From Spirochaetia bacterium (lineage in GTDB: Bacteria; Spirochaetota; Spirochaetia; CAKZLE01), in the NCBI GenBank assembly GCA_963677595.1, contig OY782041.1, forward strand, positions 1,568,001 to 1,632,000: a stretch of 64,000 nt of DNA. The letters run 5' to 3'. The notes under the pieces were generated by a model that saw only the letters and a program-made list of their open reading frames with translations, was not told the DNA's origin and searched no databases. The position numbers and the translations under genes are program-made. Shown one piece after another: positions 1 through 64,000 of this stretch (position 1 is its first letter; each line of letters begins with the position of its first letter).

Positions 1-1593
1 CTCCTTCTTCCTCATCGGGAAGGAAGAGAGGTACTGCGAGAGGGTCTCCTCACGATAGGTATCGATGCAGTCCGAGGTGAAGACCAGGGAGCCGAGCAGG
101 TTGTTCAGGAGGAAGAGGGTCTGTTTCTGTTCCGCAGTCAGGGAGGTGTTCTCATCCCTGAGGATGAACACGTCGGGATCATTGTTGAAGAACCGGTTGT
201 TGAGCTGTGCCCTGCCGATGGTGCTGACCAGGGAGTTGACCGTCGACACCCGTTCCTTGTACCGCACCATCTTCAGGCGCAGGTCCTCCCATCCCAGGGA
301 GACGTCGGATCCGATCCTGCAGTAGTCGACATAGCCGAAGGCCGCACCGAGCGGCACCCCGCAGCCGAGGATCCTCAGGGGTCCTGCGATCTCCCGGAGG
401 AACCGCATGGACTCGACCATGATCTGGCCCCGTGACCTCCCGTTCCTCGGGATGATCGCCTCGGCATAGAGGAAGTCGAGTTTCACCATGCGGAAGCCCC
501 AATCCGAGGAGATCATGTGGAAGACCTGCCGCAGGTACTCCCGTACGTCATGGTGGTAGATATCGAGCACATAGAAGTTCCCGCTCCAGTTGAACGGGTT
601 ATAGCCTGCGATGATGAACGATCCCTGCTCGTCACGTACCAGCCAGTCTGCATGCTTCTCACAGATGGTCGAGGACTCCTCGGCGACGAAGGGAGCCAGC
701 CAGAGTCCCGGGTCATACCCCTCTTTGCGTATCTTCGCCGCGACCGGCTTCATCCCGTCCGGGAAGGTGTTCTTGACCATGAGCCAGTCCCCGACAGCCT
801 GCTGCCACCCATCATCCACCTGGATATAGTCGATCGGGACCGACCGGCTGGAGAACGCCCTCACGTTCTCAAGGATGATCTCCGAAGAGATCTTCTCGTA
901 ATAGTTATACCAGCTCGTCCAGCCTACAGCCGGCGGGACCGGCTCGGAGTGTTTCCTGAACCCCCGCTCCCAGCTGCCATAACACGTCCCGGCAGACCCA
1001 GTAATGGAGAGAAGGGAGAGCAACTCGCTCTTCTGTGAGATGTGTGCCCCCTCGCACTCCTTGCGGACCACGATCTCGAAACCCTTCGTATCGACCTGGA
1101 AGATCGTGAACCCGTACTGTTCCGAGGTCGACCCGAGCAGGGTCATCGTCTCACTGGAGCCTGTCAGGCAGGTCCAGGTGTAGCTGCTGATCACCCCTTC
1201 CGGGGGCTGGGGGATGGACATATGCTCATCCCCGTAGGTACGCAGGTGATACTTCCTGATCCAGTGGTTGAACACCTTCGACATCTGTTTCTGCGTCTCA
1301 CGAGGAGTGTACTCGCGGGACTCCGTCCAGCTTTGGTACCCGTTGGAGAAGACCGAACCCACCGGCCCGTCATACGAGGCATAGAGGCTGCAGGAATGCA
1401 TGCTGAAGAGGATGTTCTTGTCGGGGATGAGGGTCACCCCTACCTGAAGCTCCCCGCCGGAAGCCCGTGAGGCCCTGCACTCGACCCTGCCGTGGGGGAT
1501 CGCCGATACGCCCTCGGCAGCGAAGCTCTTGTGGTAGAAGATCCCGTCCACATCGTATGATATGACTCCCTTCTTGATCGTGACCTCCGTCAT
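1..1593 (-). CDS. Alpha-galactosidase, glycoside hydrolase family 36 (3' end runs off the window)
   Basis: Not in the ORF track because it has no stop in the window. Manual translation from ATG 1593 (ATGA overlap with the lgt stop) gives GWTSWYNYY, IQVDDGWQ, GDW..FPDGMK, PGLWLAPF, KLDFLY and CRIGSD, all GH36/GH-D motifs. Confidence 0.85.
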   Translation of the reverse strand, partial: MTEVTIKKGVISYDVDGIFYHKSFAAEGVSAIPHGRVECRASRASGGELQVGVTLIPDKNILFSMHSCSLYASYDGPVGSVFSNGYQSWTESREYTPRETQKQMSKVFNHWIRKYHLRTYGDEHMSIPQPPEGVISSYTWTCLTGSSETMTLLGSTSEQYGFTIFQVDTKGFEIVVRKECEGAHISQKSELLSLLSITGSAGTCYGSWERGFRKHSEPVPPAVGWTSWYNYYEKISSEIILENVRAFSSRSVPIDYIQVDDGWQQAVGDWLMVKNTFPDGMKPVAAKIRKEGYDPGLWLAPFVAEESSTICEKHADWLVRDEQGSFIIAGYNPFNWSGNFYVLDIYHHDVREYLRQVFHMISSDWGFRMVKLDFLYAEAIIPRNGRSRGQIMVESMRFLREIAGPLRILGCGVPLGAAFGYVDYCRIGSDVSLGWEDLRLKMVRYKERVSTVNSLVSTIGRAQLNNRFFNNDPDVFILRDENTSLTAEQKQTLFLLNNLLGSLVFTSDCIDTYREETLSQYLSSFPMRKKE

Positions 1594-2543
1594 CTGCCTG
1601 CCCCGATCCGTGAACGTCTCCGAAGCAGGAGGATCATGAGCGTCCCGGCTATGACCATCAGGAGGCAGAGCAGCTGCCCCATCGAGAAGTTCAACGGGGA
1701 GAGGAAGAGTGCGGTCGGTTCCTGCTCGGCTCCCCAGGCCAGGGCAAAGCCCATATAGGAGTCAGGCTGCCGGAAATACTCGATGACGAACCTCACCAGC
1801 CCGTAGCCTATCAGGTAGATTCCCAGCAGCTGCCCGTGGAATCTCTTACGCTTCCGGAAGATGAACCAGAGCACGAGCCAGAGCACGATACCCTCGAAGA
1901 AGGCCTCATAGAGCTGGGAAGGGTGGCGTGGGAGGTTGACGAGGGACCCTTCCTGATACGGCATGCCGATCTCCTCACAGGTCTCGCGCACCCATGCGAG
2001 CCGGGTCGAGAAGGGTTCTGCGTAGGGGAATACCATACCCCATGACTTCGTCGTGACCCTTCCCCAGAGTTCAGCATTGAAGAAGTTGCCCAGGCGGCCG
2101 AAGGTATATCCAAGGGGGACGCCGAGGATGACCATGTCAGCGAGTTCCAGGAAACTGCGCTTGTACTTACGGGCGAAGAGCAGGCCGCCGACGGCGGCAC
2201 CGATCGCTCCCCCGTGGTAGCTCATCCCGCCGAGACCGGTGAACTTCCCGTCACGGAACGGCCAGAAGATCATCCACGGGTGCGTGATATAATAATGGGA
2301 AGGGTCGTAGACGGTCGTCGCGACGATCCGTGCCCCGATCAGCAGCCCGATGATGCACCAGAGCAGCAGGGAGACGATATCGTCGGTGGTAAGCCCCTTC
2401 TCGGGGGCCTTCCGGACCTGGTAAGCCAGGACCAGGTAGGTCGTCAGGAACGCCAGCACATACATCAGGCCGTACCAGCGGACTGGGAAGCCGGGGATGA
2501 TCTCAGGTGTGATCCAGGCAGGATACGGGATATAGGCAGTCAC
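1590..2543 (-). CDS. lgt: Prolipoprotein diacylglyceryl transferase
   Basis: VRWYGLMY, GGMSYHGG, GRLGNFFNAELWGR and RHPSQLYEA motifs. Confidence 0.97.
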   Translation of the reverse strand: MTAYIPYPAWITPEIIPGFPVRWYGLMYVLAFLTTYLVLAYQVRKAPEKGLTTDDIVSLLLWCIIGLLIGARIVATTVYDPSHYYITHPWMIFWPFRDGKFTGLGGMSYHGGAIGAAVGGLLFARKYKRSFLELADMVILGVPLGYTFGRLGNFFNAELWGRVTTKSWGMVFPYAEPFSTRLAWVRETCEEIGMPYQEGSLVNLPRHPSQLYEAFFEGIVLWLVLWFIFRKRKRFHGQLLGIYLIGYGLVRFVIEYFRQPDSYMGFALAWGAEQEPTALFLSPLNFSMGQLLCLLMVIAGTLMILLLRRRSRIGAGR

Positions 2544-2959
2544 ATGGTCCTCCTCACTGTTGGATGACTCTTCAGGGAGAGAAACTGCAAGGTCCCGAAG
2601 ACCAGGTCCAGCAGGATCACTCCCAGTATCACACAGAATCCGATGAATCCGAACGGGACCTGGTACCTGGCATAGAGCAGTGTCATGATCCCGATCAACC
2701 CTAGGATAACATAAAAACCACGGCTCATACAGAGCATTATCCCCAGCTGCCCAGCATGCTGGTCAAAGAGGAACAGCAGGTACCCTGCTACGACGACGGC
2801 TGCCGGGGCAAGGAGCCAGATCAGGTAGAAGGGGTGGACTGATTCGGAGAAGGTACTCACGAGCGTGCTGTTCACCCGCCACAGCAGGCCGATCCGGATG
2901 ATCTCCCAGATCAGGGCAGCGATTGTCACGATAAAACGGTTATTCCCTGGATGCATCAT
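2540..2959 (-). CDS. Hypothetical membrane protein (about 4 TM), coupled to lgt
   Basis: Hydrophobic ORF whose stop overlaps the lgt start. The ATG at 2959 lies 6 nt after TTGACC-N17-TACACT. Confidence 0.7.
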   Translation of the reverse strand: MMHPGNNRFIVTIAALIWEIIRIGLLWRVNSTLVSTFSESVHPFYLIWLLAPAAVVVAGYLLFLFDQHAGQLGIMLCMSRGFYVILGLIGIMTLLYARYQVPFGFIGFCVILGVILLDLVFGTLQFLSLKSHPTVRRTM

Positions 2960-3023
2960 ATTCAAAGTGTAAACAGCTCGTTCACGGTGGTCAATAGGAA
3001 CTTTTCTATAGTATATTGTGATT

Positions 3024-4433
3024 ATGAGAAAGCAATCCAGAATCTATATCGGCATCTTCGTCCTCGTACTGGCCGGGGTCCTCGGTTTCGGGGTATCCTG
3101 CGCCACGGACTCCCAGCTCGCCGCCGGGGAGGCGCCTGCCCTCGATGAGATCGATATCACGATGCAGCGGCTTGAGAGCCTCTACCGCACCATCGATTCA
3201 GAGTTCCTCTTCGAGGCAGACTCGGAGAAGATCTATGATGAGATGGCACGTGCCCTCTTCAAGGCCCTCGACGACCCCTATTCGGCATACATCACCGAGG
3301 AGGAGTCCCAGGAACTCACCGACCTCGCCTATGGCGCCTACGGCGGCATAGGGGCCTATATATCGAAACCGAACCCCGACACGATCGACCCGAAGGACCC
3401 CGAGACCTATATGGTCACTATTGTCTCCCCCTTCATCGGGTCACCAGCCTATCGTGCAGGGCTGCATGCAGGCGACCTGATCTCCGTCATCGACGGGGAG
3501 GATGTCACAGAACTGACCGTGGAGGAGTCATCAGCCCGACTGCGCGGGGAACCCGGCACGACCGTCACCCTGACCGTCCACCGGGGGAATGCCTCGTTCG
3601 ACTTGAGTTTCGAGCGGGAGATCGTCGAGATACCCACCGTCCAGTATGACATGATCGGGTATGTCGGCTATATCCACATCCTCGAGTTCACCCCCTATAC
3701 CCCCGACAAGGTCATCGAGGCCATGAACTCCTTCTCCAGGACAGGGTTCACTTCCCTGATCATCGACCTGAGGAGCAACCCCGGGGGAAGCGTCGAGGCA
3801 AGCCAGCAGATCGCTGACATGTTCCTCTCCGACAGGGAGGTCTTCACACTCGAGACGAACGATCCCGCCGATACAGCCGAGATCAGGACCCGGAAAGTCA
3901 CCTCGATCCCCGAGGACGTCCCCATCGTCCTGCTGATCGACGGGGGTTCGGCTTCCGCCGCGGAGATCCTTGCCGGCGCGATGAAGGACAATGGGCGGGC
4001 TGTGCTGATCGGCTCCACCTCCTTCGGGAAGGGGCTCGTACAGGGCGTCTATCCCTACGGGAACGACTACTTCAAGCTCACCTCGGCACGGTACCTGACC
4101 CCGAGCGGCGCCGACATCCACAAGATCGGGATCGAACCCGACATCCCCGTGGAACTCGAGGAGCTCACTGATGAACAGGTCGAGGACTACATCGCACTGC
4201 TCAACGATGATGTATTCGGGGACTTCGTTGCCGAACACCCGGAGGAGGACCAATCTGTATCGGATGCGTTCATCAAGTCACTGATCGACGGCGGGACCAG
4301 CCTTACCGAGCGATACCTCCAGAGGATCCTCAGGCTCGAGTACCAGTACCTCATGGATTTCCCGCCGGTATACGACCTGGATTTCGACACAGCCCTGAAC
4401 CGGGCACTGCACTACCTGGAAGAGGGGGAATGA
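3024..4433 (+). CDS. S41 carboxyl-terminal processing protease (CtpA/Prc-like, PDZ), probable lipoprotein
   Basis: LDDPYS, PDZ segment SPAYRAGLHAGD, DLRSNPGG, SASAAEI, SFGKG and GIEPD motifs; signal peptide ending GVSC. Confidence 0.92.
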   Translation: MRKQSRIYIGIFVLVLAGVLGFGVSCATDSQLAAGEAPALDEIDITMQRLESLYRTIDSEFLFEADSEKIYDEMARALFKALDDPYSAYITEEESQELTDLAYGAYGGIGAYISKPNPDTIDPKDPETYMVTIVSPFIGSPAYRAGLHAGDLISVIDGEDVTELTVEESSARLRGEPGTTVTLTVHRGNASFDLSFEREIVEIPTVQYDMIGYVGYIHILEFTPYTPDKVIEAMNSFSRTGFTSLIIDLRSNPGGSVEASQQIADMFLSDREVFTLETNDPADTAEIRTRKVTSIPEDVPIVLLIDGGSASAAEILAGAMKDNGRAVLIGSTSFGKGLVQGVYPYGNDYFKLTSARYLTPSGADIHKIGIEPDIPVELEELTDEQVEDYIALLNDDVFGDFVAEHPEEDQSVSDAFIKSLIDGGTSLTERYLQRILRLEYQYLMDFPPVYDLDFDTALNRALHYLEEGE

Positions 4434-4434
4434 C

Positions 4435-4830
4435 ATGATCAAATACCTGGACATACCGACGGACCGGCAGGTCTCCTTCATCGACATCACCGACAAAGTG
4501 AACTCGATCGTCTCTGCCTATGATATCACTGAGGGGACCTGCATAGTCTACTCCCCCCATACCACCTGCGGGGTCACGATAAACGAGAATGCCGACCCCG
4601 ATGTCAGGCGTGACATGATCCGCGAGCTCTCGCGGTTCGTCCCCTTCGAGGACGGCTACCGCCATATGGAGGGGAACTCCGCCGCCCATATCAAGGCAAG
4701 CCTCATGGGGTCCAGCGTCACCATCCCGATCTCCCAGGGGACCCTCCTGCTCGGCACATGGCAGGGGATCTACTTCTGCGAGTTCGACGGCCCGCGCAAG
4801 CGCCATATCACCATCCAGGTGATGCCGTAA
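4435..4830 (+). CDS. yjbQ: YjbQ/UPF0047 family protein
   Basis: PHTT, NENADPDV, HMEGNSAAHIK and LGTWQGIYFCEFDGPR motifs. Confidence 0.93.
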   Translation: MIKYLDIPTDRQVSFIDITDKVNSIVSAYDITEGTCIVYSPHTTCGVTINENADPDVRRDMIRELSRFVPFEDGYRHMEGNSAAHIKASLMGSSVTIPISQGTLLLGTWQGIYFCEFDGPRKRHITIQVMP

Positions 4831-4845
4831 CAGCAGGGAGGGATC

Positions 4846-5637
4846 ATGAGAGTATTCCTGCTGCCTGCAGGCTTCAGGGGTGAACGACACCTGGAACTGG
4901 AGGGGAAATCCTACCGCTACCTCATCAAGGTCCTCCGGCTGCGCGAAGGGGCGCAGTTCCCCGGCAGGGATGCACAGGGGAACCTGTGGGACCTCCTGCT
5001 GAACCGGATCGATACCGGGAAGAGGAGTTGTACCGTCACCTGTACCGAACACACACAAGCCATCGGCCATGGGGAGAACTCACTGCCCCCCCAGGAGGCC
5101 CTGCCCGAGATCCATCTCTACCAGTCGGTACTGAAGGGGAAGAAACTCGATACCCTGATCAGGCAGGCTGTCGAGATGGGAGTCTCACGTATCATACCGG
5201 TCCAGAGCGACTATTCAGTCCCTGACTATATGGGGAAGGAGGGAGCCTCGAGGATGAACCGATGGAAGGTTATTAGGGACGAGGCCCTGCAGCAGTGCGG
5301 CTCCCCCATCCTGACGGAGATCGCGGAGCCGATCAGGCTCTCCGGCATCCAGGATGACTGGGCCGGCCGCGGCCTGGGGGTCTTCTTCCACCAGGAGGAA
5401 CTCTCCCCAGTGACGCTGCAGGGTACCATCCAGGGATATGTGCAGCACACAGGCTCAATACCTGCTGTCGCCCTCGTGATCGGTCCCGAAGGTGGCCTCT
5501 CAGACGATGAGGTCGAATGCATGAAAAAAGCCGGTTTCAAACCGGCTTTCCTCAAGACTAATATACTCCGGGCTGAGACCGCGGCTCTCTATGCCACAGC
5601 CTGCACCCAGATGATCCTCACAGAACTGGAATCCTAG
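4846..5637 (+). CDS. rsmE: 16S rRNA m3U1498 methyltransferase
   Basis: VLRL, QAVEMGV, IGPEGGLS and ILRAETA SPOUT motifs. Confidence 0.93.
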   Translation: MRVFLLPAGFRGERHLELEGKSYRYLIKVLRLREGAQFPGRDAQGNLWDLLLNRIDTGKRSCTVTCTEHTQAIGHGENSLPPQEALPEIHLYQSVLKGKKLDTLIRQAVEMGVSRIIPVQSDYSVPDYMGKEGASRMNRWKVIRDEALQQCGSPILTEIAEPIRLSGIQDDWAGRGLGVFFHQEELSPVTLQGTIQGYVQHTGSIPAVALVIGPEGGLSDDEVECMKKAGFKPAFLKTNILRAETAALYATACTQMILTELES

Positions 5638-7877
5638 AAGAAGTTGAGGGCATCCAGCGAGTAGATGATCTTGTAGACTGCATCAGTCACATCGGAGAGG
5701 CCCTGCAGTACCTGCGTCCCTGCCGGGATCTTGATCTTATCGATGACGAAGATGACATCACCCGGTTCCAGGATCTCCTTCTCGATACTCTCCGTATTCC
5801 AGAAATAGACCGTATCCTTGATGACCCGTCCGGTATGCTTGATGATCGAAATATCATAGTCACGCGCCCGCAGGCCGCCGAGTTCCATCAGGTACTCACG
5901 TATCGTCTTTCCTTCCCGCCACGGCAGTGCGATGGTCGAATCGACATCCCCGAGGATGGAGACGTAGTCCGAACGTTTCGGCACATAGATATAGTCACCC
6001 TCACTGAGGAGGATGTCGTCGGAGGAGGTCGCGAACTCCGCAGCATCTGCGGGCAGTTCCAGGGCAATCCTCCCGAGGAGGTCCCCCTGGTTCTCCATGG
6101 CTGACTCGAGGAGGGTCCGCTGGCCGGCAATCTGGGCCTTGACCAGGTTCTTCTCATCAGCAGAGAGGTCCTCCTGGATCGCAAGGGAAGCCTCGAGGGC
6201 ATCGAGGTCGCTCTGCGTCACGGCGATCCGCTTCTTCAGCTGCTTGAGCTGCTCGTCCTGGATCGACTTCCGGATGAGCACGAGTGCCTGCGGGTATGCC
6301 TGGTCGGTGAACCAGCCGGCATCCTCGAGCACATCAGAGAGGCGCACGCCCTTCGCGTAGGGATAGATCCCGGGGGTGTTCACCTGCCCGAGCACCTGGA
6401 TCCCGAGTGAGAGGTTCGCGTGCTCCTTCTCTACCGCCACGATCATATCGCCGGAGGCAAGTGGTACGTTCTGGGCCGTGTTGCCCGACACATAGAGGTC
6501 GAACAGGTCGACATAGGCGGCAACCACTTCATCCCGGACGATCCGCAGCTCGATGGCAGCGAAGTCCTCGGTGAACTCGACGTCATTGATCACGTCCAGC
6601 ACGGTCAACCCCTCACGGTAGGGAATGACCTCAGCCTCTGAGACCAGTCCCGTGAGCTTCACGGGGTCTACCATGAACCGCTTCTTAGCCGTATAGATCG
6701 TGATCTCATCGTACTGCTGCAGCGGTATATCCTCAGCACTCCCGTCAAGGATGGCCTTCGGGGAGAAGACGATCCCGTCATTCTCATACTCGGCGCTGTC
6801 CCTGAACAGGGTCGCGAATTCCATGTCGGCATTGTACCTGAGCTCTACCCGCTTAAGCAGTTCCGAGACGGTATCAGAGTTCTTGTTGATATCGAAGATC
6901 CCGGGATAGAGGACCGCCCCGCTCACCTTCACGATGTTCGAGGAGACGGTATTGCTCGGCGAGAGCAGGATCAGGTCCCCGTCAGCGAGAAACCGGTCCT
7001 GGATATCGCGGATGTTGGAAGAGGTCTCGACGATCCGGACCTGTTTCCCGTCCTGCTGGATCAGTCGTGCTGAGAGGGCGGCCCCTGCCACCTGCAGCCC
7101 GCCGGCATACTCGAGCAGGTCGTTCACCGTCTCGCCATGAATCATCTCATAGATGCCGGGCCTCTTCACCTGCCCGGTGATGGCACACGATTTCGATACA
7201 GCCGGGACGTTGATGACATCCCCCTCCTGCATCTTCATATCGATCGGTACCCCATCCTGGAACAGGTCATAGAGATCGACCAGGGTGATCTTGCCGTCCC
7301 TTCGCAGCTCGATCCTTCGGAGGGAGCCTTCCGGAGCGATGCCCCCGGCATAGCCGAGGGTCTCCACGATCGACCAGAGGCTGTTGATCGTGACAAGCCC
7401 GGGCCTGTTCACGAAGCCGGTGACATAGATCGTGAAATCATGCAGCTTCGTCAGTGCGACATCGACGGATATATTGTTGTACTTATAGTTCAGGATCTCA
7501 TTGAGGGTCTTCTCGATCTCCGCCAGGGTCCTGCCGTAGGCAGAGATCCGGCCCGCAGGAGCAAGGAACAGTCCCCCGTCCAGATTGACCGTAACCTCAT
7601 AGAGCCCTTCGATGGTCCCGATCTCCACTGAGTCGCCCCAGATGTAGATCCGCAGCTCATCCCCGGGATTCACCGCGTAATCCTTGTCGATAAGGATAGA
7701 GTGAACCGGTACGGTTTCGGAGAGCAGGTCATACCCGTATTGCCTGAGGTCTTCAGCTCCCTCGATCCCGAGACGTCCAAAAGCCTGTTCCGTGGTGGAG
7801 AGACCTGCGGTTTCCGCAGATACCATACCCATCGAACAGAGCAGCAGTAGGCTTATGCCAATCAGTATCTTTCTCAT
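5634..7877 (-). CDS. SLBB-repeat polysaccharide export protein (Wza/KpsD-like)
   Basis: Signal peptide; Poly_export domain (Y.VNPGDEL.I.IWG); repeated SLBB motifs GFVNRPG, GQVKRPGIY, GAVLYPGIF and GQVNTPGIY. Confidence 0.88.
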   Translation of the reverse strand: MRKILIGISLLLLCSMGMVSAETAGLSTTEQAFGRLGIEGAEDLRQYGYDLLSETVPVHSILIDKDYAVNPGDELRIYIWGDSVEIGTIEGLYEVTVNLDGGLFLAPAGRISAYGRTLAEIEKTLNEILNYKYNNISVDVALTKLHDFTIYVTGFVNRPGLVTINSLWSIVETLGYAGGIAPEGSLRRIELRRDGKITLVDLYDLFQDGVPIDMKMQEGDVINVPAVSKSCAITGQVKRPGIYEMIHGETVNDLLEYAGGLQVAGAALSARLIQQDGKQVRIVETSSNIRDIQDRFLADGDLILLSPSNTVSSNIVKVSGAVLYPGIFDINKNSDTVSELLKRVELRYNADMEFATLFRDSAEYENDGIVFSPKAILDGSAEDIPLQQYDEITIYTAKKRFMVDPVKLTGLVSEAEVIPYREGLTVLDVINDVEFTEDFAAIELRIVRDEVVAAYVDLFDLYVSGNTAQNVPLASGDMIVAVEKEHANLSLGIQVLGQVNTPGIYPYAKGVRLSDVLEDAGWFTDQAYPQALVLIRKSIQDEQLKQLKKRIAVTQSDLDALEASLAIQEDLSADEKNLVKAQIAGQRTLLESAMENQGDLLGRIALELPADAAEFATSSDDILLSEGDYIYVPKRSDYVSILGDVDSTIALPWREGKTIREYLMELGGLRARDYDISIIKHTGRVIKDTVYFWNTESIEKEILEPGDVIFVIDKIKIPAGTQVLQGLSDVTDAVYKIIYSLDALNFF

Positions 7878-7880
7878 AGC

Positions 7881-8178
7881 ATTATATTGTATAGGTTCAA
7901 GACCATTGTTTCAATAACGAATCAACCATGAACCCATGAAATAAAGCTACCCTATTATGTCAGGTATTTTTCTATATGTGGAGCAAGAGAAGATATCTGA
8001 GATAGGGTATTCACAAATCCATCATTGTGGCTTATGATGGTTTGAAATGAGGGAAATTCATCCAAAGGATTTCATTTTTGCAAACATTGTTTTACTTCGG
8101 AAGCAACGAACGTATGTACGAACATCTGCTTGAAGATCCTCAGATCCACATCCTGAGATTCGAGACAGCCACAGACCT
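7881..8178. repeat. Left copy of a 298-bp direct repeat (long target-site duplication of the IS)
   Basis: ATTATATTGTATAGG...CCACAGACCT recurs at 10223-10520 with 7 substitutions and no indels. Confidence 0.95.
7886..7914 (-). promoter_or_regulatory. Sigma70-type promoter of the SLBB gene (duplicated at 10228-10256)
   Basis: TTGAAA-N17-TACAAT, 8 nt before ATG 7877, with no SD sequence. Confidence 0.6.
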
Positions 8179-10222
8179 CCGGACTTTGACAGGTCCCCAG
8201 CTATCAGCCACCCCTCAATCCCACCAATTATCCTGCTCCCAGCTATCTGCGGCATAGATTCCGGACAGCATTTTTTTCATATAAGAAACACATATCTGTC
8301 GACTTATGTAGAGACATATGCTATACTACTACCATAGGAGGATCCTATGTTTGTAAAACGGAACACCTACAAGACCGGCCGCACCAGTATCTCCATCTCC
8401 AAGTCCTATCGTGACGAACAAGGAAAGTCCAAGTCCCGTGTCATCAAGGGCCTCGGCTATTATGATGTGCTAGAGCGCGAACACGATGACCCCGAGGCAT
8501 TCATTCAATCTGTACTTGAACGCGCGGAACAGGAGGAAGCTCTTGAACAGGTTGTTACCAGCCTCCCCATCCACATGAATGAGAAGCTCACCGCTGAGGA
8601 TGCAAAGCAGATCTATAATTTCGGCTCTGCTGCCTTCAGCTACTTCTACCATCTCCTTGAACTCGATTATGTAATCAATAACCGCAGACGGTACACAAAG
8701 GCCGAATACAACCATAATGCGATCCTGAAAATGCTCGTCTACTCCCAACTGATCAATCCAGGCTCCAAGAAAGCATCCTTTGAAAAGAAACACCAATTCT
8801 TTGACAAGATGGATTTCTCCCTTGAGGATGTCTATCGCTCTCTTGATTTCTTTAAAACCCATTCTGATGCGATCGTGCATGCACTCGATGCCCGTATTGA
8901 GCAGGTCTTCGGCAGAGACAAATCTGTGTTTTACTATGATGTGACCAACTACTATTTTGAGATTGACCGCGAGGATGATTTTCGCATTCGGGGACCTTCC
9001 AAAGAATTTCGTCCGCTTCCCATTGTCCAGCTGGGTCTGTTCCTTGATGCACAGGGACTTCCCCTTTCGTTCAAACTCTTCGAAGGGAACACCCACGATT
9101 CAAAAACCTTCTTCGATTCGTTTTCTGATGTCAATTCCACCTTCCGTCCGAAGGACCAGCGAGTCGTGGTTGTTGCCGATAACGGGATGTTCAGTGGAGA
9201 CAATATTCGTCAGGTCCTGCTCAACAAACAAGGCTTCATTGTTGCCTATTCCCTGAAGAAGGGTACTGATGCACTGAAGAAGTTCGCCTTCGATACCTCC
9301 GGCTACTCATTTGTGGATACCGTAACAGACCCCAAGACCGGTAAGCTCTTCAAGCAGATACGGCCATGGAATCCCAAGCATACGTATGCGGATGAGGTGG
9401 TGCGATTCAAGGAGATCATTACCCCCTACGAGATCCACGTCTCTTCATTGGAAGGGAAGAAGACCTCCGTGAAGCTTGATACGGTCAAGATCGTAGTCAG
9501 CTATTCCCCGAAGTATGCTGCCAAAGCGAAAGAGGAGCGGGCTAAGATCATTGAGAAGCTACAGAAGCGCATTGCTTCCGGACGGGTGATTGGCTCAAAT
9601 GATGTTCGCAAGTATATTGCTACCACCTCATTCTCTAAGGAGAGTGGGGAAGAGGTAGATGTGGAACAACTCCTGGCGATTGATGAGGAGAAACTTGCTC
9701 GTGATGCCCAGTTTGATGGACTTCATGCGATTTTCACTACCGAGCTTGATCTGCCGGCCAGCCAGGTTGTCAGGAAGTATCGTGGGCTATGGGAGATTGA
9801 GGAGACCTTCCGCATCTCAAAAAAGGATTTGAAAACCAGGCCGGTCTTCGTATCCACGCTCAATCACATCAAGGCACATTTCTTGATAAGCTTTCTGGCC
9901 TTGACCATTCTGCGGTTACTGGAGAAACAGATCGGTGAAGTCTTTACTACTTCCGAGATTCTAAACGCCTTACGAGAGTCAAAGGCTTATTACCTTGGGG
10001 ACAACATTTACCGGTTCTACCATACCGATCCCTGCTTAGAAGCTATTGGGAAGGCTACAGGCATTGATTTCAGCCGGAAGTATATGACCAAGGCTGAGAT
10101 CAGAAAAACTTTCGCCGCAACAAAAAAATTCGAGAATTAGACCACATATTTGTGTGCTGAGAAATGGCGGTTTAATTCATATAGGGTAATACTTTATAAA
10201 ATTTTATGCTGCCAAAGACAGG
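8179..10222 (+). mobile_element. IS1634-family insertion sequence (2044 bp)
   Basis: Imperfect 14-bp terminal IRs: CCGGACTTTGACAG (8179-8192) versus the reverse complement of CTGCCAAAGACAGG (10209-10222), 11/14 match. They abut the 298-bp repeats exactly. One transposase ORF; lower GC than the flanks. Confidence 0.92.
8347..10140 (+). CDS. IS1634-family DDE transposase
   Basis: 597 aa with YYDVTNYYFE, GPSKEFRP..IVQLGL, VVADNG and YRGLWEIEETFR..K..L..RP motifs; SD AGGAGG upstream. Confidence 0.93.
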   Translation: MFVKRNTYKTGRTSISISKSYRDEQGKSKSRVIKGLGYYDVLEREHDDPEAFIQSVLERAEQEEALEQVVTSLPIHMNEKLTAEDAKQIYNFGSAAFSYFYHLLELDYVINNRRRYTKAEYNHNAILKMLVYSQLINPGSKKASFEKKHQFFDKMDFSLEDVYRSLDFFKTHSDAIVHALDARIEQVFGRDKSVFYYDVTNYYFEIDREDDFRIRGPSKEFRPLPIVQLGLFLDAQGLPLSFKLFEGNTHDSKTFFDSFSDVNSTFRPKDQRVVVVADNGMFSGDNIRQVLLNKQGFIVAYSLKKGTDALKKFAFDTSGYSFVDTVTDPKTGKLFKQIRPWNPKHTYADEVVRFKEIITPYEIHVSSLEGKKTSVKLDTVKIVVSYSPKYAAKAKEERAKIIEKLQKRIASGRVIGSNDVRKYIATTSFSKESGEEVDVEQLLAIDEEKLARDAQFDGLHAIFTTELDLPASQVVRKYRGLWEIEETFRISKKDLKTRPVFVSTLNHIKAHFLISFLALTILRLLEKQIGEVFTTSEILNALRESKAYYLGDNIYRFYHTDPCLEAIGKATGIDFSRKYMTKAEIRKTFAATKKFEN

Positions 10223-10520
10223 ATTATATTGTATAGGTTCAAGACCATTGTTTCAATAACGAATCAACCATGAACCCATGAAATAAAGCTACCCTATTAT
10301 GTCAGGTATTTTTCTATATGTGGAGCAAGAGAAGATATCTGAGATAGGGTATTCACAAATCCATCCTTGTGGCTTATGATAGTTTGGAATGAGGGAAATT
10401 CATCCAAAGGATTTCATTTTTGCAAACATTGTTTTACTTCGGAACCAACGAGCGTATGTACGAACACCTGCTTGAAGACCCTCAGATCCACATCCTGAGA
10501 TTCGAGACAGCCACAGACCT
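10223..10520. repeat. Right copy of the 298-bp direct repeat; includes the first 33 codons of the sigma54 activator gene
   Basis: Direct comparison with 7881-8178. Confidence 0.95.
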
Positions 10521-11550
10521 GATCAAGAAAGCCGGCCGCACCAGGCTTGACGGCATCATGGTAGATGAGAAAGAGGTCGACACGGACCGGTTCATGGAGG
10601 AGCTTACCAGTTCCGGCTGCCATGGGCCATTCCTTTTCCTGAAGACTCAGGTAATCACCATGGTCAGGGACATCAAGGACCGCTCAAGGAAGATACTGTT
10701 CATAGACTATTCGACCGTGACCGACTCCATACTGCAGTTCATCAGCGCCTGCAGGGAGGCCGAGGCTGCCAACTTCAGGGGGTATGAGATCCCCCTCGTC
10801 GGGAGTTCCAGGGAGATGATGGAAGTCAAGGAGCTCGTCAGCTCGTATGTCGCATCCCCTGACCCGGTCTTCATCATCGGGGAGTCCGGTACGGGCAAGG
10901 GCATCATCGCGAGGAGTCTCCATGAGTGCTCCGGCTGCACCGGGGCATTCCAGAATCTCAACTGCTCATCGATACAGGGAAACCTCTTCGAGTCCGAGAT
11001 GTTCGGCCATACGAAAGGGTCCTTCACCGGGGCAGTCGGGGACAGGAAGGGCCTCCTCGAGACCGCGCAGGATGGGACAGTCTTCCTTGATGAGATCGGG
11101 GATCTTCCCATGGACCAGCAGCCGAAACTCCTGAAGGCGATAGAGGAGAAGCAGTTCCGCAAGGTCGGCTCCTCCAAGATGATCGATTACAATGCCAGGT
11201 TCGTCAGTGCGACGAACAAGAAGAACGTCAGCAAGGAGAAGTTCCGGCAGGACCTGTACTTCAGGATCAGTACCCTGTCCGTCAGCATCCCCCCCCTCCG
11301 GGACCATGTCGATGACATTCCCGAACTCGTCCATCATCTCTTGCGGATAAAACATCCCCAGTTCACGATCTCCGAGGTATCCTATCGCACCCTCATGGAG
11401 TATGACTGGCCGGGGAACGTACGCCAGCTGGGAGCCTGCCTTGATTTCTTCTGCAACCAGTTCTACTCGACGAAGGTACTCTCAATCAACACGGCATGGT
11501 TCGACACCTACCTCACGAGAATAGTCAAGGGCTTCTTCGAAGATATATGA
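10420..11550 (+). CDS. Sigma54-interacting AAA+ activator (bEBP) with degenerate receiver domain and no evident C-terminal HTH
   Basis: Walker A GESGTGKG, ESEMFGH.KGSFTGA, Walker B FLDEIGD, FRQDLYFR and WPGNVRQL. The protein ends about 40 aa after sensor II. TTG start. Confidence 0.88.
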   Translation: MQTLFYFGTNERMYEHLLEDPQIHILRFETATDLIKKAGRTRLDGIMVDEKEVDTDRFMEELTSSGCHGPFLFLKTQVITMVRDIKDRSRKILFIDYSTVTDSILQFISACREAEAANFRGYEIPLVGSSREMMEVKELVSSYVASPDPVFIIGESGTGKGIIARSLHECSGCTGAFQNLNCSSIQGNLFESEMFGHTKGSFTGAVGDRKGLLETAQDGTVFLDEIGDLPMDQQPKLLKAIEEKQFRKVGSSKMIDYNARFVSATNKKNVSKEKFRQDLYFRISTLSVSIPPLRDHVDDIPELVHHLLRIKHPQFTISEVSYRTLMEYDWPGNVRQLGACLDFFCNQFYSTKVLSINTAWFDTYLTRIVKGFFEDI

Positions 11551-11554
11551 GACC

Positions 11555-12199
11555 ATGAGAGAACACTATAGTGACTACATCATCATCTCGTTCTGCAGGT
11601 GTTCGCTGGAGGAACGGCTTTCCATCGAACGGAACCTGGGACCCTACCCGGACCTGGAGCTGAACTTCACGGACACCTGCGATCTCGAGGATGACTGTGA
11701 TCTCTATATATTACCAAGCAGAGAGCTCCTGGCACTGTCCAGGAGCCGCATCCTCGAGAGCGGGATCCCGATCATCGCATTCGGGTTCGTGAATCAGATC
11801 CATACGGCCTTCTCCTACCATGTCAGGGACTTCATCACCTACCCCTTCTCGGAAGCTGAGATGTTCGAGCGCATCACCAAGCATGCAGCACGGTCCTTCT
11901 GTTTCCAGAAAGACGAGTTCTTCAGCTTCTCGAGGAGCAGGCTCATCTACAAGGATTCCTCTATCCCGATCTCGCTGACGGAATACTTCTACCTCTCCTG
12001 CCTGACCAAGGCCGGAGGCAACCCGGTATCACGGGAACTCCTCGGGAAAGGCTCGAACATGAAGATCGGCAAGGATAGCCGGACCCCTGATAACATCATC
12101 TCCCATATCAGGAAGAAGTTCAGGCAATTGCTGCCGATCGACCGGAACCTGATCAAACCCGTGCGGGGCGTCGGCTACCGATTGGAGAGAATATCCTGA
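11555..12199 (+). CDS. OmpR/PhoB-type winged-helix regulator with degenerate receiver domain
   Basis: C-terminal VSRELL..DSRTPDNIISHIRKK..IKPVRGVGYRL. The N-terminus has DFITYPF where DYIxKPF is expected. Confidence 0.8.
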   Translation: MREHYSDYIIISFCRCSLEERLSIERNLGPYPDLELNFTDTCDLEDDCDLYILPSRELLALSRSRILESGIPIIAFGFVNQIHTAFSYHVRDFITYPFSEAEMFERITKHAARSFCFQKDEFFSFSRSRLIYKDSSIPISLTEYFYLSCLTKAGGNPVSRELLGKGSNMKIGKDSRTPDNIISHIRKKFRQLLPIDRNLIKPVRGVGYRLERIS

Positions 12200-12222
12200 T
12201 TTCACCCCTTTTCGGAACAACC

Positions 12223-12454
12223 TGTGGATAACTTGTGAAAAACTTCTGGTTTTCCTGAATTTTCGATGGAAAAATTAAAAAAATTTACACGCAGAATCTC
12301 TTGTGTTGCAGACGTATTTTTAATTCCTTTTGTTGTAAATAATTAAAAGCTGTTGGTGTAAAATTTACATATTTTTTGATAAAAATGCTTGACAAGAAAT
12401 ACGATGACTAAGAAATCCACAGGTTTGCATAACTTGTGGATAACTTGTGAAGAA
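12223..12454. promoter_or_regulatory. DnaA-box cluster flanking an AT-rich spacer
   Basis: Perfect TGTGGATAA at 12223 and 12435; near-boxes TGTGAAAAA 12234, AAATCCACA 12413, TTTGCATAA 12424 and TGTGAAGAA 12446. Confidence 0.75.
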
Positions 12455-12487
12455 GTACGAAATGATCACCGGGAATGACCGCCAGGC

Positions 12488-13774
12488 TCAAGGATTTGCC
12501 TTTTTCACGATATCCACACCGAGCGTCTTCAGTTTCCCGCAGAGGTCCTCATACCCGCGCTCGATCTGGTAGACATTCTGGATCTCACTGTACCCGCTGG
12601 CAGCGATCGCCGCGATGACCAGGGCCATACCCGCCCGCACATCCGGGGAGGTCACAAGCGCCCCGTGCAGGGGGGAAGGACCAGAGACGACAGCCCGGTG
12701 CGGATCGCACAGGACGATGTTCGCCCCCATCCTGATCAGCATGTCGACGAAGTACATCCTCGACTCGAACATCTTCTCATGGACGAGGATCGTCCCCTGC
12801 ATCTGTGTGGCGACGACGGTGATGATGCTCAGCAGGTCCGCGGGGAATCCCGGCCAGGGGGAATCGTCTATCTTCGAGATCATGCCGCTGACATCGGGCC
12901 GGACGAGCCGGTCCTGCTTCCGCGGGACGTAGATCCCGTCTTTCCAGGTTTCCCATGTAATACCGAGTTTCCCATAGCCAAGCCCGATCATGGGAAGCTG
13001 CTGGGAATCGACGTTCCGTATCTCGATATCCCCCTGGGTGGCAGCAGCCAGCCCGATGAACGAACCGATCTCCATATAGTCTGGACCGACAGTGAACTCC
13101 GTGCCCGACAGTCTTGGCACACCGGTGATGAAGAGGAGGTTCGAACCCACCCCGGAGATCCTGGCGCCCATCCTGTTCAGCATGCTGCAGAGGTCCTGTA
13201 TATGGGGCTCGCTCGCTGCATTCCTGATGACGGTCTCCCCCTCGGTGAGGACCGATGCCATGACGGCATTCTCGGTGGCGGTGACCGATGCCTCGTCAAG
13301 GAAGATGGTGCTCCCGGTGAGCTTCCCTCCCCGTATGGTGATGTTCCGCTCCTCATCGATCTCAGAGACCGCCCCGAGAGACCTGAATGCCAGGAAGTGG
13401 GTGTCGAGCCGTCTCAGCCCGATGACATCCCCGCCGGGAGGTGTGAGTCGGACCTGCCCGACGCGGCTGAGCAGCGGACCGGCAAGGAGTATAGAGGCAC
13501 GGATACGGTCAGCATGCTCGGGGTCTATCTCCCCGATGATATCATGGGTCACGATACGGTAGGAGCCTTCCCCAAGGTGGTGCACGGTCGAGCCGAGCCC
13601 TTCGAGGATCGCCAGCATGCTGTTCACGTCCTCGATCTCCGGGACGTTGTGGAGGGTCACCTCCTCATCGGTCAGCAGCGTCGCCGCAAGGCACGGCAGT
13701 GCCGCGTTCTTGTTCCCGCTTGCCGTGATCGTTCCCGAGAGCCTGTTCCCACCGTGTATGCAGTATGATCCCAT
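12488..13774 (-). CDS. murA: UDP-N-acetylglucosamine 1-carboxyvinyltransferase
   Basis: GNKNAALP, IRASILLAGPL, SVTATEN, PWPGFPAD, FESR and IERGYE motifs. Confidence 0.97.
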   Translation of the reverse strand: MGSYCIHGGNRLSGTITASGNKNAALPCLAATLLTDEEVTLHNVPEIEDVNSMLAILEGLGSTVHHLGEGSYRIVTHDIIGEIDPEHADRIRASILLAGPLLSRVGQVRLTPPGGDVIGLRRLDTHFLAFRSLGAVSEIDEERNITIRGGKLTGSTIFLDEASVTATENAVMASVLTEGETVIRNAASEPHIQDLCSMLNRMGARISGVGSNLLFITGVPRLSGTEFTVGPDYMEIGSFIGLAAATQGDIEIRNVDSQQLPMIGLGYGKLGITWETWKDGIYVPRKQDRLVRPDVSGMISKIDDSPWPGFPADLLSIITVVATQMQGTILVHEKMFESRMYFVDMLIRMGANIVLCDPHRAVVSGPSPLHGALVTSPDVRAGMALVIAAIAASGYSEIQNVYQIERGYEDLCGKLKTLGVDIVKKANP

Positions 13775-13805
13775 AGCTCTACTCTACCGTCAAATGACCT
13801 GCTGT

Positions 13806-14927
13806 TCAAGAAGTTTGTTCGACCCGGTAGGTATCCCGCCGTTTCCCCCGGTAGGGGTTGCGGGCCTGCTTCAAAAACTGGCGGTAATGGTCACAGGCAC
13901 GGTAATAGGTATCCATGCTCCGGTAGGAGGAGGAGATGTCGCAGCGGAAGAGTTCGAGGACCTGGGGGTAATCCGGTGAACGCAGGATATCATCGATCCT
14001 GTGTGAGGGGAGCCGGGGGGCATAGGAGGGGACCATATGGTTCCGGATGAGGAAGTGGACCTTCTCCCTGAGCCCGGTATCGAAGGAGAGCCCCTGCAGG
14101 AACCTGCCAGCCCTGTCAGCCCCGATCTGGGCATGCCGGTTGAACCGGTTGTTATCCTGCCTGGAGGCGAATGCCTTGCCGCAGTCGTGTAAGAGGATCG
14201 CAAGCTGCAGCTCCAGCTCATTCCCCTTGCTGTAGGAGAACATCTCGAGGGTATGATCCCATACATCCCCCTCGGGGTGGAAATCCTTGTCCTGCTCGAC
14301 CCCCACCATCGAGGCAAGCAGTTCCCAGTGGGAAGAGATGAACCCGATCTCCTGCAGGTACCTCAGCCCCGCTGCCGTGTCCCCGGATTCCAGCAGTCTC
14401 ATGAGGAGCAGCCGCTGGTAGTCCTCGCTTACCGGCTCAGGGAGGCGTGCCAGCCGGTATTCAGGGACGGAACACCCGTATCGTGCGGCAAGGAGCGCGA
14501 GGTCACAGATATCATGCCAGCCCCTGAATCCCTGCTCGTCGATGCCCTCCTGGGAGACAGTCCGCTCCCTGATGGCAAAATACTGACCGCGGGGGTCAAA
14601 GAACTTCCTCTCCAGCGGGTCGAAGAAGAACTCGAGCATCCTGATCGGGGAGACGGAGAGCACCTCCTTCTCGGTGAGGTGGATGATGAGCTGCAGCTCC
14701 CCGACTTCCAGCACAGCATCGATCCCCTCAGTCCCAAGAAAGGAGAGATCCCCTAGGGGTGCAAGTGCTGTCAATGAGGCATCGGTCGCACACTCCAGGA
14801 TCCTGCCGGGATCCCGGCCGAGAAGGTGATCGATCGCTGAGCAGCCTGACAGATAGAGGAACGAACCCACTTCTCCCAACTGCTGTGCTGCTTCGATTAG
14901 TGTTTCCGGTACCTGCGGTCTACTCAC
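13806..14927 (-). CDS. HD-domain protein with CCA-adding/poly(A) polymerase-like N-terminus
   Basis: HPEGDVWDHT, LLHDCGK, HAQIGA and LIRNHM motifs; the nucleotidyltransferase motif is degenerate. Confidence 0.75.
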   Translation of the reverse strand: MSRPQVPETLIEAAQQLGEVGSFLYLSGCSAIDHLLGRDPGRILECATDASLTALAPLGDLSFLGTEGIDAVLEVGELQLIIHLTEKEVLSVSPIRMLEFFFDPLERKFFDPRGQYFAIRERTVSQEGIDEQGFRGWHDICDLALLAARYGCSVPEYRLARLPEPVSEDYQRLLLMRLLESGDTAAGLRYLQEIGFISSHWELLASMVGVEQDKDFHPEGDVWDHTLEMFSYSKGNELELQLAILLHDCGKAFASRQDNNRFNRHAQIGADRAGRFLQGLSFDTGLREKVHFLIRNHMVPSYAPRLPSHRIDDILRSPDYPQVLELFRCDISSSYRSMDTYYRACDHYRQFLKQARNPYRGKRRDTYRVEQTS

Positions 14928-15042
14928 GATATTTCCTTTGAAGTGGTACTTATGCTTATACCATAGATTCCATCTTTTCCCTAGGGCATAATCCCATGAT
15001 TCCCCCCTTACGCAGTATCACTCCCTGTTGTATACTGGCTGT

Positions 15043-15801
15043 ATGAAGAAGATCCCCCTCTACCTGGTCCTTATCTTCCTGTGCACCGCATCCTTCCCAG
15101 TCACCGCCGGCTACTACCCTCCCGGTGACATCCAGGAGATCTACAGCACCCCTGAGTACACCGCGTTCTATGAGGCAATCTACAATGCTGAGGCTGTCGG
15201 GGTTATCATGGGCATCCATGAATCGCTGCAGGCATTCATCGCTGCAAGCAGGTTCTCATCCCCGGCGAAGGTCATCACCGCCTGCAGGGCATCGATGATC
15301 CTCGGCAAGCACTTCATCAACGAGGAGTACTGCAGGGATTTCGTACAGGCTGAGGCCATCCTCCAGGGGACCCTGGAGGCGCTGCAGCAGGTCCCCGAGC
15401 AGGAGAGGGGGCTGGAGTACCGCCTCGTCGAGGGAGAACTCTACGGCTCGTTCTTCCTCCTCGACCAGGGGAAGTACCTCTTCAGTTACGGGATGAAGTC
15501 CAACACAGTCACCAACCAGGCCTGGGAGATGGACCATGAGGCCATCCGGTCTATCCTCCTTCATGTTAACCAGCTGATCTACACACCTCCCCTCTTCGGA
15601 GGAAATGTGAAGAAGGCCCGGGAATTGCTGCTTACCATCGTCGGTGATGAGCTGCTCCCGGTTGACCGGTATACGGTCTACTCCTGCCTCGGCATGGTCG
15701 AGAAGCGCCTGCGTCATACCCAGGAGGCGGAGGAGTATTTCTCCCTTGCATTGTCGATCTACCCGGGGAACCGCTATATACGGCAGGTTATGGCAGAATG
15801 A
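15043..15801 (+). CDS. Exported helical/TPR-like protein
   Basis: Signal peptide; C-terminal TPR-like EAEEYFSLALSIYPGN; TPPLFGGN motif. Confidence 0.65.
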   Translation: MKKIPLYLVLIFLCTASFPVTAGYYPPGDIQEIYSTPEYTAFYEAIYNAEAVGVIMGIHESLQAFIAASRFSSPAKVITACRASMILGKHFINEEYCRDFVQAEAILQGTLEALQQVPEQERGLEYRLVEGELYGSFFLLDQGKYLFSYGMKSNTVTNQAWEMDHEAIRSILLHVNQLIYTPPLFGGNVKKARELLLTIVGDELLPVDRYTVYSCLGMVEKRLRHTQEAEEYFSLALSIYPGNRYIRQVMAE

Positions 15802-15842
15802 TGATTGACCTGTGAATCCCTCCCGGTTATGCTTAACACAGT

Positions 15843-16967
15843 ATGTGGAATATCTACCTGCTCCTGATCATAGGCATAGGGCTCTACGCGTTCGTCCTCT
15901 CGGCTTCCAACCTGCTGTTCATGTACCGGAACACCAGGCAGGCAGGAGTGCAGGAGGGGCCGCTCATCTCCATCCTCATCCCTGCACGCAATGAGGAGGC
16001 CTCGATCGGGGCATGTCTCAGGTCCTTATGCAGGCAGACCTATACCAATATCGAGATCCTCGTCCTTGATGACCATTCCGTTGACAGTACCCAGGATATC
16101 GTGCGATCCCTCATGGAGAAGGACCCCAGGATCAGGCTCGTGGTGGGCAAGGCCCTGCCGGATGGCTGGAACGGCAAGAACTTCGCGCTCCAGCAGCTCT
16201 CGGAGCTCGCGTCGGGAAGCTATTACCTCCTGACCGATGCCGACACCATCCACAGCCAGGAGAGTGTCTCGTTCGCCTACACGAACCTGCTGCACCATGG
16301 GTGTGAGATGCTCTCAGGCTACCCGAAGCAGCTAGCCCCGTCACTCTCCACCCTCGCAGTAGTGACCGCCATGCATCTCAATATCCTCTTCCTGAACCCG
16401 TTATGGCTCCAGAAGAGGAGTTCCTCTCCCCTGCTCGGCCTGGCTATCGGGCAGTACATCTTCATCCAGGCAGACTGTTTCCATGCAATCGGGGGCTTCT
16501 CCCCCATACGTGATTCCATCACCGATGACATCCACCTTGCCCGGCTTCTCCTCTCTAAGGGGTACCACCAGGTATTCCTCGATGCGGGATCTGTCGTCTC
16601 CTGCAGAATGTACGATACTTTCACCACCGCGATGAAGGGGATCACCCGCAGCGTCCTCGATTTCCTTGACAAGAGGATCATCATACCGCTGGTAGCCCTG
16701 CCGTTCATCCTCGCCTGCATGGTCGCCCCTACTGGGATCGTGATCTTCCAGCTGGTCACACAGGGCTATGTCTCGGGACTGCTCATCATCGGGTTCACCC
16801 TCTTCATACTCTCCTGGATGCAGACCATGATCTTCCTCAGGTACCCCCTCAAGACGATCATCCTCTTCGCACCGACCATGCTGGTCGTGGTGACCATGCT
16901 CCTCTATGGCTGCCTGATCACGATCACCGGAAAGGGATATGTATGGAAAGACCGCATCGTGAAATAA
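15843..16967 (+). CDS. Membrane GT2 glycosyltransferase (CrtQ/CruC-like)
   Basis: LIPARNEE, VLDDHSVD, LPDGWNGKNFAL, TDADT and ITDD motifs; N- and C-terminal TM helices. Confidence 0.88.
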   Translation: MWNIYLLLIIGIGLYAFVLSASNLLFMYRNTRQAGVQEGPLISILIPARNEEASIGACLRSLCRQTYTNIEILVLDDHSVDSTQDIVRSLMEKDPRIRLVVGKALPDGWNGKNFALQQLSELASGSYYLLTDADTIHSQESVSFAYTNLLHHGCEMLSGYPKQLAPSLSTLAVVTAMHLNILFLNPLWLQKRSSSPLLGLAIGQYIFIQADCFHAIGGFSPIRDSITDDIHLARLLLSKGYHQVFLDAGSVVSCRMYDTFTTAMKGITRSVLDFLDKRIIIPLVALPFILACMVAPTGIVIFQLVTQGYVSGLLIIGFTLFILSWMQTMIFLRYPLKTIILFAPTMLVVVTMLLYGCLITITGKGYVWKDRIVK

Positions 16968-17620
16968 CCATCGTCCCCAAATCCCCCTTCTTCAGGGTCA
17001 TCTCCGAGATCAACTTCCATATTGTGTTCCTCATCCAGGCAGCCGCCTACTTCCTGCTCTTCGGTATATCGGTACGGGGCAGGAAGCACCTGCGGACCGT
17101 GGAGAAGTGCATCTTCATCTCGAACCACATCCACTACCTCGACCCGGGCTTCATCGCCCATGCCGTCTGGCCGAGACGGACCTATTTCACCGGCCTCGAA
17201 GAGACGTTTCGGGGGAACCGCTTCTTCTCCTTCTTCATCAGGACCCTCGGGGGGTTCCCAATACCGGAGGACAACCCGGGAAGGATCGTCAGGGAGGTCG
17301 GGACGATCATCAGGGAGACCTCGCGGCAGGTCCATCTCTTCCCGGAGGGCAAGATGCATGGCGACCATGCATCCCTGCTCCCTTTCATGCCGGGGGCCTT
17401 CTCCCTGGCCTGTTTCTTCGACATCCCCGTGATCCCGATCGTGGAGGTCTTACGGCCGAGGAAGCACTGGCCGTTCCCGAAGGTCACCCTGTTAATCGGC
17501 GAGGCCGTATATCCTGGGGAGTTCAGGGCTGGTTCCTCCTCGAAGCGGGAGACGTCGGCAAGGATGCAGGCAGCGCTGGAGCGCCGCATGCAGGAGACCT
17601 TGAACTTGTATTTCACCTGA
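16943..17620 (+). CDS. PlsC-family (lysophospholipid) acyltransferase
   Basis: NHIHYLD (HX4D), FPEG, and PF..GAF..A....PVIP motifs. Confidence 0.88.
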   Translation: MERPHREITIVPKSPFFRVISEINFHIVFLIQAAAYFLLFGISVRGRKHLRTVEKCIFISNHIHYLDPGFIAHAVWPRRTYFTGLEETFRGNRFFSFFIRTLGGFPIPEDNPGRIVREVGTIIRETSRQVHLFPEGKMHGDHASLLPFMPGAFSLACFFDIPVIPIVEVLRPRKHWPFPKVTLLIGEAVYPGEFRAGSSSKRETSARMQAALERRMQETLNLYFT

Positions 17621-17640
17621 TTACCAGCTAGTATAGTGGC

Positions 17641-18627
17641 ATGAATGCTGCCGTTTACGGGGTCGGGAACCCGTTGATCGATGTCATAGTCCCCATCACC
17701 GATACAGACCTCTTCGATCTTGGTATCCACAAGGGGACCATGCACCTCATCGACGAGAACGAACAGGAAGGACTCATCCGTTTCATCTCCGGCAGGGAGA
17801 TATCCTACAGCAGCGGCGGTTCCTGCCCGAACACGATCATCACCCTCAGTGCACTCGGGATCACCAGCGCCCTCGGGGGCATGGTCGGGGACGATGAGTA
17901 CGGCCGGATCTACCGGGAGGAGCTCCAGAAGAGCGGGGCGGTCGATGAACTGCGCAGCTCAGGCTCCCGGACCGGTTCGAGCATCATCCTCGTCACACCC
18001 GATTCCGAGCGGACCATGAATACCTTCCTGGGAGCCAACAGGGACTTCGGCCCCGACGACCTCTGTGAGGAACGCATCAGGCAGGCCGATTTTTTCCATT
18101 TCACCGGGTATATGTGGGATACTGCTTCCCAGAAGCAGGCGATCATGAGGGCACTCGAGATCGCACGGTCGGCAGGGACACGGGTCTCCTTCGATGTCGC
18201 CGATCCCTTTGCCGTCAGCAGGAACCGTGAGGCGTTCATGCAGATCATCAGCGATCACGCCGATATCGTGTTTGCCAACAAGGAGGAGGCGCGGATCCTC
18301 TTCGATAACTATGATGCCTATGAATGCTCGAAGAGCCTTGGGAAGTCCTGTCATCTGTCGGTCGTCAAGAACGGGAGACTTGGTTCGTATGTGAACGATG
18401 CAGGATCGATCGAGGAGATTCCCGTCCAGGGAGGGGACCCGGTAGATACCACCGGGGCAGGTGATACCTATGCCGCGGGATTCCTCTACGGCCTGTGCAC
18501 GGGGAAGTCACCGGCTGATGCAGGTACCTGTGCATCCTTCCTTGCCGGGGAGGTCATCAGCCTCATCGGTGCCCGCTTCCCCGCCGAACGGATCGTGAAG
18601 CTGCGGGCACGCCTTGAGACCATCTGA
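17641..18627 (+). CDS. PfkB-family carbohydrate/adenosine kinase
   Basis: GNPLID, GGSCPNT, ERTMNTFLGA, FANKEE and DTTGAGD motifs. Confidence 0.92.
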   Translation: MNAAVYGVGNPLIDVIVPITDTDLFDLGIHKGTMHLIDENEQEGLIRFISGREISYSSGGSCPNTIITLSALGITSALGGMVGDDEYGRIYREELQKSGAVDELRSSGSRTGSSIILVTPDSERTMNTFLGANRDFGPDDLCEERIRQADFFHFTGYMWDTASQKQAIMRALEIARSAGTRVSFDVADPFAVSRNREAFMQIISDHADIVFANKEEARILFDNYDAYECSKSLGKSCHLSVVKNGRLGSYVNDAGSIEEIPVQGGDPVDTTGAGDTYAAGFLYGLCTGKSPADAGTCASFLAGEVISLIGARFPAERIVKLRARLETI

Positions 18628-18633
18628 AGGAAC

Positions 18634-19794
18634 CTAGAGGGCCCTCTTCAGCTCCTCTACCTTGTCCGTTCTCTCCCAGGAGAACTCCTCTCGCCCGAAA
18701 TGGCCGTATCGGGCAGTCTCCCGGTAGATCGGCTGGAGCAGGTCGAGTGTCGAGATGATCCCTGCAGGGGTCAGGTCGAAGACCTTCTGTACTGCTGCGG
18801 TGATCACCTCCTCGGGGACAGAACCGGTATCGAAGGTATCCACCATGACGCTGACTGGTTCCGGGTACCCGATAGCGTAGGCAAGCTCTACCTCGCAGCG
18901 TGAACACAACCCTGCGGCAACGATGTTCTTGGCAACATACCGTGCCATGTAGGCTGCTGATCGGTCCACCTTCGATGGGTCCTTACCGCTGAAGGCACCG
19001 CCTCCATGCCGTCCCATCCCGCCATAGGTATCGACGATGATCTTCCTGCCGGTAAGCCCTGAATCACCATGGGGTCCGCCGATGACGAAGCGCCCGGTTG
19101 GGTTGATCAGGATCCTGGTATTCGAAGAGAACATCCCGGTCGGCTCGAGGATTGGCCTGATCACCTGCTCAGTCAGGTCCGAGATGATCTGCTCCTGGCT
19201 CACGTCGGGGTTATGTTGGTGTGAGATCACGACGGTATCGATCGCTACCGGGTTCCCACCTTCATACCTGAGAGTCACCTGGCTCTTGGAGTCCGGCCGC
19301 ATCCAAGGGATGGTCCCGTCCTTCCTCAGCTGTGCAGCCTTCTGGAGGAGCCTGTGGCTGTACATGATAGGTGCAGGCATCAGCTCCGGGGTCTCATCAC
19401 AGGCATAGCCGAACATCATGCCCTGGTCGCCGGCTCCCTGCTCCTTATAGAGGCCCTCACCCACGGAGACACCCTGGGCAATATCCTGGGACTGCCGGTG
19501 GATGGTGTTGAGGATGGCCATCGACTCATAGTCGAGGCCGTAGGCGGGATCAGTATAGCCTATCTCCTTCACTACTTCTCGGACCAGGTCCTGCAGGTAG
19601 ACATAGGTAGATGTGGTGATCTCCCCGCCGACGAGCACCATGCCGGTCGTGGTGAAGGTCTCGCAGGCAACCCGTGAACCTCGATCCTCCTTCAGGCACT
19701 CATCGAGTACCGCATCAGAGATCTGGTCACATATCTTATCAGGATGTCCTTCACTGACCGATTCGGATGTGAAGAGAAATGATCCTTTATTCAT
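18634..19794 (-). CDS. metK: S-adenosylmethionine synthetase
   Basis: [19 protein letters not shown] and GGGAFSGKD motifs. Confidence 0.98.
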
Positions 19795-19878
19795 CTGTTC
19801 ACCTCATGGTTAATACGTTGTATTTCAATATAATGAAAACAGTTCACTATAACAATGCACTGCATCTGTTCTGCAATG

Positions 19879-19914
19879 AAAAAAGGGCTGCAACCTTTCA
19901 GTCCAGCCCTTTTT
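19879..19914. terminator. Intrinsic terminator after jag (potentially bidirectional)
   Basis: AAAAAAGGGCTG...CAGCCCTTTTT hairpin with A- and T-tails. Confidence 0.7.
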
Positions 19915-19934
19915 CCCGATTCATTGTCCCTGAA

Positions 19935-20630
19935 TTAGAGCAGGTCGCTCCGCTGTGTGCTCTTATAGGCGATCCGTACCCGCTTATAGAGCCCGTCACC
20001 CTCGCTCTTCGTCTCGACATCAAGGATGTCGTTGAGCGCGGTGTGGATGAGCCGCCGCTCGAAGGGGTTCATGGGTTCCAGCAGTTTCGACCGTTTGGTC
20101 TTCTTTACCTGCAGGGCAGTCCGGTAGGCCATGCGGACGAGCTGCTCCTCATGCCTGATCCGGTAGTTCTCCGTGTCCACGACGATCTTCTTGGTACTGT
20201 CGATTTGCCCGGCATAGACATTGGTGAGGAGCTGGAGCGCATCCAGGTTCTTCCCCTGCTTACCGATCATGATCGCAGAATGGTCCGAGACGATGTTGAG
20301 CCCGATCTTGTTATCTTTCCGGTACGCGACCATGACCTTCCCGGTATACCCCATCTTCTCTATCACGTTCTTCAGGAAGTCGACGATCTTCTCTTCTAAT
20401 TCCGTGTTCGCCGGAGCAGCGGGTGCAGCCTTCGTGCGAACCTCTTTCTCTATGCTCTCTTCCCGGTCTTCCCGTGTATGGATCCTGATCCGTACATTGC
20501 TCTTCTTAAAGAATCCTTTCTTGCCTGAGTCAATGATCTCAACATCGAACTTTTCCCTGTCGAGGTTGAGCTCAGCTACAGCAACATCTATAGCTTCCTG
20601 CTCAGTCTTCCCTTCAAATTCTTTTACCAT
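19935..20630 (-). CDS. jag: Jag/EloR (KhpB) RNA-binding protein
   Basis: Jag_N EFEGKT..EAI, KH IGKQGKNLDALQ and R3H PMNPFERRLIH motifs. Confidence 0.95.
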   Translation of the reverse strand: MVKEFEGKTEQEAIDVAVAELNLDREKFDVEIIDSGKKGFFKKSNVRIRIHTREDREESIEKEVRTKAAPAAPANTELEEKIVDFLKNVIEKMGYTGKVMVAYRKDNKIGLNIVSDHSAIMIGKQGKNLDALQLLTNVYAGQIDSTKKIVVDTENYRIRHEEQLVRMAYRTALQVKKTKRSKLLEPMNPFERRLIHTALNDILDVETKSEGDGLYKRVRIAYKSTQRSDLL

Positions 20631-20676
20631 ATATTATCTCCTTGGAGTAAAAAGTCATCATACATCTAGAGGTATG

Positions 20677-22515
20677 TTATTTCCTCTTCTTCGGGGCGAC
20701 CTTGTTCCCGTCTTTCGCCTTCTTGACCACCTTCAACTCCGGATGAGCCTTCTCCTCCTCCATCTCGTGCGCCTTCACGGTATTCGTCACCTTCTGCTGG
20801 AGGATCGTGATGATGTTCATGACGAACCAGTAGAGTATCAGGCCCGATGGTGCATTATAGAGGACGAAGAAGAACATGATTGGCATGAAATAGGTCATCA
20901 TCTTGTTCATGCTCTGTGTCTGGCTGTTTCCCGCTGTCGCTGACTGGCTCTGCTTCATCGAGAAGATCATGGAAGCTACATAGAGGATCGGCAGCAGCCG
21001 AACCGCGTCCCCCACGAAGGGGATCGAGAACGGCAGGGTGAAGATCGATTCAGGCATCGAGAGGTCCGTGATCCATCCAGGGATGAACACTGCCCCACGC
21101 AGCTCGAAATGCTTGTTGAGCAGCCCGTAGAGTGCGATGAACACCGGGAACTGGAGGAGCATCGGCAGGCATCCGCCCATCGGGTTGATCTTCTCCTTCT
21201 TGTAGAGTGCGGCTGTCTCCTGGTTGAGTTTGTTCGGGTTGTCCTTGTACTTCTCCTTCAGCTCATTCAGCTGCGGGGAGAGCGCGGCCATCTTCGCGGT
21301 CGACTGGTAGCTCTTCCTGGTAAAGGGGAAGAGCACGACTTTGATGAGGATCGTCAGGAGGATGATCGCCACACCGTAGTTAGGGATGAGGTTGTAGAAG
21401 AACCGCAGCAGCCATTTCAGGATGTTCTCGAGCCAGCCGAGCCAGGAACTGGAATCGACTGCCTTGTCGAGCTGGAGGTCGGACAGGCCGAACCCGTTAT
21501 CCTCAGCATTGTTGTAGATAGCGAGGTTGCTGCTCAGGATCGGTCCGACATAGAACTTGAACACATCTGTGTTCGAGGAACTCCTGATCACCGGCCTGGA
21601 GAAGTACATCTGTGACCCGAGGGGAATCCCCTCCTCGGCATCCTGGGTGAGCGACACCGTATAGGGGGTGGCATCAGGCACGCCGATCACCGTGAAGTAC
21701 TTCCCGGTGAGAGATGCCCAGGAGATGAAGTCATTGGTGACGAACTCATCGTTCTTCAGTTTGACCTGGTTCTTCTTGCCGTCCTGGTAGGTATAGAACC
21801 TCCTGAACTTGTACCGGCCGTCGAGTTCCTCGAAGAACTCAGGACCTATCTGTGGTTCATAGGCAATGGTATATGAGTATCCGTCATAGTTGAGTGGGAT
21901 CACCTCATTCACGCTGTTCTTGAACGAGACATATACCTCGAAGAGGTAATCAGTCTGGTTGAACACGAAAGTCTTCGTGAGGGTGAAGGGATCAGAAAGG
22001 GAACCATCATCCTCCGTGATCGCGAAGTCCCGGTAGAACTCGATGGTGTACTCATCAGTCTGCCTCACGTTGAAGGTACAGTCGACAGGATTCGCCTTGT
22101 CATCCCCGAAATAGAGATAGAAGGCTGCCTGTTCTTCACTTCCCCTGAAGATCATCTCGACAGGCACGCCGTTATCGAGGTGGTCTTTCATCTTCATGCT
22201 CTTGATCGACCCACCGGCAGTATCGAAGGTTATGATGAACACATCGTTCTCGATGACGATCTCATCAGAGGCAGGGTCCGTACCGAGGGGCACCACTGAA
22301 CCGGCTGCACCTGAGGCATAGACCATCGATGTCGGGGTATTCAACTGCTCGACCTCAGAGACCGTATCACCCTGGGATGTCTCGGTCGATGCTGCTTCCG
22401 TAGAAGCCTGGGTCGTCTCAGCGGTGTCCGGCATGAAGAAGACACTCTGGATCGTGAAACCGACGGTAATGATTATGACTGATAGGACAACAGCCAGAAT
22501 TGTTCTTTTATCCAT
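20677..22515 (-). CDS. yidC: Membrane protein insertase YidC
   Basis: MDKRTILA, NYGVAIILLT, NPMGGCLPMLLQFP, WITDLS and PSGLILYW motifs. Confidence 0.97.
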   Translation of the reverse strand: MDKRTILAVVLSVIIITVGFTIQSVFFMPDTAETTQASTEAASTETSQGDTVSEVEQLNTPTSMVYASGAAGSVVPLGTDPASDEIVIENDVFIITFDTAGGSIKSMKMKDHLDNGVPVEMIFRGSEEQAAFYLYFGDDKANPVDCTFNVRQTDEYTIEFYRDFAITEDDGSLSDPFTLTKTFVFNQTDYLFEVYVSFKNSVNEVIPLNYDGYSYTIAYEPQIGPEFFEELDGRYKFRRFYTYQDGKKNQVKLKNDEFVTNDFISWASLTGKYFTVIGVPDATPYTVSLTQDAEEGIPLGSQMYFSRPVIRSSSNTDVFKFYVGPILSSNLAIYNNAEDNGFGLSDLQLDKAVDSSSWLGWLENILKWLLRFFYNLIPNYGVAIILLTILIKVVLFPFTRKSYQSTAKMAALSPQLNELKEKYKDNPNKLNQETAALYKKEKINPMGGCLPMLLQFPVFIALYGLLNKHFELRGAVFIPGWITDLSMPESIFTLPFSIPFVGDAVRLLPILYVASMIFSMKQSQSATAGNSQTQSMNKMMTYFMPIMFFFVLYNAPSGLILYWFVMNIITILQQKVTNTVKAHEMEEEKAHPELKVVKKAKDGNKVAPKKRK

Positions 22516-22598
22516 AATTTCTCCTGGTATGTCATTAGTGAGAAGCCTGAATCGGTAATCAAGGAACGAAAGTATAGATAAAAAATAAGCGGGTCTAT

Positions 22599-22943
22599 CT
22601 ATATGAATAGACCTGCTTTTTCTACGAGTTTACAAAATTGCTTTTTACATATTGTATAATCATATTCATTACCTGGATAGATAATAAAGGCTATATCGAA
22701 ACCCTGCATCCTGGGGGCACAGTCAAGGCGGAAGATCTCTTTGCACCTTCGCCTGACAGTATTCCTCTGGACCGCATTACCAAAATTCCTGGCGGGTATG
22801 ATAATCACACGGGGATACGGAAGTTGACTCTTTCTAAAGACAAGTTTGAATCCCCGGGCTGATACTACCTTTCCTTCCTTAAAAATACGACTTATATCAG
22901 ACTTTTTTCTTATGATCTGATTTTTAGTAAGGCTTCTTCTCAT
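22599..22943 (-). CDS. rnpA: Ribonuclease P protein component
   Basis: RNR motif [12 protein letters not shown]; located between rpmH and yidC. Confidence 0.93.
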
Positions 22944-23079
22944 CTGCTACTGAGAGTTTCTTTCTACCTTTCTTTCTTCTTCTTGCAAGGACAAGGCGTC
23001 CGCCTTTTGTCTTCATTCGGGCACGGAATCCGAATTTTCTATTTCTCTTGACTCTACTTGGTTGGTACGTTCTTTTCAT
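22924..23079 (-). CDS. rpmH: 50S ribosomal protein L34 (51 aa)
   Basis: Below the ORF-track cutoff. Manual translation: [51 protein letters not shown]. Confidence 0.97.
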
Positions 23080-23159
23080 TTCAGGATTTTCTCCATTATT
23101 TCTTCGCTTTCGCGGAATTTTTCTATTCGTTAACGTAAATACACATCATCGAGTGAGGC

Positions 23160-23188
23160 AGTATACGTTTCCTCCCATTTTTTGTCAA
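23160..23188 (-). promoter_or_regulatory. Sigma70 promoter of the rpmH operon
   Basis: TTGACA-N17-TATACT. Confidence 0.75.
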
Positions 23189-23269
23189 GGGTGCTCATAA
23201 CCTCTTGACCCTATTTGAATTAGTATATCTTCAGCAGGTTTCTGCTCTTCTCCAGGCTGACCACGATAC

Positions 23270-23590
23270 CTAGTGAGTCAATCGGTAATCCAATATATGA
23301 GGATCTCTCCTGAGTGCATCAAGCAGGACCCGGGCAGCGCCATTGGGGTTCCTTTGTCCCTGTTCCCATTTTGCGACAATCGATTGATTGACATCAAGTA
23401 TACTGGCGAATACTGCCTGGCTGATATTGAGGTTATTTCGAATTGCCTTGATATCTTCAGGGCTCATTGTTATTGTTTTCGGTTGTATCCCTAATCGCTT
23501 TAGATCACGCTTACTGAAAGCAGTGTTCAAGCCTATTGCATCCAAGTCCTGTATGGTTTCTTTAAGAGAATCCATTGCAGAATCATTCAT
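23270..23590 (-). CDS. XRE/HigA-type HTH antitoxin
   Basis: IKAIRNNLNISQAVFASIL..V.KWEQGQRNPNGAARVLL. SD GGAGGG and ATG overlap the reconstructed toxin stop. Confidence 0.88.
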   Translation of the reverse strand: MNDSAMDSLKETIQDLDAIGLNTAFSKRDLKRLGIQPKTITMSPEDIKAIRNNLNISQAVFASILDVNQSIVAKWEQGQRNPNGAARVLLDALRRDPHILDYRLTH

Positions 23591-23961
23591 CATCACCCTC
23601 CAATTCAATAAATACCTTATTCCGTATTGCCTCAGCCCATTGTTCAGAAGAGAATCCACAAAGCATCTTTGAGAGCTTCCTATATGCTCGCTTTTCTGCA
23701 GTACTAATATTTACCTGATCAATTTTTAGCAAAACCATGCAAGAAAACAGCTAAAGTTTTCTCCCTATACACCAAGAGTGTCCTATACCCGCCGCTTTTT
23801 CCCTCTCCCTTTCGGGAAACTCGAACCTTATAGACCGAACTTCCAAGAGCATCCGCACTTTTTAGTTCAACTGTATTTTGAATAGCATCAAGCAGATCTT
23901 GATCGCTTATGTTCTCTTTCGCTGCCCATTTCGAAAATACTTTGGCTTTCAGTTTCTTCAC
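23583..23961 (-). pseudogene. RelE/HigB-like toxin interrupted by a 1-nt frameshift
   Basis: KVFSKWA..ISD.DL..ADALG..VYKVRVSRKGEGKSGGYRT..FLHGFAKN, then TGA. Removing one base at 23721-23722 continues as DQVNISTAEKRAYRKLSKML..VFIELEGDDE to TGA 23583-23585. Confidence 0.82.
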
Positions 23962-23966
23962 ATAAT

Positions 23967-23996
23967 ATATATAGCACAATGTGCTATATATTACAA
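23967..23996 (-). promoter_or_regulatory. TA promoter with palindromic operator
   Basis: Perfect inverted repeat ATATATAGCACA-A-TGTGCTATATAT (23967-23991) overlapping TTGTAA-N17-TATATA. Confidence 0.7.
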
Positions 23997-24083
23997 GTCA
24001 TTAGTATCATCATCAAAGCTGATATTATATATTCAATCTATTCTGAAAACAGCAGGACCTGTACATGATCTTATCTTCCCGTA

Positions 24084-24368
24084 TCACGAGGAGACATAGG
24101 TCACGATCCTCTCGACAGCCAGGTCAGGAAATTCCTTCTTGATATTTCTTAGGATCTGGTTCTTCTTCATGTCTATGAGCTGTAACCACCCGGGATGGTC
24201 AACATGGACAATCAGGGAGGTCCCCTCCAGGTCGTAGATCCTGGAGTGGGAAGCGATGTTGGTCCCCGCGAGCTCTTCCCAACTGCTGAACAGGGAGATC
24301 ACCTCTTTATGGTCATCAAACGATATAGACTGGAATACCTGCTCGATGAGTTCTGCTGCCTTCTTCAT
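24084..24368 (-). CDS. DUF721/DciA-family protein
   Basis: W.ELAGTNIASHS and L.VHVDHPGWLQLI..KK.QIL motifs; lies directly downstream of recF. Confidence 0.85.
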   Translation of the reverse strand: MKKAAELIEQVFQSISFDDHKEVISLFSSWEELAGTNIASHSRIYDLEGTSLIVHVDHPGWLQLIDMKKNQILRNIKKEFPDLAVERIVTYVSS

Positions 24369-25444
24369 TCGTTCTCCAACACTCCTTCTGATACCCGGTA
24401 TGTCATGGTATCAGAATCATGCTCCCTGAAATAGGATTCCTTGGGCAGGAATGTGAAAAAAGCCTGGTCATAGTCAGATATATGCTCGAGGAAACGCTCC
24501 CGTTTCTCAAGGTCAAGCTCAAGGAGAACATCATCAAGGAGCAGGATCGGCTTCTCGTCCCGCTCCCTGCAGTAGAGGATGGACTGTACCAGCTTCAGCA
24601 CGAGGGAAGCGAGCCGTATCTGTCCCGTAGAGGCTGTCGCTATGAAATCCCTCCCGTCCTGACTGAATAGGAACTTATCCCGATGCGGTCCCGTGGTCGT
24701 CAGTTCATATCGCCGGTCACGTTCATGGTTCTTCTCTATGAGCGTGACCGCATCCTCCTCAGTAATACACCCTTTCCAGGATGGGCTGTATACTAAACTG
24801 ACCGCATCGGGATTGCAGGAGATCTTCCGGTACAGCTCCGGGAAATACTCATTGAAGGCCTCTATGTTCTGCCTTCTCTTTTCCTGTATCTTCATGCCGG
24901 TATCTGCGAGCTTCCGGTCATAGATCGTCAGCAGGGAATCGCTCCCACCCTTCAGCAGCGCGTTACGCTGCTTCACGATGCTGTTATAGAGGCGTATAAG
25001 GTCTATATAGTCATTGTCGAGCAATGATATGCTCTGGTCGAAGAACTTCCTCTGCATGAGGGGAGCTCCTTTGACGAACTCCATATCCTCATGCGAGAAG
25101 ATGATGCAGGTACTGATCGAGAGGAGCTCCTTCCGGTCTGTGATCTCCCTCCCATCAATGAAGGTCCGCCGCTTACCGTCCTTGAACACGACCTTCACCG
25201 TGTAATCCCTGCCGTCCTTCCCGATGACAGCGATGACGGAGAGCTCCTGTTCCCCAAAGCTCACGATCTGCTTCTGCAGCCGCGTGCGGAAGGAGGAACC
25301 ATAAGAGACAAAGTAGATCGCCTCGATGAAATTTGATTTACCCTGCCCGTTCTCCCCGATCAGCACGATGTGCTTATGGGAGACAGGGAGGAGTAGATCA
25401 GCAAGGTTCCTGAAATGGTATGTCCTCAGCGATTTGATGACCAT
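24365..25444 (-). CDS. recF: DNA replication and repair protein RecF
   Basis: GENGQGKSN, SFRT, GPHRD, STGQ and LLLDDVLLELD motifs. Confidence 0.97.
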   Translation of the reverse strand: MVIKSLRTYHFRNLADLLLPVSHKHIVLIGENGQGKSNFIEAIYFVSYGSSFRTRLQKQIVSFGEQELSVIAVIGKDGRDYTVKVVFKDGKRRTFIDGREITDRKELLSISTCIIFSHEDMEFVKGAPLMQRKFFDQSISLLDNDYIDLIRLYNSIVKQRNALLKGGSDSLLTIYDRKLADTGMKIQEKRRQNIEAFNEYFPELYRKISCNPDAVSLVYSPSWKGCITEEDAVTLIEKNHERDRRYELTTTGPHRDKFLFSQDGRDFIATASTGQIRLASLVLKLVQSILYCRERDEKPILLLDDVLLELDLEKRERFLEHISDYDQAFFTFLPKESYFREHDSDTMTYRVSEGVLENE

Positions 25445-25449
25445 ACGAT

Positions 25450-26553
25450 CTAGTCAAGCTGCATGGGCATGACAATATGGAAGAAGTCCTTCTCAGGATA
25501 GGGTGCGATGGTGATGGCCCTGCTCGGTTCCGTGAAGCTGATGCTGATCTTCTCCCCGGGCATCACCTTGAGGGGGTTCACCACATACACATGGTTCACC
25601 GCGATCCTGGTCTTCTCGCCGAAATACTCACAGGGTATCTGCTCCTCAGCCTTTCCGATATCGCTCTCCTCTGAAGAGAGCGTCACCGTCTCGATGTCGA
25701 TATCGATGAACAGCCGCTTTGATTTCTGGTCTACCAGCAGTGATACCCGCTTCAGGGCATCATAGAACATCTCCTTGTCGATGATGCATTGCAGGTTCTG
25801 CTTCTCGGGGATGACCCGTTTGTAGTTCGGGAACTGACCGTCGATGAGCGTGGAGAATATCCAGTGGGAATCGAACCTGGCAAAGATGTAGTTATCATGG
25901 ATAGCCAGGTCTATCATCCCTTCCCGGACGCAGAGCTTCTTGATGAGGCTGAGGAACTTCGGGGGAATGATCACCGGCTTGAAGGAGGGTACCTCCTGTT
26001 CAAGGATCCTGTTCATGTAGGATAACCTTCTCCCGTCAGTAGCTACCATGACGAGGCCGTCCCCGCCGTTCTCCATATAGACGCCGTTGAGGAAGTACCG
26101 GGTAGTATCATCTGAGACCGAGAATATCGTCTGGTCGATCATCGAGATGAAATCCTCGCTTGAGATCGAGAAGTAGAGCTGCTCATCACAAACCCTCATC
26201 TCAGGGTACTTATCCGAGCTGATACTCCTCAAGCGGAAATCGATCTTCTGGAACAGCGGCCTGATCACGACCCTGTCATCAAGCTGCTCTACCTCGATCT
26301 CACCTTCAGGGAGGGATCGAAGGATGCCGAGGAGCTTGTCACAGTAGATCGTAGTACTGCCTGGGTCGATCGTATCAACCGTGATCTGAGTCTCGAACCC
26401 TACATTCAAGTCTGTTGCCTTGATCGTGAGCAGGTTGTTAGACGTCTCGATGAGTACGTTCGACAGTATGGAGAGGGCATTCCTTGATGCGATGATATCC
26501 TGTGCGATGAGGATCTCTTTCAGCAGTGAATTTTTCGATGTAGTGAATTTCAT
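25450..26553 (-). CDS. dnaN: DNA polymerase III beta clamp
   Basis: ATDL, R.FLNGVY, VATDGRRL, GQFPNY.RVIP and VMPM motifs. Confidence 0.97.
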   Translation of the reverse strand: MKFTTSKNSLLKEILIAQDIIASRNALSILSNVLIETSNNLLTIKATDLNVGFETQITVDTIDPGSTTIYCDKLLGILRSLPEGEIEVEQLDDRVVIRPLFQKIDFRLRSISSDKYPEMRVCDEQLYFSISSEDFISMIDQTIFSVSDDTTRYFLNGVYMENGGDGLVMVATDGRRLSYMNRILEQEVPSFKPVIIPPKFLSLIKKLCVREGMIDLAIHDNYIFARFDSHWIFSTLIDGQFPNYKRVIPEKQNLQCIIDKEMFYDALKRVSLLVDQKSKRLFIDIDIETVTLSSEESDIGKAEEQIPCEYFGEKTRIAVNHVYVVNPLKVMPGEKISISFTEPSRAITIAPYPEKDFFHIVMPMQLD

Positions 26554-26564
26554 AACGTCTCCTT

Positions 26565-26800
26565 ACTACAGTCTATATATTATTAATTAGTAGTAGTAGT
26601 AGTAATAGGGCCTGTGGACAATGTGCATAACTAAACTATGTTTAAACAGTAGAATGAAATAATCAAAAATTCAGTTGTGCATAACTCTGTTTTTTTATCC
26701 ACAGTTCATCAACATATTAACAACTATACCATATTATCCACAATTTATTGATAAAAATCCACAACTTATCTATATGTTATCAAGAGGTTATCAACAACCC
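26565..26800. other. Chromosomal replication origin oriC
   Basis: dnaA-dnaN intergenic. AT-rich segment, then (TAG)5-TAA-TAG trios 26588-26608, GGCC, tandem boxes TGTGGACAA 26613 and TGTGCATAA 26622. Further boxes at 26676, 26695 (TTATCCACA), 26706, 26734 (TTATCCACA), 26755 and 26788. Confidence 0.92.
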
Positions 26801-26859
26801 CAGAATGAGGAACGGGCTGATTATATACCAGCCCGCTTCATACCTTGGATGAGACAGCT

Positions 26860-28233
26860 TCAGCTTTCTCGTTTATACTCTTTTATGGTCCTCATGAGTT
26901 TTTGGATGGTATTATCCATGGATGGGTCTGACTGTATCAGGCTCTCGATCTTCTGGCATGCATGCATGACGGTCGTGTGGTCCCTGCCGCCGAAATCATA
27001 GCCGATCTCCGTGGTCGAGTAGTCAGTCATATTGCGGGAGATATACATGGCGATCTGTCTCGGTACCGCTATTGCCCGTGTACGTTTCTTGCTGCGGAGT
27101 TCGATATAGGAGAGGTTGAAGTAATCAGCCACGGCTTTCTGGATCGTCTCTATAGCTATACTGTGGTCTCGGTTGAGGGAATACGAATCCTTGAGCTGTT
27201 CCTGGGCGATCTCGATGGTGATCTCCTTGTTGAGGAGTTTTGAGTAGGCAATGAGCTTGGTCAGGGAGGCTTCAAGGTCCCTCACGTTCGTATTGATGTT
27301 CTTGCTGATGAAGCCAAGGACATCATCGGGTATCATATAATGCGATTCCTGGGATTTCTGCCGCAGGATCGCCAGCCGTGTCTCATAGTTCGGCGGCTGG
27401 AGGTCCACATTGAGGCCCCGCTCGAACCGGCTTCGCAGGCGTGCCGCAAGTTTCTTCAATTCCGATACCGGACGGTCGCAGGTGAAGATCATCTGTTTGT
27501 TCGAGTCGTAGAGGTCGTTGAAGGTATGGAAGAGTTCTTCCTGGGTCGATTCCTTACCCTGGAGGAAGTGGATATCATCGATGAGGAGGATATCGACCTT
27601 CCGGTACTTGTTCTTGAAGGGCTGGATCTTCTTCTCACCGATGGCCTGGATGAACTCATTCGTGAATGACTCTGCCGTGACATATGCCACCTTCAGTTCC
27701 GGCAGGTGTTCTTTGATATAATTCCCTACGGACTGGATGAGGTGAGTCTTTCCCAGTCCGACACCGCCATAGATGAGGCAGGGATTGTATGCGGTTCCCG
27801 GGTTCTTCGCTATGGCCATACAGGCATTGAAGGCAAACGAGGAGTTGTCGCCCACGACGAACGAGTTGAAGGTATAGGATGAGTTCTCCAGCGTCTTTGA
27901 CTTTGGTTTCCGTGCTGCAGGGGCAGGTACTGGGGCAGCTTCCTGAATCTCTGGAAGGTCCTTGTCCTTCTTCTTCTTGACGATGATGAACTCGATCATC
28001 AGGGTGGAGCCGGCAATGTCCTGAAGGACATTCTTGATCATGTTCTCATACCGCCTGGTGACCTGGTCCTTAATGAAGGTGGACGGAACGGAGAGGACGA
28101 TCGTGTCCTCTTTTGATGAGTGGTAATCGATCCTGGAAAACCATGTGGAGAATTCCTGGGTGTTCAAGTCGATCTTGATCTGGGACAATGCTTCATTCCA
28201 GAAATCTAAAAAGTCAAACGTATTCTGATTCAT
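26860..28233 (-). CDS. dnaA: Chromosomal replication initiator DnaA
   Basis: YNP.LIYGGVGLGKTHL, LLIDDIHF, RLRSRF and GGRDHTTVMHA motifs. Start moved to ATG 28233 (MNQNTF). Confidence 0.98.
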   Translation of the reverse strand: MNQNTFDFLDFWNEALSQIKIDLNTQEFSTWFSRIDYHSSKEDTIVLSVPSTFIKDQVTRRYENMIKNVLQDIAGSTLMIEFIIVKKKKDKDLPEIQEAAPVPAPAARKPKSKTLENSSYTFNSFVVGDNSSFAFNACMAIAKNPGTAYNPCLIYGGVGLGKTHLIQSVGNYIKEHLPELKVAYVTAESFTNEFIQAIGEKKIQPFKNKYRKVDILLIDDIHFLQGKESTQEELFHTFNDLYDSNKQMIFTCDRPVSELKKLAARLRSRFERGLNVDLQPPNYETRLAILRQKSQESHYMIPDDVLGFISKNINTNVRDLEASLTKLIAYSKLLNKEITIEIAQEQLKDSYSLNRDHSIAIETIQKAVADYFNLSYIELRSKKRTRAIAVPRQIAMYISRNMTDYSTTEIGYDFGGRDHTTVMHACQKIESLIQSDPSMDNTIQKLMRTIKEYKRES

Positions 28234-28507
28234 ACCGTGTATTCTACATGAGGTCAAATACAATGACAAGAATGGATGGATGAAAGTATCGTAATATAGG
28301 GGTGCGTCGATTTGAAAAATTCGTCTCAGTACAGTTTTTTGATGTGAATATAGTGAAATAGTAAAAACATACGATAAATTTCGTTTAAAGCCCGTTTTTG
28401 AAAAGCTCAAACAGAAAAAAACAGAAGTTGGTATTGTGTAATTTGTTTACTTTTATTACGTAAAAATGTATACTTCAGTGATCCAAATAATGATTAAGGT
28501 ATGACAT

Positions 28508-30418
28508 ATGCAAACAAATTATTCTGCTCAGGACATCCAGGTCCTGAAAGGGTTGGAAGCTGTCCGGAAACGACCAGGTATGTACATCGGTTCTACCGGT
28601 CCCGACGGCCTCCATCATCTCGTGTATGAGATCGTGGATAACAGTATTGATGAGGCGTTGGCAGGCTACTGTTCCGAGATAACCGTTACCATTGACAAGG
28701 ATGACATCATCCAGGTCATCGATAACGGCCGTGGAATACCTGTCGATATCCATCCAGTGGAGAAGATCAGTGCACTCGAGATCGTTATGACCAAACTGCA
28801 TGCCGGCGGTAAGTTCGACAAGAACAGCTACAAGGTGTCAGGTGGTCTGCACGGTGTCGGCGTCTCGGTCGTGAATGCGCTCTCTGAGTGGTGTGATGCC
28901 ACCGTCTACCTGGATAATAAGGTCCATTACCAGAAGTATGAAAGAGGGATCCCCCAGGATCCGATCAAGGTGATCGGTGATACTGAGTATCGGGGAACCC
29001 TGGTACGGTTCAAGGCTGACCCCCTCATTTTCGAGGAGACTGAATACAGTTTTGACGTCCTCGCGAACAGGCTCCGTGAACTTGCCTTCCTCAACAAGGG
29101 CATCAAGATCACGATCGTTGACAAGCGGCTTGACGAGGAGAAGAAGAAGGAGTTCCAGTTCGAGGGAGGGGTCAAATCCTTCGTGGACTACCTGAACAAG
29201 TCAAAACACCCCCTCCATCCCGAACCAATCTATTTTGAGGCAGCACGGGATAATGTCGAGGTCGAGATCGCCCTGCAGTACAATGACGGCTATTCGGAGA
29301 ACATCTTCTCCTTCGTCAACAACATCAACACCCGCGAAGGAGGTACCCACCTCGTAGGGTTCAAGGCAGCCCTTACCAGGGTGATCAATGACTACCTGAA
29401 GCAGTCGAAGCATGCAAAGAAGATCGACTACACCTTCTCAGGCGATGATGTGCGTGAGGGTATCACGGCCGTCATCTCCGCTAAGGTGCAGAACCCCCAG
29501 TTCGAGGGACAGACCAAGACGAAGCTCGGGAACTCGGAGGTCAAGGGGATCATCGAATCCCTCGTGAACCAGAAACTCTCCGACTTTTTCGACGAGTTCC
29601 CCGAGGTGATCGCGCTGATCCTCGACAAGGCAGTCCTTGCTGCCAAGGCACGGATAGCCGCACGGAAGGCACGGGACCTGACACGGAGGAAATCCTTCCT
29701 CGAGGGTTCGGGTCTTCCCGGCAAGCTGGCAGACTGCAGTGAGAAGGATCCTTCCAGGTGCGAGGTCTACATCGTCGAGGGAGACAGTGCCGGGGGCAGT
29801 GCCAAGCAGGGCCGGAACCGGGAGTTCCAGGCGATCCTCCCGCTCTGGGGAAAGATGCTCAATGTCGAGAAAGCCAGGGCAGAAAAGGTCTTAACAAATG
29901 ATAAGCTGATGCCGATCATCACTACGATCGGTGCAGGCGCCGGGAAGGAGTTCGATGTCTCGAAAGTCCGGTACCATAAGATCATCATCATGGCGGATGC
30001 CGATGTCGATGGTTCTCATATCAGGACACTGCTGCTGACCTTCTTCTTCAGGTACATGCCTGAGATGATCGAGAAAGGATATGTGTACCTCGCCATGCCT
30101 CCTTTGTATAAGATCACGTATGGAAAGAAGATAGAGTACGCGTTCGATGAGGTTGAGCGAAGGCGGATCATCAGCGAGTTCGGTATCGAGGATGAATCCA
30201 AGATCGGGATACAGCGGTATAAGGGTCTTGGTGAGATGAACCCCGGACAGCTTTGGGAGACGACGATGAATCCCGAGACCAGGAGCGTCAAACGGGTGAA
30301 GATGGAGGATGCCGTCGAGGCTGACACCATGTTCTCCATGCTCATGGGTGAAGAGGTCGAACCCCGAAGGAAATTCATAGAGGACAATGCTCTGCTGGTT
30401 TCTAACCTGGATGTATGA
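28508..30418 (+). CDS. gyrB: DNA gyrase subunit B
   Basis: [34 protein letters not shown] and QRYKGLGEM motifs. Confidence 0.98.
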
Positions 30419-30434
30419 TAAAGGAATTGTGTAA

Positions 30435-32891
30435 GTGAGTGACAATGAGATAAGACAGAAGATAATACCGATCGCCATAGAAGATGAAATGAGGGAATCA
30501 TACCTGAACTATGCGATGTCGGTCATAGTCAGCAGGGCGCTGCCGGATGTGCGGGATGGATTGAAACCGGTCCACCGGCGTATCCTCTATTCGATGCATG
30601 AGATGGGCCTGAGGTATAACACGGCATTCAAGAAATGCGGGCGTATCGTCGGTGACGTGCTCGGTAAGTACCATCCCCACGGTGACCAGGCGATCTACGA
30701 TGCCCTGGTGCGGCTTGCCCAGGATTTCTCCATGCGGTACCCGGTCGTTCGACCGCAGGGTAACTTCGGGTCTGTGGACGGCGACCCGCCTGCAGCCATG
30801 CGATATACCGAAGCGAAGATGAACCGGATCTCCGAGGAGATGCTCCGGGACATCAACAAGGATACGATCTCCTACGGGCCGAACTACGATGATTCGATGC
30901 AGGAACCGCTGGTCCTCCCGGCTGCGATCCCGTACCTCCTCGTGAACGGCGGAAGCGGTATCGCCGTCGGTATGGCGACCAATATGGCACCCCACAACCT
31001 TATTGAGGTATGCAGTGCGATATCGGCCTATATCGCGAACCCGGATGTCACCTTCGACGAACTGACGTCGATCGTCAAGGGGCCGGACTTCCCGACCGAA
31101 GGTATCATCCATGGTCGGCGCGGTATCCTGAATGCCTATCGGACCGGGAAAGGAAAGGTCGTTGTACGGGCCCGTTATAACCTGGACACCTTGAAGAACG
31201 GGCGTGATGCTATCATCATCACCGAACTCCCATACCAGGTGAACAAGGCGAACCTGCTAAAGAAGATCGCAGACCTCGTACGGGACAAACGGGTCGAGGG
31301 TATCGCCGACATCAGGGACGAGTCAGACCGTGAAGGTATGCGTGTCGTCATCGAGCTGAAACGCACCGCCGTTCCCAAGGTGTTGCTGAACCAGCTCTTC
31401 CTCCATACCCAGATGCAGTCCAACTTCAACATCAACAACCTTGCCTTAGTAGACGGGAGGCCAAAACTCCTGTCGCTCAAGGAGATGATCTACCACTATG
31501 TGGAGCACCGGAAGGAAGTGGTCATCCGTCGTACCCAGTACGACCTGAGGAAGGCAGAGGAGCGTGCCCATATCCTCGAGGGGTTGAAGATCGCCCTCGA
31601 CAACATCGATGAGGTCATCAGGATCATCAAGGAATCGAGCAATGTGGAAGACGCGAACCTCAGCCTGATGAAGCGCTTCGGGCTTTCCGAACTCCAGGCT
31701 AAGGCGATCCTTGACATGAGGCTCCAGAAGCTGACCAGTCTCGAGACCCAGAAGATCTCGGATGAACTCGAGGAACTCAAGGGGAAGATTGCATACTACA
31801 AGGATCTCCTGAGCAGCGACCAGAAGATCCTCGGCGTTGTCGACCAGGAGATCAAGGAGGTCTCGGAGAAGTACGGCGATGAGCGACGGACCGAGATCAT
31901 CAATGAAGAGATCGGCGAGATGGTCATGGAAGACCTCATCAAGGAAGAGAACGTTGTGGTCGTCGTCTCGAACAAGGGGTTCATCAAGCGTGTGCCCTCA
32001 TCACAGTACCGGAGCCAGGGCCGCGGCGGCAAGGGTTCCAAGGCTGCGAAGCTCAGGGATGAGGATTTCATAGAGCACCTGTTCATCACCTCGACGCATG
32101 ACCATATCATGTTCGTGACATCAGAAGGGAAAGCGTACTGGATCAAGACCTTCGAGATCCCCGAAGGGACCAGGACATCGAAGGGATCCCACATCAAGGC
32201 GATCCTTGCGATCTCCCCGGATGAAGAGGTCACGGCCATCGTCTCGTTCAAGGAATTCGAGGAAGGCACCTATGTGTTCATGGGGACGAGAAGAGGTATC
32301 GTCAAGAAGGTAGAGCTCCCGCTCTTCAAGAATGCGAAGACCCGGGGCATCACGGCCATCAACCTGGATGAGGGTGACACCCTTGTCAGCGCACTGCTCA
32401 CGAACGGGTCCAACGAGGTCATGCTCATCTCGCGTAGGGGCCTCGGCCTCCGGTTCGACGAGAACATGGTTCGGGCCATGGGACGGGCAACCCGCGGGGT
32501 CGCAGGCATCAAGCTGCTTCCAAGGGATGAGGTTGCCAGCATCCTCTTAGTCAATACGGATGAGCAGATCATGATCCTGACCCAGAACGGGTACGGCAAG
32601 CGCGTCGATTTCGACAGCTTCTCGCCGCACGCCCGTGCTACCAAGGGGCAGATCTGCTATCGGCTCTTCGACAAGACCGGCGAGATCGCAGGGGCTTTGA
32701 GTGTGACTGACGACCATGACTTCATGTGCGTCACACTCATGGGACAGTCCATCCGGATCGACTCCTCGACGATCCCCATCCAGGGAAGGAATACCGGCGG
32801 GGTGATCATCGCGAACATCAACAAACCGGATCGTGTGGTCTCGGTAGCGAGGGCCGAACAGGAAGAGGATAGTGAGGAATATACTGAGTAG
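30435..32891 (+). CDS. gyrA: DNA gyrase subunit A
   Basis: [29 protein letters not shown] and the GyrA-box QGRGGKG. Confidence 0.98.
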
Positions 32892-32907
32892 TGTTTCACG
32901 TGAAACA
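32892..32907. promoter_or_regulatory. parS site 1
   Basis: Perfect palindrome TGTTTCACGTGAAACA. Confidence 0.92.
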
Positions 32908-32925
32908 CAGCTGGTGTGAATGAAT

Positions 32926-32968
32926 AAAAAAGAGGCTGTTCGCTAATATGCGGACAGCCTCTTTGTTT
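32926..32968. terminator. Bidirectional terminator between gyrA and the nfu-like gene
   Basis: AAAAAAGAGGCTGTTCGC-TAATAT-GCGGACAGCCTCTTTGTTT hairpin. Confidence 0.75.
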
Positions 32969-32979
32969 CACGTGAAACA
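32964..32979. promoter_or_regulatory. parS site 2
   Basis: Perfect palindrome TGTTTCACGTGAAACA. Confidence 0.92.
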
Positions 32980-32984
32980 GGTAT

Positions 32985-33206
32985 CTAGTTCTCTGACACA
33001 ACCAGGAGAGTAGGTGATACTGTTTCCCTAAGATATCGTTCGACACCCTGCTTCAGGGTCATCTGTGACATCGGACATCCTGCACAGGAACCGACGAGCC
33101 TTACGTTGACCGTGTCGCCAACGAGACTGATGAATTCGATGTCGCCGCCGTCGTTCTGAAGTGACGGTCTGATATCATTAATCGCTTTCTTGACTTGTTC
33201 TTCCAT
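32985..33206 (-). CDS. NifU C-terminal/Nfu Fe-S carrier protein
   Basis: IRPSLQNDGGDIE and GSCAGCPMS..TLK.GVE motifs; SD AAGGAG before ATG 33206. Confidence 0.92.
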   Translation of the reverse strand: MEEQVKKAINDIRPSLQNDGGDIEFISLVGDTVNVRLVGSCAGCPMSQMTLKQGVERYLRETVSPTLLVVSEN

Positions 33207-33303
33207 GACGATACTCCTTGTTACTGAAAAATACATGAAGAATAGGCAATCGTCAAGATGATTTTTGCTGACATCAAAACTAATTTCTATTATACTTCAG
33301 CCT

Positions 33304-34062
33304 ATGGTAGCTAAGAAGATCGTTTTTGCAAACCAGAAAGGTGGCGTCGGCAAGACGACATCTGCGGTGAATATCGGCGCATATCTCGCAGAAGCAGGAA
33401 AGAAAGTCCTTCTGGTAGATTTTGACCCACAGGGTAATCTCTCAAGTTCTGTCAGTGCAGACCACTCATTACCGGGTATATACGAAGTGATAAGCGAAAA
33501 GATATCACTGTTCGAGGCTGTACAGAAGACTCCGGTGGATAACCTGTATATCGTCAGCTCTGATATCAACCTCACGGGAGCAAGCATCGAGCTGGCTAAG
33601 ATGGAACGGAACCAGTATGTGCTCAAGGATCACCTTGACAGCTCGGGCCATGAGTGGGACTTTATCCTCATCGACTGCCCGCCGTCCCTGGGGCTGCTGA
33701 CCCTGAACGGGCTGGTCGCCGCCGATTATGTGCTCGTCCCCCTGCAGTGTGAGTACTTCGCCCTGGAAGGACTGTCCATGCTGCTCAAGACCATCCATAC
33801 CATACAGAAGAGCCTGAACAAGGATCTCGCGCTCCTTGGTGTCGCATTCACCATGTATGATTCGAGGACACGACTTTCCCATGAGGTGGTGAAGGATGTG
33901 AAGGGCTATTTCAAGGACAAGACCTTCAACACGAAGATCCCGAGGAATATCAGGCTGTCTGAAGCCCCGTCACACGGGGAGCCGATCAATCTGTACGATC
34001 CGAAGTGCGCTGGGGCGATCGGCTACAAAAAACTGGCAAAAGAGGTGATAGAACGTGTCTAA
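33304..34062 (+). CDS. parA: Chromosome partitioning ATPase ParA/Soj
   Basis: NQKGGVGKTT, DFDPQGN, DCPPSLG and IPRNIRLSEAPSHG motifs. Confidence 0.96.
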   Translation: MVAKKIVFANQKGGVGKTTSAVNIGAYLAEAGKKVLLVDFDPQGNLSSSVSADHSLPGIYEVISEKISLFEAVQKTPVDNLYIVSSDINLTGASIELAKMERNQYVLKDHLDSSGHEWDFILIDCPPSLGLLTLNGLVAADYVLVPLQCEYFALEGLSMLLKTIHTIQKSLNKDLALLGVAFTMYDSRTRLSHEVVKDVKGYFKDKTFNTKIPRNIRLSEAPSHGEPINLYDPKCAGAIGYKKLAKEVIERV

Positions 34063-34954
34063 GCATGGATTAGGGAAAGGGATCAACTCACTGATCGGGG
34101 ATTATACCTTTGATGATATCGTTGAGAAAAGTACGGTCAAGCCGACCGGGGAACTTGTGGAACTCGTTCCCCTGTCAGCAATAAAGACGAATGAAGCACA
34201 ACCGAGGAAGAACTTCGACCCCGAGACGATGAACGAGCTTGCCGCCTCCATCAAGGAACAGGGCGTCATCCAGCCGATCATCGTCGAGCGGCATGGTGAT
34301 GAGTATGCCATCGTTGCCGGGGAGCGGCGCTACCGGGCGTCACGGATCGCGGGATTGGATGAGATCCCGGTCATCATCAAGTCCTTCACGGAGGGACAGA
34401 AACTCGAGGTCGCCCTGATCGAGAACATCCAGCGGGAGAACCTGAACGCCATCGAGGAGGCGAAGGCCTACCGGTACCTGATGGACAGGTCGAAACTCAG
34501 CCAGGAAGAACTCGCCCTCAGGCTGGGGAAGAAGCGTTCCACCATCGCGAACAGCGTGCGGCTGCTCAAGCTGCCGAAGCAGGTGCAGAATGCCCTGATC
34601 AGCAAGGCGATCACGGCAGGCCATGCTCGGGCCATCATGGCAGTAAACAACCCGTCGGAGCAGACGATCCTCCTCAACAGGATCATCACCGACCACCTGT
34701 CGGTCAGGCAGGCAGAGGAGATATCGCAGGAACTGAACAACGGGTCCCGGGCACGGAAGAAGAAGCAGAAGAAGGTCGTGCAGCGCCCGATGGAGATCAG
34801 GTCGGTCGAGGAGAAGTTCCTCGAGGCCTGCGGTTCGAAAGTAAAGATTAAAGGTACTTTGAAAAAAGGCTCTTTAGAGATATCATATTACTCCCAGGAG
34901 GACCTGGAGAGGATATATGCACTGATTTCAAGGAAATCAGACCTGTATACATAG
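34055..34954 (+). CDS. parB: Chromosome partitioning protein ParB/Spo0J
   Basis: [20 protein letters not shown] and ENIQRENL motifs plus HTH. Confidence 0.96.
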
Positions 34955-34965
34955 AAGGAAGGAAT

Positions 34966-35913
34966 ATGGAAGACCAATTAGCGAACGGCATCTATGCAAA
35001 GATCACGACAGAGAAAGGGGATATACTCATCTCCCTCACATACAAGAAGACCCCGATGACGGTATCGAACTTCATCGGGCTCGCAGAAGGCTCACTGAAT
35101 CATGAGAGCCCCGATGAACCATTCTATGACGGGCTGAACTTTCACCGGGTCATCGATGATTTCATGATCCAGGGCGGCTGCCCGAAAGGGACGGGGACCG
35201 GCGGGCCCGGCTACTCGTTCCCGGATGAGTTCGACGAGTCGTTAAAGCATACCGGCCCCGGTATTCTCTCCATGGCCAACAGCGGGCCCAACACGAACGG
35301 GAGCCAGTTCTTCATCACCCATGTGAAAACTCCCTGGCTCGATAACAAGCACACCGTGTTCGGCAAGGTCGTGGACGGGATGGATGTGGTGAACTCCATA
35401 GTCCAGGGTGACAGGATCGATACCGTGGAGATCGTGAGGGTAGGTGAGGAGGCAGAAGCCTTCCAGGTCGACAAGGATTCCTTCACCGAGCGGGTAGGTG
35501 CTGCCATGGAAGCTTCCCGGAAGAAGGTCCTCGATGCCCAGAAGTCGATCATACAGGAGATCGAGAACAGGTGGCCCGACGCAGTCGTCTCCCCCACGGG
35601 CCTCAGGTACGTGGTAACGAAGGAGGGGAGCGGTTCAGCTTCTCCGTCCATGGGGCAGACGGTAACGGTCCATTACACCGGGAGCCTGATGAACGGCCAG
35701 GTCTTCGACAGCTCCGTGAAACGGGGACAGCCTGCCCAGTTCGCAATCGGCCAGGTCATCGAGGGATGGAACGAAGCCCTCCAGCAGATGACGAAAGGCG
35801 AGAAGCGTACCCTCATCATTCCCCCGCAGCTCGGCTACGGGGAGCGGGGATACCCCGGCGTCATACCGCCGAGCAGCTTCCTCATCTTCGATGTTGAACT
35901 CATAGACTTCTGA
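34966..35913 (+). CDS. Dual-family peptidyl-prolyl isomerase (cyclophilin + FKBP)
   Basis: Cyclophilin motifs FHRVI..FMIQGG and [18 protein letters not shown]; FKBP motifs VHYTGSL..G.VFDSS, VIEGW and LIFDVEL. Confidence 0.95.
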
Positions 35914-35918
35914 CAGGC

Positions 35919-37283
35919 ATGGCTGCCAAGAAGGAGAGAACGGTCTTTACCTGCTCCTCATGCGGGCATGAGGAGGGTAAATGGCTGGGACGGTGTCCCT
36001 CCTGCGGGAGCTGGAACAGCTTCGAGGAACAGAAGGTCACCTCCGGCCGTAAGACTGCCAAGGCTGAGAAGAAGCACCCCAAAGCCGTCAGGCTTGCAGA
36101 GATCGATAGTACAAAAGAATATAGAATCACTACCGGTATTGATGAGCTAGACCGTGTTTTAGGCGGTGGGATCATGAAAGGGGGCACTGTTCTGCTTGGG
36201 GGAGAACCCGGGATAGGCAAGTCTACCCTCATGCTCCAGCTGCTGGCTTCCACCCATGTATCGAACAGTCTCTATATCTCAGGGGAGGAATCACCTGCCC
36301 AGATCAGGATGAGGGCGGATCGGCTCAGCCTCGACCCCGACAGGATCTCGCTGCTGCATGATGCGGAACTGGAGCATGTCGAGAGCGTCCTGGAGAAGCT
36401 CAAGCCGGAGCTGGTCGTCATCGACTCGATACAGACGCTGTTCAGTCCTGAGATCGGCCTCGTCCCAGGTACCGCCAACCAGATCAAGTACTGCTGCATG
36501 GACCTCATCGGCTGGGCCAAGCAGCATGATGCCTCGCTCTTCTTCATCGGGCATGTCACCAAGGACGGCATGCTTGCCGGGCCGAAGGTCATCGAGCACA
36601 TGGTTGATACCGTCCTCAACTTCGAGCAGGCTGCATCCGGAACCCGGATCATCAGGGCGACCAAGAACCGGTTCGGCTCGGTCGATGAGCTCGGGATCTT
36701 CACGATGAACGCCGGGGGCCTCCATCCCGTGGCGGATCCCGCCTCGTTCTTCATAGACCAGCGTCGTGAGCAGATCCCTCCCGGCAGCGTCATCGCTGCG
36801 GTGTTCGAGGGGTCGAGGACCTTCATGGTAGAGATACAGGCTCTCACGATACCGGCGAAGAGCGGGTACAGCAGGGTCTACTCTGACAGGATCGACTCTT
36901 CACGGGTATCGAGGATCTCGGCGGTACTCGAGAAACACTTCGGGCTCGCCCTCTCTGCCCATGATATCTACGTCAATGTTGCCGGGGGGATGCGGCTCGG
37001 GGAGGTCGGGATCGAACTGCCGCTGGCCATGGCAGTCTATACCTCCATAACGGGGAAGACCTTGAGGAATAATGTGGTACTCGTAGGGGAGCTCAGCCTA
37101 GCTGGTGATCTCCGCCCGGTCCACCACCTCGACCAGCGGGTCAAGACAGCGAGGGAGATGGGGTTCACCATCATGGTCGGTCCCGAGACGGGGAGCAGCC
37201 GTAAGGTGCTCACCGACAAGAAGGGACTGACCTATGTTTCATGTGAAACAATTGAGGATGCCGTTACCGCGCTAGCCAAGTAG
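35919..37283 (+). CDS. radA: DNA repair protein RadA/Sms
   Basis: C4 Zn finger, GGEPGIGKSTL, KNRFG and a Lon-like C-terminal domain. Confidence 0.97.
   Translation: MAAKKERTVFTCSSCGHEEGKWLGRCPSCGSWNSFEEQKVTSGRKTAKAEKKHPKAVRLAEIDSTKEYRITTGIDELDRVLGGGIMKGGTVLLGGEPGIGKSTLMLQLLASTHVSNSLYISGEESPAQIRMRADRLSLDPDRISLLHDAELEHVESVLEKLKPELVVIDSIQTLFSPEIGLVPGTANQIKYCCMDLIGWAKQHDASLFFIGHVTKDGMLAGPKVIEHMVDTVLNFEQAASGTRIIRATKNRFGSVDELGIFTMNAGGLHPVADPASFFIDQRREQIPPGSVIAAVFEGSRTFMVEIQALTIPAKSGYSRVYSDRIDSSRVSRISAVLEKHFGLALSAHDIYVNVAGGMRLGEVGIELPLAMAVYTSITGKTLRNNVVLVGELSLAGDLRPVHHLDQRVKTAREMGFTIMVGPETGSSRKVLTDKKGLTYVSCETIEDAVTALAK
37235..37250. promoter_or_regulatory. parS site 3, inside the radA 3' end
   Basis: TGTTTCATGTGAAACA, 1 mismatch to the consensus. 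Confidence 0.78.
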
Positions 37284-38459
37284 CGAGATGAGGAAGGGGA
37301 AGGCTATGAAGGTCCCGATCGAGCTCCCGATACTCGTCAGGAAGAAGACGATCAATGCATGGGTGACCCTGTTGCGGTAGAAACCGCGAATCGAGAGAAT
37401 ATCATTGTTTATGTTCTGGAAGTCCTTCACACGGGGCTTTCTTACCATTGACTCCACGATACCGACCACTATTCCGACGCCGATCGTCGGGTTGAGGGAG
37501 GTGAAGGGGGCAAGCAGGAACGAGAGCAGGATCGTCAGCGGGTGGGCGAGTGCGATGATCGCCCCGATGCAGGAGAGCACGCCGTTCACCATGAACCAGT
37601 AGATGAACATCTTGAGTCCCTGGTTCCAGCCAGCGTTGATGAACCCCACGGCCAGGAGCGACACGACGAGTGCCGGGATGACCCAGGGGATGACCTTGCT
37701 TGCCTTCGAGGGCTTCGGGATGCTCTCGAGCTCTGACAGGTCGGTACTCATCTCCTGTGCGGAGAGCTTCTCGATCGTGCCGGCGAGCCCCTTCGCATGG
37801 CCGGCGCCGATCACGGCCACGACCTTCTTCCCCTTTGCCTGGTAGATGTTGGTGGCGAGGTACCGGTCGCGTTCATCGATGAGGACCTCTTTTGCCGTGG
37901 GGAGTTCCTTGGCCAGTTCCTCCATCATGCCGCTCAGTGCACTTCGCTCCTTGAGTGCCTCGATCTCCTCTTCAGAGAGCTTCTCGTTCGAGAAGGCAGC
38001 AGATACCAGCACGCCAAGCATCTTCATCTTGTTCCAGAAGGAGGAACGCTTCCACGCCCTCCTCAGGGTGATCTGTATATCACGGTCGCAGAGCGAGAAG
38101 GGGATACCTGCCTTCTTCGCGGCGTTCGCCGCGATATGCATCTCCTCGCCGGGCGTGACACCGGTCTGTTCCCCCATCTTCTTCTGGAAGGAGGAGAGGG
38201 CCAGGTTGGCCAGCAGGAAGAATCCCTTCCCCTGTTTGATGATGCTCTGGATGTTCACGTCCTCCCAGGACTGTCCTTCCATCATGTTCTTGTACCGTCC
38301 GGGGTCCAATTCCAGGCAAACGCGGTCGGGTTGTTCCTGTTCGATGAACTCCTCGACCTCCTTGACGCTGTCTGAAGAGACATGGGCGGTTCCGATAAGG
38401 TAGATCTCACGATCCTCGATGGTAATCCTGGTCAATGTGTCACTGATCTGTTCAATCAT
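37272..38459 (-). CDS. TraB/GumN (pheromone shutdown) family membrane protein
   Basis: GTAHVS, VCLELD, PGEEM, DRDIQITL.R, LIDERD and GAGH motifs; C-terminal TMs. Confidence 0.92.
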   Translation of the reverse strand: MIEQISDTLTRITIEDREIYLIGTAHVSSDSVKEVEEFIEQEQPDRVCLELDPGRYKNMMEGQSWEDVNIQSIIKQGKGFFLLANLALSSFQKKMGEQTGVTPGEEMHIAANAAKKAGIPFSLCDRDIQITLRRAWKRSSFWNKMKMLGVLVSAAFSNEKLSEEEIEALKERSALSGMMEELAKELPTAKEVLIDERDRYLATNIYQAKGKKVVAVIGAGHAKGLAGTIEKLSAQEMSTDLSELESIPKPSKASKVIPWVIPALVVSLLAVGFINAGWNQGLKMFIYWFMVNGVLSCIGAIIALAHPLTILLSFLLAPFTSLNPTIGVGIVVGIVESMVRKPRVKDFQNINNDILSIRGFYRNRVTHALIVFFLTSIGSSIGTFIAFPFLISLLG

Positions 38460-38559
38460 TAAGGGGCTCCTTGGTCATTACCCTAAAATATACTCATGAA
38501 CGCGAAAAGGAACAAGAGTCTGTTGCGAAAGAGTCCTCAATCATATAGATTACTTTTAT

Positions 38560-39510
38560 ATGGGAACGATATGGTATTTGCTGACCCTCTTCGCGTTCCT
38601 GGCCGCAGGCATGGTAAGTGCCCGGCTGGTGATCCCGGCAAGATGGAGTCCGGCTGTAGACAGACTGCTGACACTCTCGTTATATCTCCTGCTTTTCTTC
38701 ATGGGAGTGAGGACTGGCCTCATCGATGACATCGAGCAAAAACTGTCCATGATCGGCGGTTTAGCCCTGCTTTTTGCCGCTCTGACCGCTTTAGGGAGCG
38801 TGTTTATCGTCCTGCTCCTGAAGCGGCTGTTCCATCATGAACTGGAAGCGGGACAGGAAGGGACCCTGGAGGGAGATGGGGGAGGCAGGACTGCCGGCTC
38901 ATTCCTCTCCCATTTCAAAGACCCCCTGCAGCTCTTTCTCTGTGTAGCGGCTGGAGCCCTGCTGGCATACTTCACCCCGCTATTCTCCTGGTTCACCGAC
39001 TCGATCACGAATGTCATGCTGTATCTGCTGCTCTTCTTCGTTGGTGTGCAGATGGTGCAGAACAACACGGATGTCCTCGGTGTCCTGAAGGACCCGGTCT
39101 CCATCCTGCTGCCGGCGGCTACCGTTGTCGGCACGCTTGCCGGTTCGAGCCTGATCCCGCTCTTCACCGACCTGCGGATGTATGAGGCGCTGGCTATTGG
39201 TTCTGGCTTCGGCTGGTACTCGCTCTCCGGAGTCCTCATAACAGAGTTGGGTGACCCGGTACTCGGTTCGGTAGCCTTCCTGAGCAACCTGTTCAGGGAG
39301 AGCATCGCCTTCCTCATGATCCCGCTGCTCGCAAGCTATAACAAGCGGCATGCCGCTATCAGTATCGCAGGGGCAACGAGCATGGATGTCACGCTGCCGA
39401 TCATCGAGAAGTGTGACGGGACGGGGTATGTCCCCCTGTCGATAGCCCATGGGGTCGTCCTGACGCTGATCGTCCCCTTCCTCGTCCCATTCCTCTATGC
39501 CTTCGGCTGA
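38560..39510 (+). CDS. LysO/DUF340 lysine exporter family protein
   Basis: SGFGWYSLSG, NLFRE and GATSMDVTLP motifs. Confidence 0.9.
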   Translation: MGTIWYLLTLFAFLAAGMVSARLVIPARWSPAVDRLLTLSLYLLLFFMGVRTGLIDDIEQKLSMIGGLALLFAALTALGSVFIVLLLKRLFHHELEAGQEGTLEGDGGGRTAGSFLSHFKDPLQLFLCVAAGALLAYFTPLFSWFTDSITNVMLYLLLFFVGVQMVQNNTDVLGVLKDPVSILLPAATVVGTLAGSSLIPLFTDLRMYEALAIGSGFGWYSLSGVLITELGDPVLGSVAFLSNLFRESIAFLMIPLLASYNKRHAAISIAGATSMDVTLPIIEKCDGTGYVPLSIAHGVVLTLIVPFLVPFLYAFG

Positions 39511-39516
39511 GAAGTC

Positions 39517-39960
39517 CTACGTATCAAGGATCGGGATGAGTACCTGGTAGACATAGAACCCGGCTTCCCGCACTCCCCGCAAGATGACCGTATCTGAGGC
39601 CGGCGTCATGCCCCGGGCCTTCATTGCCTGGAGGCTGAACTGGAGAGCTGCGGTGATGCCTTCAGCAGAACTGTCGGAAAACTGGTAGAACAGGTATGCA
39701 CCCTCGCTGATGCTCCTGCTGTGGAAGGCTTCAGGGATCACGGTCTCACCAAGCGGTCCCGCCCCGATGGCGATGGAGGATCCTGATCCCGAGAACAGCT
39801 GGTCCCTGGTGGTGAAGACTGCTATCTCTTCGTCCACGAGTGTGATACCATGAGCTTCTGCAGAGGCACGCAACTGTTTCAATCCGCCATGTGGGTCGAA
39901 CAGGCTGTCCCTTACGGGGATGCAGAGGAAGTCCGTGGTCTGGTACATATGTAATTTCAT
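39517..39960 (-). CDS. Hypothetical protein (start uncertain)
   Basis: Fills the gap between lysO and the M48 gene with host-like codon usage; no motif recognised. Confidence 0.5.
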   Translation of the reverse strand: MKLHMYQTTDFLCIPVRDSLFDPHGGLKQLRASAEAHGITLVDEEIAVFTTRDQLFSGSGSSIAIGAGPLGETVIPEAFHSRSISEGAYLFYQFSDSSAEGITAALQFSLQAMKARGMTPASDTVILRGVREAGFYVYQVLIPILDT

Positions 39961-39967
39961 CACGTTC

Positions 39968-40708
39968 ATGCAGAGGATAGTAGTGAATTCAGAAGGAAAA
40001 GTACAGTATACGATACATAAAAGCAGGAAAAGAAGCTCTGTTGCCATCAAGGTCACTGCTGCGGGGACCGTCGAGGTTTATGCGCCCTCCTGGTGCCGGG
40101 AGTCCGAGATCGAGGAGATCCTGCGGAAGAAATCAGCCTGGATCGAGGAGAAGGTCGGGAAGTACCTGGCCTACGCCCCGAACGTCGAGCATGCCTATAT
40201 ATCGGGCGAGGTCTTCTATCATCTTGGGAGGCCGGTCACGCTCACCCTGGAACGGGGCGAGCGGGCAGGGGCTGCCCTCGAGGATGGGAGGCTGCTTGTC
40301 TGGCTGCCTTCACGGGTGGTAGATAGAGGAGAGGCCTCCCGGTACTGCAGGTCCCGGGTGATCGAATGGTACCGTAGGGAGGCCCTGCAGTACCTGAGTC
40401 GCAGGACCGCCTACTGGGAGACGATCCACCCGGAACTGAAAGGCCGTAACCACGGTGCCGAGATCACCGTCCGGAAGATGAGGAGACGGTGGGGGAGCTG
40501 CGACCGGCAGGGGAATATTCGGTACAACCTCCAGCTGGTATGTGCCCCGGAGAAGTTCATCGACTGCATCATCGTCCATGAACTGTGCCACCGGCTGGAA
40601 TTCGGCCATGGAAAGGCATTCATGCGACTGGTGTGCTCCTATATCCCGGACTACCGTGAGTATATGGAAGAAGCGATAAAACAGGCGGGGTTATGGAGTA
40701 TTTCATGA
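39968..40708 (+). CDS. DUF45/YgjP-like zinc metallohydrolase (M48/SprT-like)
   Basis: MRRRWGSC and IIVHELCH..E..H...F motifs. Start is 39968 or GTG 39983. Confidence 0.88.
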   Translation: MQRIVVNSEGKVQYTIHKSRKRSSVAIKVTAAGTVEVYAPSWCRESEIEEILRKKSAWIEEKVGKYLAYAPNVEHAYISGEVFYHLGRPVTLTLERGERAGAALEDGRLLVWLPSRVVDRGEASRYCRSRVIEWYRREALQYLSRRTAYWETIHPELKGRNHGAEITVRKMRRRWGSCDRQGNIRYNLQLVCAPEKFIDCIIVHELCHRLEFGHGKAFMRLVCSYIPDYREYMEEAIKQAGLWSIS

Positions 40709-40816
40709 TTCCTGAGTATTATACTAACCAGGTGCATTGACGTTATCCGGTTCTCTATGTAATGGTATACGAAACAATAGATAATGTTGAACAGCACGTG
40801 AAGAGGGAGAAGATCT

Positions 40817-42031
40817 ATGAAAGCAGTAGAGATAGCAAAGGATGTGTACGGCCTGGTCGCGAACATCGGGAACCGGGACCTGTTCGAGGGGATCTGGCCG
40901 ATCCCCCACGGCGTATCATTGAACTCATATATCGTGAAAGGTGAGAAGGTCGCGCTCATCGACCTGGTCAAGGACTGGGAACATGCGGTGGACGCGATCT
41001 CCGAACAGATGGGGGAGATCGGCCTCTCGCTCGAAACGATCGATTACCTGGTCATCAACCACATGGAACCCGACCATACCGGATGGCTGGCTGAGATGAA
41101 GCAGCGGAACCCTAACCTGCAGATCCTCTGCAGCAAGAAGGCGGTCCCGCTCATCTCGGCGTTCTACGGGATCGATGAGGGGGTACGGGCAGTCGGCAGC
41201 GGTGATGAATTGGACCTCGGCGGGAAGAAGCTCGTCTTTGAGGACACGCCGAACATCCACTGGCCGGAGACGATGATGACCTACGAGCCGGAATCGGGCG
41301 TACTCTTCTCATGTGATGCATTCGGGTCCTTTGGGAGCCTCGGAGAGCATGTTTTTGATGATGAGCTCACCGAAGAGGAGAGGAAATTCTATGCTTCAGA
41401 GGCTGAACGCTACTATGCGAACATCGTCTCGACCTTCTCCGCCTTCGTGGAGCGGGGGATCAAGAAACTCGAGGGACTCACAGTGAATGTCATCGCCCCG
41501 AGCCATGGGGTGATCTGGCGCGACAAGCCGGAGGAGATCATCGAGCATTACCTGAAGCTCGCCTCATACAAGAACGGGCCTGCAGAGCAGGAGGTGACCG
41601 TGATCTGGAGCAGCATGTACGGGAACACCGAGGCTCTGCTTGCATCGGTCCTTGACGGCCTGGCATCGGAAGGCGTCACCGCCCATGTACACCGTGTTCC
41701 CCAGGAGCATGTATCCTTCGTCCTGGCCTCTGCCTGGAGGTCATCAGGGATCATCATCGGTACCCCGACATACGAGTACAAGATGTTCCCGCCGATGTAT
41801 GCGGTGCTCGACATCCTCGACCGCAGCCATGTCCTGAACAGGAAGGCCTTCCGGTTCGGTTCCTACGGCTGGTCCGGTGGAGCACAGAAGCAGTTCGACG
41901 AGTTCAACAAGTCACTCAAGTGGGACTGCTCGGAGATGGTGGAGTACCAGGGCGCACCGACTGATGACGACAGGAAGCGCGCATATGACTCAGCTGCCGA
42001 GCTGGCACGAAAGGTCAAGGCCTGGGTCTAG
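40817..42031 (+). CDS. fprA: Flavodiiron protein (FprA, type A flavoprotein)
   Basis: NHMEPDH, HWPE, FSCDAFG, PSHG, SMYGNT and FGSYGWSGG motifs. Confidence 0.93.
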   Translation: MKAVEIAKDVYGLVANIGNRDLFEGIWPIPHGVSLNSYIVKGEKVALIDLVKDWEHAVDAISEQMGEIGLSLETIDYLVINHMEPDHTGWLAEMKQRNPNLQILCSKKAVPLISAFYGIDEGVRAVGSGDELDLGGKKLVFEDTPNIHWPETMMTYEPESGVLFSCDAFGSFGSLGEHVFDDELTEEERKFYASEAERYYANIVSTFSAFVERGIKKLEGLTVNVIAPSHGVIWRDKPEEIIEHYLKLASYKNGPAEQEVTVIWSSMYGNTEALLASVLDGLASEGVTAHVHRVPQEHVSFVLASAWRSSGIIIGTPTYEYKMFPPMYAVLDILDRSHVLNRKAFRFGSYGWSGGAQKQFDEFNKSLKWDCSEMVEYQGAPTDDDRKRAYDSAAELARKVKAWV

Positions 42032-42758
42032 CGGCAGCAGACAGGAACGACTCGAACAGGGGGCGCATGGAATTTCCATGCGCCATCATCATCTCCGGGT
42101 GCCACTGTACCCCGACGGCGAACTGCTTCGGGTCGCTATGCTCGATCGCTTCAACGATCCCGTCAGGTGCCAGTCCCGTGACCCGGAATGTGTCCGGGCA
42201 GTCATGCAGGCACATATGGTGGAAACTGTTCGTCTCGATACCCTCACCGAACAACCTGGCCAGGAGGCTCCTATCGGTGAAGGAGACCGTGTGGGTCGTA
42301 TCCCAGCGCGGGGCATCCTGCATATGTTTCAGTGGGTAGCCGACCGCGATCGAGGTATCCTGGTAGAGGGTCCCGCCCCCGGCAACGGTAAGCAGCTGGA
42401 AACCCCGGCAGATCCCGAGGATCGGGACGTGCTGGTCCAGTGCCTCTTTGAGCAGGGACAGCTGTGCGCTGTCCACTTCGCCGTGGGTGTGCTGCAGCAG
42501 GGGGTGTGTATCCTCTCCGAAGAACTTCGGATGGATATCATAGCCTCCAGAGAGCAGTAAGCCATTGATCCTGCCGATGAGCGGTGTCAGCAGGGTTGGA
42601 TCAGCCGTAACCGGCAGGATGATCGGGAAGCCCCCGCAGTCCTCCACCGACTGGACGTAGTCATGGTTCACATAATCCCGTTCCATCCCCCAGAAGGGCT
42701 TGTCGGTAACGGCCAGCCGGTTGCCCAGGATGCCGATGACCGGTCTCTTCATCTCCAT
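42015..42758 (-). CDS. Peptidase C26 / gamma-glutamyl-GABA hydrolase family amidotransferase
   Basis: LSGGYDI, LGICRGFQ, NSFHH and VQWHPE motifs. Confidence 0.92.
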   Translation of the reverse strand: MEMKRPVIGILGNRLAVTDKPFWGMERDYVNHDYVQSVEDCGGFPIILPVTADPTLLTPLIGRINGLLLSGGYDIHPKFFGEDTHPLLQHTHGEVDSAQLSLLKEALDQHVPILGICRGFQLLTVAGGGTLYQDTSIAVGYPLKHMQDAPRWDTTHTVSFTDRSLLARLFGEGIETNSFHHMCLHDCPDTFRVTGLAPDGIVEAIEHSDPKQFAVGVQWHPEMMMAHGNSMRPLFESFLSAAARPRP

Positions 42759-42762
42759 CTCT

Positions 42763-44226
42763 TTACCCCTTCGCGATATGCCCGAGGAGCGCCGTGAGGT
42801 AGTTGAACACCCGTGCCGCTGAGGAGAGGCTCATCTGTTCATCGGTTGAGTGGACCCCGCTCAGGTCAGGACCGAAGGAGATGGAATCCATATCCTCTGC
42901 CTTGCTGTTGATGACCCCGCATTCCAGTCCTGCATGGATGGCAGTCACCACCGGTTCCTTCCCAGTGAACTCCCGGTAGAAATCCGCACAGACTCCCGCC
43001 ATGGGGGAATCGGGGTTCGGTGTCCATGAGGGGTATTCGTTCACCTTGTCCGTCACCGCCCCGCAGCTCTCGAAGGCGATAGCCGTTCGTTCCTCCATGT
43101 CGTCCCGTGCTGAGAGGATCGATGACCGTTGGCTGGAGGTGAAGGAGAAGGAGCCCTCCCCGAGTCTCACGACAGCCATGTTGTTCGAGGTCTCCACGAG
43201 CCCGGGGATCGTCCTGCTCATGGCATCGACCCCGTTGGGAGTCAGGATGAGCGCATCGATGACCGCTTCCGACTGTGCAGCACTGACAGCTCTCTGTGGC
43301 AGTGCCGCTTCAGCTGCGGTAACGGCAGTATCCGGGTCAGCGGTGCCGAGTTCTGCCTTGAGGGCATCACTGATGGTTGATACAGCTTCCCTCACCAGGG
43401 ACTCACTTCCCTCAGGGAGGATGCAGGTGCAGTAGAAGGTGCTCGGGATCACGTTGCGCTTGGTGCCGCTTGAGATCGACGCGATCTGGAGCGGCACCTG
43501 CCTGCACAGCAGCTTGAGCAGCCGTGCGCCTGCCTTGATCGCATTGCCTCTCCCGGTATGGATCTCGGCTCCCGAATGGCCCCCGATGAAGCCTGAGAGC
43601 GTGATGTCCCAGGCCTCGGAGCCAGCAGGGATCCCCTCCCATGCAGCTTCGAGTGACCCCACGACCTCCCCGCCGCCTGCGCACCCGATATAGAAGACCC
43701 CCTCCTCCTCGGAGTCGAGGTTGATCAACCTCCTGCTGTTCACGTTTGAAATATCGAGGCCGAAGGCCCCGTCGAGCCCGGTCTCCTCGGAGACGGTGAA
43801 GATCCCCTCCAGCGGCCCATGGGTAAGCGTATCATCATCGAATATTGCAAGGATCATCGCAATAGCGATCCCGTTGTCCGCCCCGAGGGTAGTCCCTTCC
43901 GCACTCAGGGAATCCCCGGTGACCTGGAGCTTGATCGGGTCCGCGGCGAAATCATGCCTGTAATCATCATCTTTGACACAGACCATGTCCATATGGCCCT
44001 GCATCGCTATGGATTGTGCATCTTCTGTCCCTACAGTCCCCGGCTTCCTGATGACCACATTGCCGACAGCGTCGGTCGCATGCCAGAGGCCGTGGTCCTG
44101 TGCGAAGGTGATGAGGTATTCACGGACCCCCTGTTCATTCCCCGATTCCCTCGGGATCTGGGAGAGTTCATAGAAATACCGCAGCACCGCTGCCGGTTCA
44201 TGGGAGAGAAGGTCTTGTTTCGTCAT
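42763..44226 (-). CDS. pepD: Aminoacyl-histidine dipeptidase (M20C)
   Basis: QGHMDMV, LGADNGI, SEETG, NLDSEE, GGHSG and HAGLECG motifs. Confidence 0.93.
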   Translation of the reverse strand: MTKQDLLSHEPAAVLRYFYELSQIPRESGNEQGVREYLITFAQDHGLWHATDAVGNVVIRKPGTVGTEDAQSIAMQGHMDMVCVKDDDYRHDFAADPIKLQVTGDSLSAEGTTLGADNGIAIAMILAIFDDDTLTHGPLEGIFTVSEETGLDGAFGLDISNVNSRRLINLDSEEEGVFYIGCAGGGEVVGSLEAAWEGIPAGSEAWDITLSGFIGGHSGAEIHTGRGNAIKAGARLLKLLCRQVPLQIASISSGTKRNVIPSTFYCTCILPEGSESLVREAVSTISDALKAELGTADPDTAVTAAEAALPQRAVSAAQSEAVIDALILTPNGVDAMSRTIPGLVETSNNMAVVRLGEGSFSFTSSQRSSILSARDDMEERTAIAFESCGAVTDKVNEYPSWTPNPDSPMAGVCADFYREFTGKEPVVTAIHAGLECGVINSKAEDMDSISFGPDLSGVHSTDEQMSLSSAARVFNYLTALLGHIAKG

Positions 44227-44330
44227 ACAGTAGTCCTTTGTTGTTGATTCTACGGTATGAGTATATACCCTTGCGAGAAAAAATCCATAGGCAGGAAACA
44301 GATTGTCAGGAAATGAGGGGCGGGGGGACC

Positions 44331-45689
44331 CTAGAGCGTCTCCCTGGTATACGGCAGGCGGATGGTGCAGAGCACCTTCCCCTCGGGGAGGTTGTCCAGT
44401 GAGATGGTGCCGTCAAGGAGGTTGGAGACCCGCTTTGCCAGCGTCAGCCCCAGCCCGGAACCGGACGTGTTGCGGGAGAGGTCCCCGCGGACGAGATCCT
44501 TGAAGAGCGAGGAGATGGAATCCTCGGGGATCCTTCCGGTGTTCTCGATACTGAAGAAGATGTACCTGCTGCCGGAGTAGCATGTGGCGGTGATCTCCCC
44601 ACCCTCAGGGGTGTAGATGAACGCATTCTCGATGACTGCATCGAGAGCTTTCGTGAGCAGGAACTGGTCTGCGAAGAAGGTGAAATCCTCGATCTTGTGG
44701 GTAAGGTGGATCGACTTTCGCTCCTCCAGGTCTGAGAAGGAGTTCAGCAGCCCGTTGAGGAACGGTTTGCTCTGGATTCGGGATGGGGAGATCGTGATGT
44801 CAGGGGAATCGAGGAGCGAAAGGTCCATGAAGGAGTGTATCCGGTTCTCGAGGACGAGGAGCTCCCGCTTCATCTGCGCATACATCTTCTCGGATGGGGG
44901 GAAGACCCCGTCGAGCAGCCCCTCTATCCGTACTTTCAGGGCGGTGACGGGGGTGTTGAGGTCATGGCCGATGTTCTTCAGCCAGTTCGATCGCTCCCGT
45001 TCATTATCGGTGATCTCCTTCTGGAGGGCTCTCACGTCATCGGTGATCCGCTCGATCTCCCTGATACTCGAGATATTCCGTATCTCGGCGGTGCTGTTGC
45101 CCCGGGTGATCATGCTGAGGGATTCAGATATCTGTGAGATCGGTTTGGAGATATTCTTCGAGAGGATGACGGCCAGGACCGTCGATATGACCACGGCGGC
45201 CAGGATGCTGCTGATGAGTGCGGTAAGGATCTTATCAAACAGGTCCTGGGTCATCTTGAAGGCCGATGGGGAGAACGTCCCTATCGTGACGGTCCCCATG
45301 AGATTCCCCGCATACATGACTGGAATATCGAAGCCCCTGGGGACCATATCCTTCGAGGGATGGGCTCCGTCATCCTCATCAACGGGGTCCCGCTTCATGG
45401 AGATGACCTCATTCCCTTCCGTATCGGTGAATGACAGGTAGGAGATCCTGGTATCCTCGATCGAGTTGACGATGACATCGGTGAGGACCACGCTCTTGCC
45501 CAGGGCCTCCTGCTCCTCGGCGAACTGGAGGTTCGTCTGGAGGTTTGAGGTGAACTCACTCACGATCTCCTCGTTCCAGCGGTTGGTTGCCTGGACTGAT
45601 GAGATATAGATGGATGCGAACACGATGGCAAGAACCAGGAGTACGGTGATGATGATCGAGCCGAATATCCTTGAGAAGAGTGTACGCAT
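44331..45689 (-). CDS. Membrane sensor histidine kinase (2 TM, HAMP; BaeS/CssS-like)
   Basis: H-box GHDLNTPV, N-box ENAFIYT and G-box SGSGLGL. Confidence 0.93.
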   Translation of the reverse strand: MRTLFSRIFGSIIITVLLVLAIVFASIYISSVQATNRWNEEIVSEFTSNLQTNLQFAEEQEALGKSVVLTDVIVNSIEDTRISYLSFTDTEGNEVISMKRDPVDEDDGAHPSKDMVPRGFDIPVMYAGNLMGTVTIGTFSPSAFKMTQDLFDKILTALISSILAAVVISTVLAVILSKNISKPISQISESLSMITRGNSTAEIRNISSIREIERITDDVRALQKEITDNERERSNWLKNIGHDLNTPVTALKVRIEGLLDGVFPPSEKMYAQMKRELLVLENRIHSFMDLSLLDSPDITISPSRIQSKPFLNGLLNSFSDLEERKSIHLTHKIEDFTFFADQFLLTKALDAVIENAFIYTPEGGEITATCYSGSRYIFFSIENTGRIPEDSISSLFKDLVRGDLSRNTSGSGLGLTLAKRVSNLLDGTISLDNLPEGKVLCTIRLPYTRETL

Positions 45690-45701
45690 AGGCTGCTCCC
45701 C

Positions 45702-46391
45702 CTACGCCTGGGTCCCGGTGAACACGTAGCCGTATCCACGGATCGTGGAGATCCACTTGGCATTCCCGAGCTTGGACCGGATGTTCTTGATATGAGTATC
45801 GACGATCCGGTCGTTCGAGTCATAGGAGTAGTTGAGGCAGTATTCGAGGATATGATCCCGTGAGATCACATTCCCGGAGTTCTCGATGAGGTGGATGAGG
45901 ATCTTCCATTCCGCGGCCGTGAGGAGGATCGGTTTCCCCTTGATGGAGAGGCTGTGCCGTGCCGGCTCGATCTCGAGGGTCTCATCACCGAGTTCCCAGG
46001 TCTTGCCCTGTTGTGCGGCCTCTGCCGTCCCCTCGGTGCGGTTGAGGATCGCCTTCACCCTGAGGACGAGCTCCTTGGGGGAGAAGGGCTTCGCGATATA
46101 ATCATCTGCCCCGAGCTCGAACCCGAGGATTCGGTCGGACTCGGAGTTCCTGGCGGTCATGAAGACGATGGGGAAGGTGTGGGTCTTCCGTATCCTCTTT
46201 GCCAGGAGGAACCCGTCCCCGTCGGGGAGCATGACATCGAGGATCGCGAGATCCGGGACCTCCTTGGACAGGCCCCGCTCGAAGTCCTTGACGCAGGCAT
46301 AAGACTGGACCTGGAGTTCAGACAGCTCAAGATAAGCATGGAGACTCTCCCTGATGGATTCATTATCTTCAACTACGTATATCGTTTTCAT
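45702..46391 (-). CDS. OmpR-family response regulator
   Basis: VVED, LDVMLPDGDG, GADDYIAKPF, VDTHIKNIRSKL and TIRGYGY motifs. Confidence 0.95.
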   Translation of the reverse strand: MKTIYVVEDNESIRESLHAYLELSELQVQSYACVKDFERGLSKEVPDLAILDVMLPDGDGFLLAKRIRKTHTFPIVFMTARNSESDRILGFELGADDYIAKPFSPKELVLRVKAILNRTEGTAEAAQQGKTWELGDETLEIEPARHSLSIKGKPILLTAAEWKILIHLIENSGNVISRDHILEYCLNYSYDSNDRIVDTHIKNIRSKLGNAKWISTIRGYGYVFTGTQA

Positions 46392-46431
46392 GTAGCCTAT
46401 TATGCAGTAATGACCTGCGATGCGCAACAAT

Positions 46432-46492
46432 CGACACGAACAATACACGAAACTTCACAGAAACTCCACAAATGGTCCATACCGTCTCCATA
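46432..46492 (+). promoter_or_regulatory. Phased heptamer array 1 (candidate response-regulator boxes)
   Basis: CGACACG, ATACACG, CTTCACA, CTCCACA, GTCCATA and CTCCATA at 46432, 46443, 46453, 46464, 46475 and 46486. Confidence 0.7.
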
Positions 46493-46546
46493 CTCGGTCG
46501 ATAGGGTGAGGACATCACTACTAACGATAAGGATGTGAGGCAGAAG

Positions 46547-47275
46547 ATGAGCATAGCCGGAAAGAAGATCATAGGCATCATCATGGTCATAGTATGTATA
46601 GGTTCAGCCAGCCTGTTCGCTGACTCCCTCTGGAGGATAGCTGATGAGATCGCGCAGGAGAGCAGTTCGCTCATTCCCGCGATGACGGAGATCACCTACG
46701 GGGAGACCAACGGCTTCGGCGTCCAGATGACCGAGGAGGAGGCCGTGATCCTGCATGGGGAGAACCGCATCGGTTCCCTGACCGTCAGGGAGTTCGGGGA
46801 GGATGATGTCTTTGCGGTGATCGGGACTTTCACTGAGGGGCTGGCATTCAGCCCCTTCGCTGAAGGGGTGGAGGAGCTGGAGTATGAGCAGACCGGGGAA
46901 AGTGAGCTCGTAGGCGGGGTCAGGGCCGTCGAGTATGCGTTCGACCTGGTCATCGACGAGGCGCTCATCACGTATGGTTCCTTCGTCGAGAGCGGAAATG
47001 ATATAGAGATAGAGGGGTCAGTCTGGATCGCAGCCGATGAGGGCTATGCCGTGAAGGTTGAGCTTGCCTACAGCAGGTATGACAACTACACCGGTTCCCT
47101 TGCCATCACGCAGGAGACCCTGTTCAAGTATGAGGATGACCAATGGCTCCCTCTCAAGACCCTTACGAAGGGAAAACAGGTCTTCACCCGGCCGGACAAG
47201 ACCGAGAAGCGCATAGACTTCATCCTGACGGAGGCCTATGCGAAGTTCTTTGAAGCAGAATCGTATGCACGGTAG
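46547..47275 (+). CDS. Exported acidic beta-rich protein, paralog A
   Basis: Signal peptide. Shares GEDDVFAVIG.FT.GLAFSPFA, EG.VWI...EGYAVK.E, QVFT..DKTE and C-terminal YAR with 48679-49422. Confidence 0.8.
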   Translation: MSIAGKKIIGIIMVIVCIGSASLFADSLWRIADEIAQESSSLIPAMTEITYGETNGFGVQMTEEEAVILHGENRIGSLTVREFGEDDVFAVIGTFTEGLAFSPFAEGVEELEYEQTGESELVGGVRAVEYAFDLVIDEALITYGSFVESGNDIEIEGSVWIAADEGYAVKVELAYSRYDNYTGSLAITQETLFKYEDDQWLPLKTLTKGKQVFTRPDKTEKRIDFILTEAYAKFFEAESYAR

Positions 47276-47337
47276 ATCCCTGCAGATGAGATAATGAGTA
47301 CGGGGAAGCTTGCTTCCCCATTTCTTTGGGTGAACAG

Positions 47338-47398
47338 CTACACACAATCTACACATAACTTCACATACAAAACAAAAAAACTACAGATGGGCCACACA
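47338..47398 (+). promoter_or_regulatory. Phased heptamer array 2
   Basis: CTACACA, CTACACA, CTTCACA, AAACAAA (degenerate), CTACAGA and CCACACA at 47338, 47349, 47359, 47370, 47381 and 47392. Confidence 0.6.
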
Positions 47399-47449
47399 GT
47401 ACTCACCTACAGTGCATGTATCACGTAAATTTTGCTTTTGGAGGAAACC

Positions 47450-48430
47450 ATGAAAAGAGCTATGATCGCGGCATGCATCCTTGTATTCGCTGCTGCCAGT
47501 ACCTTTGCTGTTGACCTGTCCGGAGAGTTCTCGTATTACCTTGACATCCCGCTTGACGGGTCTGCCTTCGCTGAATCAAGCTATGATTCGACCGGCTTGT
47601 TCTCCGGTGACTTCGACATCTCGGTAACGGCTGACAACTACTCAGTGAGTGTCAGCGGCGATGCGGATGGAGACTTCAATGTCGACCATATGGAAGGCGT
47701 CCTGGAGGTTGACCTGACCGGTGCCCTGGCTGAGGCTGACATTGAGCTGCCGGCTGATGTGACCGTCCAGATCGGGAACGACGGCTATACAGCGACCGGC
47801 CTGTACAAGGACCCGAACTATAAGTACTTCGACGATGAAGGGACCCAGGGCGCGACTGCGATCGGTGCCTCCATCGGCTTGGATATGTTCACGCTCGAAG
47901 TAGGGGCTGATATGCTCTCACTCAATGACGGGAATGCGGCTACCCCGGTAGATATCGTGGCAGGACTCGTCGTTGCCCCGACTGACGGTGTGAAGGTTGC
48001 CGTGAACTATGACACCGCATCAGAAGCACTGGCTACATCCGGTAAGGTGGATGTGGAAGCGCTTGCTGATACCCCTCTTGATGCACTTGCCCTCACCTAC
48101 GGGGTCAATGTGGACTTCGCGAACTCCGATACCGTCTTCGGCGTCTGCCTTGATGCGGAAGTAGAGAAGGTCGAGACGAAAGTATGGTATGAGTACAACA
48201 ACTCAGGTGCAAACGAGCACGAGATCGCTGCATCCTTCGATTATGCCGCAAGTGATGTCCTCGCTCCCTATGCATCCATCGCCTGTACGGACCTCGCTGC
48301 CTTCGCGACCTCTGTAGAGTACTCAGTCGGTGCGACCTACACCCTCGGCGGGATCGACTACACGGCAGAGCTGGAAGGTGACACGACAGCGGCACCCACG
48401 CTCTCCCTCGGTCTCGACATCGCATTCTAA
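47450..48430 (+). CDS. Putative outer-membrane beta-barrel/porin-like protein
   Basis: SD GGAGG, signal peptide ending TFA, alternating amphipathic strands and terminal LSLGLDIAF. Confidence 0.7.
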   Translation: MKRAMIAACILVFAAASTFAVDLSGEFSYYLDIPLDGSAFAESSYDSTGLFSGDFDISVTADNYSVSVSGDADGDFNVDHMEGVLEVDLTGALAEADIELPADVTVQIGNDGYTATGLYKDPNYKYFDDEGTQGATAIGASIGLDMFTLEVGADMLSLNDGNAATPVDIVAGLVVAPTDGVKVAVNYDTASEALATSGKVDVEALADTPLDALALTYGVNVDFANSDTVFGVCLDAEVEKVETKVWYEYNNSGANEHEIAASFDYAASDVLAPYASIACTDLAAFATSVEYSVGATYTLGGIDYTAELEGDTTAAPTLSLGLDIAF

Positions 48431-48493
48431 CCACGTATCCAAAGGGATCGAAGCTTCCTCTTATTAAGCTCGGGTTCCCTTTTATTTAGCTAT

Positions 48494-48527
48494 CGGCTCT
48501 CCCTGCGTTGCAGGGGGGGCTGTTTTT
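48494..48527 (+). terminator. Intrinsic terminator
   Basis: CGGCTCTCCCTGC-GTT-GCAGGGGGGGCTG followed by TTTTT. Confidence 0.75.
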
Positions 48528-48539
48528 GATTATACACAG

Positions 48540-48600
48540 CTCCACAACTACCTGACAAAACTTCACATAAACTCCATAGACAGTCCATACAGCCTCCATA
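48540..48600 (+). promoter_or_regulatory. Phased heptamer array 3
   Basis: CTCCACA, CCTGACA, CTTCACA, CTCCATA, GTCCATA and CTCCATA at 48540, 48551, 48561, 48572, 48583 and 48594. Confidence 0.7.
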
Positions 48601-48678
48601 CCGGTCCCCTATATTCTAATCAGTCAGTACGACAGAACAGAGAAATCAAATTTTTAACGAATGATAGGAGATACCAAG

Positions 48679-49422
48679 ATGAACAAGAGAAACCATGGAA
48701 GAAGATTACCGAAAGCAGGGCTCATCGCAGCCGTATTACTCGTCGCCTCGATGGCAGGGGCATTCGCCGGGAACCTGTGGTCTACTGCAGACTCGATCGC
48801 CTCGGACAGCGCCTCTCTCGTGCCGGCCTACACCTCAGTCAATTACACCGAGACCACTGCCGATGGGCAGGCAGTCCTCACCGAGCAGGCGCTGATCATC
48901 CATGATGAGAACCGCAACGATGAGCTCACCCGAGCCGAGTACGGGGAAGATGATGTATTCGCCGTGATCGGGAGCTTCACCGACGGCCTGGCCTTCAGCC
49001 CCTTCGCCGATGCGGCTGCAGACCTCGAGTATGAGGCTACCGGGGAGACAGCGGTGATCGACGGCGTGTCGGCTGCCGAGTACTCCTTCGAGTACACGAT
49101 CGACGAGAACCAGATCGCCTACGACTCAGCGATCAGCAACGGGACTGACGTGGATGTCGAGGGGACCGTGTGGATCAGTGAGAACGAGGGCTATGCCGTG
49201 AAGGCCGAGGTGGAATACAGCATCTATGACAATACGAGCGGGAACATCGAGATCGCGCAGGTGATCACCTATGACTACAATGGGGAGAGCTGGATGCCGG
49301 TACAGACGGTGACTACCGGATCACAGGTCTTCACCGAGCGGGATAAGACCGAGACGGTGACCAACTTCACCCTCGTCGAGACCTATTCGGAGTTCTTCGC
49401 AGCCTCTGGCTACGCACGATAA
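48679..49422 (+). CDS. Exported acidic beta-rich protein, paralog B
   Basis: SD AGGAG, signal peptide ending AFA; colinear with paralog A. Confidence 0.8.
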   Translation: MNKRNHGRRLPKAGLIAAVLLVASMAGAFAGNLWSTADSIASDSASLVPAYTSVNYTETTADGQAVLTEQALIIHDENRNDELTRAEYGEDDVFAVIGSFTDGLAFSPFADAAADLEYEATGETAVIDGVSAAEYSFEYTIDENQIAYDSAISNGTDVDVEGTVWISENEGYAVKAEVEYSIYDNTSGNIEIAQVITYDYNGESWMPVQTVTTGSQVFTERDKTETVTNFTLVETYSEFFAASGYAR

Positions 49423-49463
49423 GGCCTGAAGAGAGAAAGGATAGCGGGAATCATTGATGATGA

Positions 49464-49487
49464 AGGCGGGCGAAAGCCCGCCTGTTT
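49464..49487 (+). terminator. Terminator-like hairpin between convergent genes
   Basis: AGGCGGGC-GAAA-GCCCGCCT followed by GTTT. Confidence 0.65.
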
Positions 49488-49499
49488 CGCGTCCGGGCA

Positions 49500-50876
49500 T
49501 CAATGCAGGGTCAGGTCGTTGATCCATCTCTTCGACCGGATCCTCCAGGTGCTGATGGCAGCCTTGTAGATCTCCTCCAAGCCAAGCAGGAGGTAGAGCA
49601 GGTCAAGGGGCAGACCGAGGAAGAAGCCTCCGAAGAGGGCCAGGGGGACACCCACGAGCCAGACGCTGGTCAGCTCTATGAACAAAGATATCCTGGTATC
49701 CCCGCCGGAGCGGAGGATGCCGACGATGGTATGCATGTTGAAGGCCTTGAAGGGGAAGATGAGGCCGATCATCATCAGGGATCGCGTCGTGAGACCCATG
49801 ATCTCCTGTGATACATTGAAGGCCTGCGGGAGGATGGGGGCGAGGAGGAACATCGCAAGGCCCATCACCGCACCGAACCCCAGGGCGATGAGCATGAACC
49901 TCCGTGCATAGGCACCGGCGAGCTGGTACTGCTTCTCCCCGATTCGTTTCCCGATCATGACGGCGCAGCCGCTCGAGGTTCCCATGAAGACGACGAAATA
50001 GAGGCCTTGGATAGCTTCCACGACATTGGCAGAGGCGATGACATGCGTACCCATGCGGGCGAAGACGATCTTGTAGACGACCATGCCGACCGACCAGATC
50101 ACCTCGTTCAGGATGACCGGGAGTGCGGTCTTGAAGTATTTCGGCACGAACGCACGGTCGATGGTGAGGAAGCTCCTCATCGTGCCGGCAACCGGGAGCC
50201 GCTTCCGGTAGGTGAAGAAGAGGATGATGGCCATCTCGAAGAAGCGCGAGATCGTGGTGGCAATAGCGGCCCCTGCGATACCCATGGCCGGGAAGCCAAG
50301 CTTCCCGAAGATGAGGATATAGTTCAGCACGATATTCATGACGACCGATACGGCGGTCCCGATCAGGGGGATCTGAGTCTGCTCGGTCGACCTGAGGGCG
50401 AAGGCGAAGATGATGGAGACGGCGGTGAAGAGGTAGCTGACCCCCACGATACGCAGGTAGACTGCCCCAGCCTCGATGACGGCAGGATCAGGGGAGAAGA
50501 TGGCCATGACGAAGCGGGGGGAGATGACCGATGTCAGGGAGAAGAGCAGCCCTGCTGCCAGGGAGAGGATCATCGATATGCCCATGGTCATATGGATCTT
50601 CCCGAGGTTCTTGCTTCCCCAGAACTGGGCCATGAAGACTGATGAACCGCTGCTCACCCCGAAGAGGATGAGGATGATGAGGAAGAACATCTGGTTCGCG
50701 AGCCCCACCGAAGCTATCTGGACGTCACCGAGCTGCCCGATCATCAGGGTGTCGACGAACGAGAGGGATGAGCCGAGCAGGCTCTGGAGCATGATGGGGC
50801 CAGCTATCTTCAACAGCTGTGAATAGAAGCCGGGACCAATGATCTTGGATGTTGATTCTGCAGGTGTTACTGACAT
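49500..50876 (-). CDS. MATE family efflux transporter
   Basis: About 12 TM; VDTLMIGQLG, LNYILIFGKLG.P.MGIAGAAIAT and GILRSGGDT motifs. Confidence 0.93.
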   Translation of the reverse strand: MSVTPAESTSKIIGPGFYSQLLKIAGPIMLQSLLGSSLSFVDTLMIGQLGDVQIASVGLANQMFFLIILILFGVSSGSSVFMAQFWGSKNLGKIHMTMGISMILSLAAGLLFSLTSVISPRFVMAIFSPDPAVIEAGAVYLRIVGVSYLFTAVSIIFAFALRSTEQTQIPLIGTAVSVVMNIVLNYILIFGKLGFPAMGIAGAAIATTISRFFEMAIILFFTYRKRLPVAGTMRSFLTIDRAFVPKYFKTALPVILNEVIWSVGMVVYKIVFARMGTHVIASANVVEAIQGLYFVVFMGTSSGCAVMIGKRIGEKQYQLAGAYARRFMLIALGFGAVMGLAMFLLAPILPQAFNVSQEIMGLTTRSLMMIGLIFPFKAFNMHTIVGILRSGGDTRISLFIELTSVWLVGVPLALFGGFFLGLPLDLLYLLLGLEEIYKAAISTWRIRSKRWINDLTLH

Positions 50877-50907
50877 GAGATTGTAGTACTCTAATACACC
50901 CTATAAG

Positions 50908-52833
50908 TCAATATGGTTTCCCGGTCTTTGTACCCCTTCGACGCTTTCTCCCAGCCGGGGGTCCCTGGGCTACGAGGCAGTCGGGACTGCTGCCGATCAG
51001 GTCTTCCCGTCCGGCGGCCCTGAGGGCCTCGATCACGAGGCTGCGGTTCTCCCTCTTGTGGAAGTGGAGCAGGGCTCGCTGCAGGTGCTTCTCACGTCCC
51101 TTCGGGACGTAGACGTCCCTGAAGCCCTTCCCAGGTCTTGGGTCGAGTCCGGTATAGTACATGCAGGTCGCTACCGTCCCCGGGGTGGGGTAGAAGTCTT
51201 GGATCTGGTCAGGGATGAAATGGTGCCGCTTGAGGTAGGTCGCAAGCATGATCGCATCATGAAGCGTGGAACCCGGGTGGCTTGAGATGAAATAGGGGAT
51301 GATGAACTGTCTCTTCCCTGATGCCTTGTTCGCCTTCTCGTAGAGGGTTGAGAACTCCTCGAAGAGCGAGATCCCGGGCTTCCCCATGGCGTCGAGGACG
51401 TCCGGGGAGACATGCTCCGGGGCCACCTTGAGCTGCCCGCTGGTATAGTGTCCTGCCAGTTCGGAAATGAACCGTTTACGCATTCGGGGGTCCGCAGCCT
51501 TGAGGAGGTAGTCATACCTGATCCCGGACCTGATGAAGACCTTCTTCACCCCGTCGAGTTCCCGTATCTGCTTCAGCAGTGAGAGGTACTCACCATGTGA
51601 GTCCTGGAGGGCCGGACAGGGTTCGGGGAAGAGGCACTGCCGGTCGGGGCAGGGGCCTGCAGTCTGCTGCTTCCTGCAGGCAGGACTGCGGAAGTTGGCT
51701 GTTGGGCCGCCCACATCGTGGATGTATCCCTTGAATCCCGGGTCCTTCGTGAGCCCGGCGGCCTCCCGTACGAGCGACCCCGGGCTCCGTGCCTGGATGA
51801 TGCGTCCCTGGTGGGAGGTGAGGGCACAGAAGGTGCAGCCGCCGAAGCAGCCCCTTGAGCTCGCGAGGCTGAACTGGACCTCGGCAAGGCCGGGGACCCC
51901 ACCTTCCCGGTCATAGGAAGGGTGCCATCCCCTGGTGTACGGTAGTTCGTAGACCGCATCGAGTTCAGCGGTCGAGAGCGGTGGAGCCGGGGGGTTCTGG
52001 ATCACGAGGTGTGTCGGGTACCCTTCGATCAGGCGCTCCGGCTTCATCGGGTTCTCGTGGAGTATCCTCAGCTGGATCGACTCGGCATAGCTCCTCTTCC
52101 CGGCGGGGGTGCCGGTGTTGGAGTGCACCTCCCGTTCCGAAACGGCTTCATAGTCAGGGAGCCTGATCTCGGAGGATGGGGAGCCTGCACCCTCAGCCTC
52201 TGCCTGCTTCAGCGTCTTTGCGAAAAGGGTGCCGGGCACGTCCTGGATGGATGAGATCTCCTCCCCGTCCCGGAGCCGTTCGCAGACGGCCGTGACAGGA
52301 AGCTCTGCCATGCCGTATATGAGCAGGTCAGCCTTGGCATCGAGGAGGATCGACCTCCTGATGCGGTCCGACCAGTAATCGTAATGGGAGAGCCTGCGCA
52401 GGGAAGCCTCAAGGCCGCCGAGGATCAGGGGGACTCCCTTGAATGCCTGCCGGGCCCTGGCTGCGTAGGTGATCACGGCACGGTCCGGACGGAGGCCGGC
52501 CTTCCCTCCCGGGCTGTAGCTGTCCGTGCCCCTCGGCTTGTTCGCCGAGGTGTAGTGGGCGACCATCGAGTCGATGTTGCCGGAGGTGACCATGCAGGCG
52601 AGTTTCGGCTGCCCGAGGACGAGGAAGTCATCGACCCCGTCCCAGGAAGGCTGGGCGATGATCCCTACGCGGAATCCCTTCGATTCCAGCAATCTGCCGA
52701 TGAGGGCAGTCCCGAATGAGGGGTGGTCCACATAGGCATCCCCGCTTATGATTATGATGTCACAGGCATCCCAGCCGCGCCGGTTCATCTCTTCCTGTGA
52801 CATGGGTAGTGGTTCGAACTTCGTTTTCATCAT
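50908..52833 (-). CDS. ygiQ: YgiQ-family radical SAM protein
   Basis: GDAYVDHPSFG, EASLRR..HYDYW, RGCFGGCTFC, SGIRYD and LKVAPEH motifs. Confidence 0.93.
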   Translation of the reverse strand: MMKTKFEPLPMSQEEMNRRGWDACDIIIISGDAYVDHPSFGTALIGRLLESKGFRVGIIAQPSWDGVDDFLVLGQPKLACMVTSGNIDSMVAHYTSANKPRGTDSYSPGGKAGLRPDRAVITYAARARQAFKGVPLILGGLEASLRRLSHYDYWSDRIRRSILLDAKADLLIYGMAELPVTAVCERLRDGEEISSIQDVPGTLFAKTLKQAEAEGAGSPSSEIRLPDYEAVSEREVHSNTGTPAGKRSYAESIQLRILHENPMKPERLIEGYPTHLVIQNPPAPPLSTAELDAVYELPYTRGWHPSYDREGGVPGLAEVQFSLASSRGCFGGCTFCALTSHQGRIIQARSPGSLVREAAGLTKDPGFKGYIHDVGGPTANFRSPACRKQQTAGPCPDRQCLFPEPCPALQDSHGEYLSLLKQIRELDGVKKVFIRSGIRYDYLLKAADPRMRKRFISELAGHYTSGQLKVAPEHVSPDVLDAMGKPGISLFEEFSTLYEKANKASGKRQFIIPYFISSHPGSTLHDAIMLATYLKRHHFIPDQIQDFYPTPGTVATCMYYTGLDPRPGKGFRDVYVPKGREKHLQRALLHFHKRENRSLVIEALRAAGREDLIGSSPDCLVAQGPPAGRKRRRGTKTGKPY

Positions 52834-53013
52834 TTTCTATCATAAATATTTGCTCAACCTCTGTGAATAGTCGAGATTATGGTGTATAATAAGTATTCAA
52901 TAAAAATGATATGGTTTCTTTATCATAAATCCTATACATGAACATTACGCTGTATGTTTACTACTGTTATGTCATAGGTGTGTCTGAGAAGCGTGAGAGA
53001 GTGTGGTGTTCAT

Positions 53014-53952
53014 ATGAGTGATTCAGGAGAGAGGATTCACATCATCCTGAACCCTGCAGCCGCAAAGGGAAAGGCTGCCGGGATGAAGGGTAAGATAGAC
53101 GCGTACCTGGGGGCGCACGGCATTCAGGCTGTGTTCTCCGAGACCGAGCGGGCCTGGCATGCCGCCGAACTCGCCGGGCAGGCGGTACGCGACGGGGCAG
53201 ATACCATCGTGGCCGCCGGCGGGGATGGTACCTGCAACGAGGTGGCGAACGGGATCCTCGCATCAGTTGGTCCCGGGGGGAAGCGTCCGAAGTTCGGTAT
53301 CTTCCCCATTGGCAGGGGAAATGATTTTGCCTATATCTGCGGGATACAGAAACGCCTGGAAGCTTTCTGTGATCTGCTGATCGAAGGCAAGAGCCGGAAT
53401 ATAGATGTTGGGAAGGTGACTGGAGGGCTCTATCCTTCAGGACGGTACTTCCTCAACGGTGTCGGGGTCGGGTTCGAGCCGATGGTGACGATGAAGGCCA
53501 GTGAGTTCAGGCGGGTCAGCGGGATACCGAGTTATATCTTAGCCCTGCTGCAGATCCTCGCCCACTACCCTGAAGCGGTGCAGACGCGGCTCGAGCTGGA
53601 CGGGGAGCTCCATGAACTGGCGACCCAGCAGATCTCGGTCTGCAACGGGCGCAGGATGGGCGGGGCCTTCCTGATGGGGCCCGATGCCGTCCCGTATGAC
53701 GGGAAGCTCGATTATCTCTTCATCGACAGGCCGTTGGGGATCGGGATGATCCTGAAGCTTGTCCTCAGGTTCCTGAAGGGGAGCCAGAAGAGCCATCCCT
53801 ATGTTGCCTCAGGCCTGGCACAGGATGTGAAAGTACGGGCTGCAGCTGAACAGCTGGTCTGTCATGCGGATGGGGAGACCATCTCCAGGGGCTGCACAGC
53901 CCTCGATATCGAGATCCTGCCGGGGGCATTGGATCTTATCTGTGCGATTTGA
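53014..53952 (+). CDS. Diacylglycerol kinase family lipid kinase (YegS/DgkB-like)
   Basis: ILNPAA, AGGDGT.NEV.NG, P.GRGNDFA and DGE motifs. Confidence 0.92.
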   Translation: MSDSGERIHIILNPAAAKGKAAGMKGKIDAYLGAHGIQAVFSETERAWHAAELAGQAVRDGADTIVAAGGDGTCNEVANGILASVGPGGKRPKFGIFPIGRGNDFAYICGIQKRLEAFCDLLIEGKSRNIDVGKVTGGLYPSGRYFLNGVGVGFEPMVTMKASEFRRVSGIPSYILALLQILAHYPEAVQTRLELDGELHELATQQISVCNGRRMGGAFLMGPDAVPYDGKLDYLFIDRPLGIGMILKLVLRFLKGSQKSHPYVASGLAQDVKVRAAAEQLVCHADGETISRGCTALDIEILPGALDLICAI

Positions 53953-54019
53953 CGTACCGGGTGATTATTGCGTATCTTGTAGATTCCCGGATGATTTTTC
54001 CCAACGTAAGGAGTATTAG

Positions 54020-55450
54020 TTGGTAAACGATAACGTACCCTCAGTGCATTTCTATGACCAGGACTTCGTGGACCTGTATGACAGGACCTGGATGTGGATC
54101 CACGATCGATGGACATCTGCGGAGAAAGGGAGCAGTACCAGTGCCCCTTCCCAGTACCTCACCTATGAGAACCAGGAGACTTTTCACCAGTTCTATACCT
54201 GCCTGGACTCATTCTTCCTCGTATACAGCAACCAGAGCTTCTCGCCGTTCCCGATGCTCGACTACTTCTATGATATGCAGGAGACCTCCGGGGCGATCCG
54301 GGGGGAGTATGCCGTCGAGGACGGGTCACCCGTCCTCTCGAAGGAGAACCCGGAAGGGGTACACCCCCCACTGTTCGCCTACATCGAGTACAACCTCTAC
54401 CACAAGGTCGGCAACAAGAAACGGCTCAAAGAGGTCATCCCCTATATCGAGCACTACATGGAGTGGCTCGAAGGGACGTTCCGGCAGGAGAACGGGCTCT
54501 ACTCGGTTCCCCTCGAGGCAACCATGCTCGACAGCCCTGCCCGCAGTGAGGTCTTCTACCCGGTAGACTTCAATGCCCTCATGGCTGTCAATGCCCTCTA
54601 TATGTCGGCGATCGGTGATGTCCTCAATGACAAAGAGCTGAGCTTCAAGTACAAGCGGCTCTACTTCTCCTTCAAGACGAGGATCAACTCCCTCATGTGG
54701 GATGCCGATTCCGGTTTCTATTACGACCTCGACAAAGACGGGAAGCAGGTTCGGGTGAAGACCATCGGCACCTACTGGACCCTGCTCGCCGAGATCCCCA
54801 ACGAGGATCGGGCCTTCCAGTTGATCGATAAGCTGAAGGACCCGGATGTGTTCGGGACGGAGAACCCCTTCCCGACGATAGCCGCGGATGACCCGGCCTT
54901 CTCGGAGGACGGGAAGTGGTACAGCGGTTCGGTCATCCCCGCCTATACCTTCATGGTCATCAAGGGGCTGGAGTGCTACAAGGAGTACGAGTTCGCCCGT
55001 GAATGCGCGATCCGGAATCTCTACTTCATACTCGATACCCTCCATCCCGACGGGATGGACAATGGTGATGTCTATGAGGCCTACCTGCCGATGCGTGAGG
55101 GGGCTGCGAAGTTCCCGGAGGCAAAGGGGCAGCCAAGGAAGAAGTTCCTGCCGATGATCGGGCTGGTGACGATCACCCTGATGATCGAGAATATCGTGGG
55201 GTTGTCGATCAGCCTCCCGCGGAAGACCGTGGACTGGATCATGCCGACCCTCGAAGCCATGGGGATAGAGGACCTGTCGTTGAAGCGGAACCTCATCACC
55301 ATCCTCAGCAACAAGAATAATAGGGGGTGGGAGATCCGCCTCGAGTCTGAGAAGCTCTATTATTTCACCATCGATATCCTCGATGAGCAGAAGAAGAAGA
55401 CCCTGCCGATCCCTTCAGGCAAGTGTTCCATGCTGATCGATAAACTGTAG
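54020..55450 (+). CDS. (alpha/alpha)6 glycoside hydrolase-like protein (GH63/trehalase-like)
   Basis: HPPLFA, PVDFNA, MWD..SGFYYD and P.PT.A.DDP.F motifs; TTG start with SD AAGGAG. Confidence 0.72.
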   Translation: MVNDNVPSVHFYDQDFVDLYDRTWMWIHDRWTSAEKGSSTSAPSQYLTYENQETFHQFYTCLDSFFLVYSNQSFSPFPMLDYFYDMQETSGAIRGEYAVEDGSPVLSKENPEGVHPPLFAYIEYNLYHKVGNKKRLKEVIPYIEHYMEWLEGTFRQENGLYSVPLEATMLDSPARSEVFYPVDFNALMAVNALYMSAIGDVLNDKELSFKYKRLYFSFKTRINSLMWDADSGFYYDLDKDGKQVRVKTIGTYWTLLAEIPNEDRAFQLIDKLKDPDVFGTENPFPTIAADDPAFSEDGKWYSGSVIPAYTFMVIKGLECYKEYEFARECAIRNLYFILDTLHPDGMDNGDVYEAYLPMREGAAKFPEAKGQPRKKFLPMIGLVTITLMIENIVGLSISLPRKTVDWIMPTLEAMGIEDLSLKRNLITILSNKNNRGWEIRLESEKLYYFTIDILDEQKKKTLPIPSGKCSMLIDKL

Positions 55451-55468
55451 GGCATACGGGAGTTCAGC

Positions 55469-56269
55469 ATGGGCTGGTTAGGGAAAGTGATCGGGGGGAC
55501 CTTCGGGTTCATGATCGGGGGGCCGTTCGGCCTCATCGCGGGGGCTGCGTTCGGCCATATGTTCGATGCGTCCGGGAATGTCGGGGGTGCTGCTGCGGGT
55601 AAGCAGGAAGCGTTCTGGCAAACCGGTATGCACCAGGGACAGGGCCGCATCAATTCCCAGGAGCAGACCCAGATGATCTTCTTCGTCGGTGCGTTCTCGA
55701 TGCTGGCAAAGGTCGCCACGGCGGACGGGAACGTCTCCATGGCTGAGCGGCGGAAGGTGGAGGAGTTCATCGACCAGGACCTGAGGCTTGCCGGCGATGC
55801 GAGGAATGCCGCCCTGAGGATCTTTGAGACTGCCCAGAAGTCGAATGAGACCTTCGACCAGTTCGCCCGCCAGTTCTATGACGTGTTCAGGACAAACCGG
55901 CAGATGCTCACCGTCATGGTCGACATCCTCTACCGGGTCTCCTACGCTGACGGCTCGATGAATGCGGCGGAGGAGACCCTGATCCATGCAGCCGGCACCA
56001 TCTTCCATTTCCCGCAATCCATGATGGACCAGATCAGGCAGCGGTACGGAACGAAGCAGAGCTCCTCCCGCTCCTATGCCGTCCTCGGGATCGAGGCTTC
56101 CGCCTCCACCGACGAGGTGAAGAAGGCCTATCGGAAGATGGCCAGTGAGTACCATCCCGACAAGATCGCGTCAAAGGGGCTGCCTGAGGAGTTCACGAAG
56201 TTCGCGAACGAGAAGTTCCGCGAGATCCAGTCTGCCTACGATGATATCAGGAAGAGCAGGGGCTTCTAG
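55469..56269 (+). CDS. djlA: DjlA-like co-chaperone (TM, TerB domain, J-domain)
   Basis: [23 protein letters not shown] and YHPDK J-domain motifs. Confidence 0.88.
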
Positions 56270-56859
56270 GGATTCATCACGATCCTGCCCCGAAGCGAAC
56301 GGGCAAGCGTCACTTTATCAGTATATTCAAGATCCCCGCCGACCGGCAGGCCGGAGGCAAGCCGCGTGACCGTGAGGCCTCGGTCTTTCAGGATATGCGT
56401 GATGTAGAGCGCCGTGGTGTCCCCCTCCTCGGTGGGGTTCGTTGCAAGGATGATCTCGGAGAACTCTCCCGTATCGATCCGCTTGAGCATCTGCCCGAAG
56501 GAGAGTTGCTCAGGGCCGATCCCGTCCAACGGGGAGATAGCCCCGTGCAGGACATGGTAGAGTCCGTGATACGCCCCGGATGACTCGATCGTGAAGACAT
56601 CCTGGGGCTGTTCGACGATGCAGAGCTGGTCCCGGTCACGGCCCGGGTCATCACAAGCCTCACAGATATCTCCCTCGGTGAAGCTCCCGCAGATTGAACA
56701 GAGGTGGATCTTGTCCTGTATGGTGCTGACCAGTTCCCCGAGGAGCTGGTTGTCCTGGCTGCTGCGGCTGATCAGCTGGTAGACGATACGTGAGGCACTC
56801 TTGCTGCCGATGCCCGGCAGGCGGGAGAATGCCTTGATCAGTTCATCGATCGATCTCAT
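56266..56859 (-). CDS. recR: Recombination protein RecR
   Basis: [10 protein letters not shown]4 Zn finger, [16 protein letters not shown] and [10 protein letters not shown] motifs. Confidence 0.97.
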
Positions 56860-56863
56860 GGGT

Positions 56864-57169
56864 TCACATCCCGGGGAAGCCGAAACCGCCGGTGAGCGAT
56901 GATGCTTGTTCCTTCATCTTCTCTTTCAGGCTCTCGAGTGCGGAGTTGCATGCAGCAAGGACCAGGTCCTCCAGCATGGAGACGTCATCAGGGTCGACGA
57001 TCTCCCTGGCGATCTTCACGTCGAGGACCTCCATCTTCCCGTTCATGTCGATGACGATCATGCCGCCGCCGGCAGACCCCTGTACCACGACATCGTTCAG
57101 CTTGTCCTGCATCCCTGCCATCTGTGACTGCAGGTTCTGCAGATTCTTCATAAAATCCATTGGGTCCAT
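56864..57169 (-). CDS. ybaB: YbaB/EbfC nucleoid-associated protein
   Basis: G.AGGGM and VDPDD..MLEDLVLAA.N.A motifs; located between dnaX and recR. Confidence 0.95.
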   Translation of the reverse strand: MDPMDFMKNLQNLQSQMAGMQDKLNDVVVQGSAGGGMIVIDMNGKMEVLDVKIAREIVDPDDVSMLEDLVLAACNSALESLKEKMKEQASSLTGGFGFPGM

Positions 57170-57192
57170 GAAAGAACACTCCTTGAAAGTTG

Positions 57193-58827
57193 TTATTGTT
57201 CGTCGGAAAGCAGCTCGCCGCGGAATATCTTCTGGACCAGTTCCACCTCACCACCTGCTGCTCCCTGCCGGGGCTGCTGCGGCTGTGAGTGCGGTGCCGG
57301 CCTTGGGGTGTCGGTGAGCACCTCGAGGATGATCTCCTGCCCAAGGATGGCACTCAAGGCCTTCTTGATCACAGGAAGGCTGTCCTTGATCCGGGAGGCG
57401 ATGTAGCCTGCCGGGTATACCAGCGTTATGGTCTTTCCCTTCACTTCCCAGGACTTAAGCTTCCCGATCGTCGGGGCAAGTGCGGGGGAGCTCTTCATCA
57501 GCTGGGACTGGAGTACCTCGAAGTGTTTCCGGTTCAGCTCGATGTGGGTTGTCCCCTGCTGTGCGGCAGGCCTGGGGGCCACCGTCCTGGCCGGAGTAAG
57601 CTCCCCGGTCGGAGTTATCTCCCTGAGCCTCCCCGGGGGGAGGGGGGTGGGGGCAGCAGGAGCGGGTGAGGAGGGAACGCCCTTCTGGAGCAGTTCCTGC
57701 TTCAGTGCCTCGATCTGGCTGATGAGGATCGCCGGTGAGACGGCCTTCTTCAGGGTCGCGAGCCTGCTGACGGCAAGCTCGAGCTCGAAGCGCTGGTTCA
57801 TGGAGTAGCGGATCTTCCGGTAGAGGTCGAGCAGCATGTCCAGCGCTGCCTCGATCTGTTCCGAGGAGAGGCTCGAGATGACCTGCTCAGAATAATGGGA
57901 GACCTTGGCCCCGAGGATCGCCTCCTTGGTGATCCCCTCCTGGATGAGCAGGATGGTCCGGAAGTACTCGGATAATTCGATGATGCACTTCTCGACCGAT
58001 ATGCCCTGCGCGAGGATGGTATGGACCATGTCGATCGCCCGGTTGCGGTCCCCGTCGACCAGTGCCTCGGCAAGGGAGTTGACTACCTCCATACCGACGA
58101 GTCCCATGTTCTCGCGGATGACCTCCATCCGGATGTTCCCGTCGGAGAAGGAGACGATCTGGTCGAAGAGGGTATAGGCATCCCGCAGGGAGCCGGTCGC
58201 CTCCTTGGCGATCCAGAAGAGGGCCTCATCCTCATAGGTGACCGAGAGTTCCGCTGCTGCATGCTCGAGCTGTTCCTTGATGGTCTCGAGCGATATGAGC
58301 TGGAAGTGGAACTGCTGGCAGCGCGACCGGATGGTCGCCGGCACCTTGTGGACCTCGGTGGTCGCGAAGATGAAGATGACATATGGTGGCGGTTCCTCGA
58401 TGGTCTTCAGCAGGGCATTGAATGCGCTGGTGGAGAGCATGTGGACCTCGTCTATGATATAGATCTTGTACCGGCTGCTGTTCGGGGCGAAGAGGACCTC
58501 GTCCTTGATGGCCCGCACATCGTTGACGGAGGTGTTGCTTGCACCGTCGATCTCGATGACGTCCAAGGCACTGCCCGCGGTGATCTCATGGCAGCTCGGG
58601 CACTCCCCGCAGGGTTCCGCGGTCGTTCCCTTCTCGCAGTTCAGTGATTTCGCCAGGATCCTGGCAGCAGAGGTCTTCCCGACCCCTCGCGGGCCGGAGA
58701 AGAGGTAGGCATGGGCGATGCGTTCCTGCCTGATGGAACTCATCAGGGTGGAAACGACAAAACTCTGTCCTGCAAGTTCCGTGAAGCGTTGGGGTCTCAG
58801 TCGTGTCGCTGTGATCTCGAATGCCAT
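57193..58827 (-). CDS. dnaX: DNA polymerase III subunit gamma/tau
   Basis: RPQ.F, FSGPRGVGKT, EIDGASN, IIDEVHML and TIRSRC motifs. Start moved to ATG 58827 (SD AAGGAG). Confidence 0.97.
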   Translation of the reverse strand: MAFEITATRLRPQRFTELAGQSFVVSTLMSSIRQERIAHAYLFSGPRGVGKTSAARILAKSLNCEKGTTAEPCGECPSCHEITAGSALDVIEIDGASNTSVNDVRAIKDEVLFAPNSSRYKIYIIDEVHMLSTSAFNALLKTIEEPPPYVIFIFATTEVHKVPATIRSRCQQFHFQLISLETIKEQLEHAAAELSVTYEDEALFWIAKEATGSLRDAYTLFDQIVSFSDGNIRMEVIRENMGLVGMEVVNSLAEALVDGDRNRAIDMVHTILAQGISVEKCIIELSEYFRTILLIQEGITKEAILGAKVSHYSEQVISSLSSEQIEAALDMLLDLYRKIRYSMNQRFELELAVSRLATLKKAVSPAILISQIEALKQELLQKGVPSSPAPAAPTPLPPGRLREITPTGELTPARTVAPRPAAQQGTTHIELNRKHFEVLQSQLMKSSPALAPTIGKLKSWEVKGKTITLVYPAGYIASRIKDSLPVIKKALSAILGQEIILEVLTDTPRPAPHSQPQQPRQGAAGGEVELVQKIFRGELLSDEQ

Positions 58828-58876
58828 GTGCAGCTCCTTCAACGGAAAGTATACACTATGATGCGGATACAAAAAA

Positions 58877-59001
58877 CCCCTCCAGCTCAAGTCAAGTAAG
58901 CTGTGTCTCATCATCCGATCACTTACCGCTGCTACCTTCCGGTCCTGACGGGGTTGGGTGAAGGACAATAGCACAGTCCCTGACTATCAACGCTGAAGGG
59001 G
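58877..59001 (-). ncRNA. ffs: Signal recognition particle RNA (small bacterial type)
   Basis: Helix-8 signature GTCAGGACCGGAAGGTAGCAGC. Ends pair (CCCCTTCAGC / GCTGGAGGGG) and are followed by T6; located upstream of dnaX. Confidence 0.93.
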
Positions 59002-59003
59002 GA

Positions 59004-59091
59004 CGGAGAGAGGGGGATTCGAACCCCCGGTACCCTAGTGGGGTACATACGCTTTCCAAGCGCACACCTTCGGCCTCTCGGTCATCTCTCC
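59004..59091 (-). tRNA. tRNA-Ser(GGA)
   Basis: GGAGAGA acceptor stem, loop TTGGAAA, long variable arm, GTTCGAATC; CCA not encoded. Confidence 0.93.
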
Positions 59092-59112
59092 ATAATTATG
59101 TAAAAAAGCTAT

Positions 59113-59200
59113 CGGAGAGAGAGGGATTCGAACCCTCGGTACCGCAGAACGGTACAACGGATTTCGAATCCGCCCGATTCGGCCACTCTCGCATCTCTCC
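59113..59200 (-). tRNA. tRNA-Ser(CGA)
   Basis: Loop TTCGAAA, long variable arm and T-loop. Confidence 0.93.
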
Positions 59201-59229
59201 CGGTTGCTGTTACAGGTCTTTCAAGTTCT

Positions 59230-59303
59230 CGTACTCAAGAGGACTCGAACCTCCGACCTTTAGATCCGCAATCTAATGCTCTATCCATCTGAGCTATGAG
59301 TAC
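59230..59303 (-). tRNA. tRNA-Arg(GCG)
   Basis: GTACTCA/TGAGTAC acceptor stem; anticodon arm TTAGA-TTGCGGA-TCTAA. Confidence 0.9.
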
Positions 59304-59310
59304 AAAAAAA

Positions 59311-59397
<87 letters not shown>

Positions 59398-59415
59398 TAG
59401 GGTAAAGTGATTTAA

Positions 59416-59500
59416 CGGAGAAGGGGGGATTCGAACCCCCGGAACCTCTCGGTTCAACGGTTTTCAAGACCGCCTCCTTCAACCACTCGGACACCTCTCC
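59416..59500 (-). tRNA. tRNA-Ser(TGA)
   Basis: Loop CTTGAAA and long variable arm. Confidence 0.93.
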
Positions 59501-59512
59501 AAATCGGGTTAC

Positions 59513-59541
59513 AATATATAAAGCATCAAGATGTTTGTCAA
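59513..59541 (-). promoter_or_regulatory. Sigma70 promoter of the tRNA-ffs operon
   Basis: TTGACA-N17-TATATT, 12 nt before the first tRNA. Confidence 0.8.
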
Positions 59542-59548
59542 TAACCGT

Positions 59549-60043
59549 TTATGAACCTTTTACCGAAAAGATCACCCAATTCACCGCGGCAGGGATCGTA
59601 AGTATGCAGGTGACGATGACAGACCAGCCCAGGAGGCCGTCCATATGGTCGAAATAGAGCAGCAAGCCGGAGAGGGATACGGCGAAGAGGAGGATGTAGT
59701 GGTGTCCGTAGAATCTCGAGAATGCATAGGGGAAGACGATGATGGCCCAGAAAGCCAGGAGGATCGCGGTAGTATAGCGGCTCCATCCTATCGAACCGTC
59801 GGCGATCAGGTCTATTGCAAGGAGGCCCCCTATGAGCAGGGCTGAGATGACCGTCAGGATGATGAACACACTCCGGTCAAAGACCGGCTGGGTCTGGATC
59901 CTGCCGATGGTCTTCGGCGACTCGGGGTAGGAGACCCGGGTGTAGGTTCCGGGGATCGTCCTGACCGTGCTGTCCGGACCGCATAAGGGGCAGAACGGTT
60001 CCGCATCGGAGAACTTCATCCCGCATGATTCACAGCTTTTCAT
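59549..60043 (-). CDS. Zn-ribbon membrane protein, short form (DUF6320-like)
   Basis: CESC..CPLC followed by about 4 TM with WSRY; SD GGAGGAG and ATGA overlap with the upstream gene. Confidence 0.75.
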
Positions 60044-61380
60044 CGCTCCTCCCAATCGAATGAGTAGAGGTCCTTCATCCCGGCGGTGTTGTTGCTCTCG
60101 ATGACGAAATCGATACCCTGCTCCTTGAGGAACATGAAGAAGGGCTTCTCCAGGATCGGCTGGTCGCAGATCCTGCCGAACGAGAGATAGAGGGACCCGT
60201 TATACCCCGTCATCGTCATCAGCGTCTTGGTGAAGGGGGATCCGTTGAATACAAAGTCGAAACGCCTGATATGTTCCTTCATGATGGCAGGCATCTCAAT
60301 ATTCCCCAGGTTCGAGAAACTGATTGACAGCTGTTTTTCCCCGAACTGGTCAAAGACCAGCCTAAATACCGACTCCTTGATCGTCAGGGGGATCGCCCTG
60401 AAGATCGGGTTCAGGGTCGCGAACACATTCCTGGTGACCTGCTGCCTGATGTTCTTCTCGGTATTCTGCTTGCGCAGGTCATGCCTGACATGGGAGAGGA
60501 TCTCCTCGAAGGAGAACTCCCCGAGTTTTGGGTCGATTTCCGGTCCGAGTACGAGGGAGAAGTTGCGCATGTTCTTGATCGGGTAGAACTTCCTCAGGTT
60601 GACCGGGACCAGGATGCGGACCGGCTGCCGTCTCCGGACTCGGTTCCGTTCCTTTGCCTGCAGCCCCAGGAAGGTGTACATCAGCACTGAGACCAGGTAC
60701 TCGGTGATCGTTACCCCCGCTTTTCGTGAAAGTCCCTGCAGCTGTTCCGTGGGGATGATACCGGTAATGATCCGGTTGACCCCCCAGGGAGTCATCTTCT
60801 TAGCCCTCAACTGGTATGCGTTGGGGGTCATGGGTTCTTTCGGGGACTGGGGCTGGTATATCTTCCGGTAGGCATCGATCGTCTCATCGGGGTGCTGCCT
60901 CCCGTCCAGGTCGAGGATACCGAGATCCTCATCCGGGTCTACCGGAATCCCGGACTGGCGGAGATACTCGGCAGACAGGTTCTTGAGGAAGATGATGGCG
61001 CCGGTCCCGTCAGTGAGGATGTGGGACATCTCCATTGAGATCCTATCCTCGAGATAGAGGATCCGAAGGAGGTGATCCTTCTGTTTCGGTGTCTTCAACA
61101 GCAGGCAGGGGTAGAATTGGTCCTCCTCGACGAGCATCCTTCGATCGTAATGTTCGAGGAACATCCAGAACGCCCCCTGCTTGAGACGCATACTGTAATA
61201 GGGAAATCGTTTGAGACAGCGGTCAAGCGCCTTCTGGAGGCATCCAGGATCTACCGGCTTATGCAGGCTGACCGAAAGCCTGTAGAAACTGGTACTCCTC
61301 GGGGAGTTCAGGGATGGGAAGATGGTCGCTGCGTTATCGAGACGCATCCAGTCAGGTTTTTGTTTGCCGATACTTCTCAT
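60040..61380 (-). CDS. CoA-dependent acyltransferase (alcohol acetyltransferase/condensation-domain-like)
   Basis: W.RLDNAA.IFP, SHILTDGTG (HxxxDG), VPVNLR..Y....MRNF and SFSNLG motifs. Confidence 0.82.
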   Translation of the reverse strand: MRSIGKQKPDWMRLDNAATIFPSLNSPRSTSFYRLSVSLHKPVDPGCLQKALDRCLKRFPYYSMRLKQGAFWMFLEHYDRRMLVEEDQFYPCLLLKTPKQKDHLLRILYLEDRISMEMSHILTDGTGAIIFLKNLSAEYLRQSGIPVDPDEDLGILDLDGRQHPDETIDAYRKIYQPQSPKEPMTPNAYQLRAKKMTPWGVNRIITGIIPTEQLQGLSRKAGVTITEYLVSVLMYTFLGLQAKERNRVRRRQPVRILVPVNLRKFYPIKNMRNFSLVLGPEIDPKLGEFSFEEILSHVRHDLRKQNTEKNIRQQVTRNVFATLNPIFRAIPLTIKESVFRLVFDQFGEKQLSISFSNLGNIEMPAIMKEHIRRFDFVFNGSPFTKTLMTMTGYNGSLYLSFGRICDQPILEKPFFMFLKEQGIDFVIESNNTAGMKDLYSFDWEER

Positions 61381-62294
61381 AGGTGGAACTTCTTCTTCAG
61401 CAGGACCTGAAGGCGTTCACTGCTGTGCGCGATGATACAGAAGGCCAGGATCGGTATGAGAAAGAATAGCGTCAGGTGGGCCCAGGAGATCATATGGGCG
61501 TGCTGCCGGTAGAGGGAGACGGTCCCGTTGACCAGGTAGATCTCCAGGGTGAGCGCAGCGGTCACCACGGCCCCGTAGAGATACCCATTCGACAACCCGG
61601 TGCGGGTGATCTCGATATAGTTCATGACCAGGGCGATGATCCCGTAGATTATGAACGTCGCGGCAAGGATCGGCAGTGCGACTGGTAGGAACCAATGCCC
61701 GCGGGTAAGGTGATTCAGCGCCCCCAGAAGGAGGGCGAGGTCTGCGAATACCAGGATAAGGACCAGCCAGTTGACCATGTCCCGTGAGAACCTGATGATC
61801 ATGAGGATCCCGCAGAGGGTGCCGATCCCCACGACGGGGTACCATGCCCAGGAGACGCCGCGAGAGGCGTTGTCGATGATGAGCAGGTAGACGGCAACGA
61901 AGAGGAGGTCATACACTGCTGCCGTGAGGCGGGACCTCCCGCTGTAGATGATGGGGAACCAGATGATGAACCATGCCGTCACGATCGAGATCATGGTATA
62001 GAGGGACCAGGTAATCTGCGAGTTGACGCTCACGTCAACGATGAGTGAGATGACGAGGCCTGCGAAGAAGAAGAACGACAGCAGCCCGCTGACGACTCCC
62101 TTATGGGTCGAGACGGTCCGGTTCACCGCCCTCGAGATGTCAAGCAGCTGCCCCTCACGGCTTGTCGGGTCGGGGACGAGGGTACGGATCGCCTCCCCGT
62201 TGATTCTCAGGGGATCGATCACCGGAGTCCTGCAGAGCGGGCATTCAGCCTCTGTCTCCTGCAGCTTGACCCCGCAATGGACGCAATAGGGCAT
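61377..62294 (-). CDS. Zn-ribbon membrane protein, long form (DUF6320-like)
   Basis: MPYCVHCGV..CPLC.TPV, about 8 TM, WSLY, and C-terminal LKKKFHL. Confidence 0.78.
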   Translation of the reverse strand: MPYCVHCGVKLQETEAECPLCRTPVIDPLRINGEAIRTLVPDPTSREGQLLDISRAVNRTVSTHKGVVSGLLSFFFFAGLVISLIVDVSVNSQITWSLYTMISIVTAWFIIWFPIIYSGRSRLTAAVYDLLFVAVYLLIIDNASRGVSWAWYPVVGIGTLCGILMIIRFSRDMVNWLVLILVFADLALLLGALNHLTRGHWFLPVALPILAATFIIYGIIALVMNYIEITRTGLSNGYLYGAVVTAALTLEIYLVNGTVSLYRQHAHMISWAHLTLFFLIPILAFCIIAHSSERLQVLLKKKFHL

Positions 62295-62297
62295 AGC

Positions 62298-63227
62298 CTA
62301 CAGCTCCTTCATGTCTTGTTCCGTCACTGACTGGCTGACCATGACCTTGTCATCGAAGATGAAATGGCCGGTGATGTAGGAGCCGGAGATCGCCTTCGGG
62401 AGCCAGATGGCATCGTCTGCCCACATCCTGTCATATGGGATCTCCGCGACGGGGACCCAGAAGGGGTCCGCCTCATCGGTCTCGATGAGCGTACCATGGT
62501 AGGCATCCGCGAAGAAGACATAGCCCTTGATCGAGTAGTTGTCGACGAACTGGAAGTGGAGCACTCCCACCTCGCGTACATTCTCAGGTACGATGCCGGT
62601 CTCCTCCTCGCACTCCCTGATAGCGGCGTCCCGCGCCGTCTCGGCCGCCTCAATCCGCCCGCCAGGGGCATTCACCATCCCGGACCCGAGGCCGGTCTTC
62701 TTGTTGATGAGCAGGACCTTGTCCTCGGAGAAGATATAGCAGATGACCGCCGATTCCACGGGTTCCCAGGTATCCCAGTCGATCTGGGAGACATCGGTCA
62801 TCGACGAGTAGTCGATGGGCGTGTCATCCTCCGGTTCGGGTTCCGCAAGCTCCTCCTCGGTGAAGAGCTCCGGATGGAGCTTCTTGCGGCAGTCGTCGCA
62901 GAGGTTATCGTCACGATATGCGATATTGTTGAAATCGAGCTTCACGCCGCATTCGACGCACTTGAACTTGAAGATGAAGATCTTCTTTCGCAGGAGGAAG
63001 CCGACGAGGATGACGATCAGCAGGGCCGGGACAACCATCCACTGAGGCAGCTCGAACTGGAGGATGAGGGCTACGAACATGTTCAGCAGCAGGACGAGCA
63101 CGGCTATGTAGAGCGTAGCTGACCGCTTGTGCTTCACGTGGGGATAGTGCTTTCTCTGCATGATATTGAAGAACAGGACGGCTATGATTACCCAATATAA
63201 TTCGCTGTTTATTTTTTCTATGATCAT
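62298..63227 (-). CDS. Nudix hydrolase (8-oxo-dGTPase/MTH1-like) with N-terminal 3 TM and a C4 Zn site
   Basis: Nudix box GGRIEAAETARDAAIRECEEETG; KKTGLG.G..NAPGG and MWADD..WLP motifs; CVEC..CDDC. Confidence 0.88.
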   Translation of the reverse strand: MIIEKINSELYWVIIAVLFFNIMQRKHYPHVKHKRSATLYIAVLVLLLNMFVALILQFELPQWMVVPALLIVILVGFLLRKKIFIFKFKCVECGVKLDFNNIAYRDDNLCDDCRKKLHPELFTEEELAEPEPEDDTPIDYSSMTDVSQIDWDTWEPVESAVICYIFSEDKVLLINKKTGLGSGMVNAPGGRIEAAETARDAAIRECEEETGIVPENVREVGVLHFQFVDNYSIKGYVFFADAYHGTLIETDEADPFWVPVAEIPYDRMWADDAIWLPKAISGSYITGHFIFDDKVMVSQSVTEQDMKEL

Positions 63228-63369
63228 ACTTAGAGACTTTATATCGTCTTGGTGCTAAGGTCAAGCTTTGAAGGATAAGGGGAAGGGGGAATGGCCGAAG
63301 CCACTTGATTCATGGTGGTGCGGAGGATAGAATACAGGGTAATACGAACGATCGAACCAGGAGTGAGCC

Positions 63370-64000
63370 ATGAGCAGAATCGAATCTTTGAATACCTATA
63401 TCGACCATACCATCCTGAAGGCGAATGCCACCCGCACCCAGGTACAGGCTATCTGCCGGGAGGCAAAGGAACACCAGTTCGCCTCTGTCTGCGTGAACTC
63501 CTGCTGGACGGCCCTCTGCAGCCAGGAGCTCAAGGACTCCCCCGTGAAGGTCTGCAGCGTGGTAGGGTTCCCCCTCGGGGCCATGAAGAGCGAGAGCAAG
63601 GCTTATGAGGCCAAGAGCTGCGTCATCGACGGTGCAGACGAGGTCGACATGGTGATCAATATCGGGATGCTGCTGGCCGGTGACCTGGAGGGCGTTGAGC
63701 GCGATATCCGGCTGGTGCGGGAAGCATGCGGACCGGGTGTCGTCCTGAAGGTCATCATCGAGACCTGCCTCCTCACTGATGACCAGAAGGTCACGGTCTG
63801 CAGGATCGCGAAGAACTGCGGCGCCGATTTCGTCAAGACCTCGACCGGTTTCTCGACCGGCGGTGCTACCGTGGAGGATGTCCGGCTGATGCGCAGTGCT
63901 GTCGGCGACCATGTGGGCGTGAAGGCTTCCGGCGGTGTCAGGAGCTATGAGGATGCCGTGGCGGTGATCGAGGCAGGTGCCAACAGGATCGGGGCCTCCT
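63370..64000 (+). CDS. deoC: Deoxyribose-phosphate aldolase (3' end runs off the window)
   Basis: Manual translation: [51 protein letters not shown] and RIGAS. Confidence 0.96.

Follow-up and report, generated by a model that had tools for sequence, protein, structure and literature searches.

Two alleles in the long target duplication of an IS1634-family element: a likely footprint of strain-to-strain recombination

Some insertion sequences, among them IS1634 of Mycoplasma mycoides and IS1549 of Mycobacterium smegmatis, are flanked by long direct repeats whose length varies from copy to copy, with 8-514 bp reported; according to PMC2266710, no mechanism for these repeats had been proposed as of 2008. 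As described there, such elements typically measure 1,500-2,000 bp, end in C-----YT and encode a large DDE transposase without the arginine of the YREK motif (PMC2266710). Long direct repeats, sometimes imperfect, also bound the inserts described by Furuta, Kobayashi and colleagues, where they frequently include the start or stop of translation, so that the target gene survives intact (PMC2853133). For restriction-modification genes of this kind, release and re-entry via the repeats have been hypothesised, the re-entry step being unproven in Furuta et al. 2010 (PMC2853133). Finally, natural transformation with homologous recombination can bring in elements together with their flanks (PMC3410848, PMC12359135); the tracts leave mosaic junctions, and such cases need no long duplication.

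The locus considered here lies in a stretch of 64,000 nucleotides (the window; G000:C1:1568001-1632000) of a Spirochaetia assembly that consists of one contig of 4.33 Mb (completeness 95.4, contamination 6.28%), and consists of an IS1634-family element between two copies of a 298-bp direct repeat (Table 1). A single large DDE transposase ORF passes the NF033559 IS1634 transposase family model; D198, D278 and E485 were assigned from motif context, and the YREK motif, located by motif spacing and not by alignment, likewise lacks its arginine (Y478-(2)-L481-(3)-E485-(6)-K492). The C-----YT terminal signature is present with imperfect inverted repeats (CCGGACTT and CCTGTCTT). At 2,044 bp the element is slightly longer than the listed range (PMC2266710), the relatives we surveyed measuring ~1.9-2.3 kb. 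A second copy, 99.8% identical, resides at G000:C1:757087-759134 on the minus strand within a perfect 94-bp repeat, so that direct repeats here also vary between copies (298 and 94 bp). Two further points differ from the IS1634/IS1549 description: repeats of the surveyed relatives reach 707 bp, and the repeat copies at this locus bear different alleles over part of their length. It departs from the Furuta/Kobayashi inserts as well, since those were chosen for lacking mobile-element genes (PMC2853133), whereas the insert at this locus is itself an IS, encodes an intact transposase and recurs elsewhere in the genome.

Table 1. Features of the locus, in window coordinates
Feature	Position	Strand	Remarks
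Polysaccharide-export / SLBB-domain gene, 747 aa	5634..7877	-	starts 4 bp left of R1; undamaged by insertion
Stretch nearly identical to the relative	7574..8144		putative recombination tract; left edge approximate
Left copy R1, 298-bp target duplication	7881..8178	+	divergent-promoter region and first 33 activator codons; allele 'A'
Sigma-70-like site TTCACA-17-TATGAT	8010..8038	+	consensus match only
Block with all 7 copy differences	8024..8137	+	counterpart 10366-10479
Orphan activator start in left copy	8078..8257	+	frame enters IS end, stops after 59 codons
IS1634-family element, 2,044 bp	8179..10222	+	ends CCGGACTTTG / CCTGTCTTTG
Intact 597-aa DDE transposase	8347..10140	+	NF033559 327.5 bits (cut-off 100); PF01609
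Right copy R2	10223..10520	+	promoter region and intact activator's start; allele 'B' at positions 144-257
Sigma-54-interaction (AAA+) activator-like gene, 376 aa, TTG start	10420..11550	+	PF00158 E=2.6e-53; orthologue starts

The repeat spans the intergenic region between the polysaccharide-export gene and the activator gene together with the first 33 activator codons, and the duplication leaves the upstream regions of both flanking genes intact. Compared base by base at an offset of 2342, its copies are identical at positions 1-143, carry seven substitutions within the following 114 bp and are identical again over the final 41 bp, in agreement with a previous sequence-only reading that had placed all seven in the last 155 bp. 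The substitutions (left/right) are 8024/10366 A/C, 8039/10381 G/A, 8045/10387 A/G, 8103/10445 G/C, 8110/10452 A/G, 8125/10467 T/C and 8137/10479 T/C. Three are non-coding, and the codon check returned the same effects for the other four as had been described, namely one Ser/Thr change (AGC/ACC, residue 9) and three synonymous changes (GAA/GAG, residue 11; CAT/CAC, 16; GAT/GAC, 20). All four activator-part sites are taken as coding because orthologues in genomes G001 and G003 begin at the place matching 10420, which supports the TTG start. The copies thus differ by 2.3%, and with seven differences in 298 bp this pair is an outlier, far above the other 34 pairs described below when these are pooled (19 in 7,375 bp, 0.26%; Poisson p=1.6e-5). 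Calculated post hoc, the chance is p=0.010 that all seven fall in the last 155 bp, p=0.015 that they fall inside a 114-bp span, and p=0.03-0.07 that at least three of the four coding changes are synonymous. The direction of GC change was set aside as a sign of the native allele, since a shift towards A/T in the left allele at 5/6 changes is too weak.

Are long repeats themselves exceptional? We pooled seven loci of this genome with 95 loci of at least 3 kb among L026-L160, three duplicates of our own loci being omitted, and removed those without a transposase match or with a duplicate junction. Of the 81 that were left, 37 have a flanking repeat and 44 have none that was found, many of the latter being cut by contig ends or drawn from overlapping stretches. 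Two of the 37 (L054 and L037) were excluded for ends unlike IS ends, and overshoot was trimmed by hand in nine, which gives 35 repeat-flanked loci with repeats of 35-707 bp, perfect at 24/35. In the genome under study, perfect repeats occur at 4/7 loci. A second IS1634 family there is represented by five copies that show no difference over 1,599 bp; their repeats measure 577, 707, 128, 564 and 213 bp and are perfect in three cases. Because 24/35 pairs are perfect and the element's own second copy has a perfect repeat, long repeats are apparently the normal product of this subgroup. A search of chiefly open-access literature listed no paper on diverged copies of IS1634 long repeats.

The same survey yielded some observations on the repeats and the elements as such. 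Imperfect repeats also occur at G000:C1:589005-591418 (1 mismatch in 128 bp) and 2572738-2575322 (3 mismatches and 1 indel in 213 bp), both in the second family with its identical copies. The repeat end that adjoins the right end of the IS is strongly A/T-rich by raw count, with A or T at positions 1, 2, 3, 5 and 6 in 29-33 of the 35 loci (G000 and L026-L130) and a consensus near TTATAT, while repeat length varies 20-fold. This suggests that one IS end might pick a defined target and the other be joined at a variable distance, which offers a lead on the mechanism of the long repeats. The two copies of the element itself differ at 4 places in 2,048 bp (0.2%), three of them within 23 bp near the left end of the second copy and one changing H76P in its transposase.

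Sequences bearing on the origin of the mismatch come from three public runs that contain the stretch, of which X1 and X2 derive from one sample of a separate study. X3, whose share of the stretch is 0.93, is possibly the sample behind the assembly, and the eight X3 pieces listed (of 50) show no differences from the window. X1 and X2 contain a related strain that is ~95% alike to the window overall and 1-8% divergent in most of the pieces listed (8/55 and 8/33 shown); it is known from this one independent sample, at a contig depth of 5-7. Conspecific alleles were also sought by a DNA search of 41 genomes, where the matches outside G000 reach only 64-82%. In metagenome contigs, activator N-terminus relatives gave 130 pattern matches with none confirmed, and a 22-base repeat pattern gave no match, both among records from which near-identical ones are possibly omitted. 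A joint between 11169 and 11406 was set aside, its contig having a depth of 177 and only 25 letters on the short side.

The related strain has an activator allele without interruption, and this allele carries the left-copy letter at 7/7 sites. Starting in the upstream flank, the strain's contigs cross the repeat and continue past its end into the gene up to 10618, with no IS junction listed, so that in X1 an empty site with a single repeat reads upstream, repeat, gene. Gap-free pieces (10367-10618, 10605-10790 and 10768-11799) span the whole activator ORF, and none of the relative's 16 coding differences up to 10790 creates a stop, differences beyond that point being only partly shown. The sequence-only reading had proposed that the two copies are different alleles, to be recognised by the left haplotype in full-length activator genes of other strains; this is what the X1/X2 relative provides, and since all seven left letters occur in its uninterrupted gene, the left copy represents an allele and not decay. 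The proposed bias towards synonymous changes proves a weak mark of a functional allele. Among the 11 other activator codons up to 10790 that differ between window and relative, 8/11 changes are non-synonymous and 3/11 synonymous (Fisher p=0.24 against 3/4 between the copies), and because this N-terminal region is evidently so loosely constrained, three synonymous changes in four are not diagnostic. The other repeat pairs offer approximately three usable coding mismatches, too few to weigh such a bias across pairs.

The relative also reveals a mosaic. Within 7574-8144 the window differs from it at 1 position in 571 bp, compared to 33 in the 587 bp immediately to the left (Fisher p=3e-9), with the phase across this stretch being assumed from two contigs that overlap by 12 bases only. 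The near-identity reaches ~300 bp beyond the repeat on its left side, 7574-7880 containing 1 difference. Within the left copy, differences from the relative number 0/264 and then 4/34 (p=1e-4), a minority letter at repeat position 143 in one X1 contig being the exception to 0/264; along the right copy and its downstream sequence they number 0/143 and then 16/217 (p=3e-4). Abrupt switches of this sort are typical of recombination tracts. At the last 4 sites (of 34), both repeat copies agree against the relative. A shared near-identical stretch is not unique, because patches of about 1% divergence occur elsewhere between window and relative (4/362 and 3/297).

How might a duplication of a kind that is mostly perfect come to hold two alleles? 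The mismatch likely stems from ordinary strain-to-strain recombination beside a resident element, and not from a new way of moving. We envision, in what we regard as a somewhat better than even account, that the element would have transposed in by means of its own transposase and made the 298-bp duplication, and that a homologous-recombination tract from an IS-free relative would later have overwritten one of the copies in part, without displacing the element. Given that the homology of an IS-free donor would stop at the IS, a breakpoint would be left inside a repeat copy. Two versions, whose probabilities are our judgements, differ in the order of events and in the copy overwritten, both of which we infer. 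In version (a), which we prefer and consider quite conceivable though short of even, allele A with the relative-shared tract (~7574-8144) was duplicated exactly and IS-free B then replaced the right copy. The crossover would fall within that copy's first 143 bp, and their identity is explained by its lying there; this version requires two recombination events. In version (b), somewhat unlikely in our view, the duplicated allele was B, and the upstream flank together with left-copy positions 1-264 later gave way to a relative-type tract. This requires zero differences in 143 bp between two lineages (p=0.001 at 4.5% divergence, 0.06 at 2%). As for the means of exchange, ComEC-type and DprA-type genes are present in the genome and would indicate a capacity for uptake at most; genes of this competence type are widespread, exceeding the cut-off in 10/14 control genomes per search.

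Alternatively, allele B may not belong to this chromosome at all. True chromosomes could be A-IS-A throughout, with the B letters of a co-sampled IS-free strain having won the right-copy consensus, and although we consider such a chimera unlikely, part of the evidence fits it. The B letters are known from the assembly alone and occur in no X1, X2 or X3 contig, and in X3 the repeat forms one unchanged 298-bp contig that has the left letters at both variant clusters. The contigs of these runs come from a simplified graph, as described in PMC12424806, so B has possibly been removed from the X3 contigs; such removal cannot be assumed, because at 10365 X1 retained a single-base bubble of nearly balanced depths (2.2 and 2.7). 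Absence of B from contigs is in any case not absence from reads. The contamination score and the terminal overlap of the assembly, with its indels and its divergent block (see below), point in the same direction. Depth argues to the contrary. The collapsed repeat in X3 has a depth of 73.6, compared to the 87.8 that its four neighbouring contigs predict if the copies are identical and the 66-70 predicted if they are two alleles whose bubbles were removed, and in simulations the probability of so low a depth with identical copies is at most 0.075 in 3/4 calibrations. Neighbouring depths are 44.9 upstream, 38.6 from repeat to IS, 41.4 from IS to repeat and 50.6 downstream; comparing junctions with flanks leaves at most ~1/5 of chromosomes IS-free, a share too small to dominate a consensus. 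If single-copy depth is set down to 40, as in the fourth calibration, identical copies remain compatible with the data (P=0.07-0.18), and depth therefore leans only modestly to two real alleles, the outcome depending on the single-copy depth chosen. The difference-free X3 pieces also speak against a chimera, as do the five identical copies of the second IS family, which indicate that repeats in this assembly are not generally noisy.

The terminal overlap deserves description in its own right. Positions 1-11881 and 4313508-4325376 of G000:C1 are an untrimmed overlap of 11.9 kb, whose first copy shows scattered single-base indels to ~5.7 kb. A 3.5-kb block within it contains ~170 substitutions (~5% divergent), with 126 synonymous and 22 non-synonymous in four ORFs, and the next 8 kb contain one. 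A second, divergent haplotype is included in the assembly away from the IS locus, and may add to the contamination score. Because the assembly ends differ by ~170 mostly synonymous substitutions, divergent alleles were apparently present in the source material.

A third possibility is the one that the sequence-only reading had suggested, that the IS itself arrived by homologous recombination. An A-IS-A haplotype would have entered an IS-free B chromosome by double crossover without transposase, with one crossover left of ~7574 and another within the first 143 bp of the repeat. The sequence expected from this is precisely the one observed, the identity of the first 143 bp included, and the left letters do belong to a real allele. 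Transformation followed by homologous recombination can introduce mobile elements along with their flanks (PMC3410848). Moreover, IS pieces of 527, 81 and 95 bp in X1 and X2 match the element without differences, which implies recent movement between lineages or samples by some route. On the other hand, the exchange needs a tract of at least 2.6 kb that carries 2.3 kb of non-homologous DNA. The import of such large non-homologous tracts is less efficient than marker replacement. The element also encodes an intact transposase, and its second copy is perfectly flanked; in the two other species considered in PMC12359135 at most 24.8% and 7.7% of gene gains are linked to recombination. Nor is a long repeat necessary as an arm, any flanks being sufficient. 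Long repeats would be the elements' own product and a tract from an IS-free strain gives the same junction, so that we regard arrival by recombination as distinctly unlikely, and equally doubt the broader notion that long-repeat IS1634 elements use their duplication as a homology arm to spread, transposase-free, into the empty alleles of related strains. The direction of transfer is unreadable from one junction, because version (a) and the import of the IS leave the same local sequence, and one junction is what has been seen, no conspecific being found among 41 genomes and metagenome contigs.

Two observations on the element in other samples may be added. X3 has a single IS contig, which matches the window's copy. 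One X1 contig departs from the IS sequence at window position ~9344 and continues into at least 255 bases of unrelated DNA; it appears to be a truncated or interrupted IS copy in the other sample.

The remaining explanations fare worse. Drift would entail an old insertion whose copies accumulated point mutations, those in the functional right copy being screened by selection; that the relative sides with the left copy at 7/7 sites, as if the changes had arisen on the right, and that 3/4 coding changes are synonymous would both suit it. It would, however, require that all seven changes struck one copy and spared both the unselected copy and the first 143 bp, and it has to reconcile 4 differences in 2,048 bp between IS copies with 2.3% between repeats, and the 0.26% pooled rate of the other pairs, all of which makes it very unlikely. 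Still less credible is Campbell integration of an IS-plus-repeat circle into a single empty site with a crossover in the first 143 bp, a route that the sequence-only reading had also entertained. Such integration should leave reciprocally mosaic copies that are identical near the crossover, and it has a counterpart in the release and re-entry hypothesised for long-repeat-flanked elements (Furuta et al., PMC2853133). Donor-type sequence should then stay within the repeats and the insert, whereas the near-identity to the relative continues ~300 bp further left; the three runs list no joined or circular form, among contigs that drop rare forms. We give as little credence to a single event in which the transposase hit a heteroduplex recombination intermediate and the copies were filled from strands of different alleles, which would make R1 relative-type and R2 resident-type at once and draws on the want of any long-repeat mechanism proposed as of 2008 (PMC2266710), but demands that two rare events coincide, still needs 0 differences in 143 bp and finds such targets not to be the rule, 24/35 pairs being perfect.

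What does the locus mean if recombination beside a resident element is the correct account? It has the look of a genuine footprint of recombination, left in a long target duplication of a known type. Such a duplication can keep two alleles side by side and thus preserve a breakpoint of recombination inside a single genome. Copies that mismatch are unfit for dating an insertion and no proof that the element moved. Were recombination through the repeat nevertheless the route of entry, the long repeat would be a homing device and the mismatched copies its footprint, which would assign a function to a long-unexplained feature and imply transposase-free spread, a conclusion for which this locus alone is insufficient. 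Even then this would be a case of an element being taken up along with its flanks, a process already described (PMC3410848, PMC12359135); the repeat would be the recorder of the breakpoint and not a requirement.

Several features of the surroundings merit mention. The hexamers of the sigma-70-like site recur at 10352-10380 in the right copy, and the three non-coding differences spare both; four such sites were found where shuffles lead one to expect 2.0. The left site (8010-8038, plus strand) precedes the left end of the IS and is oriented into the transposase gene, and could conceivably cause read-through transcription of the element. Matches of the activator-like protein to sigma-54 activator models stop at about residue 350 of 376, and no C-terminal helix-turn-helix was detected in it by Pfam. 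A winged-helix regulator gene (11555-12199) directly follows, an order common to G001, G002 and G003. The minimum of GC skew lies at about window position 25,365, among ORFs that by eye resemble recF, dnaN, dnaA and gyrB, and the element is thus likely situated ~15 kb from the replication origin. Perfect matches to what we take to be the DnaA-box consensus, 9-mers at 12223, 12435, 26695 and 26734 (window 12219-12454 and 26695-26742), account for 4/10 in the genome.
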